From assembly GCA_030295235.1 (NCBI GenBank), contig AP026124.1, positions 2,232,001 to 2,296,000 of the forward strand: DNA of 64,000 nucleotides. Reading direction: 5' to 3'. Numbering within the stretch: the first letter of the stretch is position 1; each line of letters begins with the position of its first letter. Of the stretch, positions 1 through 64,000 are shown piece after piece. The position numbers and the translations under genes were made by a program. The notes under the pieces are model-generated. The model ran no database searches. It was not told where the DNA came from and saw nothing but the letters and a program-made list of their open reading frames with translations. The DNA comes from Fistulifera solaris. Its lineage: Eukaryota.

Positions 1-76
1 TTTCGGGAAGCCAATAATAGCGAAATTGAGTAGCCAGGAGGCATCACCGGTTACGTTGTAATCATTCACAAGCGAC

Positions 77-277
77 TCAAGGGGGAGGACGGGGGCGAGG
101 CTCGCGATACACGAGCTCTAAACTTCTTTCCATTGCGTTCGATGGAGCCAAATAGGAAGTCGTGAGGTCTGAAGAAATGGGGCGTGTGTGCCAGTGTCCC
201 AAGGCGATATTGATGAATGATAATATGAAGGCGGCGGTAGCTAAGAGCAAATACGGTAAGAAACTCCGTCTGATCAT
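77..277 (-). CDS. Possible N-terminus of a secreted or membrane protein running off the window start
   Basis: MIRRSFLPYLLLATAAFILSF is a hydrophobic leader, divergent from the protease gene. The ORF ends at a C-run, which may be a frameshift. No recognisable domain. Confidence 0.3.
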   Translation of the reverse strand: MIRRSFLPYLLLATAAFILSFINIALGHWHTRPISSDLTTSYLAPSNAMERSLELVYREPRPRPPP

Positions 278-642
278 CGTTTGTGTTTCGTGTTAGAACC
301 TGTCGTCATGGTCGAGGTGGCGGTTTCATGAATTTTGCGTGCCATGGTCACAAATGTTTTTCTCCTTTTTTGATTGTGGCATTCGTGAATGCCACAGCTT
401 GTCGTAGCGGTCTTTTGTCCGCATACCAGGTGTGCATCTTGTCCGTTGATCATATCGCGGACGAAAACGGTATCCGAATTCTCCAAATCAATGTACTTTC
501 AACATTCTCAACGTTTACATTTTTCGGTAGAGTGCACCGATTTCGGCCTTTTAGCTTACGCAAAAACCCGAAAAGACATCCACCAAACGCAACAAGCCAC
601 TTTTCCGGAAACGAGATCACCTCCACGCTTCAAGCTACCACG

Positions 643-2058
643 ATGCTTACTTTCTTCTTTTTTCTCATACTATCCGTCTCGCATGCACAACAAAATACTG
701 AGAATATTAGGGAACTCATTGTTGGGGGCGAAGAAGCGAAAGAAGGGAGGTTTTCCTTCGCCGAGATTAGTTTGCAAATAAGGCGGTCCCATCAATGCGG
801 CGGAACACTCATCGCCCCAGATATGATACTGACAGCCGCTCATTGTCAAAGCTGGATAGACACGGCACACATTCATCGCTACGACTTTAAAAACAGTGCG
901 GATGTCTACATGGAAATGGATCCAGCATTCATTCATGTACATCCAGATTTCAATCCATCTACCTTCCAAGCTGATTTTTCCGTTGTGGGCTTGAGCAAGC
1001 CCGTACCGTCTGCGCAAATAGTAAGACTCAACACAGATGCAAGCGTTCCGTCTGCAAATGACCCCGTTGTTGTCATTGGGTGGGGTGCAATTAATATTAC
1101 CGATCCTTCTAACACAATCTACCCAAATCGACTCCAAAAAGCCCACATCAATTACATTACCAACGAAGATTGCGAAAAAGCAGAAGTACAAGGACAAGCG
1201 TTATACACCGGTGAAATATTTAGTAACATGCTGTGCGCTACCAGTCCTGGAGTCGACGCGTGTCGAGGTGACTCGGGAGGACCATTAATCGTGGAAGGTG
1301 CTGTCGAAGGTGAAGATGTGCAAGTAGGAATAGTGAGTTGGGGGAGAGGTTGCGCTCTTTTTCCGGGTGTTTACAGTCGTGTGAGTGATGGATATGACTG
1401 GATTCGAAAAGAGGTTTGTGCTTTTTCTGTGGATCCTCCCGCTTACATGAGGTGCCTCGACGAAGAGCGTGACTCAAAATTCTTGTCACCGGACACTATA
1501 GAGCAAAGTATTCCGAGTAAGGCACCCGTACTCCACCGATCCAGTGGTAGAGTGGATGTGGAAATTTCCATTCAATTGGATCTGCAAAGTCACGAAACGT
1601 CATGGACTTTGTCCGACAATGACGGCAACGTCTTGGTTCACGTGCCATATGGTGCCTATGACAGTTTCTCTGCTCAAACTATTGACTTTACTGTGCGAGT
1701 CGATGAAGGATCGGATTTATTTTTCGTCATAAAAGACGAGGCGTTTAATGGCATGAGTCGAGGGGTTTCTGGTTGGTATAAAATTTTTATTCTGTCCGAC
1801 CTCCAAAGAGTCGAAATAATTTCGGGCGATGGAGACTACGGGCGTGTCGCGTTTCATAGATTTACCGCCAGTCTATCATCGACTGTCGGGGATTGGGAAC
1901 AGTCAAGCAATCCAAGAGACGACAACGGTCCGGACGTCGTTTCTGGGACCCTTCTAGACATTTCAAGGGATCACACGAGTGGTACCTTTTTTCATACAAC
2001 GGGCACTCTTCTGTCAGCGTCGTTGTGCCTTATCGTTCTTGGATCCAGATGTATATAG
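643..2058 (+). CDS. Secreted trypsin-like (S1) serine protease with C-terminal extension and hydrophobic tail
   Basis: Signal peptide MLTFFFFLILSVSHA, then IVGG, LTAAHC, DFSVV, GDSGGP, SWGRGC and PGVYSRV. Hydrophobic C-terminus (LLSASLCLIVLG). Confidence 0.92.
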   Translation: MLTFFFFLILSVSHAQQNTENIRELIVGGEEAKEGRFSFAEISLQIRRSHQCGGTLIAPDMILTAAHCQSWIDTAHIHRYDFKNSADVYMEMDPAFIHVHPDFNPSTFQADFSVVGLSKPVPSAQIVRLNTDASVPSANDPVVVIGWGAINITDPSNTIYPNRLQKAHINYITNEDCEKAEVQGQALYTGEIFSNMLCATSPGVDACRGDSGGPLIVEGAVEGEDVQVGIVSWGRGCALFPGVYSRVSDGYDWIRKEVCAFSVDPPAYMRCLDEERDSKFLSPDTIEQSIPSKAPVLHRSSGRVDVEISIQLDLQSHETSWTLSDNDGNVLVHVPYGAYDSFSAQTIDFTVRVDEGSDLFFVIKDEAFNGMSRGVSGWYKIFILSDLQRVEIISGDGDYGRVAFHRFTASLSSTVGDWEQSSNPRDDNGPDVVSGTLLDISRDHTSGTFFHTTGTLLSASLCLIVLGSRCI

Positions 2059-2535
2059 GCACTTTAAATGAATTAATTTTAAAGATCGAATAATAAATGC
2101 CTTTCATGCCGGTTGCTGTTGCCTACAGTACTCGTTGATTATTTACTATAGATAAAAAGTGTCTCCAAAAGTTCACGCGACTGGCTTATCAGAGTTAATC
2201 ACGAATAGCTTGAGGGCAATCGTTGACCTTCCCTGTATTGCTTGCACCCACATAAATCTTCATTTATTCCATTTGGAAGTCCAATTTATGTCAATTGTCA
2301 TCGAGAGTGAGCTACACCGGAGAATAATGACGGATTTCATATTATTTGACTGTTCACCCAAGGGTGAAGGAAACCTTGTTTCGTGATGGATTTTCATCCG
2401 TGACTCACTCGAAGCAACGAAAAAAAGCGGCGATATGACGCGGTCTTCATCAATATCATCATCCTTCCTCATCATACAAAAATAATACTCCGGAGTATAC
2501 TTTTAATCACTCAAAGATCTCACAATTGAAGGACT

Positions 2536-3337
2536 ATGTGGAGGATATTACTTCTTTGGCTGGGAATGTGTGAAGCCTTTCCGTTCGCCCCGACATCGTC
2601 ACGGCCATCCACGCGACGTTTCGTCTCGGAATTGCACATTCCAGCGTACCGGACCTCCAAATTACCCTTTTACTCGATTCAGTGACGCACATTCAACCCC
2701 GTACGTACCAAGCGGACCGCGATTATACATCCTATCTGATACAGAACCACGGTGGCGGATTGGTGCATCAGACCAACCGGCCTTTGTTTTCGGACCTAGA
2801 ATGTCACACCATTGTACAAGAAGCCGAACAGGTCGCACGCCAACGCGATTGGACACGGACACGGCATGGGAATTTTCCCACCACCGATTTGCCGTTAACG
2901 GAATTACCACAAACGATGGCCCTCCTCAAGGAGACGTGGGTCGAACGATTGCAGCCCCTTTTGGCGGATCAATTTCGCAACGTCTTGCCGGATGCGAGTC
3001 GGTTGCGGATTGCCGATGGTTTTGTAGTCAAATACGATGCAGCAGAACAACGAGAATTGAAACCACATCGGGATGGTGCGGTCTTGTCGTTCAATATTGC
3101 TCTCAACCCAGCCAGTGATTACGTAGGGGTGGGACTTGGTTTGCGGCGCTAAATGCACCAATTGTGTTGCCCCAGGGGCATGTCGTAAGTCACGCGTCGG
3201 GCTTGTTGCACGGCGGACAAGCCATAACGGCAGGGCGAAGGTATATACTGGTCGCATTTTGTATTGTGGAAGGATACGACACATGGAGCATGCGCTTCTA
3301 CAATCAAGTTCGAAATGTATCGGGCGATGATTCGTGA
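2536..3337 (+). CDS. 2OG-Fe(II) oxygenase (prolyl/lysyl-hydroxylase-like), probably plastid-targeted; frameshifted
   Basis: Leader MWRILLLWLGMCEAF. Motif FVVKY..LKPHRDGAVLSFNIALN (HxD); after a frameshift at ~3128, GTWF..LLHGGQAITAGRRYILVAF (distal His and RY). A second frameshift lies near 2640. Confidence 0.8.
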
Positions 3338-3420
3338 TAAGACTTTCGATAATTTACACAATAGAATTATAACATAAGGTTTATCACGTATACCATTTTT
3401 CGCTTTTCCTACACATTGCA

Positions 3421-4593
3421 CTAGCAATGCACATCACAAGCATCCAAGGCAATCGACACTTTTTCTTTCGAAAGTTCACTTTCCTTCAGAGCCTTTAAAA
3501 TTAACTTGGTTTGCAACGACACGGAAGTAATTTCTCTCGCCAAATGCGTCGCCGGACAATCCGTCCACCCGTGTTCTTGAATCGATTGACACAAAGTACG
3601 GAAACGACGCCACATCATGACGGCGGCACTCGGACCACCGGGGACATCAATCGCTTCCCCGCGCATCATATCAAAATCTTTGCCACTTTGTGGTGTCCGA
3701 TCGTAGACACGATAGTTGGCCAGTCCGTCAGGATGTGGAATAACGAAATCATTTAACGTCGCGTAACGATTCTTCGAGCGCACTTCCATAATTTGACGCG
3801 TGGGGGTATGTGAATACGCCAATCGACAGTCCAAGGTCACATCGTCCGTGAACCATACGCGACAGGTCGCGGAGGTGGCTTGTCCAGTCACCGGATGTCG
3901 TTCGACTTTTTGTACTTGCGCCGCCGTGGGACGTACTCCTTTGCGGGTCCGCAAAAACATCAGCGCCGCGAGAAGAGCACACGAACGGGCCAAACGACGA
4001 ATCACGCATTGTCCTTCTTGAGGCGGATCTTGCACGCCCAGTACACCGACATCGTCCATATGAATACTTAGTAAGACATCAATCGACTCGATTTTCCCAA
4101 AATCTTCTTCGTACAACACACAGTCCAGAAATGTCTGCACGCGATGCTGATTCTGGAACATGGTAGGGAATTGCAGAAATCGTTGATATTTTTTGGCGTT
4201 TATGAGTTGGGTTCGAAAGTCATCAATGTACGTCGAAATGGGATCGTCCAGTAGGACATGCAACGAGGCTTGTAAGGCCGGTAACACAAATTCCGTTTGC
4301 TGTAAGGTAGGTACCACAACGTAGACGGCATCAATTTCGTTCGATTGCAACATTTCGGTGTATCCTCCGCGCGTCAAAATAGCGGTGGGCGGAATACCGT
4401 GAGAGTTCCGCCATTCCTCAGGATCCGCATCAATCGCCACGACGTAGGTGACGACTCCATTTGAAATAGGACTGGCAATGGCACGAACCGATTGCTCCGG
4501 TAGTGTTCGATCTTTTACCACAATACCGATTCGAAAAGGCTGGACATCAGAAGTGAGCAGTGAGGCCATTTGTGGATTGGCATTATCTTTCAT
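3421..4593 (-). CDS. Gfo/Idh/MocA-family oxidoreductase-like protein (degenerate)
   Basis: FRIGIV.., EMLQSNEIDAVYVVVPT and HVLLDDP in place of the usual HVLxEKP. Intact 390-aa ORF. Confidence 0.7.
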   Translation of the reverse strand: MKDNANPQMASLLTSDVQPFRIGIVVKDRTLPEQSVRAIASPISNGVVTYVVAIDADPEEWRNSHGIPPTAILTRGGYTEMLQSNEIDAVYVVVPTLQQTEFVLPALQASLHVLLDDPISTYIDDFRTQLINAKKYQRFLQFPTMFQNQHRVQTFLDCVLYEEDFGKIESIDVLLSIHMDDVGVLGVQDPPQEGQCVIRRLARSCALLAALMFLRTRKGVRPTAAQVQKVERHPVTGQATSATCRVWFTDDVTLDCRLAYSHTPTRQIMEVRSKNRYATLNDFVIPHPDGLANYRVYDRTPQSGKDFDMMRGEAIDVPGGPSAAVMMWRRFRTLCQSIQEHGWTDCPATHLAREITSVSLQTKLILKALKESELSKEKVSIALDACDVHC

Positions 4594-5226
4594 TGTGGGT
4601 GCTTATTTTGCTTATTATTTGATGAAGCAGCGACTTGTTGTTGACGATAATGATGGGAGAGTATTGCAACTAGAATAAGTGATAGTTATCGCGTTTGATG
4701 TTTGTATAATGAAAGAAAACACGGAGTAAAAACGAACTCTGCTCCAGTTCAAACGCAAACCAAACCATGACGAGGAGAAAGGTGGTGTCAAGGTCTGGAG
4801 TATCATAGTAAAAGTACCGCTGTCGCTTGTGTACATCGAAGTATCTCCCCTGTGTCCCGCCAAAACGAGAACACTTTCGCTGTTATAACATCTATAACGT
4901 GTGTGACATCGGATTCAGTGGGGAATGTGGAACCTTCAATTTTGATTCCGTTGAACCCGGCGGGAGAACGGAGTACCGAATCGACAAACGATCTGTTTTT
5001 CGTTCAAACCCAGTTGCAACGTTTCAACCAACACTTCGAAGAAAAGGGAATTCCCACATCCTGCCGAGTCAAAGAACGATGCAGGGCATTGCTGTTTTGG
5101 CGCAAGAAAGAGAAAGAAGGAGAGAGACAGAGATGCTGTGTGATTGTCCTTGGATATCGGAGTGAGATCAATAGATTGAAGTAGTACGACACGAACGATC
5201 GATTGAATCAACACAAACAAAGGAGA

Positions 5227-5341
5227 ATGAACTTGGAGAGTTCGTTCGAACAACTGTCGATCACAGAGGACACGCCTCTGCGTCGTCCTCGTCTTGTACG
5301 ATTGAATGCTCAACGAGAAATCACTTGTCGTGATCCTCATC

Positions 5342-5375
<34 letters not shown>

Positions 5376-5826
5376 TCGACGTTGTGATAGCACCGACGAG
5401 AAAATCAAAGCAAGCATCGCTGTACAGCCCGACAGTATTCGCGATGACAACAATGACGAGAAGACGCTTGAAACGGTCTTTTCACGCGCACAGAAACGAT
5501 TCCCTCTTCCGTCTCGTCTTTCATCGCGATCGCAAATCGGTGACGAAATGTCCCTGGCATCCATGGGAGCCCAAGAACTGGAATTTTACTGGCAACCCAG
5601 CAGCACCCGCAGTCTCAATACGAATGGCAGTCGTCGAACGCTCCATCGACATGCGACGCCGCCGCATTTGTTGCGTACGTTGACGCTATCGTCGCATCGT
5701 CCGCAAAATCCCGTGGCCGGATTGTGGCGACAGTCGTCCTTGTTGACGAACGACAGTAGCGCACCGTTTTTCTCCAGCAGTCGTCCAAGTAGTACGCGCA
5801 CCTTTGCCAGTACCGAAACGCTGTGA
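5227..5826 (+). CDS. Hypothetical low-complexity protein with a poly-Thr tract
   Basis: ~200-aa ORF, Ser/Arg-rich, containing an (ACG)n tract. No recognisable domain. Confidence 0.45.
5343..5375. repeat. (GAC/ACG)n microsatellite encoding poly-Thr
   Basis: About 10 tandem gac units. Confidence 0.9.
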
Positions 5827-6131
5827 AGGAGTTGTGTGTGCGTATCGATTGAATTTGAGGATGGGTGGGTTTTGAATCATAAATAATAGACTAGTAGTGA
5901 GTGTTTTTGTTCCACGAACAAGCAAGATATAGGCTAGCGTAGCATGTAGAGCATGTTAGAAATGTAGAGTGAATCCTTTAAGTCATGATTCGTTTCGTGA
6001 GAGCGTGTATCGGAGCATTTGTTAGTCTTGATTTCCGTGTCATTGAATTATTAGTGACGGACAGATTGAGTAAAGAACGTGACGTCGTCGAATTATTGTT
6101 TCTTGAATGTGTTCCTCTTGCGTTCCTCTCG

Positions 6132-6497
6132 TTATTTTTCCCAGAAACGGAATCCAAAGTAAAAGATTGTCGCCAAGAAAGGTGCTACAAAGCCACCACC
6201 CCAGAAAATCAAATTGAAGGTATTCTTCTTTTGTTGCACTTCTTCGGCGGTTGGTATCTTGCGTTCCTGCAACGCCACGGTCGTACTACTCATGTGCTGC
6301 ATAATACCCTGTGAAAGAGGTGACTCGGCTGTTGGTAGTTGTGGATAAGTTGGTTGAAAGACGACCATCGGTGGTGGAACATCCACACTCGCGAGTGCTA
6401 GATGTGTCATCGGTGCGCGATGCCGACGGACCGTGAAAGCGGCTACCGCATTCATCCAGCAAATGAAATAATACAAGCACGTGACGGTTGCTCTCAT
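6132..6497 (-). CDS. Small, probably plastid-targeted membrane protein
   Basis: Signal peptide ending AVAAF, a transit-like region, and a C-terminal TM segment (NLIFWGGGFVAPFLATIFYFGF). Confidence 0.7.
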   Translation of the reverse strand: MRATVTCLYYFICWMNAVAAFTVRRHRAPMTHLALASVDVPPPMVVFQPTYPQLPTAESPLSQGIMQHMSSTTVALQERKIPTAEEVQQKKNTFNLIFWGGGFVAPFLATIFYFGFRFWEK

Positions 6498-6845
6498 TTT
6501 CTACTTGGATCGGCTTTGCAAGAGAAGGAATTGTTCAATGAATTAAAGTACCAGTCAATAACAAATTCACTCGGTTGCACTTGTTGTTCATCGTCACAAC
6601 TCACAACCGCAACGAGCGCCAACGCAGAAAGATCGGACTGACACCATTTCGGGACTGATCTGGAATTAGTCAGTCTTGCTAAATAATTTGTACAGTACAC
6701 TCTTACTACACTATCTCGAACCCGGACTGACACTGGTTCGGGATCGATCCAGCACAACTTCAGTCTTGCGAAAAAAGTTTACTATCTTCAAGGTTATGAT
6801 AATCTATAATTTTGTATCTTTAAAATAAAAAGATTTTAGCAGTAT

Positions 6846-6920
6846 GCAGGAATGGTCTAGTTGGTTCATGACGCGTCCTTCACACGGACGAGGTCGGGCG
6901 TTCGAATCGCCCTTCTTGTA
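6846..6920 (+). tRNA. tRNA-Val (anticodon CAC)
   Basis: Acceptor GCAGGAA/TTCTTGT. D-arm with TAGTTGG. Anticodon arm CGTCC-TTCACAC-GGACG. T-arm GGGCG-TTCGAAT-CGCCC. Followed by TTTT (Pol III terminator). Confidence 0.95.
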
Positions 6921-7585
6921 TTTTACCATAATTGTGTATAAGGCCTATCCTGAATCCTATCCGAAGCTCAAAAAAGATTTTTGCGTGGTGCCACGTATGT
7001 ATGCGTCATCACGCCCATAAATTTGGGATGACCATCCTATTATTATGTTGCGCGCACCAAAAATGGGCTCGAACGAAGAAAATCTTGGCAAAATTTTATT
7101 CCCTCCACCAACAACTTAAAAAATTTTACGGCACTTGATTTCCTAAGTAATATCTCTGCCGGCGTGCTCATTTGAAAAGTCTCGTTGGATTGTCAAGGCA
7201 ACGAGATCTCTACTGGTAACGTTCACAGTCAGACGTCAGACGTCTAGAGGTGTCCATCCGCCGTCCGATTGCACGCTCGTTCGCAAAGGCGCAAAGGAGA
7301 CGATCGATGATGTCATTATTCGTACATTTGAAGCTACAGTCCAGCGAACACATGATGAACGTCAGTGCGACATTTCATGCTGAATAACTAATACTTCGTA
7401 CAAAATTGAGAAAGAAGAAGCGAGCGTGAACAACTTCGTTTGGCAGCCCGTGGCTCGAAAAAACTTCAACCAAGCGCGCGTCTTTTTTCGCCCCGTCATG
7501 ACACCAGGGGTAAAAGTTCTGCCTTGAAAAAAATCCTTTGTATCTTTCTGTTAGCAAACAATCTTGTTTCTGTTTATATCCAACC

Positions 7586-8224
7586 ATGTTGAGCCGTTTT
7601 TTCTTCTCTTGCGGCGACCCGTCGTGTGATGACCTCGACGACGACTCGCCTGATGTCGGCCACGGTGGCGGATGTGTCGACGGCCGATGACGCTCTCGAG
7701 TTGAGTGGATACAAGGAGATTAATTTCAAGATTGATGAAGATGCGATGGTTTACGATGCGGTGCAGCGATTTGCGGCCAACAACATTGGTTGCTTGGTGA
7801 CTACGGATAAAGCAGGTACGTTGAATTTGACGTAACTTGTGTACAAATTCCTCTCTACAAAGTACGATTCTCACTTTTCACGTCGCTCTGCTTCAGGAAA
7901 CATGACCGGCATTATCAGTGAACGTGACTACATCTGCAAGGTCGCCTTGTTGGGAAGAACCTCGAAAGAAACACCGATTCGCGAAATCTCGACCCGTGGT
8001 GCCAACATTATTACCGCCAAGGGCAATGAAACCGTCGAGACTTGCATGGAAAAGATGATGACCAAAGGCATTCGACACTTGCCCGTCGTCGATGATGCCG
8101 GTAGTGTGACTGGCTTGATTTCTATCAAGGATTTGGTCAAGACAGTCGTTAGTGAAAAGAGAAGACCATCAAGGTCCTCTCGGACTTTGCACTTGGAAAG
8201 GGTGGCCATTTTGGAAGCGAGTAA
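7586..8224 (+). CDS. CBS-domain pair protein (CBSX3-like, mitochondrial-type leader); intron 7816-7896
   Basis: VYDAVQRFAANNIGCLV and GIISERDY..MEKMMTKGIRHLPVV..GLISIKDLVK. GT-AG intron. Homopolymer frameshifts near 7600 and 8160. Confidence 0.88.
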
Positions 8225-8290
8225 TTTCGTTGTTGTTGTTCTTTTTAAACTTGCAATATAAAGGCGGGAATCGTCTTACTAGGGTAAAGT

Positions 8291-11200
8291 TTACGTAAGA
8301 AAATCAGGATTCTCGCTGAAAACTAGACTCCCGATTTGTTCGTGTAACGACACTTCTGCCTTTTCGTCCAACTTGTCGTAATGATGGTTCAGGATGTTGC
8401 ACAACTCCTGTAAGGCTCTACGTGGCTGCCCCGCTTGTTTGTAGTGATTCGCCTGTTCCAACTTCCTATTAATCATCTCGCTGTGTTGGGGTCCCGTTCG
8501 AACTTCGTTGCTGGAGACGTTCTCGTTCGCATTTACGTGACTGAGTGGATAGTCTGCAATGATCTCGTCGCCCGGGGTGGACACAGCCTCAAGGCCGGTT
8601 GCTGATAAAGTAGAATTACTTGTAATTATTTCAGCAGAGAGGCGATGGCTTTCTTCATCAATACCACTACTAGGCACAGCAGCAGGCTTGCGCTCGTCTT
8701 CGACATTACTGGAGTGGGGACCACGCTGGAAACTGCTAGGAACAGTAGCAGGTTTGACGTCTTCTGACTTGAGTTGAATGCCGCCGCTGACAACAGCCTC
8801 GGATTTGATAGCTGCTGGCTCTTTCTTGACAGTAGACGAAAAAACAGGTCCACCAGATAGACTGAAATCATCGTCAGAGCCAATATCAATAATTTCTCTC
8901 GGCTTGGACACTGGAACCCTTGGTGCATTTAGTGCAAAATCATCAAACTGGAACACCGGTTTTTGGATGGACGATTGCGTGACTGTAGGTTTCGTTTCGA
9001 CCCGTTTCGGTTCCGTGCGCACTGCCGGTACGTGAGGTCTCGTCTCTGTGGCGAACGGCTTTCTGTCGATGGGAGCTTGAGGCGTGTAAGAAAGATTTCT
9101 GGCGAAATTTCGTTCGACACTTGCAAGCATCTCGATAACTTCGTCTCGAGAAGTCGTTGAGAGAAAGCGATCATAAGGAGACGATGAGGGAAAAGTATCA
9201 GAGTCTCGTGGTTTATGTCCACTCGACATTAGATGTTCCATTCTTCCCATCATTCCAAGCCCTGCCAACTCCGGAGTCCATGACATTATCAAGAATGTGA
9301 CGGGGTTGCATACATCGGTAGGTACGGAAGAAAACGCTAGTTTTGTGCCGTCGTGGCCTTCTTCGATAGCGGCAGTATCCGAGGTCTTGTAAAACACATC
9401 GTGACGCGAAAGCCCGAGAACGTTTCTGAACTCGCGAACGAAATCAAAATTACTTTGCGAACAATCGTTCCCTTCTGCTTGAGCCTTTTCTAAAGTAGGA
9501 CACTCGCCTGGTGGAGCCAAGTTGAACATTTTCGAGAGCTCGCTTCGCTCAAAGTATCGTTGCACTTCATCTCCAATTGTCAATACCACGCGGCGAATGC
9601 CGTCCTTGTAAAGCTGTCGCTCGTACATTTTCTCTTCGACTGTACCGGCTGTGATCATACGAAAGACAGTCACTTCTCGCGTTTGCCCAATGCGGTAGGC
9701 CCGACCAATAGCCTGGTCATCTTCCGATGGATTCCATGATGGGTCAAACAAGATGACTCGATCGGCCCCAGTGAGAGTAATTCCGACACCTCCCGCTTTC
9801 GTCGACAACAAAAAGACCTTCTGCAGACTCTTTGGGTTATTAAAGTCATCCACCAGTTGTTGTCGCACGCTTTCCTTTGTATCCCCATCAATGCGCGATA
9901 CGCTAAGATGGAGCTTCCCAAGTAACGCTCGCTGAATAATGTTCAACATCTTGGTGCTTTGCGAAAAGATGAGAATCTTGTGACCTTGATCCGTCATTTT
10001 CTCGACCAAATGCAGCATGGTTTCTAGTTTCGCACTTTGCTCGATGGTTCTGCGCAAATCGGGCACCTCATATTCTTCTTCGTACAGTGCTGGGTGCCCA
10101 CACAGCATCTTCATTCGAGTAATCGCTGCCAATACAATAGCGGTTTCACCTTCTCGAAGAGAACGCAAAATCGATCTTTTATTCAACAGAAACTCGTTGT
10201 ATAGCTCGCGTTGCTGCTCGGACAGATGCGACCAAACAACAATCTCGGTCTTGGTCGGAAGTAACTCGCGCAGGATATCAAATTTACGACGCTGCAGCAA
10301 GAACGGTCGAAGAACTTCTTGCAAGTTCTTGCTTCTGTCGTCACCACGCTGAATGATGTATTCGGAGGCGTTCTTGTCGCGTGCAGCATCAATGATTTTG
10401 ATGTAGGCGTATTTGAACGTCGAGAAATCCCCCAAGAGTCTTCCTGCCGAAATCCAGTCAAAGATTGTCCATAGTTCCTGTCGTCGAACGTCGAAAGTGA
10501 GACCTGCTAACTCGTCTATTTCACATAAAATAATCAGTGCGCACCTCTACGTTGTTCATGATCGGCGTCCCCGTGAGCATAATGCGCTTCGTCTTGTTTT
10601 TACAGATGCTTTGACAACAAGCGTGTGTTTTCGTGCGACGGTTTTTAATTGTGTGTCCTTCATCCAAAACCACGTAATCCCAAACATCTTTTGCACCTCC
10701 CAGGAACAGATCGGTGCACTTTTCCACCATCCCGTAGCTGGTAATGACGAGTTGCGGTCGTTGGGATTTGCTGCGTCGGCTGTCAACCATTAGTGTCAGT
10801 CGTTGTCGTCGTTGGGCGGTTTGTCCCGTTCCAGCACACAGTATTACTTACGCCGCCAGTGCATCTGCCAAGATTCGTTTTCGTTGCAATGGCGAATGAT
10901 CGGCCGACATGACTTGCACCATGGCAATCGGTACACAGGCCAGCAACACTTTGGAAGCTTCTCGTTCCCAAGAACGCAAGACCGATTTGGGAGCCACCAC
11001 GAGAGCATTGCAGATCGTTCCGGCGTTCATTAATCCTCCCAAACACGTCAATGTCGTGAAAGTCTTGCCCATTCCCATCTCATCTCCCAGCAATCCTCCA
11101 CCGCGATGATACAAGCTCGCCATCCAACTGACTCCTTCCACTTGATGGGCAAAGAGTTTTTGATACAAGCTGCGGGGAATACGGAAATCGGGAAACTGAA

Positions 11201-11569
11201 TTCCTTTGTGATTCGGGGCAAAGTACAATTCATTGCGTGATTTATCCAGCATGTAGGGTAATTCAATTGGGTTGTGTTTTTTCGACGACGATTTGGTGCG
11301 CTGCAACGGGACCGAATCGCGGCGGGTGTTTTCCTCTTCGGACGGCACATCGTGTTCATTGACGTTGGGTTCAATCCCCAGAGTTTGCAAAGGTCTTTGA
11401 TCTCTTCCGACGAAGAAGACGACAAGGAAGAAGAGAGAGAAGAGGATCGGGAACAGTCGGTATCATATTCTTGTGTTTTAGGTTTCTTCGACTGTGACGA
11501 GGAGTCGCTCTCGTCACTCGAAAACTCAACGGAACGACGACGCGTCAGGTCGTTCGGTGTCGAGTCCAT
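8291..11569 (-). CDS. SNF2-family helicase (ERCC6L/PICH-like); intron ~10478-10544
   Basis: KLFAHQVEGVSW, GGLLGDEMGMGKT, VVLDEGHTIKN, LTGTPIMNN, KILIFSQ, LLSTKAGGVGITLTGADRVILFDPSWNP and QAIGRAYRIGQ. Confidence 0.88.
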
Positions 11570-12040
11570 CTCATGCGATACTCCCAAAGAGGATTGAATG
11601 GATGAGTTAGTGCGAATAAGGAAGTAATTCTGCGGCAATGCTTTTGAGTTGGATTTAAAAGTGATGCGACTGCTATTGTGTCGAACAACCAAAGTGCGCC
11701 GTGCGTGTTGAGAGTTTAGAGGGGCAACGCAACAAAGCGGAGCGCGCGCGTCTTTGTTGTTCAAAATGCGCGCCGGTCGGTTCAAATAAAAAATGAGGTC
11801 GTTTACCACCTAATCAAATATGGTCCTAAAGTCGTAACGGTAGTAAATGAAACCATGGGGGAATTTTGCGTTCGTGAACCAAGAGGAAAATGTGAATCAA
11901 ATGCACAGCAACAAAAAGGAAAAGGCAAAATAGAACAGTTATAATTATAGGACGTTTTATTAAACGCAATTCATTGAATCTCTATTAACTATTACTCATC
12001 GCAATTCACAGTTCGTCTCTTTCAAATTCTTCGAAGAAGA

Positions 12041-13082
12041 ATGGCGTCTCTGGAAGAATGCATACAACAGAACTCTCCGTTCTTTTGGCTCGACGGCGGA
12101 ACGGGGGAAGAATTGTTTCGACGGAATGTCCCCGATGATCGCAAATTGTGGAGTGCGACGGCCGTCGTGCATGCAGAGTATCACGAGACACTCTGTGCAG
12201 TCCATCGGTCCTTTCTGGAGGCGGGAGCCGATGCGATTACCACCAACACGTACGGGATTGTGCCTTCTGTCGGATTATCGGAACAACAAATCTCTGAGTA
12301 TTGTGAATTGGCGGCCCGTTTGGCTCGACAAGTCGTACACGAAGCCGATAGACCGCACAAAGTTTGGGTCTTTGGGTCTTTGGGACCTTTGGTCGAATCG
12401 TATCGTCCCGATTTGATTCGAACCCACGATGAGGGAGTCTCTCTTTATCGGCGCATGATCACGGCCATGGCGTCTTATATTGATGCCGTCGTAGCCGAAA
12501 CCATGTCGTCAGTCGAAGAAGCTATGCAAGCTGTGAATGCTTTAGCGGTTTACAACTCGGACCAGAAGAAGGAATTACCGGTGCTCATTTCCTTCACCTT
12601 ACAGGCCAACGGCAATGTGCGGAGTCACGAACCGGCCGAATGCGCGGTCGAACGCATTTTAGAGTACGCCCAGCAAAAGCACGTTCGTGGTACGTACCTC
12701 TTGTCATGATCGTTTGTAAAAAAAAATTCTTTATCACCTGACTCATGGTGATTAACCAACAATCACGGCAGTACTCGCTGTACTATTCAATTGTTGTGCG
12801 CCCGAAGCCATCTCGATCGCGTTGCAGCGTATTCATAATTGTTCGTCGGTACGATCCTGTGTTTTGGGTGCTTATCCCAATCGCTTGACGGAAGTTTCAC
12901 CGGATTGGACGATGGCCGAATCGAGCGGTCCACAACCTTTTCGTGCAGATATGGATGCGCACTATTACGCGCAACTCGTGCAGAGTTGGCGTGATAAATA
13001 CCCCATGTTGCGCATCGTCGGAGGTTGTTGTGGTATTACTCCTGAGCACATTGCCTACTTGAAACTGGTCATCGTGGAGTGA
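12041..13082 (+). CDS. Homocysteine S-methyltransferase family protein; intron 12690-12771
   Basis: LDGGTGEEL, HRSFLEAGADAITTNTY, GSLGP and AETMSS, with Zn-ligand motifs FNCCAPE and IVGGCCG. Confidence 0.92.
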
Positions 13083-13273
13083 TTCGTACTGCTCTATAGA
13101 GAATCAGGACGCTGGATGAGAGACGAGGCTACTATCATTGTTTGAATTGGGTGATTTTCATTAAGCAATTATGGAATACGACAATTCACTTGGAACTACG
13201 ACTAGAGACCGAACAAAACTACTTTGAGTTTCGACAATATATCCTCAGCTATCTTAAGTATCGCTTCATTGTC

Positions 13274-14248
13274 CTAAAGGGCACAGCGAGCCTTGGTAAC
13301 GGCGTTTTTGACCGAGCACATGGTGCGCGAGAACCAGCTTCCCGTCTTGGGACAATCCTTCATTTTCAAGCAGTTGGGAGCCTGTGCACCGATCTCCTCT
13401 TTACCGATGCAAACCTGCGTTCCTTGAGCGTTGTAAAAGATGGCGTTGCATCCACCGCAATAGTCATCAACGCAGGAAACATACTCCTCATCGCACGAAG
13501 TTGCTTCGCACGGTGCTTCGAAGCAGTGGACGAGAGGAGCATCTTCGGGACAATTTTCACCGCAATTTCTCTGACAAACCTTTTCTGCGTTGCATGTGAT
13601 ACGCCCAGTGCATTCAATAACGGGGTAGATGTTGGATGGGTTGAAGCAATCAACGTCTTCGCTGCAGGAACCAAATTCAAGGCAAGTTCCATCCGCACAG
13701 TACTCCCCATCTTTGCACTCGTCATCCAACTTGCAAACTTCGTCTTGCACAGGAGTGTCCAAGCCTTCCTCAAGAAGCGAAGGGACGGGCGTACTGTCAT
13801 CTCCTGCCCAGCCGCCGGGAAGGTCGCCCTTTGAATCGAAGCAAAGAGCATTGCATCCACCACAATAATAATCAACACAAGTAGTGGAAGCAGGGCACAG
13901 GGTGACGGAGCACGGGGAAGCCATGCATTCAGCGACTGGCTGGTCCTTAGGGCAGAAGTCCGAACTGCATTGAACGCCGCACTGATTGTCCACACAGTCG
14001 ACATATCCCACACAAAGGATCGAGTTGTACACGTTGGAAGGGTTCAAGCAATCAGAGAGGTCACGGCAAAAGCCGAACTCTTGGCACAATCCGCCGGAAC
14101 AGTACTGCGAATCGGCACGGCAGTCGTCATCTGAAGTGCACTCAGCAGCAAGAGAGGAACGGAGGAATCTCGTTGCTGACGATGACTCGGCGCGGGAGGT
14201 CGCCATCAACATGAAGGAACTAGTGAGAACTTTAAGAAGGAGCTTCAT
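13274..14248 (-). CDS. Secreted Cys-rich modular protein A (2 modules plus basic C-terminal Cys domain)
   Basis: Signal peptide MKLLLKVLTSSFMLMATSRA. Two ~105-aa modules C-x-S-D-x-D-C...CLNPSN...CVDxYCGGCNA. Confidence 0.85.
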   Translation of the reverse strand: MKLLLKVLTSSFMLMATSRAESSSATRFLRSSLAAECTSDDDCRADSQYCSGGLCQEFGFCRDLSDCLNPSNVYNSILCVGYVDCVDNQCGVQCSSDFCPKDQPVAECMASPCSVTLCPASTTCVDYYCGGCNALCFDSKGDLPGGWAGDDSTPVPSLLEEGLDTPVQDEVCKLDDECKDGEYCADGTCLEFGSCSEDVDCFNPSNIYPVIECTGRITCNAEKVCQRNCGENCPEDAPLVHCFEAPCEATSCDEEYVSCVDDYCGGCNAIFYNAQGTQVCIGKEEIGAQAPNCLKMKDCPKTGSWFSRTMCSVKNAVTKARCAL

Positions 14249-14347
14249 TATTGTTTCTCTTGTTTGTTTGAATAGAAAATGATTTTGTGAGCAGATCAAA
14301 TCAAAGCTTCGTTGGGTACCTGGTAGATGCAATCTTGTCAATTTTGG

Positions 14348-14357
14348 TCAAACGTGC
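14348..14357 (-). promoter_or_regulatory. GCACGTTTGA motif upstream of Cys-rich gene A
   Basis: Identical 10-mer, same orientation, upstream of all three paralogs (also 15972-15981 and 21743-21752). Confidence 0.5.
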
Positions 14358-15012
14358 TCCTCTACTCGGAAGAGAAGCATTTTTGCTGTACTTCATAGCT
14401 CACTGTAATTTCGTCACACAACTCATGACTAAAAATATGTAACCGTAGACCGTACTGGTAGCAAGCTATGTTGTTTCCTTTTGAGCTAGCAAGACCGAAG
14501 TTCACGTTTGCCGCTTCAGCTTCACATTTCGGTCGTGCAACGTCTATGGTTCGCTTTGTAGTCATGTCGTTATTCACTACGTTTTCTGGCATATGACCAA
14601 CGTAACGTATGTCGGAGACACTATTTGGGATTTGGGTGCCAAATGACCATATCTGGTTGACGAACGACGGCCATCTAAAAATGATTGCAGAATATTTGTC
14701 TCCTTAGAGCAGTACCTGTCCATGCTTGAGTAGCAACGCTATGCGGAAAAGTATGCACGTCTAACAAACAACTTTAAACCAGTCATGTTAAATACTTCTT
14801 GATCCTCATCTCTGTTCGACGGCAACAGATAGGAACAACAAGGATTCGTTCCAATAAGGAAGCGCTGGATTTCGAGCACATTATACTAGTTGAAAGTGAT
14901 ACGAAATCGGTGTGGTCTTTTCGCAAAAGCTGTAACGAACAAACGGCAGGTTTCCTTTTACTTTCTATAGTAATTATCATATCTAGATTCATGGCCTCCC
15001 AAACATATTTTA

Positions 15013-15883
15013 TTATGGAGACCCAGTCGCGATCTTCCTTCGTGGAACAAACTTGGCTTCCTTGAGCATCGAAGAAGATGGCCTTGCATTCGCCGCAATA
15101 ATCGTAGGTGCAAGAAACGTAATTCTCATCGCACGACGTTGCTTCACAAATCGAAGGGCCACAGGCGACGTTGAACAAGTTATCGGGACAAAACGGGCCG
15201 CATATTGTTTTACAAATCTTTTCTTCCGTGCACATGACGTGGCCAGAGCATTCGACTTTGAAAAAGATGTTGGATGGATTGAAACAATCGACCTGATTCT
15301 CACAATATCCCATTTTGAGACATTCTCTATCCGCACAGTACTCATTCTCGCCGCAATCATCATCGGAGCTACAGCTAGTTTTATAATTGCTTGGAGGATC
15401 CACATCATTCTCCTGAGGTGCGGGTTCAACCACACCGTCACCTTCCACCGAGCCACAGGCCAGATCCCCCTTGGGGTCGAAAAAAGAGAGCTTTACAGCA
15501 CCACAGTAGAAGTCGACACATGTACTAGGAGAATCGCACGTCGAGACAGAGCACGGAGACGCGAAGCAATCGGCGACGGGCTGACCGTCCGGACACTCGT
15601 CCGAGCTGCACCGCATATCACACTGATTGTCCACACAATCGATGTATCCACCACAGCGGGCAGTGCTGTATTCGTTCGAAGGATTCAAGCAGTCGGCGAG
15701 ATCACGGCAAAATCCAAAATTCTGACATATTCCTTTGGAACAATAATGTTTGCCTGCGCGGCAGTCATCATCTGAGGTGCATTCAAAGTCGTTCGAGATG
15801 GGCTTTGACTTTTTGCCTTTCCACTTGGCATCGCACGACGCAATCAAAAGGTAGGCAACAGGGACGCGAAGAAGCATAAGCAT
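15013..15883 (-). CDS. Secreted Cys-rich modular protein B (2 modules; 3' end uncertain, ORF continues to 14783)
   Basis: Signal peptide MLMLLRVPVAYLLIASCDA followed by Lys-rich KWKGKKSK. Same module as A. Compensating indels at ~15480-15500. Confidence 0.8.
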
Positions 15884-15971
15884 GGTGATGTTGTTGTTTG
15901 CTTTTGGGAGGTATCGCAGACTGTGAGCGTGAAGATCAAAAAAACTTTGGTGATGCATCTTCGAAACATTT

Positions 15972-15981
15972 TCAAACGTGC
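15972..15981 (-). promoter_or_regulatory. GCACGTTTGA motif upstream of Cys-rich gene B
   Basis: About 90 bp upstream of the ATG at 15883. Confidence 0.5.
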
Positions 15982-16238
15982 TCATTTTTCGGAACAAAGT
16001 TTTTTTGTCGTATCCGTTGCTCATCGGAATCCTGACGACGGACAGATAACGCGGAACTCATCGTTGCAAAGCATCACAGTTTATTTCCGGCAAGACTGAA
16101 AATGGAACTTCAACACACTTGTCAAGCAATTATTGAGTCGTTGAAGTCGTAAATTATAGCTCCGGGCAATAAGTATTTGTTTCCTGTTTATATTCGTGTT
16201 TCCTTGTGATTCAGCAGTGGCATCCAATGCTCTTCCTT

Positions 16239-17174
16239 TCAATCTTGAAGTAATTGTACGATGTGTTCCATGAACTTTGTTCGTTCTGGTTCGTGATTCG
16301 ACAAATTGTGATTGGAATGGGGCAAATACAGAGGATGCGCTACAGGGGATGAAGTTCCGTGGTTCATGGCATCCACCAAGCGTTCCGTCAAGCCGGCCTT
16401 GTCGACATGATCAGGGACGTATTCATCGGAACCAGAATAAGCCACACAGCACCGAAAGCGTCGTGACGATAAGTCGCTTGTTTCGTCTTCTCTTTGTCTC
16501 TCACCAAAAAGACCGACATGTTGTAATCGCTCCATGAGTTCCTCTGGAGAGTAATCCGACGAAAAGTAATCATCTTTCCCGCCGCGTTCTTGCAAATCCA
16601 AATAACGTTCGGCGGTAATTGGAGCCCAAAAAGCGTCTCGCGGCATCATTTCTTGCAGTTTGCCTTGTTGTCGCATGTCTTGGGCTATACTCAGAAAGTA
16701 GGCGTATTGCGAACTCGCAGCTGCATGTTCTCGATCCGAAACGGGGGCTTGCAATACCGCCAACCGGAGCGGTAACGACTGTGGTGGCTGTTTCGTCTTT
16801 AGATAATGGACGATGCATTGACAACCGGTTGAGTGTCCCACAAGCGCAAAGGATTCGGCGTGACGGTGCGTTTGTAAATACACTAACAGTGCCTCTAAAT
16901 CTTGCACGTCCCGATCAAGGGTACCGTGACCAAACCCCGTGTAACTGCTTTGGAGCAGCGGCTGGACCAAGGACCAATGTTTGGGTAACTGTTCCGACAA
17001 TCCTTGCGTATAAGGGGTTGGCAACAATCCGTCCGACAAGCCACCTAAAAGAATGCATTTCGAAGGCCGGGACGGAGATGTCTCGAAGGCCACCAAATTA
17101 GTGGGTGTCATCGTGTACGAGAACAAATCTCCTGTGAGTGTGCCGTACGGCGACACAGGAACAGGTATGCGCAT
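16239..17174 (-). CDS. DUF1749/UPF0613 alpha/beta-hydrolase
   Basis: ILLGGLSDGLL, nucleophile motif VGHSTGCQ, LQAPVSDRE, DDYFSSD and SGSDEYVP. Confidence 0.88.
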   Translation of the reverse strand: MRIPVPVSPYGTLTGDLFSYTMTPTNLVAFETSPSRPSKCILLGGLSDGLLPTPYTQGLSEQLPKHWSLVQPLLQSSYTGFGHGTLDRDVQDLEALLVYLQTHRHAESFALVGHSTGCQCIVHYLKTKQPPQSLPLRLAVLQAPVSDREHAAASSQYAYFLSIAQDMRQQGKLQEMMPRDAFWAPITAERYLDLQERGGKDDYFSSDYSPEELMERLQHVGLFGERQREDETSDLSSRRFRCCVAYSGSDEYVPDHVDKAGLTERLVDAMNHGTSSPVAHPLYLPHSNHNLSNHEPERTKFMEHIVQLLQD

Positions 17175-18012
17175 GATTGATCAAGTAAACAAAAATGATA
17201 AAATGAAGACAAGGAAGAACGGAGTATTTTAGGAAGTGAATGAAAGATCCGAAGGAATGGTGCAAGAAGCGCAGTGTAAAAATTTTGCGTTTGCGTTGAC
17301 AAGCGCACCAATCGTGACTGAAACATGATATCGAGTCATGGTCGCTTACACTGTGGGTCTATACGTAGTTTAAAGACGCAAACAACAACCCGAAAGCTTT
17401 TCAGCGCAGTTATTCGACATGGTGCGTAAGAAACGTAACATTGCTAGAATCAAATTCGAAACATCAACCTTTTTGATGTTCGTTACTCTCATGCGTGGGC
17501 CTTGTTTGTTCTTGTGACAGTCGCTTTGAGTTACTTTCTCGTGACTCAAATCCAGTCGTGGTGAAATGTCGTCTACATCTTGGGTCTACTGTCTATAGTG
17601 AATACCCAATTTATAGTTTCCCAAGAGCCTTTCGATGGAATGATAATTCGACATACATAGTGCATGGGGAAGTAGTTACTGAGCTTGTTCATTGACTTTC
17701 TTCCTCTCATAGGTCGCCTTGCCAGGTATTGCTTTCCGGATCTTTTTCTCGCGACGGCAATCCAGCTGTGGCAAGGATCCGCCTACATTTGAGGCTATAG
17801 TAAATCTCAATTGGGTCACGCCAAACAAGCATCGCGCATCGCGGCGCTATGCTTTTCATTCATTTTCGTTGATCACTGCGGCTCTTTTCGGTGTTGCATT
17901 GATATCAAAAATTTTCAAATGCAGTGCCCCTCTCTCTCTCATTCTTCTCGATCGTCACTCCTGTCATTATTTTCTTTCTAGTCTTTGACTTTGTTCGGAA
18001 TTCCAAAGCTTT

Positions 18013-19112
18013 ATGTTACTGAAAAGAACCTCAACTTCGTTCCTCTTTCTTTGCTGCGTCGTCTCTTGCGTTCAATCTTCTTTAACATCATCTTCTTTTT
18101 CGGCTTTTGTCCCAATGGCGCTCCGTAAAACGAGGGTCGGTAAATCTTCGTCTATTGTCCTTCCGCGAGGAGGGCAACAGCAGTTGCGGCACAAGGCAAC
18201 AACCTTTCATGGTGGCATCTTTTGGACAACGCAAGGCATTTTGTTGGGCGCCAATTTCCTTGGTTATCTTATTTCGTAAGTTTCTTTGAGTGATTTTATG
18301 TTTGATGTGCATGTGTCGCTACACTAGATGTCTCAAAGTGTGTCCGATTGATCTTTGTTGTTTGGTTGACAGTTGTGTATCCTCGTATCACTATCACGTG
18401 GACATGCTGGGTACGGGTGCATTTGCGGCGGTCGCGGCGTTCACCTTCCGTCGTTCCCCCCGCGAGCAGTCTTGCCGTCATGCTTTGGAGTGTCAAATTG
18501 GCCAGCTTTTTGTTGTTTCGCGTCGTGCATCACGGTGGACGCGATAGTCGCTTGAACGACACTTTGGCGGATCCTCTATCGGCGAGTGGATTTTGGATCA
18601 TTTCGTGGCTTTGGGGTGTTTTGGTATCTCTACCGCATTGTTTGGGGGCAGCGACGGTGACGATGACGGCGACGAGATCCAAGTCGTTGCAAGACGCAGG
18701 TCTCGTGCTATTTGCGGTAGGTTGGATGATGGAAACAGTAGCCGATTATCAAAAGTGGATGTTCAAGCAACAATACGCTTCGGCTATCAGTACGCCCTAT
18801 TGCAATGTCGGATTATGGTCATGGTCGCAACATCCCAATTGGTGCGGAAATCTCTTGCTTTGGTTCGGGATATGGATGATGAATGCCCCGGCGCTGATTT
18901 CGCCGCGAGCAAAGCACATTGTTCCACGATACGGAAGTTTACTACTCTCGTGTCTCGGACCACTGTTTTTGTTTGCGCTCTTTCATGGTCAAGCGACCGG
19001 ATGGATCTTGCCGTCGGCATTGGAAGCGACGAAACAAAAGTACGGATACGGTACGGATCTGGAATATACGAAATATGTCGATCGGACGCCTCTTTTGTTT
19101 CCTTTGATCTGA
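18013..19112 (+). CDS. DUF1295 (steroid 5-alpha-reductase-like) membrane protein; intron 18276-18372
   Basis: WSVKLASFLLFRV..GRDSRL, ETVADYQKW, GLWSWSQHPNWCGNLLLW and YTKYVDRTPLLFP. Frameshift at the C-run near 18455. Confidence 0.85.
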
Positions 19113-19465
19113 AATTTGTCAGAGGCGAATGCATTTCAAGATAACAATGGTACTGTAGAGAATCGTTTGTCTGGTCTTCGTCGTGCCATTCATGTTGATT
19201 GTGATACTGGTATGCAGCCTCATTTTCTTCACCGTTGTATTTGAGTCATGAGTGAACTCGGATCGCCTGTTAAATCTAGAAGACGTCCGCCCTCCAATCG
19301 TACCCCTAAGAATAGCCAGGAACAAAAAGCAAACAAGATTGCAGCTACAAGTTCTGGTGGAATTGAGATTTGTTTAATTACTGTTCATGCATGTTCATCT
19401 ATTATGTAAACTGATTCAATCCACTGTCACTGAACGATTCTGGACCTTTCTGTTGGAATCGATAT

Positions 19466-21584
19466 CTAAACGGCACAACGCGCCTTCTTGAAAGCCTTCT
19501 TAACAGCACAGGTTGAGCGCGAGAACCAGCTACCGTCTGTCGGGCATGCCATCTTTTTGGAGCAATCAGAGCCAGTATCCTCAGGCACATCTGTGCTGGC
19601 GCAAACTTCCTTTCCTGCGGCATTGAAAAGATGGAATTGCACGCGCCGCAATAATTGTCGACGCAAGAAACGTAGTCTTCCTCGCACGGATTGGCTTCGC
19701 AAGGAGCTTCGAAGCAGCGGACAAGTGGAGCATTGTTCGGACAACTACTGCCGCAAATGGTTCTGCAGGTGCCTTTTCGGCTGCATTTCACATAGCCGAT
19801 ACAGTCGAGCATTGGAAACATGTTGGATGGATTGAAGCAGTCGACATCCTCGCTACACAAGCCGAATTCAAGACATGTTCCAGCTGCGCAGTATTCGCCA
19901 TCGCTACAATCCGCATCGGAGTCACAAGTGCCATCGCTAACTGGAGTGTCCGGGTCTTCAACTGGAAGAGTAGGAAAGCCAGGTGCGTTTCCCGCAGGAT
20001 CGATGCAGATCGCATTGCATCCACCACAATAGTAGTCGACACAAACAGAAGGAGCCAGACATGTCGTGGCAATGCAGGGTGGGAACTCGCATTCGGTAAA
20101 AGGCTCGCCCTTAGGACAGTCGCTATTGCTGCATTCTCGGATGCACTGATTGTCCACACAATCAATGTATCCGACGCACCGGACCGTACTGTATTCGTTG
20201 GAGGGGTTCAGGCAGTCGGTGAGGTCGCGGCACGTTCCATGGTCTCGACAGACTCCACCGGCACAGAATTGATCAACGCAATCGTCATCGCTCGAGCAAG
20301 TTTGTTCAGGAGAAACTCCCGTGCTGTCGTCCGGACCGCACACCTGACGCCCCGCCGGATCGAAATAAAGGGGAGAGCATTCATCACAGTCATTCAATAC
20401 ACATCGCGCTTCGTCGCCACATTCTTTCGGATCACATGAGGCTTCACCGCATGGGACTGGATCGCCACCATTCTCAGGGCACTCACCGCCACAGACGCGG
20501 CCGCAGGATCCTTCTTGGCAAAGGACAGGGCCTGTGCAGAAGACGGTACTGTACATATTGGACGGGTTATAGCAATCAAAGTCAGACGAACAAGAACCGA
20601 AGTTGCGGCATTCACCCTGGGAGCAGTATTGGTCAGTGGGGTTACAATCCGAATCAAATTCACACAATGCAGTCTCTGATTCAGGCAGTTCCAAAAGCGA
20701 GGGCTCGGGCGTACTGCCATCAATCATAAAGCCGGGTACGTCTCCAGCAGGATCGAAGCACAGGGCATGACATCCACCACAAACGTAGTCGACACACATA
20801 GCGGGAGCCATGCAAGTGGTGGCTATGCAGGGTGGGAACTCGCATTCCGCAAGTGGCTGATCTTCAGGGCATTCACTGTCACTACATTGTCGAGTGCATT
20901 GGTTGTCTACACAGTCAATGTAACCAACGCAAAGAATTGTGTTGTACTCGTTCGAAGGATTCAAGCAATCAACCAAGTCGCGGCACGTTCCATGGTCTTG
21001 ACAGATCCCACCAGCGCAGAACTGATCGGTGCAATCATCATCACTTGAGCATGTCCCCAGAGGCTGAGGGACATCTTCCGTCCTTTCGTCCTCCGGGGGA
21101 GTGGGTTCAACCGAACCGTCCACCGAGCCGCAAGCAAGGTCTCCTTTGGGATCGAAAAGAGAGCATTGCATCCTCCACAGTAGTAGTCGACGCAAGTAGT
21201 AGGAGAAATGCAGGTCGAGACGGAGCACGGTGATGCCGCACAGCGGACGGAAGGCTCGCCCCCAGGGCAAATGTCGGGGCCGCAAATGGTAGTACACTGG
21301 TTATCCACACAGTCCGTGTAACCAAGGCAGAGAATGGAGTTGTACTCGTTCGAAGGATTCAAACAGTCAGAAAGAGAGCGGCAAAAACCAAACTCCTGAC
21401 AAAGTCCACCGGAGCAATACTGCGAATCAGCCTGACAGTCATCGTCCGAGGCACATTCCAAGGCCAAGGAAATATCCTGTGGTTTTTTCTTGTCCTTGTT
21501 CTTCTTCTTCTTGTCGTTCGACTTGGCATCGCACGACGCCGAGAGCAAGAGAGAGGCGACAAAGAAACGAAGAAGAATGTTCAT
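19466..21584 (-). CDS. Secreted Cys-rich modular protein C (5 modules plus basic C-terminal Cys domain); frameshifted
   Basis: Signal peptide, then KSNDKKKKNKDKKKP and five modules. C-terminus CSKKMACPTDGSWFSRSTCAVKKAFKKARCAV matches that of paralog A. Frameshifts at ~21160 and ~19630. Confidence 0.85.
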
Positions 21585-21742
21585 GGTAGATCTTTATTTT
21601 AGTGCTTTGCTTTCGTGTTTTGTAAAGTAAAGGTATTCGTAAATGTTGTGAGAACTACAAAGCAGCGACACCTTCGCTTTCACTTCGAGCTTATTGGCAA
21701 TTGGCAGTCGATCGTGTGAATCTCGATAACTTGTACTAAGAT

Positions 21743-21752
21743 TCAAACGTGC
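21743..21752 (-). promoter_or_regulatory. GCACGTTTGA motif upstream of Cys-rich gene C
   Basis: About 160 bp upstream of the ATG at 21584. Confidence 0.5.
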
Positions 21753-22092
21753 ACCATGATTCGGAAGTAGAACATTACCGAAAAAGGACGAATTCTGTCT
21801 TTACTTGTCCACCAACAGTAAGCTAGAGTACAATGACTGACCTGATTTCTGGAGGAGTGAGGATTGATCCACACTTAAGATGGGACGTTTGCCATCCACT
21901 AAACAAAAAACACAAGACATCTAAAGTAGATTCGGATTCAAGATTCAATGACTTCCGGTTTCCGGCACCTCATTATATCTTAAGCTAGAGGGAAACCTCT
22001 CTAACTCTACCCTCTATAGGGTATTAACTCTCTGGAGAAAAACGACCTGGTCTTTTAAAATTGCCAAGTCGTTGAACGCCAGCAAAGCAGGT

Positions 22093-23212
22093 GTGCACGT
22101 TTCGTCGCCACATTCGCCCTACGCACTACCACGCTACGTAGAATGTTTTCATGTTCCGTGTGATGTGTCTGTGTCGCGTACCGTTCCTTCATTGCAGTTT
22201 GCGTTTTATTATCATTCCGCAGTGACGGTTACTTACTTGAGAGTTGGTGATTCGATATCCGATGTTGCCTTAACCTCGTACGCGGAGTGTACGAGAAATA
22301 GACGTGCACGTTTCGGCATCACGTTTGTGTTTTGTACTTCTCTCCGCTTAATTTGTATTTTGAGTGTCTCTCGTTCAATCGTTTCTTTGTTTCACCGCCT
22401 AACTGAATAACTTAATTTTGTAAATCGATTCACGTCCCCGTTGATTGTCTTCTCCCCCCTAACCCATACTTGATCGATCGTGGTCTCTGGAGCTCGCAGG
22501 GGCGTGCACGTTTCGTCGCCACACTCACACTTAGCTTGCTTGTTGATTGCTGTCATACTTGGGTCATTGTTTGTTCGATTCGTGTCTTTGATCCTTGATC
22601 GTGCAACGACGCCGCACAAATAATAGCCTGTCAAGTGTCGAGCCAGCGCGCGTTTCAAACACTTCTCGATCATTTGCGTGTGGATTGCTGGTCGTGCCGT
22701 TCTCCGTTTTACTCGTTCCTTACCTTCTCCGATTGCTGATCAAACAGATACAACTGCCCATCTTGCAAGACATCTTCTTTAAAGTATTTCGCTGTGCACG
22801 TTTGGTCATCACACAGCCGAGATGCGTGGTTCTTCCTTCCACGAAATGACACATGTTCCTGCATCCGGTCACGCTCTTAATCATTCTTGTTAAGCTCGAT
22901 TGCGTTTCGCTTTTATTGCATATACATATGCGGATCAATCATTCTTTGAATGCAACAACCACCAAACACCTTCGGTTTGAATTGGTGGCGGCCATCGTCG
23001 ATTTGCGCTGGATTTCGCGGTTCGATCCATCGACAATCGGACGTCGGACAAACTGTTACTCTACAAAGTATAGAACAAAAAAATCATCAATCATCATCAT
23101 CATTGAAACGTACTACGCAATGTTCGGTATGTACTTTGTAGGTACTACGTAGGACCCTTTGCCCTTTGCCTCGTGTTCTTCACTACACAAAGGTGCACGT
23201 TTCAACGTCCTA
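22093..23212 (+). repeat. Array of spaced direct repeats headed by GTGCACGTTT
   Basis: Copies at 22093, 22304, 22504, 22794 and 23193, plus a degenerate copy at 22646. Copies 1 and 3 share 20 nt (GTGCACGTTTCGTCGCCACA). Spacers show no obvious similarity. Confidence 0.8.
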
Positions 23213-23418
23213 CCGCCCCCAATGTAGACCTCAACCCTATAGGTGAATGGGGGTGAGCCTCAATCTCACGCCGCAGGACAACCTGCAACAATGACGACCA
23301 TGGCGTCGCTCCAAATTAGGCCAAATACATGATACAAACCAATTATTTTGATGCAACCATACTAATTCCGTTTCGTGTCAGCTTTACCACGTAATTCTAC
23401 TTTCAGTACGACTATAAT

Positions 23419-25166
23419 ATGAACAAGTCGTCCGTACCGTTCGCGGAGGACTGGCCGGTGCAAGCCGACGATCCTCTCGAGATGGCACTGGATCAACCCT
23501 TTCTGCCGACCCACGATGCACTCAAAACATGCTCTGGAAATGATATTCATCTCGTTAAAAGCGCTGCGAATTCCGCCAATCGATGTTTAGCCATCTTACC
23601 CGGTTTGCTAGCCTTGCATCCGCCCAAGACAACGGAAAACAACCACAAAACCACAAGTACCGCAGACCATCCCGACACATCCGAAAAGACACGGACGCGA
23701 AAACAGCTTCCAAACCCGAAGCCATTGCTTTGGGTGAAATGAAAGGGTTATTATCGACCGACACCCCTACGCTGCGTATGGGTTGTATGGAACTGCAGGG
23801 ACAACGCGTTCAGACAACTTCCAAATTTTTGGTGCTGACCCTTCAGCCCAAAAAAGAAACGCGTGGTTTGCAAGCATATTTTTGATTCGGTCGTTCTGTT
23901 TGGTCAAGCGCAAATTAAAAAAGCTCCTCAGGAAGCACCTGCATTACCGCAGCCCTGGGTACATTACGGTGGGTCCGCGCGGGCGGGGATCAATGGTACG
24001 AATGTAGCCTACCGTTTACCTAACGTCTCGAAGGAAGCCGCAGTCAAGCCCCGCGTGGATCCAACCAAACCCATCACACCCAAAGTACTTGAAAAGAGAA
24101 ACAGCGCGAAGAATTGAATGACGATGATTCCGAAAGTGATCTAAGTAGTTTGAAGGATGCGAACGACGGAGATGATTTTCACATGGACATTGTACCTTCC
24201 TCGTTGGGGCGCCGAGCGAGTTCGCAACGGAAAGTCAAAGCACCTGTCAAGTATTTAGAACGAGAACTGGAATCCAGTGAAAGTGAGAGCGAAGAAGAAA
24301 CGCCCGTGAAACGAGCCCCTCGTGCTATTAAGAAAACCACCGAGTCGATGGCTGAGAAGGATGATGGGGTTGTTGTTCCACCGAATAGTCAGCCATCTTC
24401 AACGCCAGCTTCCCGACATCACGCGAAGGCAACTTCTAATAGATCATCTAGTGATAGTGAAGACGATTATGTGCCCTTGAAACGAGCCGCTCGAGATAAG
24501 AAGACCTCGGATGGGAAGGTGGATAGAAACGCAGAGAATTATGCTGTCGTCGTTGAACCACGGCCTTCCTCGACACGTGCGGCCTCCCAACGCCCATCTG
24601 TTGTGAAATCAGGTGATAAGAGAAACGATAACTCGAAGGCACCGAAACGGGTCGCGAGTTCGAAGAAAATTACCGACGAATCATCTGACGAGGAGGAAGT
24701 CGTCGAGGTACTGTCAAGCAATCCGTCAGCCTCGCTCCGTGCCCCGCGAGGAAAGCAAAATGCAGCTGACGCCGTTCGAAAACAAAAGGAAGACTCTAGG
24801 GATGAGGTTGTCGTAATAGATGGTGATAAATCTACTCAATCTCCACGCAAACGAAAGTCACCACCGGTCACACAATCCCAAGACGACATCGATGACGTGG
24901 AGAATGATCCAAGCGTAGCAGAGGATAGTGATGACGATTTCGAAGCTCCAATGAAATCTAGTTTGGCAAGAAAGAGCAAAAGCGTGCCTGACTTTAAGGC
25001 ACCGCCAGCGAAACGTCCACGGGCCTCTTCAGGCGCCATGGACTCCTTGGTCTCGACTGCCACGACGCCGACTCGACGTCGTCGACGTACTGGAACTACA
25101 CCATCCCCGTCCAAAAAGTCCGCCTCGACCACTTTCTTTCAATCTTCGAATGACTTTTCATTCTAA
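23419..25166 (+). CDS. RHL1-like DNA-binding protein (topoisomerase VI accessory) with long disordered C-terminus; frameshifted
   Basis: KTCSGNDI..RCLAILPGLL..LGEMKGL.TDTPTL..MELQGQRVQTTSKFLVLTL..VCKHIFDSVVLFG follows the plant RHL1 core pattern from memory (GKDII..RFLFSFPGLL..IGDL..L.TKNPILY..MKLFG..Y..LTLQF..C.D.FDNMIVF). Confidence 0.65.
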
Positions 25167-25471
25167 TGTTGTAAACGTCTATATTTGAACAGTGTGGTCA
25201 ACGCTTGTCGCAGCAAATGGCACGGCACTCATTATATTCTTACCTTTGTCGAGCGTCCCTGCAATCGAGCTAGATGTGGCTGGAATTGCCTCTCGTCATG
25301 GCTATTTAACAAATGAATTGACGAAACAATTCGAACTAATTTTTGTGTCGATGTTCATCGCATACATTAATGTTTACATCATCAACGCTACATATTTGCA
25401 TTCTTTCAATCTTATCATTTTCTCACTAATTACATTGATTCGGCCGCCTGTTCTCATTGTTCGTACTGCTG

Positions 25472-26638
25472 CTATCGTGACGAAAGGAGAGACGGACTGT
25501 GCGTCACAGTTAAAGCCGAGCAATTGACAAAGTCGTGCAACAAAGGTGTGTAGCCCGTCAACCAACTTTGTGTCGCCTCCACTTGTTCCGGTCCGTAGGC
25601 TTGTAAGAATTGGGATTGTTTCGTAGTTGTGACGACGCCCTTGTGGAACGTTTGTGCGGCCCGGTGCAATTGAAGAAAATCCGTTGGAAACAGTATATCA
25701 CAGTGTTGATCGGCGTTGGGCGTTAAATAGCAAAGATGATCACAATCATTCATGTCGGTAACGAGAGGTTCACCAGGAGCCCAAGTCGAGTGGCGATGGT
25801 GACTGTACAATTGATTTGGTTCGGGCAAATGATCAAAATCCATAAATAGCAATTGAGTAGCCGATGGATGTTCCAGAATTTGCTGCAATAAACGCAAGGC
25901 CACGGTGGGGAACCATGTGACCGGTCTTCGGTGATGCCCAAGGAACTGTGACACCATTTGCTGCAGTAAGGGGTCCGTAAGAGGGACAAAAACTTCGTGC
26001 CGTGTTCCATCTGCCGTATGATGGACTTCGGCTTGTTCGACGCTCTGTGCACCGGGTCGGAAGCGAATCTTGTCATGCGGAAGATTATCGAGTACTTCCA
26101 GTGCTAATACAAAAGTGGTGGTATCTGCTGGGGCGTCGGGAATCAACGAGGAGCTTTGCTCGATGGGCTGTTCGGCGACTTGTAATAGGTCCAGTTGACG
26201 AAAATTCATCTTGTCGTGATGTTCTTTTGCCACCGTTTCTTGTTGGAGTTCCAACAACGTCGGAGAACTATCCACTAGCGTATAATGTGTCAGCCGGTCA
26301 TACACGTCCGGTGCTTGTCGTTGCAACGCTAGCAAAACACCATTCGCATTAGTACCTCGACCTCCGCCCAGTTCGACAATTTGTAGCTTAGAAGAAGTCC
26401 CCGCATGATACGCAATGAAATGAGCTATCGTATTTGAAAAGTAAGGCTGAAAGAGTTCGACGGGTGTCAGCCATTGCCCCGCCGTTTGTCGATACAATGT
26501 TTGGTAGACGCGCTGCCAATGCCATTCGCCCCAGAGGGATCGAAAATCAATACGACGACTCGCCGCACCGACGATGGCAGCGGAGGGTTGTGCGTAGTAC
26601 GCGGCTAGCTTTTTGGCAATGTAGTGTCGCACGAGCAT
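25472..26638 (-). CDS. NDUFAF7/MidA-family SAM-dependent methyltransferase
   Basis: GQWLTPVELFQP, QIVELGGGRGT, LALEVLDNLPHDK and DILFPTDF. Confidence 0.85.
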   Translation of the reverse strand: MLVRHYIAKKLAAYYAQPSAAIVGAASRRIDFRSLWGEWHWQRVYQTLYRQTAGQWLTPVELFQPYFSNTIAHFIAYHAGTSSKLQIVELGGGRGTNANGVLLALQRQAPDVYDRLTHYTLVDSSPTLLELQQETVAKEHHDKMNFRQLDLLQVAEQPIEQSSSLIPDAPADTTTFVLALEVLDNLPHDKIRFRPGAQSVEQAEVHHTADGTRHEVFVPLTDPLLQQMVSQFLGHHRRPVTWFPTVALRLLQQILEHPSATQLLFMDFDHLPEPNQLYSHHRHSTWAPGEPLVTDMNDCDHLCYLTPNADQHCDILFPTDFLQLHRAAQTFHKGVVTTTKQSQFLQAYGPEQVEATQSWLTGYTPLLHDFVNCSALTVTHSPSLLSSR

Positions 26639-27506
26639 GGAGTCTTCGTTATTATGAGTTATGGCTAGACAACATGGTGTTTATTAGTCTCTAGAGGCAT
26701 GCATTATTGCTTGCTTATTGATGGCAAATAATCAAAAATGTGTTGATGTGCTGCGACGAGAGCTGCGAGCGAGAGACTGTGGCACCATTTGCATAATGTC
26801 GCATTACTATTAGTATTAGTACGAAGTATGAAGTATTAGCTAAAATGCAGACGACCTGTTTAAAAAAATTCTTTTAATCATTAGAAAAGAGGTAATTCTC
26901 TGTTTATCAATGCCCATTTAAGTCCGCTGTTAATAACAATAGATTAAAATAACAGTTATTAGTTAATACATCCGTGCTGTGATTTCAGCTGTTTTGATGA
27001 AAAAATGACATTAGTTGGTACCGTACCTTAAACTAAGTCACGTTTTTGCTATCACATCAATTGTAGGCGGTTATTTTAATTCAGTCCCGAAACAAAATAG
27101 TGCTGCGGTGCGAGAACATTCTCGCTTTTGTCTCGTTTGTTAGAAAAGGCTGGTTGTGATGCGACGGTTTTAGAATACTCCTTGCCGACTTTCACCGAAA
27201 CTTATTGAGGGAAACGATTTTCGTGGATTTTCTATTAGAATTCCTTGTATCGGCAAATGCCGAAAGAATGCTTTGCGGAACGAATTCGGGGACCGACAGT
27301 GTAAAATGAATGACGGTGCGGATTTTTCAGGGACCAATGTAACACACTTTTCGAGAGAGGTCACCTTTCCTTAACCGAACAAAATTGGATGTTCGGTTCT
27401 CCCAAAGGACTACAAACTGTTTCGCCGGAGAAAATTGTTGGATACGAAGATTGTTTGCGGTATCTTTCTAAATATCTTGTCGACAATTCACCAATAAGCA
27501 CCCAGG

Positions 27507-28124
27507 ATGGAGTCCGTTGACACTCTTCATCAGAAAGGAAGACTTTATTGTCGTCAAATCGAAAAGCATTTGGAAAGCACCACTGTAAACATCGATGACT
27601 TTGATCTTAAGGAATGTCTGGATAAGGCCAGGACAACTTTTCAACGAGGTATCGACATGGCATTTGAACAGGGATGCACGTACTCTGGGGCAACTTTACG
27701 CCTGTCCTGCGCTTCTCTTCTTGCTCGAGTGTGCATGTCGGGACGCATATCCTCGGACGCGTATCAAGAAGAAGGATTGTCTATGCTGAACTGGATCATC
27801 ACGCACGAAGGCGCAGTGGTACATGACGTCGTAGCCAGGGCTCGCACGGAAAAGCTACAACTGGAGAATGCCGACATTGTGCAGATTGTTCAGGCGATGA
27901 GCGTTGTTTCGGGATACGATTACGGCGGGCCTTGGTCGGATCATTGGTATGAATGCCCCAACGGGCATCCGTATTTCATCGGCGAGTGCGGACGTGCTGC
28001 TTTTGAGTCGAACTGCATCGAATGTGGGGCGCGGATCGGAGGAATCGGACATAACTTGCTTGAATCGAATCGCCCAGCGAACAGTTTGATATCCCGTGCT
28101 CGGGCCTCGATTCCCAAATTGTAG
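27507..28124 (+). CDS. Stand-alone RZ-finger protein (helical region + RNF213/ZNFX1-type RZ finger)
   Basis: HWYECPNGHPYFIGECGRAAFESNCIECGARIGGIGH. Intact 205-aa ORF, collinear with the C-terminus of the downstream ZNFX1-like gene. Confidence 0.85.
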   Translation: MESVDTLHQKGRLYCRQIEKHLESTTVNIDDFDLKECLDKARTTFQRGIDMAFEQGCTYSGATLRLSCASLLARVCMSGRISSDAYQEEGLSMLNWIITHEGAVVHDVVARARTEKLQLENADIVQIVQAMSVVSGYDYGGPWSDHWYECPNGHPYFIGECGRAAFESNCIECGARIGGIGHNLLESNRPANSLISRARASIPKL

Positions 28125-29178
28125 TTAACTGTGATGTTGATAGTTTTCTATTCGATATTGTTTATCTGTAAAACGTCGTCAAAGTAGCGTCAACTCCAAA
28201 ATAGAGTTAAAGTCGTTTTATGAGTATATAGTCATCACTCAAAAGGTTGAACCAAGGGGAGGTTGACCGTTCATTAAGAGAGACAAGGACAGAGGAACCT
28301 AAGCTATAAAATTTTTACCTTGGTTAACATTTGAGTACCGATACGATAGAAATGGCTTTGCGTAATTTCGACTTATTCGACGCGAAGATGCGAGACGATG
28401 ATACGCTATCTCGACGAGTCTTTGTTGTGTTCAAAAGGTTTAACGTTACAGACTCGCTCATCAAGATGAAGGGCCAATGCTTTTTCAATCTCGCGCCTTC
28501 CCGACTCTGGAGCTGTTGACGCTGAATGAATAGCTCGACTTCTCGAAAGACTTGGTTCGAAAAGCTTATGATTGACCTTTCTTCGCAGCACAAAGAGAGA
28601 GTTTCTTCTACGAGATAAGCTGATACATCCTAGTTTTATGTGTTGTCCGTTCCGTCGGCGGTAGGAAGTGAGTGACGAGAACATCAACCACGCCACGAAC
28701 ACATAAAATGAGTACAGTTCGCAAAAAAAACGTTAGGGAAATTTTCGTGGACCAATCAGAGGTGAACAAATGATATGCTGAAATATCTTCACCTAAAAAC
28801 TACACGGAATATTCGGTGCCAGCGAGATCTTTTCTCCTTTTCGACAAGGATGCAAACGCGACCGACGTACTCGGCACGTTAAACGATTTGCCGCAAATTC
28901 GTTTCATTCTGATTTTGTTTTACTGGAACCTCACCGGAGACAGCATCGCACGAAATAACGGGTCTGAATTAAGTCTACGCTATATCATTACAAAACTAAG
29001 TTGGGCTCTCTGGCACGAGTCTATCGAATCTTTTCAGTCAAAGAGTAATCGCAAGGTAAACAGCTGAGCTGTCTTACGTTTGGTTTCAATCCGTGGTGGA
29101 ATTGAGCTCAATTCTCTTTCCCCGCTCTTGTTCAGCATTCCGTCGGCCAAGAAGCGTCCAACGACGGCGGAGGACGCC

Positions 29179-32100
29179 ATGGGAAAGAAGCATTGTGGCG
29201 GGCGTGGGCGCGGGTCCTCGAATGGCAGACAAGGGGGCAAGACTTTAACCGCATCACGCCCACAGTCTTCCGGCGATATGTCGTATCGTCGTAGAAGGGT
29301 TTTCGATGCTCTTGTCAAAAAGAAACTGCTACTTTCGAGGGGAAAGCTCAAGTGTTACGTTTTATTGAAGGAATGGAGAGCTTCTCTTCCAAAGCTGAAT
29401 TGATGGACAAGATCGAAGATCGCCGGGCCCATGGCATGAAGCGCATTCGTGAAATGTTAAGCTACATGAATTCCATTGAAGATGTTGATCAAATTCTCGT
29501 CCGCATACTTCGCTTGTTTCTCGATAAAGAGCTTGACAAGCCTATGTATCTGCCCAAGCGCAACAAGATTCTCATGGCGATCTATATCTCCCCATGTTTG
29601 ATGGAGACACTCGTCGCACGAGATGCCGCCTCGCAGCTTCATCAAAAGGCCGCGGATTATCTTTGTTTATTTCTGCAAGAAATCTCCAAAGTTTTCATGG
29701 AGGCCAGGAAATCTGAGTACGTCATGACGATGGCAAAGGCTTTACGAAGCCGTGGAGATGTGGATGCTGCGACCCTTTGTGCAATCCTACTGGTGGATGA
29801 ACAGGTCGCCATCGACGAGAATGCTTTGTACTTAAAGACTACGAGTGACAAGACATCGGTTTGCTGGGTTACAGATAATATACCGCCAGGAGGAAGACAC
29901 GACAACGACGAGCGGAATTTCCGTGACATTCAAATTCTCCCGACGACAGATGAGCTTTGTTGCAAGGCTAAACCATGGCTTCCTTTACGTGACCAAAATG
30001 CGATAATTAATGATCTTGCAACGCGCTTGCTAGACAAGCATTTTCGTCTTTTAAGAGAAGATGCTATATCTACTATCAAGGAAAATATTGAGCAACAAAC
30101 GCGATCGTGGAAAAATGCCAGAATCATAGACTTGGACTTCACAGGCTTCGGAAAGAGCAAGCTATTTACCTTTTTGGTCCAGCTTGATTCTCGTCCAGGA
30201 GGCAACCCCAAGTGGGAAATCTCCCGTGCACTCATGCAAGGGTCGGTTATCGCTTTGTGTATAGACGGAACACCTCAACTGATGGGCAAAATTTCCCATC
30301 GAGATCATGAAACTCGTGGCGCCTGGCTCAGGCACCCCCAAGGCCCTATTGTGGGTGTGTTCTTCGAGCCACACACGAAAGACTTCCAAAATGCGTTGAT
30401 TGATGTTTTGAAGAATCTTCCTTATAGTAAGCACGAGTCTAACGAAATCATGCAGGAGGAGCCAACTAGATCGAAACACAAGAAGAGCAGTGGAAAAAAT
30501 CAGAAGAACGATGGTGGAAATAAGGGAAAGACGGCAAAGAAGGGCGGCGGAGCCAACCATCAGAGTCACTGCACATCATCCAAAGCTTTCCATGAGTTGC
30601 CGAAGTACGACTTGGTCGAAGCGTCATCTTCTTTTTTTACCTGTCAACCGATTCTGGCTTCGCTTCAATCAAAATATTCACTACCATTTTTGGAAGAGCT
30701 TTGTAGCTCTTCTCCGCTGAGAATTTCTCACCCTCCTGACTATCTTCCGGATACGCTTTGTATGCCTAAGGGGAAAAATTTTAATGGATTTTGTTGCAGC
30801 ATATCTTCGTGGTCGTCTGCTGATCTTGTAAGCAACACGAGCTTGGATTCAAGTCAAGCAGATGCTCTTCATCATGCCTTCACGTCACGAGTCTCGCTTA
30901 TACAAGGTCCGCCAGGAACAGGAAAGACTTTCATTGGTGCTTTGATTGCTCGTGTGATTCGAGAGAATACAAATCAATCCATTCTTTGCATCTGCTTTAC
31001 TAATCATGCTCTGGATCAATTCCTTGAACACATGCTTGACGCAGGAGAGACTAGTATAGTTCGTTTGGGAGGGAGATCGAGATCCGAAAGATTGAGAGGA
31101 TACGGTCTTCGCGATTTGGTTCATAGCAAGGCACAGAAAACCAACTCTACTCAGATGAAACGAATTGATGCCCAGCTTCATTCTAGACGTGAAGAAATCC
31201 AGAAGTGCATCAAGACGTTAAAAACACAGATTAATTGGCAAAGCCCCCTTGGAGGTATTCAGCAGTTTCTGGAAGATGAATATCCAGACATATATGAATG
31301 TTTTCCTGAAATGTCGGAAGACGCAGATGGGTTCAGGACGACGGGGAAGAAAGGGAAGGCATTCAAAAGGGACGAGCTATGGACACGATGGATTAAGGGA
31401 GAAGCGTTTCCTGACTTTTTGCGAGACAGACTCAATCCGTTTGGGCCCGATGTGTTCGAGGACTTTTGGGCTATACCTTACAACGCTCGGCTAGATCTTG
31501 TAGATGCATGGAAGAGTGATATATTTGCGGAAACTATCGAAAAGCTGGAGGATGCTTTGACTGACTACGGTGCTTTGGTGCGCGAGCGAGATGCGCTAAA
31601 ACAGACAGAAGACTTACAGATTTTAAAAAGTGCTCGAGTCATTGGTGCCACGACCACAGGTGCTGCCAATTTCAAGGACTTGTTAGCTTCAAAAGCGTCC
31701 AGGGTCATCATTATTGAAGAAGCGGGCGAAGTTCTTGAAAGTCACGTACTGTCGGCTTTACATGCGGACTCGACAAAGCACTTAATTATGATCGGCGATC
31801 ACAAACAACTTCGTCCGAAGGTTGAAAATTACTCCCCTTTCGACTGTATCAGGGCACGGCTATGATCTTGATTGCTCACTTTTGAACGGCTTGTTTTGTC
31901 AAATTTACCTTCTGCGACACTCAACGTTCAACACAGAATGCGTCCCGAGATATCACAGTTTATTCGGTCTCAAACATATCCGCAGCTACTGGATCACAGT
32001 TCGGTTCGTGAGTTTCCCCACGTGAAAGGCGTCACGCAAGATGTAGTCTTTATTGATCATAAAGTCCTGGAGGACGGGACAAGCGCCAAAGACGATGATT

Positions 32101-34781
32101 TGGGGAAGACTAAGTCGAATACCCACGAAGCCGAATTGTGTGTCGAGATCGTTCGATTCTTTCTGTTGCAGGGTTATGCACCGAGTCGAATTGCGATCTT
32201 GACACCATATCTTGGACAGCTGATGAAAATACTACGCTTGGTGAGAGGTAGGCTCCGTGAAGCAATAGCGTGTGTTAGTGAACAAGACCAGCGCGATCTT
32301 GAGGACATCGGAGGCGAAAATGAACCTGTCAATGACGAAGTCGTTGATAGAAGTGTTAGGTGCTCCACGGTCGATAATTTTCAAGGAGAAGAAGCTGATA
32401 TAATTATCATCTCACTGGTAAGATCCAATAATTTTGGAAACGTCGGTTTTCTCAAGGAGCCACAACGAGTGAACGTTCTCATGTCACGTGCGAAGCACGG
32501 AATGTTTATTGTTGGCAACGCTTCCGCCTTGCGAAATTCGAAAGCCGCGAAGAAGGTATGGGATCCCATTCTTGACCTATTGGAGTCGGAAGGAAGGCTA
32601 CTACCGGGACTTCCTACTTACTGCTCGCTCCACCCCGACGACGATCCCATTGTGCTCTCAAAAATGGAAGATTGGAGAATGTCTAGACCGAATGGTGGTT
32701 GCAGCAGGCCGTGCCACTTTCGTATGGAATGCGGTCATAAGTGCTCTTCCAGCTGTCATCCGAACGACAAGGACCACAAACTGCTTCAACGGAACTGCTG
32801 CAAACCTTGCAAGCGAGTGCCATCGGAATGTCCGTTCGGTCACCAGTGTAACAAGTTGTGTAAAGAAGATTGCGGCCCATGTGATGCTACTGTCGGCAGC
32901 GTTCGATTAAGTTGTGGTCACTCAATGGACAACGTTCGGTGTCACCAAGTTTGCAACGACAAACAAGTCGAGACGTTGACGAACCTTTGTACGCATTCTG
33001 TGTCACACGTCTTCACTGCCTGTGGCCATATAGCTCAAACTAGTTGCGGAAACGCCAATCGTCTAAGCCCTCTTTGTCCGTTGAAATGTGGTAAAGTGAT
33101 TGAGCTCTGCGGTCACCCCTGTACGCGGGATTGTGGGTTCTGCGAAAGCGATCATTTCTGCGGACAGAAATGCGAGCGCGTTTTGTTTTGTGGCCATTTA
33201 TGCGGACAGCAGTGTCACGGCAGCGACGAATGCCCTCCTTGTTCTGAACAGTGTGCAGTAAAGTGCATCCATTCGGGTTGCCCAAAGAAATGCCACGCGC
33301 CGGTGAGTCCACCACGTTTCCCAGTGTCTATCTTGTGTTATGGTGTGTCTTACATTAGTCCGAACAGTGTGCTTCTTGCGTAGAGGACTGTGAATGGGAA
33401 TGTGAACACCAGGGCCGTTGTGATGTTGTTTGCGGTGCTCCTTGTACAAGGCTGCCATGTGACAAGGTAAGAGTAACGTTAGCATCAAAAATAATTGCAT
33501 GCATTCAACCCATACTTAAGCTCATTGTTGTTCTTATTCCAGCGTTGCCAGAAGAAGCTTGAATGTGGACACATTTGCCCGTCGGTCTGCGGTGAACCAT
33601 GTCCTTCAAAGACATACTGCCAAGAATGCGGAGAAGATTGGGTCAAGTCTCATGTCCTCGATATGATTGAATTTCACGACTACAAAGACCATGATGTAGA
33701 TGACGACCCTATCGTTGTTCTCCCCTGCGGTCATTTCTATGCAAGTAGCACAATGGATGGGCTTCTGGCAATGTCTGAGGTGTATGAGGTGTGCCAGCGA
33801 ACTGGCAAGTTCATTGGATTAAAGAGTCTCATGGATGCCAACGTCAATGAAAAGCCGGCTGTTTGTCCGGACTGTAGATCAGTAATCCACTCGGTGCGGC
33901 GATATGGGCGGTTCCTTAACTTGAAAGGATTGAGGAGCTTGGAACGCAAGCATATGTTTGTTGTTCGGAACAAACTGGCAAATCTACATCGTATTCGCAA
34001 GGAAGGTACAAAGCACGATGAATCAAAGTTTTTGAAACAGTTGCGTGAGCTTGAGAAGACAATTATGACCAGCCCTATGAGAAAAGTCAAGAATGCGTGT
34101 TTGTCGTCTGCTCATTCGATGGAAGTGCCTTCGCCTCCAGTCATCCCGCTGCTGGGAACATTGGAGCTTAGAGGACAAGTTTATTCCGATCAGATTGAAA
34201 AACTATTGAAAGTTGACCGCGCGAGTGCTGCGGATGAAGTGAAGAATAAAGGGATAGATATGGTCCAGGAATGTTTCGAGCTGGCATCAGAGACGTATCG
34301 AAGAGGAATTGCGATTGCGGATGGATCCAAAAGCATGAGATCTGGTGCCAACTTGCGACTGGCATTTGCTTCGCTTCTGTGCAGAGTCTCCAGGTCGCGT
34401 CGTATTCCAGGGGATGGATTGAAAGAGGAAGCAGATGTAATGATGGATTGGATTGTTGCGAACGAATCTGTTCTTGGAAATGAACTTGTGACCAGGGCCC
34501 GCAGGATGAAGCAGGATTTGGATAACCGCGACATCCTAGAGGTTGTAATGGCGATGCAAATCGAAGGAGGTTATAACTTTGGAGGAAGTTGGTCCAGCCA
34601 CTGGTTCGAATGTCCCAACGGACACCCCTATTTCATTGGAAATTGTGGAGGCGCCATGCAGGAGTCCAACTGCCCCGAGTGCGGTGCCCGAGTGGGAGGA
34701 ACTAGCCACACGCTCATTGCATCAAACCGCCCTGCCAATGATTTGATAGCACAAATTAGGGCTGCTGCACCGCAGCTTTGA
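29179..34781 (+). CDS. ZNFX1: ZNFX1-like SF1 (UPF1-like) RNA helicase with NF-X1-type zinc fingers, RING-like region and C-terminal RZ finger; introns 33303-33367 and 33467-33542
   Basis: PPGGRHDND..FRDIQILPT, LIQGPPGTGKT, CFTNHALDQFLE, IIIEEAGE, IGDHKQLRP, QHRMRPEI, TVDNFQGEE and RVNVLMSRAKHG. Repeated CGH.C...C fingers, LPCGH..CPDCR, and HWFECPNGHPYFIGNCGGAMQESNCPECGARVGG. Frameshifts at ~29320 and ~31835. Confidence 0.92.
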
Positions 34782-35143
34782 ACGCAATAATTCTTGGTCT
34801 TCCACATTTGTAATTGACTTGAGAAACTTCTGAACTTGTTTCCTATTATTTGATCGTTGCGTCTAATCTGAGATCTAAATACGATTTACGTGTTTGCCTT
34901 CATACTGCTATGATTCTGCTTCGTCTGTCCTCAGATTCTTGCTAAAAGGGGTATGCCTGTCCGTCACCCGGTATGTTTTGAACCGCGGAAATCGCGTCAG
35001 AAAAAGTATTCATTCAATGCATCGCTTATCTTTGTCAGAATAAAATCGTCTTGTCAATAACATCGAAATAGGCTATAGCGAGTGCTCTTTTTAGGCGAAG
35101 AAACAGATAAATAGCTTCTCGCCTGTGCGGTTTGTTATTCAGA

Positions 35144-37923
35144 ATGAAGTGGCGACAACGGCGGAGGAGCGTCTGCTGTAAACTCCTTTTGATGTTTGCT
35201 CTCCTTCCCACAATTTACACTTTTGTCGCCTTGCAGCGTTCGCAAAAACGCGCTTCATTGCATCCTTTGAATGGCATTCGAGGTTTTCGCTCATGGCTAG
35301 AATCCACTCATCCCGACGCGATTTATCCGATCCGTCAATTGCAAGACCAGGACAACTTCGATCACGTCTTGATCGATCTGAATCAATTTTTACACGTTAT
35401 TGTGCGAAACAGTCGATCCGACGATCATGCCTTGGTGTTACTGATGAAAGAATTAGATTTACTCATACAAATGGCGACTCCAACCAAGTCTCTGGTCTTG
35501 GCTATTGACGGACCTCCCAGTGCCGCGAAATTAGCCACACAACGGCAACGCCGTCTGGAGAAAAATCATCAAGGTAGAACGAACTTTGAAACAACTCAAG
35601 CAAAGTCCCCTTCGCGTCGCTCGTCGAAAGCGTTCCATTGTAGCGGACACACGAGTACTGGCCTTGACACCCTCTACGAATTTCATGAAATCTGTTGAAA
35701 AGGCCTTGTTGTATTGGACTTGGCAACGATTGAGCAACCGCAATTCGTGCTTACCGGAGGGCGTTCATGTATATATTAGTCCGAGTTCCGTACCTGGAGA
35801 AGGAGAAGTCAAATTATTGGAATGGTTGTATCGACATACGTCTCGTCCTCATCAAATCAATGAGTCAGTGGCTTTCTTAGGCGGTGATGCCGATTTGGTA
35901 GTCGAAGGCCTGATGCTGAATCGACCCAATGTGTTTTGTTTGCTGCCGCATGTGAAGCGACAGTTTTCCTGTGTAAGTGTTTGGCAGCTTACGCGTGATC
36001 TAGCGCGAAAGGCGGGAGTACGATCAGTCGACGAGCTGCCGCAGCGAAGACTTGATTGGGTTCTATTGATTCTGTTGAATGGGAATGACTATGTCAACAA
36101 ATTGCGTGGCTCGAGTGGCTTTAATCGTGTAATGAAGGCGTACAGCAAAGTCTTGCGTCGTCATCCCAATGGCGGCCTGGTCGATATAGAGTCACTTGAC
36201 TTTCAGCTGGATTTTTGCATCGAGTTCTTTCAAGAAATATCTCACAATTTGATTCCCTTTGGCGAACCCGATATTCCTTACAGTACCAATAGTTTCTTAA
36301 GCAAACTCTATCAATACGCGGCGGTAGGCTATTTGCCACAGCCGGTGACTTTCGAGATCAAGTCGGACTTCATTGATGAAAACAACGGATTGAATACAAA
36401 GAAAGAGGACGACGAAGAAGCTTTCGATTACGAATCTTTTTCTGAACTAAACGACGACGACGACGTCTCAAAAAGCGGATTCGATCTTGGATACGATGAA
36501 AGCGACGAAAATGATACCACAGGCAATAAGATTGAGCTAGTGCTGCAATTGGGGGATCCTGACTCGGATGATTTTTATGAGTTCTCGGCATGGGTCCCTA
36601 TAGGACATTGCTTGAAGGGGGCTAAGCAACGATTGGCCTCCATTGCTTTACGGGAGCTTTTGGATACCGACGAGGTAGAATCGGGGCTGGATGACATGAA
36701 AGTGAGAGGGAAAGTGATTGAATGTGATGTGCCCTTATATTTGTACGGGTTGTTGTGGACATTACAAACTTATCAAGACGGTACATGTGCGGATTATGGA
36801 TTCCAGTATGGCGGACGTCGCTTGTCACCGTCAGCCAAAGATTTAGTGGAATACTTCGTGCAGGCGAAAGCGGCCGGTCGGTCCGTTGGTATTTCTTCTC
36901 TTCGCAAAGGCTTTACACAGCCTGCTACAGCTGGAATCGCTTGCTTGGCAGCCTTGCCCTTGCAAGCAAAAAGACCATATTGCGGAGCCGTACAAATTCC
37001 TCGATGATGAATTTGTGGAATTTACTTATCAAAGCTGCGTAAATGAAACGTCGCTTACTTTTGATATGGAACTGTTTTCGCAACTCTGCAACGACGAAGT
37101 AAAAAAAACGCGCTATGTCGGATGATCGATTTCATTTTTCCGAACCTAAAGCACACTCTGCTAACTCAATAGGGAAGGGACGACGGATTATAATGGGAGA
37201 CCATTCCTGGACTGTGTTGACAAAAAAAGATAAAAGCCTAGTGCATCCATTTCAGCCACCAGAACCTTTCTTGGATCGTCTATCAGAGTTATGGCATAAC
37301 AATTATATCCAAGCGCAAAAAATCAAAGCAGCCTCTTCGCCACGACCTCGCTCCGTATGGAACGAGACAACAACTCAGGATCACCTAAGTGTTGCAAGTA
37401 TGCATCATACAATGGATCACTGTGAAAGAAAGGTTGTACCCTGTATGAATTTACTTGGAAAAGACACACTTGTAGAAGATGTCATCCACGTCGAGGCTTA
37501 CCGAATGTCTTTAAAGACAGCGAAGACCATGAAGAATAGTAGGATATCTCGAAAGGAAAACCCCCGAAGATAAAAGATGCAACTACCCACTTTTCTTTGA
37601 GAGATGGGGTGACAGCGTCAGCTTGCTTGAAGCAGTTAGAAGATGCGCGCTACGTTGGTAAAATAGAATGGTCTACAAAGTCCAGTTCGCACAACAACGC
37701 CTTATCCGAAGAGAGGTGGACTCTTGTCATCAATAAGGGAGGCTGCCTAATTGACAACGCTGTTTTTCAACGCGTACGGGAACCAACAATGACAAAACAG
37801 TTTGTAAAGCAAGAATTATCGAGCCAAGCCCTTACTCACATTCTAAGAAAAGCAAATTGGGCCAACTTATCTTACCAGGAAGTTCGAAGTTTGGTTAAGG
37901 CACAGATGTCGGTGACAGAGTGA
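35144..37923 (+). CDS. XRN-family 5'-3' exoribonuclease with N-terminal targeting-like leader and dsRBD-like segments; frameshifted
   Basis: GIRGFRSWL, IDLNQFLH, AIDGPPSAAKLATQRQRR, LTPSTNFM, PGEGEVK, GGDADL, LNGNDY and YLYGLLWTLQTYQDG. Confidence 0.85.
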
Positions 37924-37939
37924 AAGGTCCATCGCGTTT

Positions 37940-40900
37940 TTATGCGCATTCGAAAGCTTGTGGTCGGACAGATGCATTACCCCCAACTAGCTTAACTAGA
38001 TTGTCCTGATCAATAAACTCCTGCAAGTCTCGAAATTTTCTGAGGAAATGGATTTTATCTCTGGTTCGGGGAGACTTGATCGCAACTGACGCTGCCAGAG
38101 TTCCACTGAGAACGGTTTTGATCATGGCATTCCGGCCGTGGCCCACTACAACTAAAGCTTTGCTAAGTCTTTCAGGATAATGTTTCATAACAATATCAAT
38201 CAGACGCAAAAGCACTCTCCTGTTGCTATGCGCGTACCACTTCTCAGCATTATGGTGCACGCGTGGGTTGTAATCAGCGAGGTCATTGTTTTCGCCATTT
38301 ACTGTAGATTCGTCGTCGTCTTTCATGCTTAAATTTTCACCAGCTGCATCACATCCATCCGAGTGGCGTTTCCGTCGAATACCGGCGATAATTACCACAG
38401 TACACTGAAATCGTGGATTGGTTTTGGCAAACGAGTTCAGGCTCGCGTCTAGACGGTGTAGAACAGCTGCAATAGTCGCGTCTTCATTTTTTCTCCAAGG
38501 ACCCAAGCAGATGTTGCGGAAGTAGAAGACGGGATTGCCTTCCAGATCTTTGCCTTGATGGAAAAATTGACCGCTTTGAAGCTCTACCCGACATGCCTTC
38601 GTGTTTATTGGAAAAGTCAAGTATCTCCAGCTTGTACTTTGAACGATGCGCACAGCTGCAAACTTGACACTACCATCCGAACCAATCAAGTATCGACGAA
38701 TGTCATCGCGACTAAGAATTTGTAGAATCGGTTTTGTAAGAAACCATCAGAACTATCATCTGGATACAGACAGTCGTTCTTACGGACAGGAATAGTCACG
38801 TTTCTCAAACATTCAATGACTTCACTGATAGCATTTTCGAGGAGATTACCAGTACGCGAAGTCTCTGTATAATTGCTTGTAGTGTGGAAACTCTCGGACA
38901 ATGAAAGCTCATCGGGTTGTTGATGCACCAAAGCATGTTCTCTTTCTCGTTTCGCCCCTGGCGATTGAAATGCTTCCAAAATTGGGTCTACCAGCAAAAC
39001 ACTGAAAAGAGTTCCGATGGCACTTGTTTTCCGCTCAAAATTTTCATTTGCTCGATACTTATCGAGGAGGATATTGTTGTCAGTGATATAGTCTAAAGGA
39101 AGAGAGCAATCATCAAGTTTGTACGAAACAGTACGAATAGACCCCAAAGCCCTTTCTGGCACTTCATCGCTCTGCACCCCGGCAATCAAGTATGTGAAGT
39201 CAGTTACATCATTAGAAAATCCATCACATTCCATGTAGGAGATCAGAAATCGAGCGAGAAGAGTGTTTTGGCGTCGGGACTTCAAATGTGTTGAACAAGC
39301 AATGTAATTAGAAGGCATTTTCGATTCTTGCTGTAAGGCTCCTCCAAAATGATACGTATCCCCACATTCGGAGAGATTGATTGGCGGTATCGTACTACGC
39401 TTACGAGAGTATGATGAGGCTGCCAACGAAGTTCGCCGGCGATGGGTGATTCTCATCATGAAAGACAGGAAGGACAGCATAAGGCGAGCAAGCCACGACA
39501 AACGCTGCTGGTCGATACCCAGCTGTAAAGCGCATTCGAGTCGCTGTCTACGCCCTTCGGCACTTCCTCGAACAAATCGATCGACCTGTAAAATTGTGTC
39601 CGAGTGAGACCAACTCGCATGGAAGCAGCACAGATTTGAAACCACAAATAAGCGATTTGCTTACATTCCGGTCGAACGTTGTATCAATGCCTTCGGGTAG
39701 AGATCGCACAAATACTTGTACATTAGCAATGCACCGTCGCCCTTCCGCGAAATAAACATGAACAAAAAAGTGATGCGATGGATGCTTTTGAACCAAATTT
39801 TTAAGGCTAGGAATGGCGGCGACAGGATCTAGATTAGGTTGCAGCGGATAATCACTCCAACTTGGATCCCAACGAAACGAATGCATTCCCACCAGCGCAT
39901 AGCCCTGATACTGGCTCGAGGAAAGAGGAGCGACACCGCTCAATCCCAGGTGCCACCACCGTGATGCTTTCAAATGCTCCTTGGTTCGCACAGGACATAA
40001 TACATCCCGCGCTACGGTGGGCTCGTAGTATTCATTCTTGGCATTTACATCGTGCCTTACGTTTTCCTGATTCTCGTCACAAGCTAATCGTTTCTTCCAA
40101 TATGGTTCGATTGGTCTCTTTTCTAACTTCCATCCCAAATTGGCGACTTTTCGTGCTTCCACGTAGACTTGTACCAACCGCGCTGCCTGTGCTACCTGTT
40201 TGCGCAACAACAACAATCCCTCCATCCGCTCACGGGAAACCGAGGAATGTGGGGTAGCCGTTTCTTTTACAATCGGCACGAAGAGACGAAAGAAATCCAC
40301 GACCCCTAAGAGCATTCGTTTCCCAACATATTCTGGCTTCAATCGCGAAGATGCCTCGTCTTTGGGATCCACTGGAGCCGTCGAAACTCCAGATTTCCCC
40401 GGCCCCGACCCGCGAACCCACCTCAATGCCTCAAGACGCAAGCGAATTGCCGAATGATGCATTCCTAAACAACGCATGGCATCATCCCAACAGATGCCAC
40501 TGGGTTCGGTCGAAATACTAGGGATGGCCGTTGGATCGGAAGGTGGTGGCAGGTGAATAGACGCATCGTGCAGCACCACTTCCCTTTCCTTCGTACGCCA
40601 TACTCCCGCGATGGACCAATTCCAAGGCATCATACAAGGCCAACAACGGTGCACCCACAAATTGCAAGGCTAGTAGATCAGCTTGAAATTGTGCGGCCAT
40701 GGCCGCCGAGGGAAACGTATGTTCCTTCCATTCCTCCCGGGGTGCCCCTTTTTGGTACAATTCCAAAACACCACTTTCGACGGGTGTCACGACATGAATG
40801 CCGATTTGATCCACGTCGAGAGTCCGTCCATCCTCGAACGCCATGGTGCGTTGTGGCACCTGCAACACGACCGGTTGTTGCAAATTCCATATTTTGTTGG

Positions 40901-41324
40901 GTGGCAACAATCGTCGACTGGCTTCCGTCCACGTCGGCGGTGGCACCATGGTTTCGTACCGAATGGTTTGTTGAGCCGGGCCTCCCGGATATTGAAACCG
41001 ACACGCCAACGAGTGTGGCATCCGTTGGGAAGGATCCCAAGGATCGTCCTCGTGAGGATCATCGTCGTGTTGTTGTTGTTGTAAAAGGATCGCATCAGAT
41101 TCATGCTATCGGCACGTCGACGACGGCGATGATGAGAAGACGAAGAAGAGTCCAGTTGCTGTCGTCCTCGTTTCTGATAGTTCTTCCCCAAAAATAATGC
41201 AAAACATCCTACGACGAACAGCAGAAAACTGCCCCCGATGACGGGCCATCCCAAAACATGATCATCGTGTATACCGATAGCGAGGCGTTTCCAAAAGGGG
41301 GAGCGAATGATCGACTGCTGTCAT
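37940..41324 (-). CDS. Membrane-anchored protein with C-terminal CRAL-TRIO (Sec14-like) lipid-binding domain; several frameshifts and a probable intron near 39590-39660
   Basis: N-terminal TM segment (WPVIGGSFLLFVVGCFALF). C-terminal ELQSGQFFHQGKDLEGNPVFYFR..HYPERLSKALVV..TRDKIHFL..LVGG is a CRAL-TRIO signature. Confidence 0.7.
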
Positions 41325-41865
41325 GAGAAAAAGCTCCTGATTATCTTCTTCCGCCAGACATGATGATTCAAGAAGTAGATTGCTGGATGAATGGTTGTGA
41401 ATTACAGGAAAGTGCGAAAGGACCGACGACGACATTCTGTAGAGTAATTCGGTACGAGCTCATAGGTATTCCTTCTTGGTGAACGTAACGGAATTGCATG
41501 ATGTTGGACATGCACGATCCGTAGTCTACGAAGATCGGAAATCGGAATGCGTCCTCTTGACTAGTGACTCGTGACTAACAACCACGAGCCGGACTTGATG
41601 CACATACGGTACCCAACCGATACATTTTTACAATCTGTAGATATTACATTTCAATAATAAGGTATCCAATGCATTAGTTACAAAACATGCTCTTTATCAC
41701 TTAATAAAAGGCTTCGCATGGGTATCTTTTTTCTTTTTTCTTTTGTTCGCATCCTCTTTCGCTCCACTGTTCGTTCTAATGGAGGGGTGTCAATGCAAGC
41801 GAACACTTGTCAAAGCAATCCTAACAACATACAAAGTAAATCAACGCAGGTCGTTATTTGTTAGA

Positions 41866-42003
41866 ATGCCTTTCTTTTATAACAATCACCACAAAGTCTA
41901 TAGTCGCTTCTGGCTCACCCTTCTATTCTACTCCTTTCTGTTAATATTACTGATCCATCCGAATCGTTCCGTTTTCGCACAACCCGCTTTTCAGTTGTCA
42001 AAT

Positions 42004-42060
<57 letters not shown>

Positions 42061-42804
42061 AACAATATGAAAGCTTGGACGTGTCACGGTCGCAATCAAC
42101 GTGAACTGGTCGATCATTTACGACAAGCCCGTATCATACAAACACCGGCGGTTCAGCACGTGATGGAACAAATCGATCGGGCGCATTATTGTCCCACCAC
42201 ATCCGTGGCGTATCAAGATGCACCACAACCCATTGGACACGGACAAACGATTAGTGCACCGCATATGCACGCGCATGCTCTCGAAGAATTGTACCAGGCG
42301 TTGTCGAAACGACGTCAACAAACGACCGCACCCACCATCAAGGTACTAGATGTCGGATGCGGATCCGGATATTTGACGGCCTGTTTGGGAAAGTGGATGC
42401 AATCGTCGTCGATCGGTCCTGGACGCGTGTTGGGTATAGACATACATTCCTTCTTGGTCGAACAAACACGTCACAATCTACAAAAACACGATGGTGATTT
42501 ATTGAACGATTGTACTATAGAATTACACGTCGCCAATGGTTGGGAGGGATGGCCCAGTGAAGCACCGTTTGATGCCATTCATGTGGGAGCCGCGGCCGAA
42601 ACCTTTCCCTTGACACTGGCGCGACAACTGCAACCCGATGGTGGTGTCATGATTGTGCCCATTGCTTCTTCCGAAGATAGCAGCGTGCAACATTTGTACC
42701 GGGTCGAGCGTTGTTCAGAGACCAACGATGATTCGGGGGAATTTCGCGTCACGCAATTGTTGGGAGTTCGCTACGTTCCTTTGGTACAGCCGCCGCCATC
42801 CTGA
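41866..42804 (+). CDS. PCMT: Protein-L-isoaspartate O-methyltransferase (PCMT/PIMT)
   Basis: AYQDAPQPIGHGQTISAPHMHAHALE, VLDVGCGSGYL, APFDAIHVGAAA and VRYVPL. Start may be 41866 or 42068. Confidence 0.93.
42001..42066. repeat. (AAC)n microsatellite (poly-Asn)
   Basis: About 22 aac/aat units. Confidence 0.95.
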
Positions 42805-42881
42805 GACCAAGGATCCTAATCCGGTGCATAAAGGTTTATTCCAAATTAACAATATCATAATATTGCTTTTCTATCTTCATT

Positions 42882-44132
42882 TTATGCACAAAAATAACGA
42901 TTCGGATAAAAACGTAAACTTTCCAAAGTTTCATCCCGTACCCAAGAACCTGTTCGTTCCACGAGTTTCAATTGTTCCATGGCCAAAACTGCGGAGATGC
43001 GCCAATATCGACTAACATCCATGGCCGTCAACGATGTCAACGAATGATCTTGCAACAACTTTGTCAATCGTTCTTGCAAATGCACCGGATCCGCGTATTG
43101 ATCGTTTTGCAACACCACCAATCCACTCGGTAAGGTCGCTACCGATATTCCCAACGCCAATTTGTGACACTGTTCCGCGGCCGCCCGAAAATCATCCGGT
43201 GACAACAAATGCGTCGCACGGGCCCGATTGTACAAACAGTAGACATCTGTCAAGGTCATGACCGGATGCGTGGCGGTCAAATGCGGACGCACAAAATCGG
43301 TCAATTCCCGCGCCAATTGTGTATCATTCGGTGTGAGGGCCGACGTCATACCCATGTGTTGCAACATACCGACCAATTGTTGTGTTTCCTTGTCTTGTGC
43401 ATGACTGAATTCGTGTTGTCGTTCCAACGTGGCGACGTAGTGTTGAATGATTTGTACCAATCCTTGTGCTTCTTTCAACAAGAGTTCCGCATCCCCTTGA
43501 AAGGCCGTTTCGGCCAATTGTGCCGCATGTTCATGTCGTCTTGTGGCCGAAGTTATTAAAGCATCCAATCCGACGCGACGACGGGGTGCTGCTACTGCTG
43601 CTGCTGTTGTTGCGGTAGTCGTAGTACGCGTGTGTTCTTCCCATCCACGCCGTGTGACGACTTTTTGATACGTTTGAAAGCATTCGTCCCGTTTTTGACG
43701 GTAGGAAAGACGAGACACAATTCTCCCAGGGCGGCTGTTTGTAAAATTAATTTGGGTGATTTTTTAACAACAACCACAATCCTCCCGACGATTCGGTATA
43801 GAGTTGCAACAATTGTGAATGATGCAAATACCGACACGCGCGTTGGGTGGACGATGTTTCGGACCAAAAGACCGTCCGATGTGTCGTTAATTGCATCATT
43901 AAATTGCTCTCGCGATTTTTCCACATAAAATTGGATTTAGTTACATCGACATGATGTTTTTCATTGAGAGGAACCATGGGTTCGTCGTCGTCGGATGCGC
44001 GCAATTCGATCGGTTGTACGACGAGAACTTCCACTTCTTGAAATTCTTTTGCAACAATCCCGCTGGTGTTTGTTCCGCAACTACTAAACAATCGAAAGGT
44101 GAATAATGATATTGTTGTGTAGCAGTTGTCAT
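42882..44132 (-). CDS. VPS36: ESCRT-II subunit VPS36/EAP45-like; frameshifted
   Basis: VGLDALI..ETAFQGDAELLLKEA..MGMTS..QLAREL..MTLTDVYCLYNRAR..LLSPDD..RDETLESLRFYPN, plus an N-terminal GLUE-like region. Confidence 0.85.
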
Positions 44133-44145
44133 GTTGTGAAGGGAC

Positions 44146-44146
<1 letters not shown>

Positions 44147-44207
<61 letters not shown>
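44147..44207. repeat. (GTT)n microsatellite in the VPS36 5' region
   Basis: About 20 ttg units. Confidence 0.95.
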
Positions 44208-44208
<1 letters not shown>

Positions 44209-45330
44209 GACTGTTCTCTAAAAATACAACAAAAGACGAAATAATAATAATGAAGAAAGAGTGAATAGTAATAAATTAAACATGATTCTTGTTGTTCTTT
44301 CGATTGCTTCGCAAAGCGGACAGACGCAAACGAGTACCGTACCGATACGAAGAAGAGACGATCCGTACTGGTACGAGTAGTAAGGACGTATAAAAATGTA
44401 CGTCCTTAGAGCAGTCACTACATCCGGAAATGGCAACAACTGAATCTGTCTGCCAGTTGCCAATTTTTTGTACTCATAACCAGTCTTGCTACCAATGTAG
44501 TAGTGAATGCCGTGTGGCAGATAATTCCGATTCAGTCTTGTTCGATCGAGTCCCCTCGACATTTTCGTTTTTGCGTAATTTCTCGTTCAACTCAAATCAC
44601 ATTCCTGTTCATCATTTCATCCTTTATCATGGAGGCTTCAGCTGCCGAAGCTGAAATACTGCAGCGCATCACTCGCAGCAAGCAGCGGCAAAGGCTGCTG
44701 CTGCTGCGCTATTTTCTGGAAGCATCGTCAAAAATTTTATCCGATGAAATGGAGGACACTTTGCCCGAAACCGACCCTGTCGCCCGCAAGCATCGTCACA
44801 AGAAACACCCAAGGCCCAAGCGCCAACTCTTACAATCACGCTGCTGCTTTGCAGCGCATCCTTACTGATTACTTTGGTCCCCAGCCAAGGTTCAACGACA
44901 AACAGTTTTATAACATGTTCCGCATTTCTCCGGCCCGATTCCAACGCATAATGGAAGACTTTAGGCTTGTTCTTATCAGTGCACATGTGCAGCATATTTG
45001 CACATATTTTTCGAACTAACCCGGAAATGCGGCCGGCCATTTTTTCGTGTGCACCGGCTCGATTAAAATTGCAAAACTCATCAATTATTTATAATTATGC
45101 ACATCCTTGCACATCGTTGGGAGTCTTGCACACGGATAATTTCACGATCGTTCACGAATGCTTCTTAACAAAAAAACAACGCAAAATTTTTCGTCCCTAT
45201 TTCCATTTCGGCTTGCTCTCTTGTTTGCCATCCCCCAGCGTTCTTCCGACCAACGTTTGCTCTCAGAACAACAGTAAATCGTTTGTGGTACTGCATTTAC
45301 CCTCATAATATAGCCCCATCGGTCAAGAAA

Positions 45331-47227
45331 ATGTCGGCAAGACTCAAGAAACATCCTGTGACAGGCCATCCCACGAAAGGGAATGCTAATAAGCCAGTGA
45401 AAAACAAGACAAAGACGGCCGCAACGGTGAAAACCAAAGCTCCGGCCGCAAAGGGAAAGCCGAAGAAGGCTGCCCCCTCAATGGAAGTGATGTTCACAGC
45501 ACCCACTGAAGACCGGTCTGGCAAGGTCAAAAAGGTTATTGTGATCTCGGACATCCGAGATGCCAAAACCGCCACTTTGAACTTCGCAATCATTACAGGT
45601 GCGTAAAGTGTGGCTTTCAATTGCACAACAGTGAATTTGGCTGTGGGCATCCATACGACGACGCGGGCCATGTAATTTGCCCTGATGGATTTGGTTGCGA
45701 TTTGGGAAGGAAGATTCCTGCAAGAGGAAATCTTTCTTCGGATGACTCCAACGATGGCGATTCGTTTACTCCACAGGTAACCCATGTCAAACGTTCTGTG
45801 GCTCCGACTTGATGACTCTTCTGATGAATCTGAATCTGAAATGGAGGACTCGGATTTGGGACGCTTGCATAGGAAGCGTCCACCGCAAACTCCAATGCTT
45901 CGCGAACTTGTGCCCTTAAATGATGGGGAGTTTCCCATTCCGGATCCTTCTGATGATGATCAGACCACTGATGGCAAGCCAGCAGCTAAGGAGACCGGGT
46001 CGAAGAAAACATCATCCGCCAGCAAGACGAAGAAATCATCGCCCACAGACTCTGACGTTCCCGACAGTGACGGAAAACCTGTCAACTCTTTTTTCCGACT
46101 TTATTTTGACACCCGACGGAAAGGTTGTGGGTTACGACAATAAGACCTGGAAAGAAATCTCTGCCCAAGCAATGCGCACTATTGTTTCACAATGCACTGG
46201 AATGGGTACGCGCGAGTATGCCTAAACACGAAATGATCCAAGCCATGGAGAAGGAATATGACGAATGGGATCAAATGGGCCGCCCGCCACCCGGCAATAA
46301 TCTTGGAAGACACGGAAAACAGAAAGTTAAGCCCGATAAAGCAACTGCTAACTGCAAGATGCGTTTGTTCAATGTTGTCTTCTCAGCCCGATCATGTGAG
46401 CGACTTAGAGAACTTGATGAAGAAGGGTGATGGAAGGGACAACCAAGACATTGCAATGGCAAAGCATCAACAGTGGTTCTGGAGACCCGTGCGTGAGTCT
46501 TATGTTGATTCGATAGAAGAATATGGAATAAACAAGTCACGAAGACAACGAGTACTTCAAGGATCGCCCGGTCTTGATCTTAATCACTTCTGTGAGCATC
46601 CTTGGAAGAAGTTCGCGGGAGATGTGGAAAGCGTGTTGTGCGGAATACAATAGACACAAGAAGAACTACACTGCATCCGGGCAGCACTCGAATGACTTCT
46701 ATCAGTTCACAAACGGTAATCTTGTCATGTATTACTTTCATTTGTGCTTGAGAGATAAACCTAACGTTATTGACGTCGTTGAGGCCGATCTTCCAGACCA
46801 AGAAGGACGAAAACGGTAATGCGTACATAACAGTGGCAGCTGGAAACAAGCGGAAAAAGGAAACTGCTTTCACGGATATCTTGAAGGAGTTGGTCGATCG
46901 AGAACCGGAATCATCGGAAATCAAGGAACTGGTTGAGTTTCACAAGCAGTCGCATGAATTGGAGATCAAAAAGTTGCAATTTGCTCAATCAACTTCACGA
47001 TCTTGAAGAAGCGGCGTCAAGAAGAGAAGAGAGCCGCATTATGGGAAGAACTCAAAGACGTAGACAATCGTCTTGAACGATTGTTTGTCATACTTGACAA
47101 CGATCCTCCGCAACACCGTGTGGAGTATTACAGAAGCGATTTGACGACGTATATGAATAGGAAAGAGGAGCTTAAAGCTATTCTGTTTCCAAAAGCCGAT
47201 AACGATCCTACACATAAAGCGGTTTAA
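45331..47227 (+). CDS. Harbinger accessory (Myb/SANT-like DNA-binding) protein; frameshifted
   Basis: Basic N-terminus, MRLFNVVFS..FWRPVRESY..MWKACCAEYNRHKKNYTASGQHSNDFYQF, and a coiled-coil end. Position opposite the transposase is typical of Harbinger. Confidence 0.6.
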
Positions 47228-47294
47228 AGAATACCATAACCTATGTAATGACAGTTAAACTTACTCAAATTAGTATCCACCATTTCTAGTCAGG

Positions 47295-48451
47295 TTACGG
47301 GCGGTTCGGGCTACCCCTTTTCAATGATCTTGTCGACGATTGCTTGCCGAACAAGGTTGGAATTTCTTTGCGGGCGACCTGCGCGGGGTTCCAAGTTTGC
47401 AGGCTCGCTTGCTGCTGGTCGGCGCCTACCTTGTGGGCTATCAAAGTAGGTGTGGGCCATGTCCTTTTGGTCAATACAAAAGTTATGTAGCCGAGCAATA
47501 CACTGAATAAAAGTATAAATTCGGGTTTGTTTGATCAAGACCAAGGACCGAAGTACGCCAGCGTTGCGTCATCATACCAAACGCACATTCGATCTTCATC
47601 CGAAGCTGACTGAGAAAGTAATTGAAGTCGCTCTTTGATCGATCAGATCTCTGTGAGCCAGTAAAAGGAGTCAAAACCTTTGTTGAACACGTGTACGCAC
47701 TATCCGCCACTATATATTTCCAATACGGTAGGTTAGCAACCAACTTTGGCAACTGGGTGCTGTTGAAGGCTCGACTATCACTGCAACTCCCAACCCCCAG
47801 TATCTATAAAGAGAAAACGAGATCTTTCATCGCACACAGCTTGTATGTTGACTCCGTACGAACTGTAATGACCAGAAAAATGAGCCATGGCCGTTTTAGT
47901 TTCCGAACTATAAGGAGCTCTTGTCTCTAAATGGTATCCATCGAGGCACCCAACACATCCACTCATTATTCCATGCGAGGAAATGTTCTTGAACTTCTTA
48001 GCTGCTTCGTCTATTTCGGTCGGAGTCGGGAAAATGTAGTTTCAGGGCGTCACATCTGACTATCGCCTGCATCACTTTATGGAGCAATCGGTAAAATGAC
48101 TGCATGCTGAGACCCATTTGATCGCTCACGTCGATGTATGACCCGCCAGCAAGCCAGCGTAGGAGCATGTGAACCTGTACCTCAACTGGGATTGGCTTAG
48201 TTCCTGCTATCCCAGAAGAATAATGAACGGGAAGGTGAGGCTGAAATCAAGTCGACCAACAACAAAAATGACTGGATCTGCATCCTGTTCTTTCGGGAAA
48301 ACTGTTTCTCGGATTGTCTCATTAGCCGTTGAACATAGAGATCCCAGTCCATACGTTCATAGACTACCTTGGGTTCTCTTGCTTTTAAAACAATACTGGC
48401 GGCTAGCATCAATTTCCTTAGGCGCTTCTTTCGAGCAACGTATTTCAACAT
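47295..48451 (-). CDS. HARBI1-like DDE transposase (DDE_Tnp_4); frameshifted
   Basis: LRWLAGGSY, GCVGCLDG, FSGHYSSYGVNIQAVCD, YIVADSAY, TPF and FNYFLSQLRMKIECAFGMMTQRW. Confidence 0.88.
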
Positions 48452-49247
48452 TATGCACTCCTCCAGAGTTTTCGAGGAAACGACTGGTTTTGGTCGTTTC
48501 CAATACCTTCATAGGCTTCGCGAGTAGAGAGCTTCATGGTGTACAAATGAGAGAACATGAAGTTAAATAAATGGTCAAGCGCAATGCTAAAAACATTAGG
48601 CAAAAATAAAAACAAGAGCAGCAACTTGCGATGAAATGCACAACGGGGGAGAAATGAAAGCGGTATTATTATTTAAGAAATTTTATGTCTGCTATGACAT
48701 AAAGAATGGTGTGCAGTTGCACAAGAAATGTGCACTGATAAGAAGGTGAGTTTTTGGGGCTTTTGCAATCCGATGGCAGGCCGGCGCGCGGTGTGCAGAT
48801 GTGCTGCACATGTGCAGTGATAAGAACGCATTACCTTATGAATTCTGGAGTCGTTTAGTGAAAGGCATAAAGGAACCGACAAACGATTTAGAAAAACGAT
48901 ACACCTCTTGACAGGAAGGCGTAAAGACATTGAGCGAGCGTTCGGTGTTCTTCAGCGCAGCTTTCAATTCATTAAAAAACCAATTGAGCTTCATAACCTG
49001 GATGCAATTGGTGCAAGATGCGCAATTGAATGCAGCAGAAGATCCCGTCGTAGGTTTGGAATCTGAAGCTTCTCTACCAGCAATTAGTGGGAGATGGCAT
49101 GAGTTGGTAAATCTTGAAGAGCATATGCGCCTATACAGAGCAATTATGTCAAAGTTCAAAAAGTAGATGATAACATGAAATATTAATAATTAAAACCTAC
49201 TAAATTTATCCTAAAATCTAAGTGTACGACCTAATGCTGGAGCCTCT

Positions 49248-50000
49248 TCACTCATTACTCTTGTCGGTGTCGTTGTTGTCGTTTTTGTTGTTGTTGTCGT
49301 TGGTACGTCCTACGACTTGAAGATCGAAGTCGGATTCATCGCAGGTAATGGATTTTCTCGCAGGAGCGGCGAATCTCAATGTTCTGTGGGACTGCAAGTG
49401 AAGGATCATTCTCTTTTCCGTCACCGCCGTGGTCTTTCTCGGTCGCATTAGGAGAATTCTCGTTGTCGGACGACACCAAGGGAACAGACATGTCGGTACC
49501 AGGAACTCCATTTGCAAGAGCGACAGCCTTCTTAAGAAAAGCCTGAGCCTGGCTTTTTCTCACCGCGTTGCTCGAAAACAGCAGCCAGGTTGGTAAATGT
49601 CTCGCTCTGAAATGCAAAGGCAAGAATACGACCAGAATCAGCAAGACTCTCAAGAACTTTGAGCTTCTTTGCTGCCATTGCCTCGGCTTTCATGCTTTCC
49701 TCCTTTTCTCACTTAGCAACCTTTGATCCCATAGGGCTTGAAGAGTTTTAACCGACGAATAAGCCCTTCCATTTACCAACGAATGATCAATATCACTCTG
49801 TACTTTGGAAGGGCGAACTGAGGCAACTGTTCGAGAATATCCAAACAATTCGAGAAGGCAACAGAAGTCACGAGAAATAAGAATAGTAAAACATCACAAA
49901 CGAGAAAAGTATTTCAAACAGATGTGTTTAGGAAACTCGGGAAGGAGGGAAGCACAATGTTTACGAGGTGAAATTCTTTCAACGGAGAGTTTTGATAGTT
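49248..50000 (-). pseudogene. Decayed accessory ORF of the outer Harbinger (NAM-associated-like)
   Basis: Fragment PMGSKVAK followed by charged helical segments, with stops. Lies inside the outer TIRs, opposite the transposase. Confidence 0.45.
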
Positions 50001-50471
50001 TTGATTTTCAAACGTTGGAGGGAAACTGAATCAGTACAAAAACGACGTAGAAATTGCGTAGAGCAAGTGAGTCGGGCGTTTGTTTCCTAAATCCGAAAGC
50101 GGGCAACAACTCTATTTTTTGGGAGGTGGGCGCGAGTCTTGCTGCCAATTTCCAAAAAAGCAAAAAGTTCTTACCACCCCTATCTGCCAAATCCGAATAT
50201 AGTGACGGCATTTTGAGTACCGGTGGGGTAAGTACTTCATTCACGAGTTCTTCTTTCTACTTATAGTGAATGCTCTTAGGTAAGAGAGGATATGCGATCT
50301 TCACTTCAATTTCGCTGACGTCATAACGCACAGTACTTACAGACAACAAACAAAAAAAAAGATCGCCGTTACGATTTGACCCGTCACATTCGTTTTCGTT
50401 GCAAGAATCATCGAACGAAACGAATATCATCATCATAAAAACAACGATTTTACCAATTAATAAGACACACG

Positions 50472-51695
50472 ATGAGACTCACGGTTTTTGTAATGCACAA
50501 AACGCGACAGTCGTTACGGGCGGCACAGCGTCGTCTACAATCCACAACGACAGCAACAGCACCATCCTACACGTGGGCCGATCCGGCCCGACGGCATTAC
50601 AAATTCTGGAATCGTGAGACCGATGTGACGGGACAATATTCGTATTTGATTGAAATTAGTCCCGAATCCTTACAAAGAGAAGCTCGCATTTTGGCTCTGG
50701 GGAGCGATGAAGCCGATGCCGCCTTGCATCAGGGTCCGTTGCCGTTGGGGGCGTCGCTGCTCGGCGTCGGTAACACCGTCGAAGAATTGCAGCAAAACGT
50801 TGACAAAACATCACCCAACGTCTTGTTTGTGTCACCCAATTGTCCGCATGCCGCCAACGTCTTGCCACAAGTCTTACAAGCGTTTCCATCCATCGAATGG
50901 GTCCATTGTCGTTCGGCCGGCATTGATTTCATTGAATCGGAAGAATTGGTGCAACTCTACACGCAACGCTTGCAGTCGTCAAAACCTCTGCAAATCACCA
51001 ATGCCAAGGGTCAATTCAGTAGTAGTTTGGCCGAATATGCCCTCATGGCGTGTGCGTATTTTGCCAAAAACTTGCCTCTACTGTTAGAAAAACAACAACA
51101 ACGATCGTGGCACAAATACAATGTCGAAGAATTGCGCCACAAAACCATGGGTATTGTTGGATACGGGGATATTGGTCGGGCCGTGGCCAAATTGGCGACC
51201 GTGTACGGGATGCGCGTCGTTGCCTTGCGACGACATCCCTTCTTATCACGAGATGATCCCTATTGCAATGTCGTGTACGGACGAGACCAAGAATCTTTGC
51301 ATCAGTTGATGCGGGAATCGGATTATATTGTGTGTTCGGCGCCATCAACGGTGGAAACGCGGGGCATGGTCAGTGCGGAAGCCTTTCAACACATGAAACC
51401 GAATGCCGTATTTATCAACTTGGGACGAGGCCCCGTCATTGATGAAACAGCTTTACAAAAAGCCTTGCAAGCAGGACGATTGAAAGGTGCCGCTTTGGAT
51501 GTGTTTGTGGAAGAACCACTTTCGACCGACTCGCCATGGTGGGATACTCCTCATGTTTTGATCAGTCCGCACAATATGGATCAAACGGCCACATTCATGC
51601 ACGAAGCGACCGAATTCTTTTTACGCGAAAATTTGCCCCGTTTCTTGTGTGGCGAAGATTTGTTGAATCCGGTCGATCCAGTGTTGGGGTATTGA
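50472..51695 (+). CDS. D-isomer-specific 2-hydroxyacid dehydrogenase
   Basis: WVHCRSAGID, ITNAKG, MGIVGYGDIG, FINLGRG, AALDVFVEEPL and ISPH. Confidence 0.93.
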   Translation: MRLTVFVMHKTRQSLRAAQRRLQSTTTATAPSYTWADPARRHYKFWNRETDVTGQYSYLIEISPESLQREARILALGSDEADAALHQGPLPLGASLLGVGNTVEELQQNVDKTSPNVLFVSPNCPHAANVLPQVLQAFPSIEWVHCRSAGIDFIESEELVQLYTQRLQSSKPLQITNAKGQFSSSLAEYALMACAYFAKNLPLLLEKQQQRSWHKYNVEELRHKTMGIVGYGDIGRAVAKLATVYGMRVVALRRHPFLSRDDPYCNVVYGRDQESLHQLMRESDYIVCSAPSTVETRGMVSAEAFQHMKPNAVFINLGRGPVIDETALQKALQAGRLKGAALDVFVEEPLSTDSPWWDTPHVLISPHNMDQTATFMHEATEFFLRENLPRFLCGEDLLNPVDPVLGY

Positions 51696-52176
51696 GTACT
51701 GTTCATGTTTTTTAAGGTTAGAGTAGAAAGAAAAAGGACGATTATTACATGTTTCGCAGAAAAGGGCAACACCGCTTTCATTTCGTGCTACTACTCCAGT
51801 AATTAAGTACCAAGGAATAATGATCGAGTCAAATACTTTGATTACTAGCTTCTTCCGGCGTCTATCCCGTACCAGGAGCTTCTTTCGTACTTCTTTGGGT
51901 AGGGGATCGATTGATATGGAGTGATAGATGTTCATTGGATGTGAAGATGCAAATGGGACAGAAGGGCAAAAGGACAGATCCATTCCTTCGCTCTAAAACG
52001 GTGTCTCACCGAATCATCTTCTTCTAGACATGATAGAACAACGCCTTGCGGCGGTGGGCATGGGCATGACAGGTACAAGTGAACATGTGCAACCAAATAA
52101 GAATATCAAGGAAAAATATTGCTTACCCAGTCATAACGGGGTTGTATGTGTACAAGAAGTGTCCAGATGACAAGGC

Positions 52177-53130
52177 TTAGCTGAACGAAAAATTCGAGCC
52201 AAGAAAAAGGTCCTCAACTTCATCCTGTCCTATCTCTTCCAAAAAATACGAGAAAGAGATGCTATGGAGGCTACATTTCGATTTCCACACCACGATCGGA
52301 AGAACGAAATTCCAACAGTGTCCGTCATGGTGTCTTTCGTATTGATGACTCAGCATGTCGATCGAAGGTAAATTGTCCGGATCGGGAAAATTCATCAATC
52401 CGAATCGTTCCCGGAATCCCTTGGCCGAGTAATGCAGCTGTAATTTTGGCGCCGATCCCTGCTGCAGCACCCAACTGACTAACGTCACACGCAAACCTCG
52501 AGTCACATGATCCCGTGTGACATTATGGTTGACATTACTCGCGTCAAGATGAAATCGAATATCCGATTGTCCGTTCATTTTCCCAATCCAATCATAACCC
52601 ATCGAGACGATATATTCTGTGAACATATCCTGTTCTTCGTTTGTTGTATTTAAATTGATCAAATCGAAAACGGGATGCAGAGAGTCCGTTTGTGAATCAT
52701 GATCTGGAAGAAAGCCTTGCCACAATATTTCGTCGTCACAAGTAAATTGAGCAAAAAGAAATGGTTCTTTCTGTCACGCAATCCGTTTTCCAAATCAGGA
52801 ACGTTCCCATGAAGATCCGGATAGTGACAAGGGTCACAAGAAATACGGTCTGAAGTTTCGTGTCGTTGTGCCTGTCGTGTCATTTCCGCAGCAAAGTGAC
52901 GGCATCGCTCGAACGACATGATTCGTTGACGAGGATTGGAAATGGAAAGATTTTGTGGCAGAGCAACATCTCGTTCCTCCCACTCACGTTGCAGGACATT
53001 TGCGTTCCGCATCGAGGTCGTGCCATTTGCGACACACCAGTCCTAATCGCCAAAGGTCGTCTGTCGTCAGGCGTTTGAGAATATTTTTCTGTAAGAGATC
53101 GTCGGGCAAATCCAGTAGTGTCGTCGTCAT
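52177..53130 (-). CDS. F-box protein; frameshifted
   Basis: N-terminal LLDLPDDLLQKNILKRLTTDDLWRLGLVCRKWH is an F-box pattern. Continues through ORFs 52659-53012 and 52177-52725. Confidence 0.65.
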
Positions 53131-53856
53131 TATTTTTCTACTTGCGTTCGCGCGCTTCCAAAATAGAGCGAAGCTGCGTGCTATCGTACGCTTCTTCCCA
53201 CGCGTCAAGAAAAAAAAAGAAGAAAAAAACGTTTCTGTCCTCTTTCTCTAGAGTGACGTGAACGTATCTTTTCTTTAGAGACTCTAGAGAGACAGCAAAT
53301 GAAGAAAGGAATAAGTTAATGAGTGAGTGATTGATTGGATGCGCTTTGTATTCTTTTTCATTCGAATGTAATGAGCGATGAAGGCGCATCATTAATCGTG
53401 CAAATAACTATTACTCCGAATAACCTTACTGGTGTACGCAGTAGGAACATCAACACTGGGAACTGTTTATTTGCTAAGAGGAAACGTAGAACCGAAGTGA
53501 CTTTAACATTTTCCAGTGACCTATAGACGAGTTGCGGGACTCTCTGAATACTATTGTACGTGTAAACCTTACCAGGGTACGCAGTAACTTGTTTGAATCG
53601 CAAATACGGAGTAACGATTTCCGTATCCTTTGTCCTATGCTATCATGCAACTCGATCTCCACCGTGGATAAAAGCTTGTCTTGAACTATCACGTTGTGTC
53701 GTAGCAAACATTCAAGCCAACTCCTTCTAAATTACTGAAAACTGTTTACGCCGAATTCGGACATATTGGTCATCACCATATCCTATTTACTATAGAATGA
53801 GTCTTGACCAAAGGTCGTAGAGTATTTCTTCACTTCGTGAGCCTTCCACATATTTT

Positions 53857-55701
53857 TTATCCACCACCACGTCCTTTCATGTAACTGACACCCGGCGCCA
53901 ATTTACCCGATCGTGGACCATTGCTTTGTGCCGTTTGCATGGCCGTATTCATCATATTGCTCATGGTGGGTGCTCCACCACCACCACCACCCATCATACC
54001 CGTCGCTTGTGCACCGGGATCTTGTGACGGTGCCGCAATGACAGTTTCATCAATAGACAAGATGACACAGGCCGCTTCGGTCGCCGCATCCAAAGAGTGA
54101 ATCTTGTTGTCACTGGGTTCCCATACACCCGATTCCATCGTATCACACGTCCCACCGTTCGTCAAATCGACTCCGTACCAACTCACCGTCCCGACATTCG
54201 CATGTTGACGACGCAAATCGGCCAAGACTTCGGTCGGGTCAAAGCCCGCATTATCACACAATTGTCGCGGAATGACTTCCAAGGCCTTGGCGAAGGCCAA
54301 ATAAATCAATTGTCCTTTTCCCGCAATTTTCAATGCTGCTTGTCGCAAGATGCTGGCCACGTGCATTTCCACGGCTCCACCACCGGCCACGACCGTCTGT
54401 GACACAATGGCTCGTTTGACCACTTCCAGCGCATCATGGACACTGCGTTCCGATTCCGCAATGAATTGTTCCGTCCCACCCCGTAACACAATCGTTGAAG
54501 TCAATTGGACGGGACATTCGGTCAATACATTGAAACGGGCGTCACCGACTTGTTTTTCTTCAAAGACTCCACACGTTCCCAACACCGCACTCGACAATCC
54601 CTGCGTTGTGGTTTGAATGGCACCACCAGTCGCTTTGGCGACGCGTTTCAAATCGGCATCGGGCACGCGTCCGGCACAAAACAATCCCCGATCCAAAAAG
54701 TACTGCGTGGCCAAATCTCCAATGGGCAATTTCGACAAGACAATATTGGCTCCCGTTTGCACACAATGTTCTAGTTTTTCAAAAATCACGTGCCATTCGG
54801 CATCGACAATGGCTTGATAATCGGCTGGACTACTGATGCGGACTTCGGCATTTTCTTTTTCGGCCTTGAGTTCCAATTCGACATTGAGTAACAGCAATTT
54901 CGCGGGTGCAAAACGTTTCGTCATTTGTTCAAAGCCGGCGTAGGAAAACGTCTTGGCAAAGGCGACTCCGCCTTGCACCAAAAACGATTGACGTACATCA
55001 CCACCGGGGATTTGTTTAATGGTAATGTAGTGATCCATTTCTTCCAAGGCACCGGCGTTGTGCAAGGTCGTCACGGCATCGACGACCATGGGAGCAAACA
55101 AATCTTGATGATTGGCAATGAGTTTGGAATTGAGAGCCGTAGAAGCTGTCTTGAGTAAGGTTTCTCGGGGATTGGATGGTTGGACGGCCATTTGCCGGAC
55201 CGTCTCGACAGCGAGACGTCCCGCCTGTTGTAAATATCGTCCGAGCAATTGCGGATGCACTCCTTCTTCAATGAGCGACTTCAATTGTGACAACAATTCG
55301 GCCGCCAACAAGACGACACTGGTCGTCCCATCACCGACTTGGACATCTTGACTGATACTGATATCTACTAGCGTCTTGGCGGCGGGATGTTGGATTTCCA
55401 GCAATCGCATCAAGGTGGCGCCATCGTTGCTAATCGTGACTTTGTTGGCCTGCGCAATCAATTTATCCCGACCGGCGGGGCCTAAGGTTGTTTTGACGGT
55501 ATCTGCAACAACTTGACAGGCATTGATATTCGAAATCAATTGGGGAATGCCCTGCCCAACAAAGAAAGAATGTGAGTCAAAAAAAATTTAGTATCCAAGA
55601 TACACGAGGACGCTCTCTCATTCTCTCAACGCGCGCACCTGTGAAGTATCCGTTCCTTCTCGTAACAGAATTATACCGGGTCTCATTCCCATATGATTCA
55701 T
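53857..55701 (-). CDS. CCT7: T-complex protein 1 subunit eta (CCT7); intron ~55553-55638
   Basis: PGIILLREGTDTSQ|GIPQLISNINACQ, TISNDGAT, GDGTTSVV, AFAKTFSYAGFEQ and LSKLPIGDLATQYF. Confidence 0.95.
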
Positions 55702-56092
55702 GTTGATTACTAGGGAGTAGTAGGAGAAATTATTAGAAAGGATAAATAAATGGAAAAGGAATGCAAATGAAGTGTCGAACAAACTACAAGTACAAGAATG
55801 AAGCGCAAAGTAAAGTAAGTTGTGGTTTTGTTTGTTGTGTTTTTTTGCGGAGGGGGGGGCTTGGGGGCTTGGGTCGGAAAGGAATCTGGAATCTTTGTAT
55901 CACAAAAAGCGAAATTTCTAATAATCTCTGTACGTTGTACGTTAATGAAAACGTCACTTTTGCATTCAACAACATACAAAGTAAAAGCAACCTGCCACAA
56001 GGCCATCATCCATGGCGCTATTGATTCGAAACAAATAATAATAGTAATAATCATAACCAATTCCTTCAGTGTGCCTTTCTTCACTAAAAAAA

Positions 56093-56958
56093 ATGATTCA
56101 CAAGTCCACCATTTTATTACTGGTCTTGGTAGTACAATGGAGTGATGCTTTCCTGATGCCCCATGGTTCTACCGCCTCGACGGTTCTTTTCAACAATCAT
56201 CGAGACAACGACGACGACGTCGACGACTACGATGTTCCACCCGCCGTCGTCGTCGATCACAGCACTACGAAGATTACGAAGATTATGAGGATGACTATTA
56301 CGACAATAACAATAACAATCGACCATACGATGACTTGGGTCCTTCTCTGCAAGTTCCTTCGTCATTTGGACGACGCACGGGTTGGCGGTTGCCGGAATCA
56401 GTTTCGAAATCGTTACTCGCGGGAGTCTTTGTGTTGGGAGTCGGATTAGGTGTCACCATTGATTCGCAAGTCAATACGAATCCCAAAGATTTGGCGTCGC
56501 GTGATGCCATTGATCAAGCAGCTCCCAATCCGACCCTTTGTGCCAAATTGGGAGCTTCCGCCATGGCGTTTGATCAACGTGTCTTTGTTTCCTTCAATCC
56601 TTTCAATGTCTATGTTTCACAGGCGGATGTGAAACCTGCCTGTGTGTTGCGGGAAGCCAATGTGGTGCCCGTATTACGAGCGAAAGGGTTGATCAATGAT
56701 CAAGAAGTTCGGGCGTGCAAACAGAATATGAATACGTGGGCCTTTGTCGGAAATTTAGAAGATACACCGCAATTGAGTTGTGTGTACAAATCACAAGATG
56801 CCCAAAACGAATTCTTATCCAATCCCAAACTAGGAATTGGTGAAGATTATTTAGACGATGATCGGGCTTTGGGGAAAAACATCAAAGGGACCATGACGGA
56901 AGGACAATTGGCGAGGAAAATGAACAATGCGGGGGCTTTTGAGTTTCCAATTCAATAA
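56093..56958 (+). CDS. Plastid-targeted DUF3172-like (cyanobacterial-type) protein; one frameshift
   Basis: Leader MIHKSTILLLVLVVQWSDAF. GVFVLGVGLG..ASRDAIDQAAPNPTLC..GASAM..RVFVSFNPFNVYVSQ..PACVLR..CKQNMNTWAFVGNL. Confidence 0.75.
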
Positions 56959-56995
56959 TGTTACCTCTACTTTGATTAATATCGTCATACTAATA

Positions 56996-57643
56996 CTACT
57001 TGTCGTTCAAATCCTCCTTCGGCGCCGGGCGATGGATCAAAGCCGCGCCATTGATACAGAAACGGGGCAAATAAGTTCCTACCGTAGACCGGGGATCGGT
57101 CACAGGACTGTTTTGTAAGACATCGGTAGAAACAGTTTCGGGACGAGGACCATCCATAAAGACGTGACCCAAATGCGACGAACACCGTTGACAGCGACAT
57201 TCCAAACGATTGTCCCATTCTCGTTTATACGACACCGCATTGTCATCCAAAGAACGCCAAAACGAAGGCCATCCAGAACCCGAATCGTATTTTGCATTGG
57301 CTTGGAATAGAGGTGCTCCGCAATACGCGCAATGAAAAGTATCGTCCGGTGCATATTTGCCGTAATTGAGTGGGGACGTCATGGCCGGTTCGGTGAGACC
57401 CAATCGTAAGACCAGCAATCGAAAAGGATTCCATGTTTGTACTTTGAATTTGTCCTTTCTGTTTTCATTTTCACTGTTTTTCGGAGAGAACATGGGAAGA
57501 CAGGGCATGATCTTATTTGAGCGAGTGTTTTGACGAGTTGTTGACAGGGGAAACGAATTTGTGATGGTGGCAAAGACACAAACGGAGATTAGCAGCAATC
57601 GCACACTTCTTATTCGTTTGCTGTAATGGATGCTGGGTGACAT
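56996..57643 (-). CDS. msrB: Peptide methionine-R-sulfoxide reductase MsrB (SelR), with N-terminal targeting leader
   Basis: TEPA, CAYCGAPLF, KYDSGSGWPSF, CQRCSSHLGHVFMDGP and RFCINGAAL. Confidence 0.93.
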   Translation of the reverse strand: MSPSIHYSKRIRSVRLLLISVCVFATITNSFPLSTTRQNTRSNKIMPCLPMFSPKNSENENRKDKFKVQTWNPFRLLVLRLGLTEPAMTSPLNYGKYAPDDTFHCAYCGAPLFQANAKYDSGSGWPSFWRSLDDNAVSYKREWDNRLECRCQRCSSHLGHVFMDGPRPETVSTDVLQNSPVTDPRSTVGTYLPRFCINGAALIHRPAPKEDLNDK

Positions 57644-58181
57644 GTTAGCTAATCAACGATGACAAAGATGTTAGTGATGTTATGAAGGAAAAGAGAGTAA
57701 TAAGTAACAAGAATGAATGAATCATCAACATATCACTGAGAAATCTCGTCATCGCGACGACTTTTGGAAAAGTCTCGGCGGTCTTGCCTTTGTATCAATT
57801 ACGTAGTACGTTGTTGTTCGATACCGGACGGACGACAACATCAACTGTATGTACTCTCGACGTTCGGCGGTGCGCATTATTTATTTTTTTCAAAGCAAAA
57901 ACACGAAGCCAACACCAAAGCAACATGGCTGTGCGAACCAAAATTCGCTGATTCCGGTTTGCCGCAAATTGAGCAATTTCGATGGAGACAAAAACTAATG
58001 AAGAGTATAGCTGCACATGACTTTGCCTGCGCATTCGCATAATAAGACGGCCTTCCGCGCAAATGTTATTGTGACGTGATTGCCGCTTTTTTCGTTTGAT
58101 CGCAAGACGCCGAAATTCTTGCCCGAGGAGAGCGGGAATAAGCATACTTGTTTCGTTCGTTCGATCAAATCAAACAACACA

Positions 58182-59169
58182 ATGTCCATGTCTCTTCCTT
58201 CGAAACAAAACAAACCTTCGCTCCTGGAACTCATTCCTCGTTCGAACCTCCAGCCGCATCAGATTGCCGTGAGCAAGGGCGAAGAATTGCCCACGTACAA
58301 GTTGTTGCGGACGCCCGAGACACTCGACGAGTGGAAAAGCCGGACACCGCCCTATGGATGGAGAACGGGACGCTGGTGGTCGTTGGTGGCTTTTTCGTTC
58401 CATCCATGGCCACTACCCAGTTTCCGAAATGCATGGAACTGAGATCTTTCGTCACCATTTAAATCTTTGGTGATTCGGACGATGCAATTGTCGATACAGC
58501 GGTGTATCTTGGAAGTTTGCGCACTTCTAGGAAAGAAGAAGTAGAAGATGTTTCCATCAAAAGGAAATCGAACTTGACGCTAGCCTTTCGCTGACGTTGC
58601 ATGAAGGTTTTTATGACACCGTTCCTACCGAACAAGCGTTGATTCGAGCAGTGCGGGTGAACCAGAATCTGAAACACTTGGAATTTATGGCCCGCGAACA
58701 TCAGTGGGGAAGGTGCATCCAGAAACTCTTTGTTGTTGCGGAAACTCACAAGAGTCTGCGTTCCATGAAGATCAAAAGCTACCCAGATGGTTACGACCCC
58801 CAGTACAAGTGGCTGAAACGGTTGCTGACACGAAATCGGTATTTGAAGGTGACCGATATTCTTTACGGTGAAATCGAAGCCGACGAGGAAACCTTTCGCA
58901 TCTATGACTTGAATCAGTTCTTTCGTGATTCGAAGAAACTCAAAGAAGCGCCGCCAGCTGTTCGACCGTCGCTGGTGGTCACTGCTTTGACGGATGAGTA
59001 CATGAACGACCTTCAGCGCACGGGGCTCTTGTTGTCCGATAATGTCGATGTGTTGTGTAAGCTAATGCACCCGGTAGTACACTCTAGTGAGGGAATCGTC
59101 GGTGAAGTGGATATGGAGGTTGAGAATCTGCCAGCGGCTGCAGCGTTGCGGAAGAGAAAGACCACATGA
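58182..59169 (+). pseudogene. LRR/RNI-like family copy 1 (internally deleted or frameshifted)
   Basis: N-terminus LLELIPRSNLQPHQIA..LPTYKLLRTP and C-terminus YPDGYDPQYKWLKRLLTRNR match copy 3, but the middle is missing. Confidence 0.6.
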
Positions 59170-59686
59170 GATGTGACACAATCCGCAGTCAATGCTTGAT
59201 ATACCTATGATCGAAAAGTAGCTCATATATTTTTTCACGTGTCACTACATTTTTAGGCATTCTGGCTTCCGTCTGCTTTAGTCGTAGGACTTACTATCAT
59301 CTTTGTTAAATGAAAATTGTAAAAACAAACGCGCTATTCTGTTCCCCAAATCAAACCAGATTTGAAATTCTTAATGATGTATCGTCGCTTTAGACTATCT
59401 TCTTCTAGAAGAAGCTTTAATGCAGTTTGTTTCTTCGTTTCATCCTCGCGAAAAACTATGGAGCCACGCGACCCGAATCCCTTCTCGCAATCCTCTTTTC
59501 AATCAAGATTCATTCCCCAATTGAATTGGTGTCGTACCAGCATCAAAAAGCACTTTCTGGGCTAAATAGTACTCCGGATTGACCATCGCATGGTAAAAGC
59601 CGTCGAAACTCGAAACTCGGAAGCACTTTTTCGCATTCTCTCTTTTACAACACAAGTAAATCATTTCTTAACGATTACAAAGCATC

Positions 59687-61900
59687 ATGTCGAATCCAGT
59701 TGATGATTCTTTATTCGAGTTGATTCATTCCGGAATCGCAAGTCGAGCCTGATCAAATCACCAAGTATCACAGCAATGGCGAAGTATGGTCGGCTTTAAA
59801 ATTTTGTAGAACTAAGGAAAGCGGCGTTGAGCAATTCCGGCGAAAGCAAGCGCGAGATCTCAAGTTTTACAAGAGAATGGAACACGTATTTTGATGGTTG
59901 ATTTCTATATCGAATGGTATCTAGCTACATTTGGCTTTAAACATGATGTGATACTCGCCCAGGATGGACTGTGCTGTTTGATGTTGATGAAGGAATGGAA
60001 TTTTGCAATCATCGGGAAGTCTGATTATGCTATTGCGGAGACGGCTACGTTTCTTTGGAGCTTAAAGAGACGGTGGTCGGATTAGAATTAATTGGTCCGA
60101 AGAGTCATTTTGATTCCAGCGTCCTTTCACTCGACCAGCTGACCGTTCTGTTTCAAGCCCACCCGACAATGTCGATCAAGCTGCATATACGCAACATCAG
60201 CCCAGATCAGTCCCGTTTTCTAGCAGCGTACCCAGATCGCCTCGATTTGACTTTGAATTTGTCGAGTGAGCCGTTTGCCCATGGCGGTGATACGTTTGTG
60301 GACGTGTTGCTAGAAAGAGAGTCTTGGTTCGGTAACTTGACGTTGTTCAGCAGGGACTATTCAAACAATGAGATTTTTTTGATCTCCTCCTCCTCCAAGT
60401 GGAAATGCTCGACTCACTAGTAGTTCCGTACGTGCACTCGCCAGAGCTAGTACACCAGGTTTTTTCTGCATTGGTGAACGAAATCGACGTGACGATCGAA
60501 GTTCCCAGAGTTTTGGGAATCAACACTCGACTGGGCGACAATAGACATAACTCCCAGGACATTGTCGTTAACTTCCAATTATTTCATGAATCGGAGGATC
60601 AGACTGAGTTTGTTTGCTCCTTTTTCCGTCGACTGGCGGAGCTGGGGAATTTTCGGAAGTTTGACTTCAGTCTCTGCCACATGGAGGGTAGCCGACGCGC
60701 TAGTTGATGCTATAGTTGTAAACCAAGGATTGGAAGAGCTGGCTCTGCATCATTCGTGGGAAGCGACACCGTATTTTGACTCCCTTTTAAAGCTGCCGAA
60801 CGTCGGATTCTTTGGGAACTTGAAATTCTCGAATGAAAGAAAATTGTCCAGAGCCGTCCTGCGTCTTTTTGACTGGGTAAATTTTGATGATAGTCACTTA
60901 GAGCCACTTGCTTTCTTCTTCGACGCTTTGCCTACAAAAACATTTCACTTTCAAGATACCTATCTAGACGGCGTCCTCACTACCATCATCGCTACACGGC
61001 CCTATCCCGTTGCTTTATTCTTGATTACCTCATCATTTGACACGGATGCGTTTTTGAACATCTCCAGGACCGCAAAACATTATTCGGATCCCTATCGCTA
61101 GGAGGTTTTGAGATGGAAGGGTTTCAATTGCGACGGCTCTTCAAACACATGAACGTATTTGAGCATCTCTCAGCGGACTATCTACCAAATAAATTCATTC
61201 TCAAGCTACTCTCCGCGCCCCTAAACAGCACTGGTTTCATGGTATGCCCGCAAAACAGTGAATTAGATTTCTCAAAAGCTGAAATAGTCGTGAACGACCT
61301 TCAAATCAAATTACGAGTGGACGGGTGTCCGACCAAGTTCGTGCTATCGCTTCTTTACCGAGTGGCCGAGACAGGGCACTTGGAAAGCCTCAAGATCGCT
61401 CAGTATGGTTGCAGTCCTCCTCCGGCAGTGGTCGGAAGAGCATTCCATCATGCTATCACATCCAACAAGTAGCTAACAAATTTCGAACTAGACGGGATCA
61501 TGCACAAGTGGGATACGATCATCCAGTATCTTTTCGCTGCCATGGAGAAACACGAGGGACTACGAACATTTCGCATCACGCCTTACTCCAAAGGGCTCGA
61601 CCCCCAGTTCTTATGGCTCAAGCAGTTGCTCCGGCGGAATCGAAGTCTTGAAGTATATAATACACCCATGTGGACATTGGAAGTGGATCGGGAAGTACCC
61701 GAAATCCAGGCATTGAACCGTGTTTACCGGGAACAAAAAGGCATAAAATAGGCCGATCATTGCACATAGGTGCTGATGCTAACGTATAGCGCCACTTACG
61801 AATGCCGGCGTGATGGAAGCGGGCTCTGAGGAGGACAGACAGATCTCATCGCCTTCCGGAAGCAATAAAGAGTTCAAGCGGAAGAGAAATGATGAATCTT
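59687..61900 (+). pseudogene. LRR/RNI-like family copy 2 (degenerate, possibly two fused copies)
   Basis: Starts MSNPVDDSLFELI. Two successive middle regions (AYPDRLDL; TRPYPVAL). C-terminal TFRITPYSKGLDPQFLWLKQLLRRNR. In-frame TAG at ~61470 and several frameshifts. Confidence 0.6.
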
Positions 61901-62264
61901 GAAGCCTTATATGCAGACTTGTAAAGATAAATGCATATTTCGTGTTAATTTTTTATTTTATGCGAATTACCGAATTACAGGGTGCCATTTTTTACCAGGT
62001 TCTTGTACCTCGATTAAAAAAGATCATGTACCTAGCCAAAAAAGGCGACGTAGCTGTTGGGCGCAACGAGCGGCACTGAATGATGCGTACCGGCACCCGA
62101 TACTTAGTATTTAGGTACGATGCGCGTTAGGTACACGCTCGCGCTCCTGTTTGCTTTGTTATTTTTCTGATGATGCGAGATCTCCCCACACGTCCCATTA
62201 TTTAGGAGTAAGAAAGATATCGTCGTGCATGCCCGAAACTGTGTCGTTACAAGCAAAATCCAAT

Positions 62265-63691
62265 ATGGCTTCCCCCTTGTTCGGTATTATACCGTCCTCG
62301 GAACTCCAAAAGCACCAGATTGCAACGAAGAACGGGCAGGATCTACCGACCTACCAATTTTTACGGGCGCCCTCGACGATCGACGAGCTTGCCCACTACA
62401 AGAATGGCGTAGTAATCTGGATGGAAGAGACTCTCGTTTTACTGAATTACGGTGAGATAATCGAAAGGTTCTCGTTACCGAAAGTTCAATTCACGGAATA
62501 CTATTTCGCACTCAGCTTTCTGCTCAATGATCACACAAAGGTCCATTGCCGGATCTTTGGCGATATGAAAGGATATTGAAGACAGCTTTCTTCTTTACCA
62601 GCTTGAAGGTTTCCGAGGGAAAACATTTCAAAAATATATTCATTAATTACCACCGCGGCTTGGCGTTCGATTATTGTCACATGAAGGAGTTTGAGTTGTT
62701 GTTCGATTCCATTGCGAAAACCAGAATTGTCATTCTTCTCTCCCATCTGAACGACTTTGTCACGTATTTTGTTACGACACGACCTTATCCGATTCATTTG
62801 ACCTTCATTGCCACACACATGGATGGGGAGGTGCTAGTAACGAGTATGCAGGAACGTGCGACACCGTTTGGCTCTCTGGAGTTTCACGGCATTTTGCCGT
62901 TGAAGAAGGCTTTACAAGAGATCTGCCGAAATCTTCATTGGTTCGAACATCTTCATTTCAGTGACTTTCCAGGTGATCTCGTCATGAAGTTAGTATCCTC
63001 AAATGTCCCCAGTATCGGTTTTGATATCGACCGCGATACGGAAACGTTGGATTTATCGACGGTGAACATTGTTTCCTCCAAGATTCACATCATTTCCTCG
63101 AGTCGAGAGTTTCCCACGAAATTCATGTTATCATTTTTGCACCGAGTGACGGAACTAGATCAGCTGGAATGCTTTGAATTCAACCGAACGGAGGGCCGTC
63201 CGGTTCCTGACGATGTCAAGAAAGCATTGTTGGGTGCCGTGGCAGCCAGCAAGAAACTGACAAAGCTGACGTTATCGGGCAGTGATGAGTCTCCGATGTG
63301 GGACGGTCTAGTGGAAGATCTCTTTTCCGTTTTGGAGAAACACGAGGCATTTCGCACATTTCGCATTACCCCTTATCCTACAACACTGGACCCACAGTTC
63401 GCGTGGCTCAAGCAATTGTACAAACGGAATCGATACATCGATGTCACTGACTCATCAGGAGACAAACTAGAAGCAGACGATGAGGTGGATCTACTTCTTG
63501 GATTGAATCGTTTCTTTCGTGGATCCAAGAACCTCAAAAAAGAGGCGACGATCACCCGATTGTCTTTCGTGGGAGCTGCTTTGGCGCATAGCGCTGCATG
63601 TGACTTGCCGCGTGCTGGGCAGCTGTTGATGCATCATGTCGATTTATTGTGTGAGATTTTGCATGAGAACGAGCAGATTGGTGAAGCATGA
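62265..63691 (+). CDS. LRR/RNI-like family copy 3 (most intact)
   Basis: MASPLFGIIPSSELQKHQIA..LPTYQFLRAP..TRPYPIHL..TFRITPYPTTLDPQFAWLKQLYKRNR..LNRFFRGS. One break at ~62570. Confidence 0.65.
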
Positions 63692-64000
63692 TGGAAGTAG
63701 AAAGGGGCGAAAGAATATAGCTGCAGCTCGTGTCAGGTATCGGTAGCGCTACTAGTGAGAAGCGCTGAAGCGATTGAATTGTTCGAGCGGCTAGAACCAA
63801 AGGAGCTAAATGTACTGTGGTACCAGAGACGACGACTCGTGGTGCTAAGTAGCCACTACAACTTGGCAATGTGTGGCAAGATCTCGACCACCTCGCCTGC
63901 ATCGACTGTTATACAACGTTTTTCCTTTCGCCCGGTACAATTTCGGAGTTGTGCAACGTCACCGAGGTTTGGTCTAATTGGAGAAGTGTTGATGCAATCT

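Follow-up and report, generated by a model that had tools for sequence, protein, structure and literature searches.

RZ fingers have been studied in ZNFX1 and RNF213, where they terminate giant or multi-domain enzymes. In human ZNFX1 the finger uses C1860 as nucleophile and H1881 as base, and an isolated RZ fragment auto-ubiquitylates with UBCH5B (10.1101/2025.10.14.682297); the same text predicts that the N-terminal helix of this fragment binds ubiquitin, and considers that ubiquitin may pass from the Miz-like domain of one protomer to the RZ finger of another. According to a second report, a thioester is formed on C1860, the Z-RING residue F1575 is needed for E2 binding, and in full-length human ZNFX1 both E3 outputs branch from the RING-like domain, on which all E3 activity depends (10.1101/2025.09.05.674436). 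The same report describes the E2 site of RNF213, a protein of ~5,200 aa with AAA modules, as a C-terminal domain that is absent from ZNFX1. The authors of the first report draw an analogy with RBR-type E3s, in which a RING-bound E2 delivers ubiquitin to the catalytic Cys of a second zinc module; the likeness is one of working only, the fold being unrelated. In the cryo-EM maps the catalytic loops of the RZ fingers of ZNFX1 and RNF213 are not resolved (10.1101/2025.10.14.682297), and both reports leave open whether an RZ finger functions without, or in trans to, a RING-like domain (10.1101/2025.10.14.682297, 10.1101/2025.09.05.674436).

The stretch analysed here (the window) comprises 64,000 nucleotides of contig AP026124.1 of the diatom Fistulifera solaris. 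Scanned in six frames, it contains exactly two RZ motifs, one in a short ORF and the other at the end of a ZNFX1-like gene (finger cores in Table 1). We think it probable that the short ORF is a stand-alone coding gene, which descends from a duplicated 3' terminus of a helicase/E3 gene of the ZNFX1 family and has been preserved by purifying selection in six lineages or more, with RZ-type ubiquitin transfer as its likely activity. Our literature search found no paper dealing with RZ proteins that stand alone or with diatom ZNFX1.

Table 1. Features of the short RZ gene and of the neighbouring ZNFX1-like gene (positions in the window).
Feature	Position	Strand	Details and basis
In-frame TAA, 9 nt 5' of the short-ORF ATG	27495..27497	+	Sequence
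Stand-alone RZ protein CDS	27507..28124	+	205 codons plus stop, starts with ATG; ORF and Pfam
Predicted TPR-like helical domain, residues 1-121	27507..27869	+	AF2 helices 4-23, 34-54, 58-78, 84-99, 106-120
Predicted short helix, residues 122-132, just 5' of the finger	27870..27902	+	AF2; counterpart of the predicted ubiquitin-binding helix of human ZNFX1
RZ finger core, C150 to H182	27954..28052	+	Motif scan; RNF213 alignment; AF2 strands 147-149, 155-157, 167-169, 176-180
Cys161 codon, counterpart of the human ZNFX1 nucleophile C1860	27987..27989	+	Spacing to H182 of 21 residues, as C1860-H1881
Codon 165 (Ala)	27999..28001	+	Met in 96% of ZNFX1-type sequences; alignment
His182 codon, counterpart of the general base H1881	28050..28052	+	Spacing, alignment
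ZNFX1-like gene	29179..34781	+	~1,820 codons; ~1 kb downstream of the short ORF
Exon 1: N-terminal region, SF1 helicase core, Cys/His-rich stalk	29179..33302	+	AAA_11 5.5e-30, AAA_12 8e-36
Inferred intron (GT..AG)	33303..33358	+	Sequence and frame change; alternative acceptor 33367; bridged by no RNA contig
Exon 2 (Cys-rich)	33359..33466	+	Frame 33359..33562; X2 contig covers 33384-33464
Intron, 76 nt, GT..AG	33467..33542	+	One X2 contig (depth 5.1) joins 33464 to 33541, cut +2
Exon 3: RING-like domain, TPR-like domain, RZ finger, stop	33543..34781	+	Frame, conservation, model
Putative RING-like single-zinc domain, no counterpart in the short gene	33705..33878	+	Conserved residues; predicted strands and helix
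RZ finger core of the ZNFX1-like gene	34611..34709	+	Pfam PF20173, 82.4 bits, E 1.8e-23; motif

Compared by BLASTP with the last ORF of the ZNFX1-like gene (33663..34781), the short ORF shows 100 identities over 207 positions (48%), 65% positives and an E value of 2e-68. The match covers residues 6 to 205 of the short protein, and the homology begins at residue 166 of the neighbour's last ORF. By tblastn the homologous DNA extends from 27501 to 28121, the same extent as the short ORF itself, and the similarity to ZNFX1 thus ends at most two codons from its Met. The end-to-end alignment with the C-terminus of the adjacent gene was given correctly in the preliminary description, with its coordinates and quoted peptides, as was the open frame of 205 codons with its own ATG, which is preceded by an in-frame stop. 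Pfam returns only PF20173 (ZnF_RZ-type) for the short protein (residues 144-189, 78.6 bits for a cut-off of 27, E 2.7e-22) and no match to the SF1 (UPF1-like) helicase core; in the region 26400-29300 no remnants of the helicase, stalk or RING-like parts were found. The short ORF is derived from ZNFX1 and is not itself a ZNFX1, having neither the helicase nor the RING-like domain. The upstream regions of both genes are joined just by short two-copy repeats, of a kind that are often chance matches.

The neighbour had been described as a full ZNFX1. It does possess the helicase and a C-terminal RZ finger, but as given in the window it is not one open frame, being broken by three 1-bp homopolymer indels (29316, 31834 and 31879/80). 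These indels are absent from the read-based contigs of the DNA run X1, and their correction yields a frame of 1401 codons from the ATG at 29179. The closest solved relative of the helicase is ZNFX1 (9q9z_A, 1.6e-47, versus ~1e-13 for UPF1). The stalk holds 37 Cys and 17 His in 251 residues, with one match to an ad hoc NFX1-type pattern; Pfam gives no NFX1-type zinc finger in it at E values up to 1. In the putative RING-like domain, located just upstream of the point where the short-ORF homology starts, D15, P16, L20, C22, H24, C68, P69, C71 and R72 are nearly invariant among 60 sequences. The best RING model, zf-RING_2, reaches 21.5 bits there (E 2.8e-4), under its cut-off of 27.3. The contigs of the runs X2 and X3 look like RNA because one of them carries a GT..AG joint. 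They leave the short ORF uncovered, and for 27100-28500 no RNA data set was listed, which speaks neither for nor against its expression. Named diatom relatives of the gene occur in Epithemia, Cylindrotheca closterium, Cyclotella cryptica and Thalassiosira. While the neighbour belongs to the ZNFX1 lineage nearest to the short protein, it differs from it by its size, its helicase, its Cys/His-rich stalk, its RING-like domain and a longer TPR-like domain.

Five further full-length short proteins of 198-209 aa (P0002-P0005 and P0070) were found, which with the window copy make six; these five are Logan-derived and could be paralogues instead of orthologues. Pairwise identity among the six is 46-81%. 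All begin with Met-Glu at one alignment column, in which no ZNFX1-type sequence has a Met. In a tree of 38 rows the short forms are monophyletic (UFboot/SH-aLRT 100/99) and lie inside a 100/100 clade with the ZNFX1 C-terminus of the window, P0069, P0197 and P0068; a quick tree of 72 rows places them in the same way. A profile of the six short forms, with 110 matches among 4040 candidates, scores its members at 346-412 bits, followed by P0069 (245) and P0006 (218), the rest being at 160 or below. P0006, the closest annotated relative (88% identical), is a partial form, a 113-aa model that starts at the counterpart of Met93. A metagenome scan added one distant locus (L001) among 139 pattern matches.

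We rejected as a stand-alone family the RZ-only entries of ~330-400 aa (from e.g. Seminavis robusta, Pseudo-nitzschia and Cylindrotheca fusiformis), in which Pfam finds PF20173 alone ("RZ-type domain-containing protein"). They start at an internal Met within the RING-like domain, like the 372-aa ORF at 33663, and four of them (P0011, P0047, P0067 and P0071) pair in the tree with full-length proteins of 1606-1785 aa; they are thus read as last-exon fragments of ZNFX1-like genes. Many RZ entries of 175-230 aa from more distant lineages (e.g. P0079, P0098 and P0061) start at or near an internal MEVPxPP and may for this reason be truncated calls. Fungal RZ-only clusters of the ESM Atlas may be similar, or may be fragments.

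Both genes of the window display the finger spacing C-x3-H-x6-C-x8-C-x2-C-x8-H reported for human ZNFX1. In the short protein C150, H154, C161, C170, C173 and H182 are spaced as human C1849, H1853, C1860, C1869, C1872 and H1881 in 10.1101/2025.10.14.682297, with C150, H154, C170 and C173 as zinc ligands, and all six residues are invariant in 62 sequences. Residues 144-183 also match the RZ finger of RNF213 (E 2.7e-10) with the six key positions aligned, while the short protein has none of the AAA modules of RNF213 nor its E2 site. The preliminary claim that all positions are kept in both copies holds for these six residues. It does not hold for the residue at +4 from the nucleophile: the Met that is 96% conserved in ZNFX1-type sequences, and is also found in RNF213, has given way to another residue in every one of the six short forms (A, A, A, H, G and V), so that catalysis may be altered or lost. 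Of the columns at least 85% conserved in ZNFX1-type sequences (n = 38), 20 are kept unchanged throughout the six short forms, and in 12 others P0070 alone deviates, having thus lost 12 otherwise conserved positions. To call the short protein catalytically complete was an overstatement: judged by its residues the finger would deserve the term, with its zinc ligands, nucleophile and base, but not the whole protein, which has no RING-like (Z-RING/Miz-like) E2-binding domain and has lost the Met at +4.

The AF2 model of the short protein (mean pLDDT 88.9, pTM 0.75) consists of six helices followed by the finger strands. The product would be a "mini-RZ" protein of ~23 kDa, predicted to comprise three TPR-like hairpins, a short helix, the RZ finger and a C-terminal helix. 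The best VIA-align matches are TPR or designed helical repeats over model residues 1-135 (Z 11-13); for this model and that of the ZNFX1 C-terminus they are generic TPR or helical-repeat matches only, with Z up to 13.0 and 14.6 respectively, a range common for helical repeats. Searched with Foldseek at E ≤ 0.001, the PDB yielded nothing similar to either model; the fold searches barely probed the RING-like domain and the finger. After the helix 122-132 the model shows four short strands, for which the fold searches, filled by the helical domain, returned no RZ-finger structure. In the pre-finger helix M131 is invariant and A130 at least 90% conserved in 62 sequences; V128 is invariant among the short forms only, Val being found in 41% of the ZNFX1-type rows. 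By analogy with the human helix (10.1101/2025.10.14.682297), this helix probably binds ubiquitin. The diatom protein resembles the human RZ finger in the identical spacing of zinc ligands, nucleophile and base and perhaps in a helix, predicted ahead of strands that may form a small beta-sandwich. It differs from human ZNFX1 in being naturally encoded by a gene of its own, with neither helicase nor stalk nor RING-like domain, in its three predicted TPR-like hairpins and in the replaced Met.

The short protein could be a non-catalytic regulator or decoy, its pre-finger helix binding ubiquitin or its TPR-like domain binding a ZNFX1 partner, and would in that way rival the C-terminal ZNFX1 module or cap it. 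The missing E2-binding domain and the variable residues at +4 are consistent with such a role, as are the TPR-like fold, a typical protein-binding scaffold, and the derivation of the gene from the ZNFX1 lineage that it adjoins and could regulate. Nevertheless six short forms as divergent as these all keep the four zinc ligands, nucleophile Cys and base His, a pure binder would have no need of nucleophile and base, and the isolated human fragment is active in vitro (10.1101/2025.10.14.682297). We regard a regulator devoid of catalysis as unlikely, and retain the stand-alone gene with a probably active finger as the favoured reading.

In a second alternative, which concerns the 5' end, the short ORF would be the terminal exon of a larger gene, the exons before it having been overlooked or lost to misassembly. 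A CAG resembling a splice acceptor directly abuts the ATG and leaves some room for a spliced upstream exon; 1-bp assembly indels exist elsewhere in the window, and introns may have been ignored by the ORF or gene callers behind the related proteins. Against this, all six short forms share the initial Met, no ZNFX1-type sequence has one in that column, and the homology ends within two codons of it. The next gene upstream is a minus-strand methyltransferase gene 870 bp away, and on the + strand of these 870 bp there is neither an ORF of 70 aa or more nor anything similar to ZNFX1. The 35 longer proteins compared (360-2000 aa) are all at most 51% identical to the short form, i.e. no N-extended relative was found, and between 26999 and 29316 the listed differences from the X1 contigs include no indel. 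A missed upstream exon is very unlikely.

Maintenance of the short ORF was assessed against the ZNFX1 C-terminus, as the preliminary description had suggested. The pair shows a dN of 0.41, a third-position identity of 39% and an omega of ~0.16-0.21, a value which is rough and upper-range, dS being saturated (NG86 and YN00 fail; LWL85 and ML give a dS of 2.0 and 2.6), and which averages both paralogues. In substitution-only simulations of neutral drift (2000 trials each) the ORF with its ATG survives in 4.1% of trials at 75% amino acid identity, 1.2% at 66%, 0.3% at 60% and ~0.1-0.2% near 50%. In the flanks all similarity to ZNFX1 is gone while that of the ORF is kept. The idea of an old duplicate maintained as a separate helicase-free gene is borne out by the single clade, the common Met, the absence of N-extended relatives among the proteins searched, the low omega and the neutral survival of at most 4%. 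That the ORF is a dead relic of a partial tandem duplication, open by chance, fits a partial copy adjoining its parent gene, and is close to refuted by six intact copies of common start and length, by neutral drift, which spares the frame in at most 4% of trials per lineage even when indels are left out, by an omega of ~0.2 and by the loss of similarity in the flanks alone. Intact in several related lineages, the short ORF is, as far as sequence can tell, a real stand-alone gene and not a relic.

For this stand-alone gene we propose the following origin and mode of action. The 3' end of a ZNFX1-family gene, of the lineage now 1 kb downstream, would have been copied, leaving behind helicase, Cys-rich stalk and RING-like E2-binding domain. 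By analogy with the RZ fingers of ZNFX1 and RNF213, Cys161 would accept ubiquitin as a thioester from E2~Ub, and His182 would help to hand it on. Lacking any domain that recruits an E2, the protein would need either a direct and weak E2 contact, as reported for the isolated human fragment in vitro (10.1101/2025.10.14.682297), or charging in trans by a RING-type domain, most obviously the RING-like one of its ZNFX1 paralogue. The choice of partner or substrate would fall to the TPR-like domain. A bolder scheme, which we find doubtful though conceivable, is that the two-step ligase of ZNFX1 would here be split by nature: the mini-RZ would be charged in trans on RNA-activated ZNFX1 assemblies and carry ubiquitin to TPR-chosen targets, as the diffusible output arm of a diatom RNA-surveillance or antiviral system. 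In this RBR-like relay the two modules, unlike those of RBR-type E3s, would be on two gene products. The roles suggested in the preliminary description, as effector, decoy or trans-regulator of ZNFX1 and as half of a candidate two-gene antiviral module, are likewise conjectural.

A mini-RZ of this size would lend itself, as a minimal object, to structural and enzymological work, and would naturally test whether an RZ finger works without, or in trans to, the E2-binding RING-like domain. It would also show that ZNFX1-type modules have been remodelled by duplication in a photosynthetic protist lineage.

The short ORF and the last ORF of its ZNFX1-like neighbour (372 aa, 33663–34781) are identical at 100 of 207 positions (48%, BLASTP E 2e-68) over residues 6–205 of the short protein. 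Both exceed the cut-off (27) of Pfam PF20173, with 78.6 bits for the short ORF and 82.4 bits for the neighbour's C-terminus, and a six-frame scan of the 64 kb reveals two RZ motifs in all. This likeness is far beyond chance and the coordinates of the ORF are confirmed; the end-to-end alignment claimed in the preliminary description thus stands.

Features around the short RZ gene (nucleotide positions in the window) and structural elements predicted for its product (residues)
Feature	Position	Strand	Remarks
327-aa ORF, Ser/Lys/Glu/Asp-rich	24183–25166	+	no Pfam family match
Methyltransf_28 gene (putative SAM-dependent methyltransferase)	25472–26638	-	E 9.1e-28
Stand-alone RZ ORF	27507–28124	+	205 codons, ATG start
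ZNFX1-like gene	29179–34781	+	
Intron 1 of the ZNFX1-like gene	33303–33358	+	inferred from GT..AG and frame
Intron 2 of the ZNFX1-like gene	33467–33542	+	one contig of the public run X2 joins 33464 to 33541, GT..AG ends
XRN-type 5'-3' exoribonuclease gene	35144–37007	+	two ORFs separated by the 35561 indel, XRN_N 2.3e-17 and 8.5e-11
Helices of the short protein	residues 4–23, 34–54, 58–78, 84–99, 106–120		AlphaFold2 model
Short helix	residues 122–132		AlphaFold2 model
Strands	residues 147–149, 155–157, 167–169, 176–180		AlphaFold2 model
C-terminal helix	residues 192–201		AlphaFold2 model

An in-frame TAA lies 9 nt 5' of the ATG of the short ORF. The 870 bp upstream contain no sizeable ORF on the + strand and are bounded by the minus-strand Methyltransf_28 gene. 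This gene and the short RZ gene are divergent, with the 870-bp intergenic region common to both. No indel distinguishes the window from the contigs of the public sequencing run X1 between 26999 and 29316, and the short gene does have, as claimed, its own ATG and no frameshift. All pieces of ZNFX1 were compared with 26400–29300 by tblastn: the sole match (27501–28121) is coextensive with the ORF, and the helicase, stalk and RING-like domain have left no remnant in this interval.

Relatives of the short protein were sought among 5.8 billion proteins at lengths of 112–359 aa (67 matches from 206 candidates). Four cover 99–100% of the query: P0002 (205 aa, 73% identical), P0003 (206 aa, 72%), P0004 (209 aa, 64%) and P0005 (207 aa, 58%). 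A representative search at all lengths (1541 matches at E <= 0.001, nine of them at E <= 1e-30) added P0070, which is 198 aa long and 51% identical end to end. All six short forms start with Met-Glu at one alignment column, where none of the ZNFX1-type sequences has a Met. A profile built from the six gives 346–412 bits to its own members, 245 to P0069 (a ZNFX1-type C-terminus), 218 to the partial short form P0006 (113 aa, 88% identical) and at most 160 to the other 102 matches. No N-terminally extended version of the short form was found, the best of 35 matches at 360–2000 aa being at most 51% identical. The distribution is narrow, i.e. six full-length members and one partial member in the 5.8-billion-protein collection.

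Among relatives with a named source, P0006 is the closest to the short form and P0069 (303 aa) to the C-terminus of the neighbour; both stem from NCBI/JGI-annotated records. Their longest contigs measure 18,031 bp for P0006 and 154,372 bp for P0069; if both belong to one genome, the two genes may be non-adjacent there. RZ-only entries of 330–400 aa were rejected as stand-alone proteins: they begin at an internal Met within the RING-like domain, like the 372-aa ORF of the window, and in the tree four of them each group with a full-length protein (P0011/P0203, P0047/P0212, P0067/P0222 and P0071/P0209). In more distant lineages, RZ proteins of 174–229 aa (P0079, P0098, P0061, P0107, P0094, P0130, P0101, P0110 and P0105) span roughly the stretch that the short form does, several of them beginning at or near an internal “MEVPxPP” motif. 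They could reflect gene calls cut short, or short forms that arose independently. A 172-kb metagenome contig (L001) carries at 10001–10231 a 77-residue RZ match, 50% identical to residues 123–198. It is not covered by any + strand ORF of 100 aa or longer and could represent a small terminal exon or a further short RZ gene.

To trace the origin of the short forms, a careful 38-row tree was built from the last 215 residues alone; it comprised the six short forms, the C-terminus of the window's ZNFX1 and 31 sequences hand-picked from about 220 proteins. All short forms fall in one clade (ultrafast bootstrap/SH-aLRT 100/99), nested in a ten-row clade (100/100) with the window's ZNFX1 C-terminus and the ZNFX1-type sequences P0069, P0197 and P0068; the tree does not resolve the branching order within these ten rows. 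The named diatom ZNFX1-like proteins are not among the ten. With 72 rows, those below 170 aa being left out, a quick tree gives the same two groupings with support of 99 and 100. Both nested clades argue for a single partial duplication of this ZNFX1 lineage, after which the short gene was inherited, and they bear out the proposal of an old duplicate of the ZNFX1 C-terminus. The short protein corresponds to the portion of the neighbour beyond a loop bearing a conserved “EVPxPP” motif. In the sister ZNFX1 lineage this motif is preceded by Met-Glu, and the start codon of the short gene may descend from that internal Met.

Identity among the short forms ranges from 46 to 81%. For the two paralogues of the window dN is 0.41 and identity at third positions 39%. 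The dN/dS comparison suggested earlier yields an omega below 1 (roughly 0.16–0.21), but this value is crude, since dS is saturated (about 2.0–2.6, two methods failing) and both branches are averaged. We also simulated neutral evolution of the ORF with substitutions only and no indels (2000 trials per level). At a mean amino-acid identity of 75%, the ORF and its ATG survive in 4.1% of trials; this share is 1.8% at 70%, 1.2% at 66%, 0.3% at 60% and 0.1–0.2% near 50%. Six intact copies are incompatible with drift. Some of the Logan-derived short forms could be paralogues; the constraint argument is unaffected either way. In the 56 ZNFX1-type rows, 38 columns reach a conservation of 85% or more; all six short forms keep 20 of these unchanged, P0070 alone departs at 12, and 6 differ otherwise. 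P0070 is the most divergent short form, having lost 12 positions otherwise kept in short and ZNFX1-type sequences; it retains all six zinc and catalytic residues, and may be drifting or changing function.

The AlphaFold2 model of the short protein (62-sequence alignment) has a mean pLDDT of 88.9 and a pTM of 0.75. Residues 1–135 match TPR-like repeats with VIA-align Z of 11–13, values that are common for helical repeats, and Foldseek returned no match to the model at E <= 0.001. In the model of the neighbour's 372-aa C-terminus (pLDDT 85.8) the TPR-like domain is longer, with matches over residues 89–310. By alignment, the zinc ligands of the RZ finger are C150, H154, C170 and C173, the nucleophile C161 and the base H182. 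These six residues align with RNF213 and are invariant in the 62 sequences, in agreement with the retention previously described, and their spacing is that given for human ZNFX1 in 10.1101/2025.10.14.682297. Other positions differ: 96% of ZNFX1-type rows, and RNF213 too, have Met at nucleophile +4, whereas the six short forms have A, A, A, H, G and V. At position 57, a conserved Ser (89%) is replaced by Cys in five of the six.

The neighbour is encoded on the same strand, about 1 kb further downstream. Its pieces contain the SF1-helicase Pfam domains AAA_11 (5.5e-30) and AAA_12 (8e-36), with the RZ finger at the C-terminus; it was called a full ZNFX1, but in the window as given the gene is split over several frames. 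Three public runs were compared with 24000–37500. X1 covers every bin evenly, in the manner of DNA. Set against the X1 contigs, the window shows single-base homopolymer indels at 24091, 26733, 26999, 29316, 31834, 31879/80, 35561, 36968 and 37101, three of which (29316, 31834 and 31879/80) break the ZNFX1-like frame and one the XRN-like gene. Applying these three changes by script restores 1401 continuous codons from the ATG at 29179. Introns thus do not account for the breaks, which, like the homopolymer indels in general, are assembly errors or allelic indels; gene calls on this assembly will come out fragmented. Some X1 contigs also show dense clusters of single-base differences (25624–32247), suggestive of a second haplotype in a heterozygous diploid.

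The neighbour's product has about 1,820 residues, and full-length named relatives of 1,578–1,785 aa occur in the diatoms Epithemia, Cylindrotheca closterium, Cyclotella cryptica and Thalassiosira, which makes it likely that the window, too, comes from a diatom. Against solved chains its helicase core matches ZNFX1 (9q9z_A, 1.6e-47) and UPF1 (about 1e-13). A Cys/His-rich stretch (37 Cys and 17 His within 251 residues) has no NFX1-finger Pfam match. The start of the last exon holds a conserved single-zinc set (C22, H24, C68 and C71); D15, P16, L20, P69 and R72 hardly vary across 60 sequences, and RING models score just under their cut-off (zf-RING_2, 21.5 bits vs 27.3). Position and residue pattern suggest that this RING-like domain is the counterpart of the E2-binding domain named “Z-RING” or “Miz-like” in accounts of human ZNFX1. 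The XRN-type gene is directly downstream, placing an RNA helicase/E3 and an RNA exonuclease side by side.

The short protein is without helicase, stalk and RING-like domain. According to 10.1101/2025.10.14.682297, an isolated human RZ fragment auto-ubiquitylates with UBCH5B and ubiquitin is bound by the helix preceding the finger; its authors propose that the Miz-like domain of one protomer may pass ubiquitin to the RZ finger of another. In full-length ZNFX1, mutating a Z-RING E2-binding residue abolishes all E3 activity, as stated in 10.1101/2025.09.05.674436. The human protein, with the same RZ spacing, carries an E2-binding domain that the short protein lacks. With human E3 activity dependent on the Z-RING, “catalytically complete” is true of the finger only, and not of the E3 as now understood.

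From homology, we infer that the short protein is probably a ubiquitin-transfer module. E2~Ub would charge Cys161, His182 would assist discharge, the pre-finger helix would hold the donor ubiquitin, and the TPR-like domain would bind a partner or substrate. Access of the E2 could be direct and weak, or in trans via a RING-type domain, for which the neighbour's RING-like domain would be the obvious candidate. The ESM Atlas contains Ascomycete RZ-only clusters, which could be analogous or fragments. Stand-alone RZ proteins, or ZNFX1 in diatoms, were not encountered in the literature searched. The RZ finger and ZNFX1 are already known, and databases list diatom ZNFX1-like genes under the label “RZ-type domain-containing proteins”. 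The new element is a conserved protein, derived from ZNFX1, that combines a TPR-like domain with an RZ finger and occurs naturally on its own.
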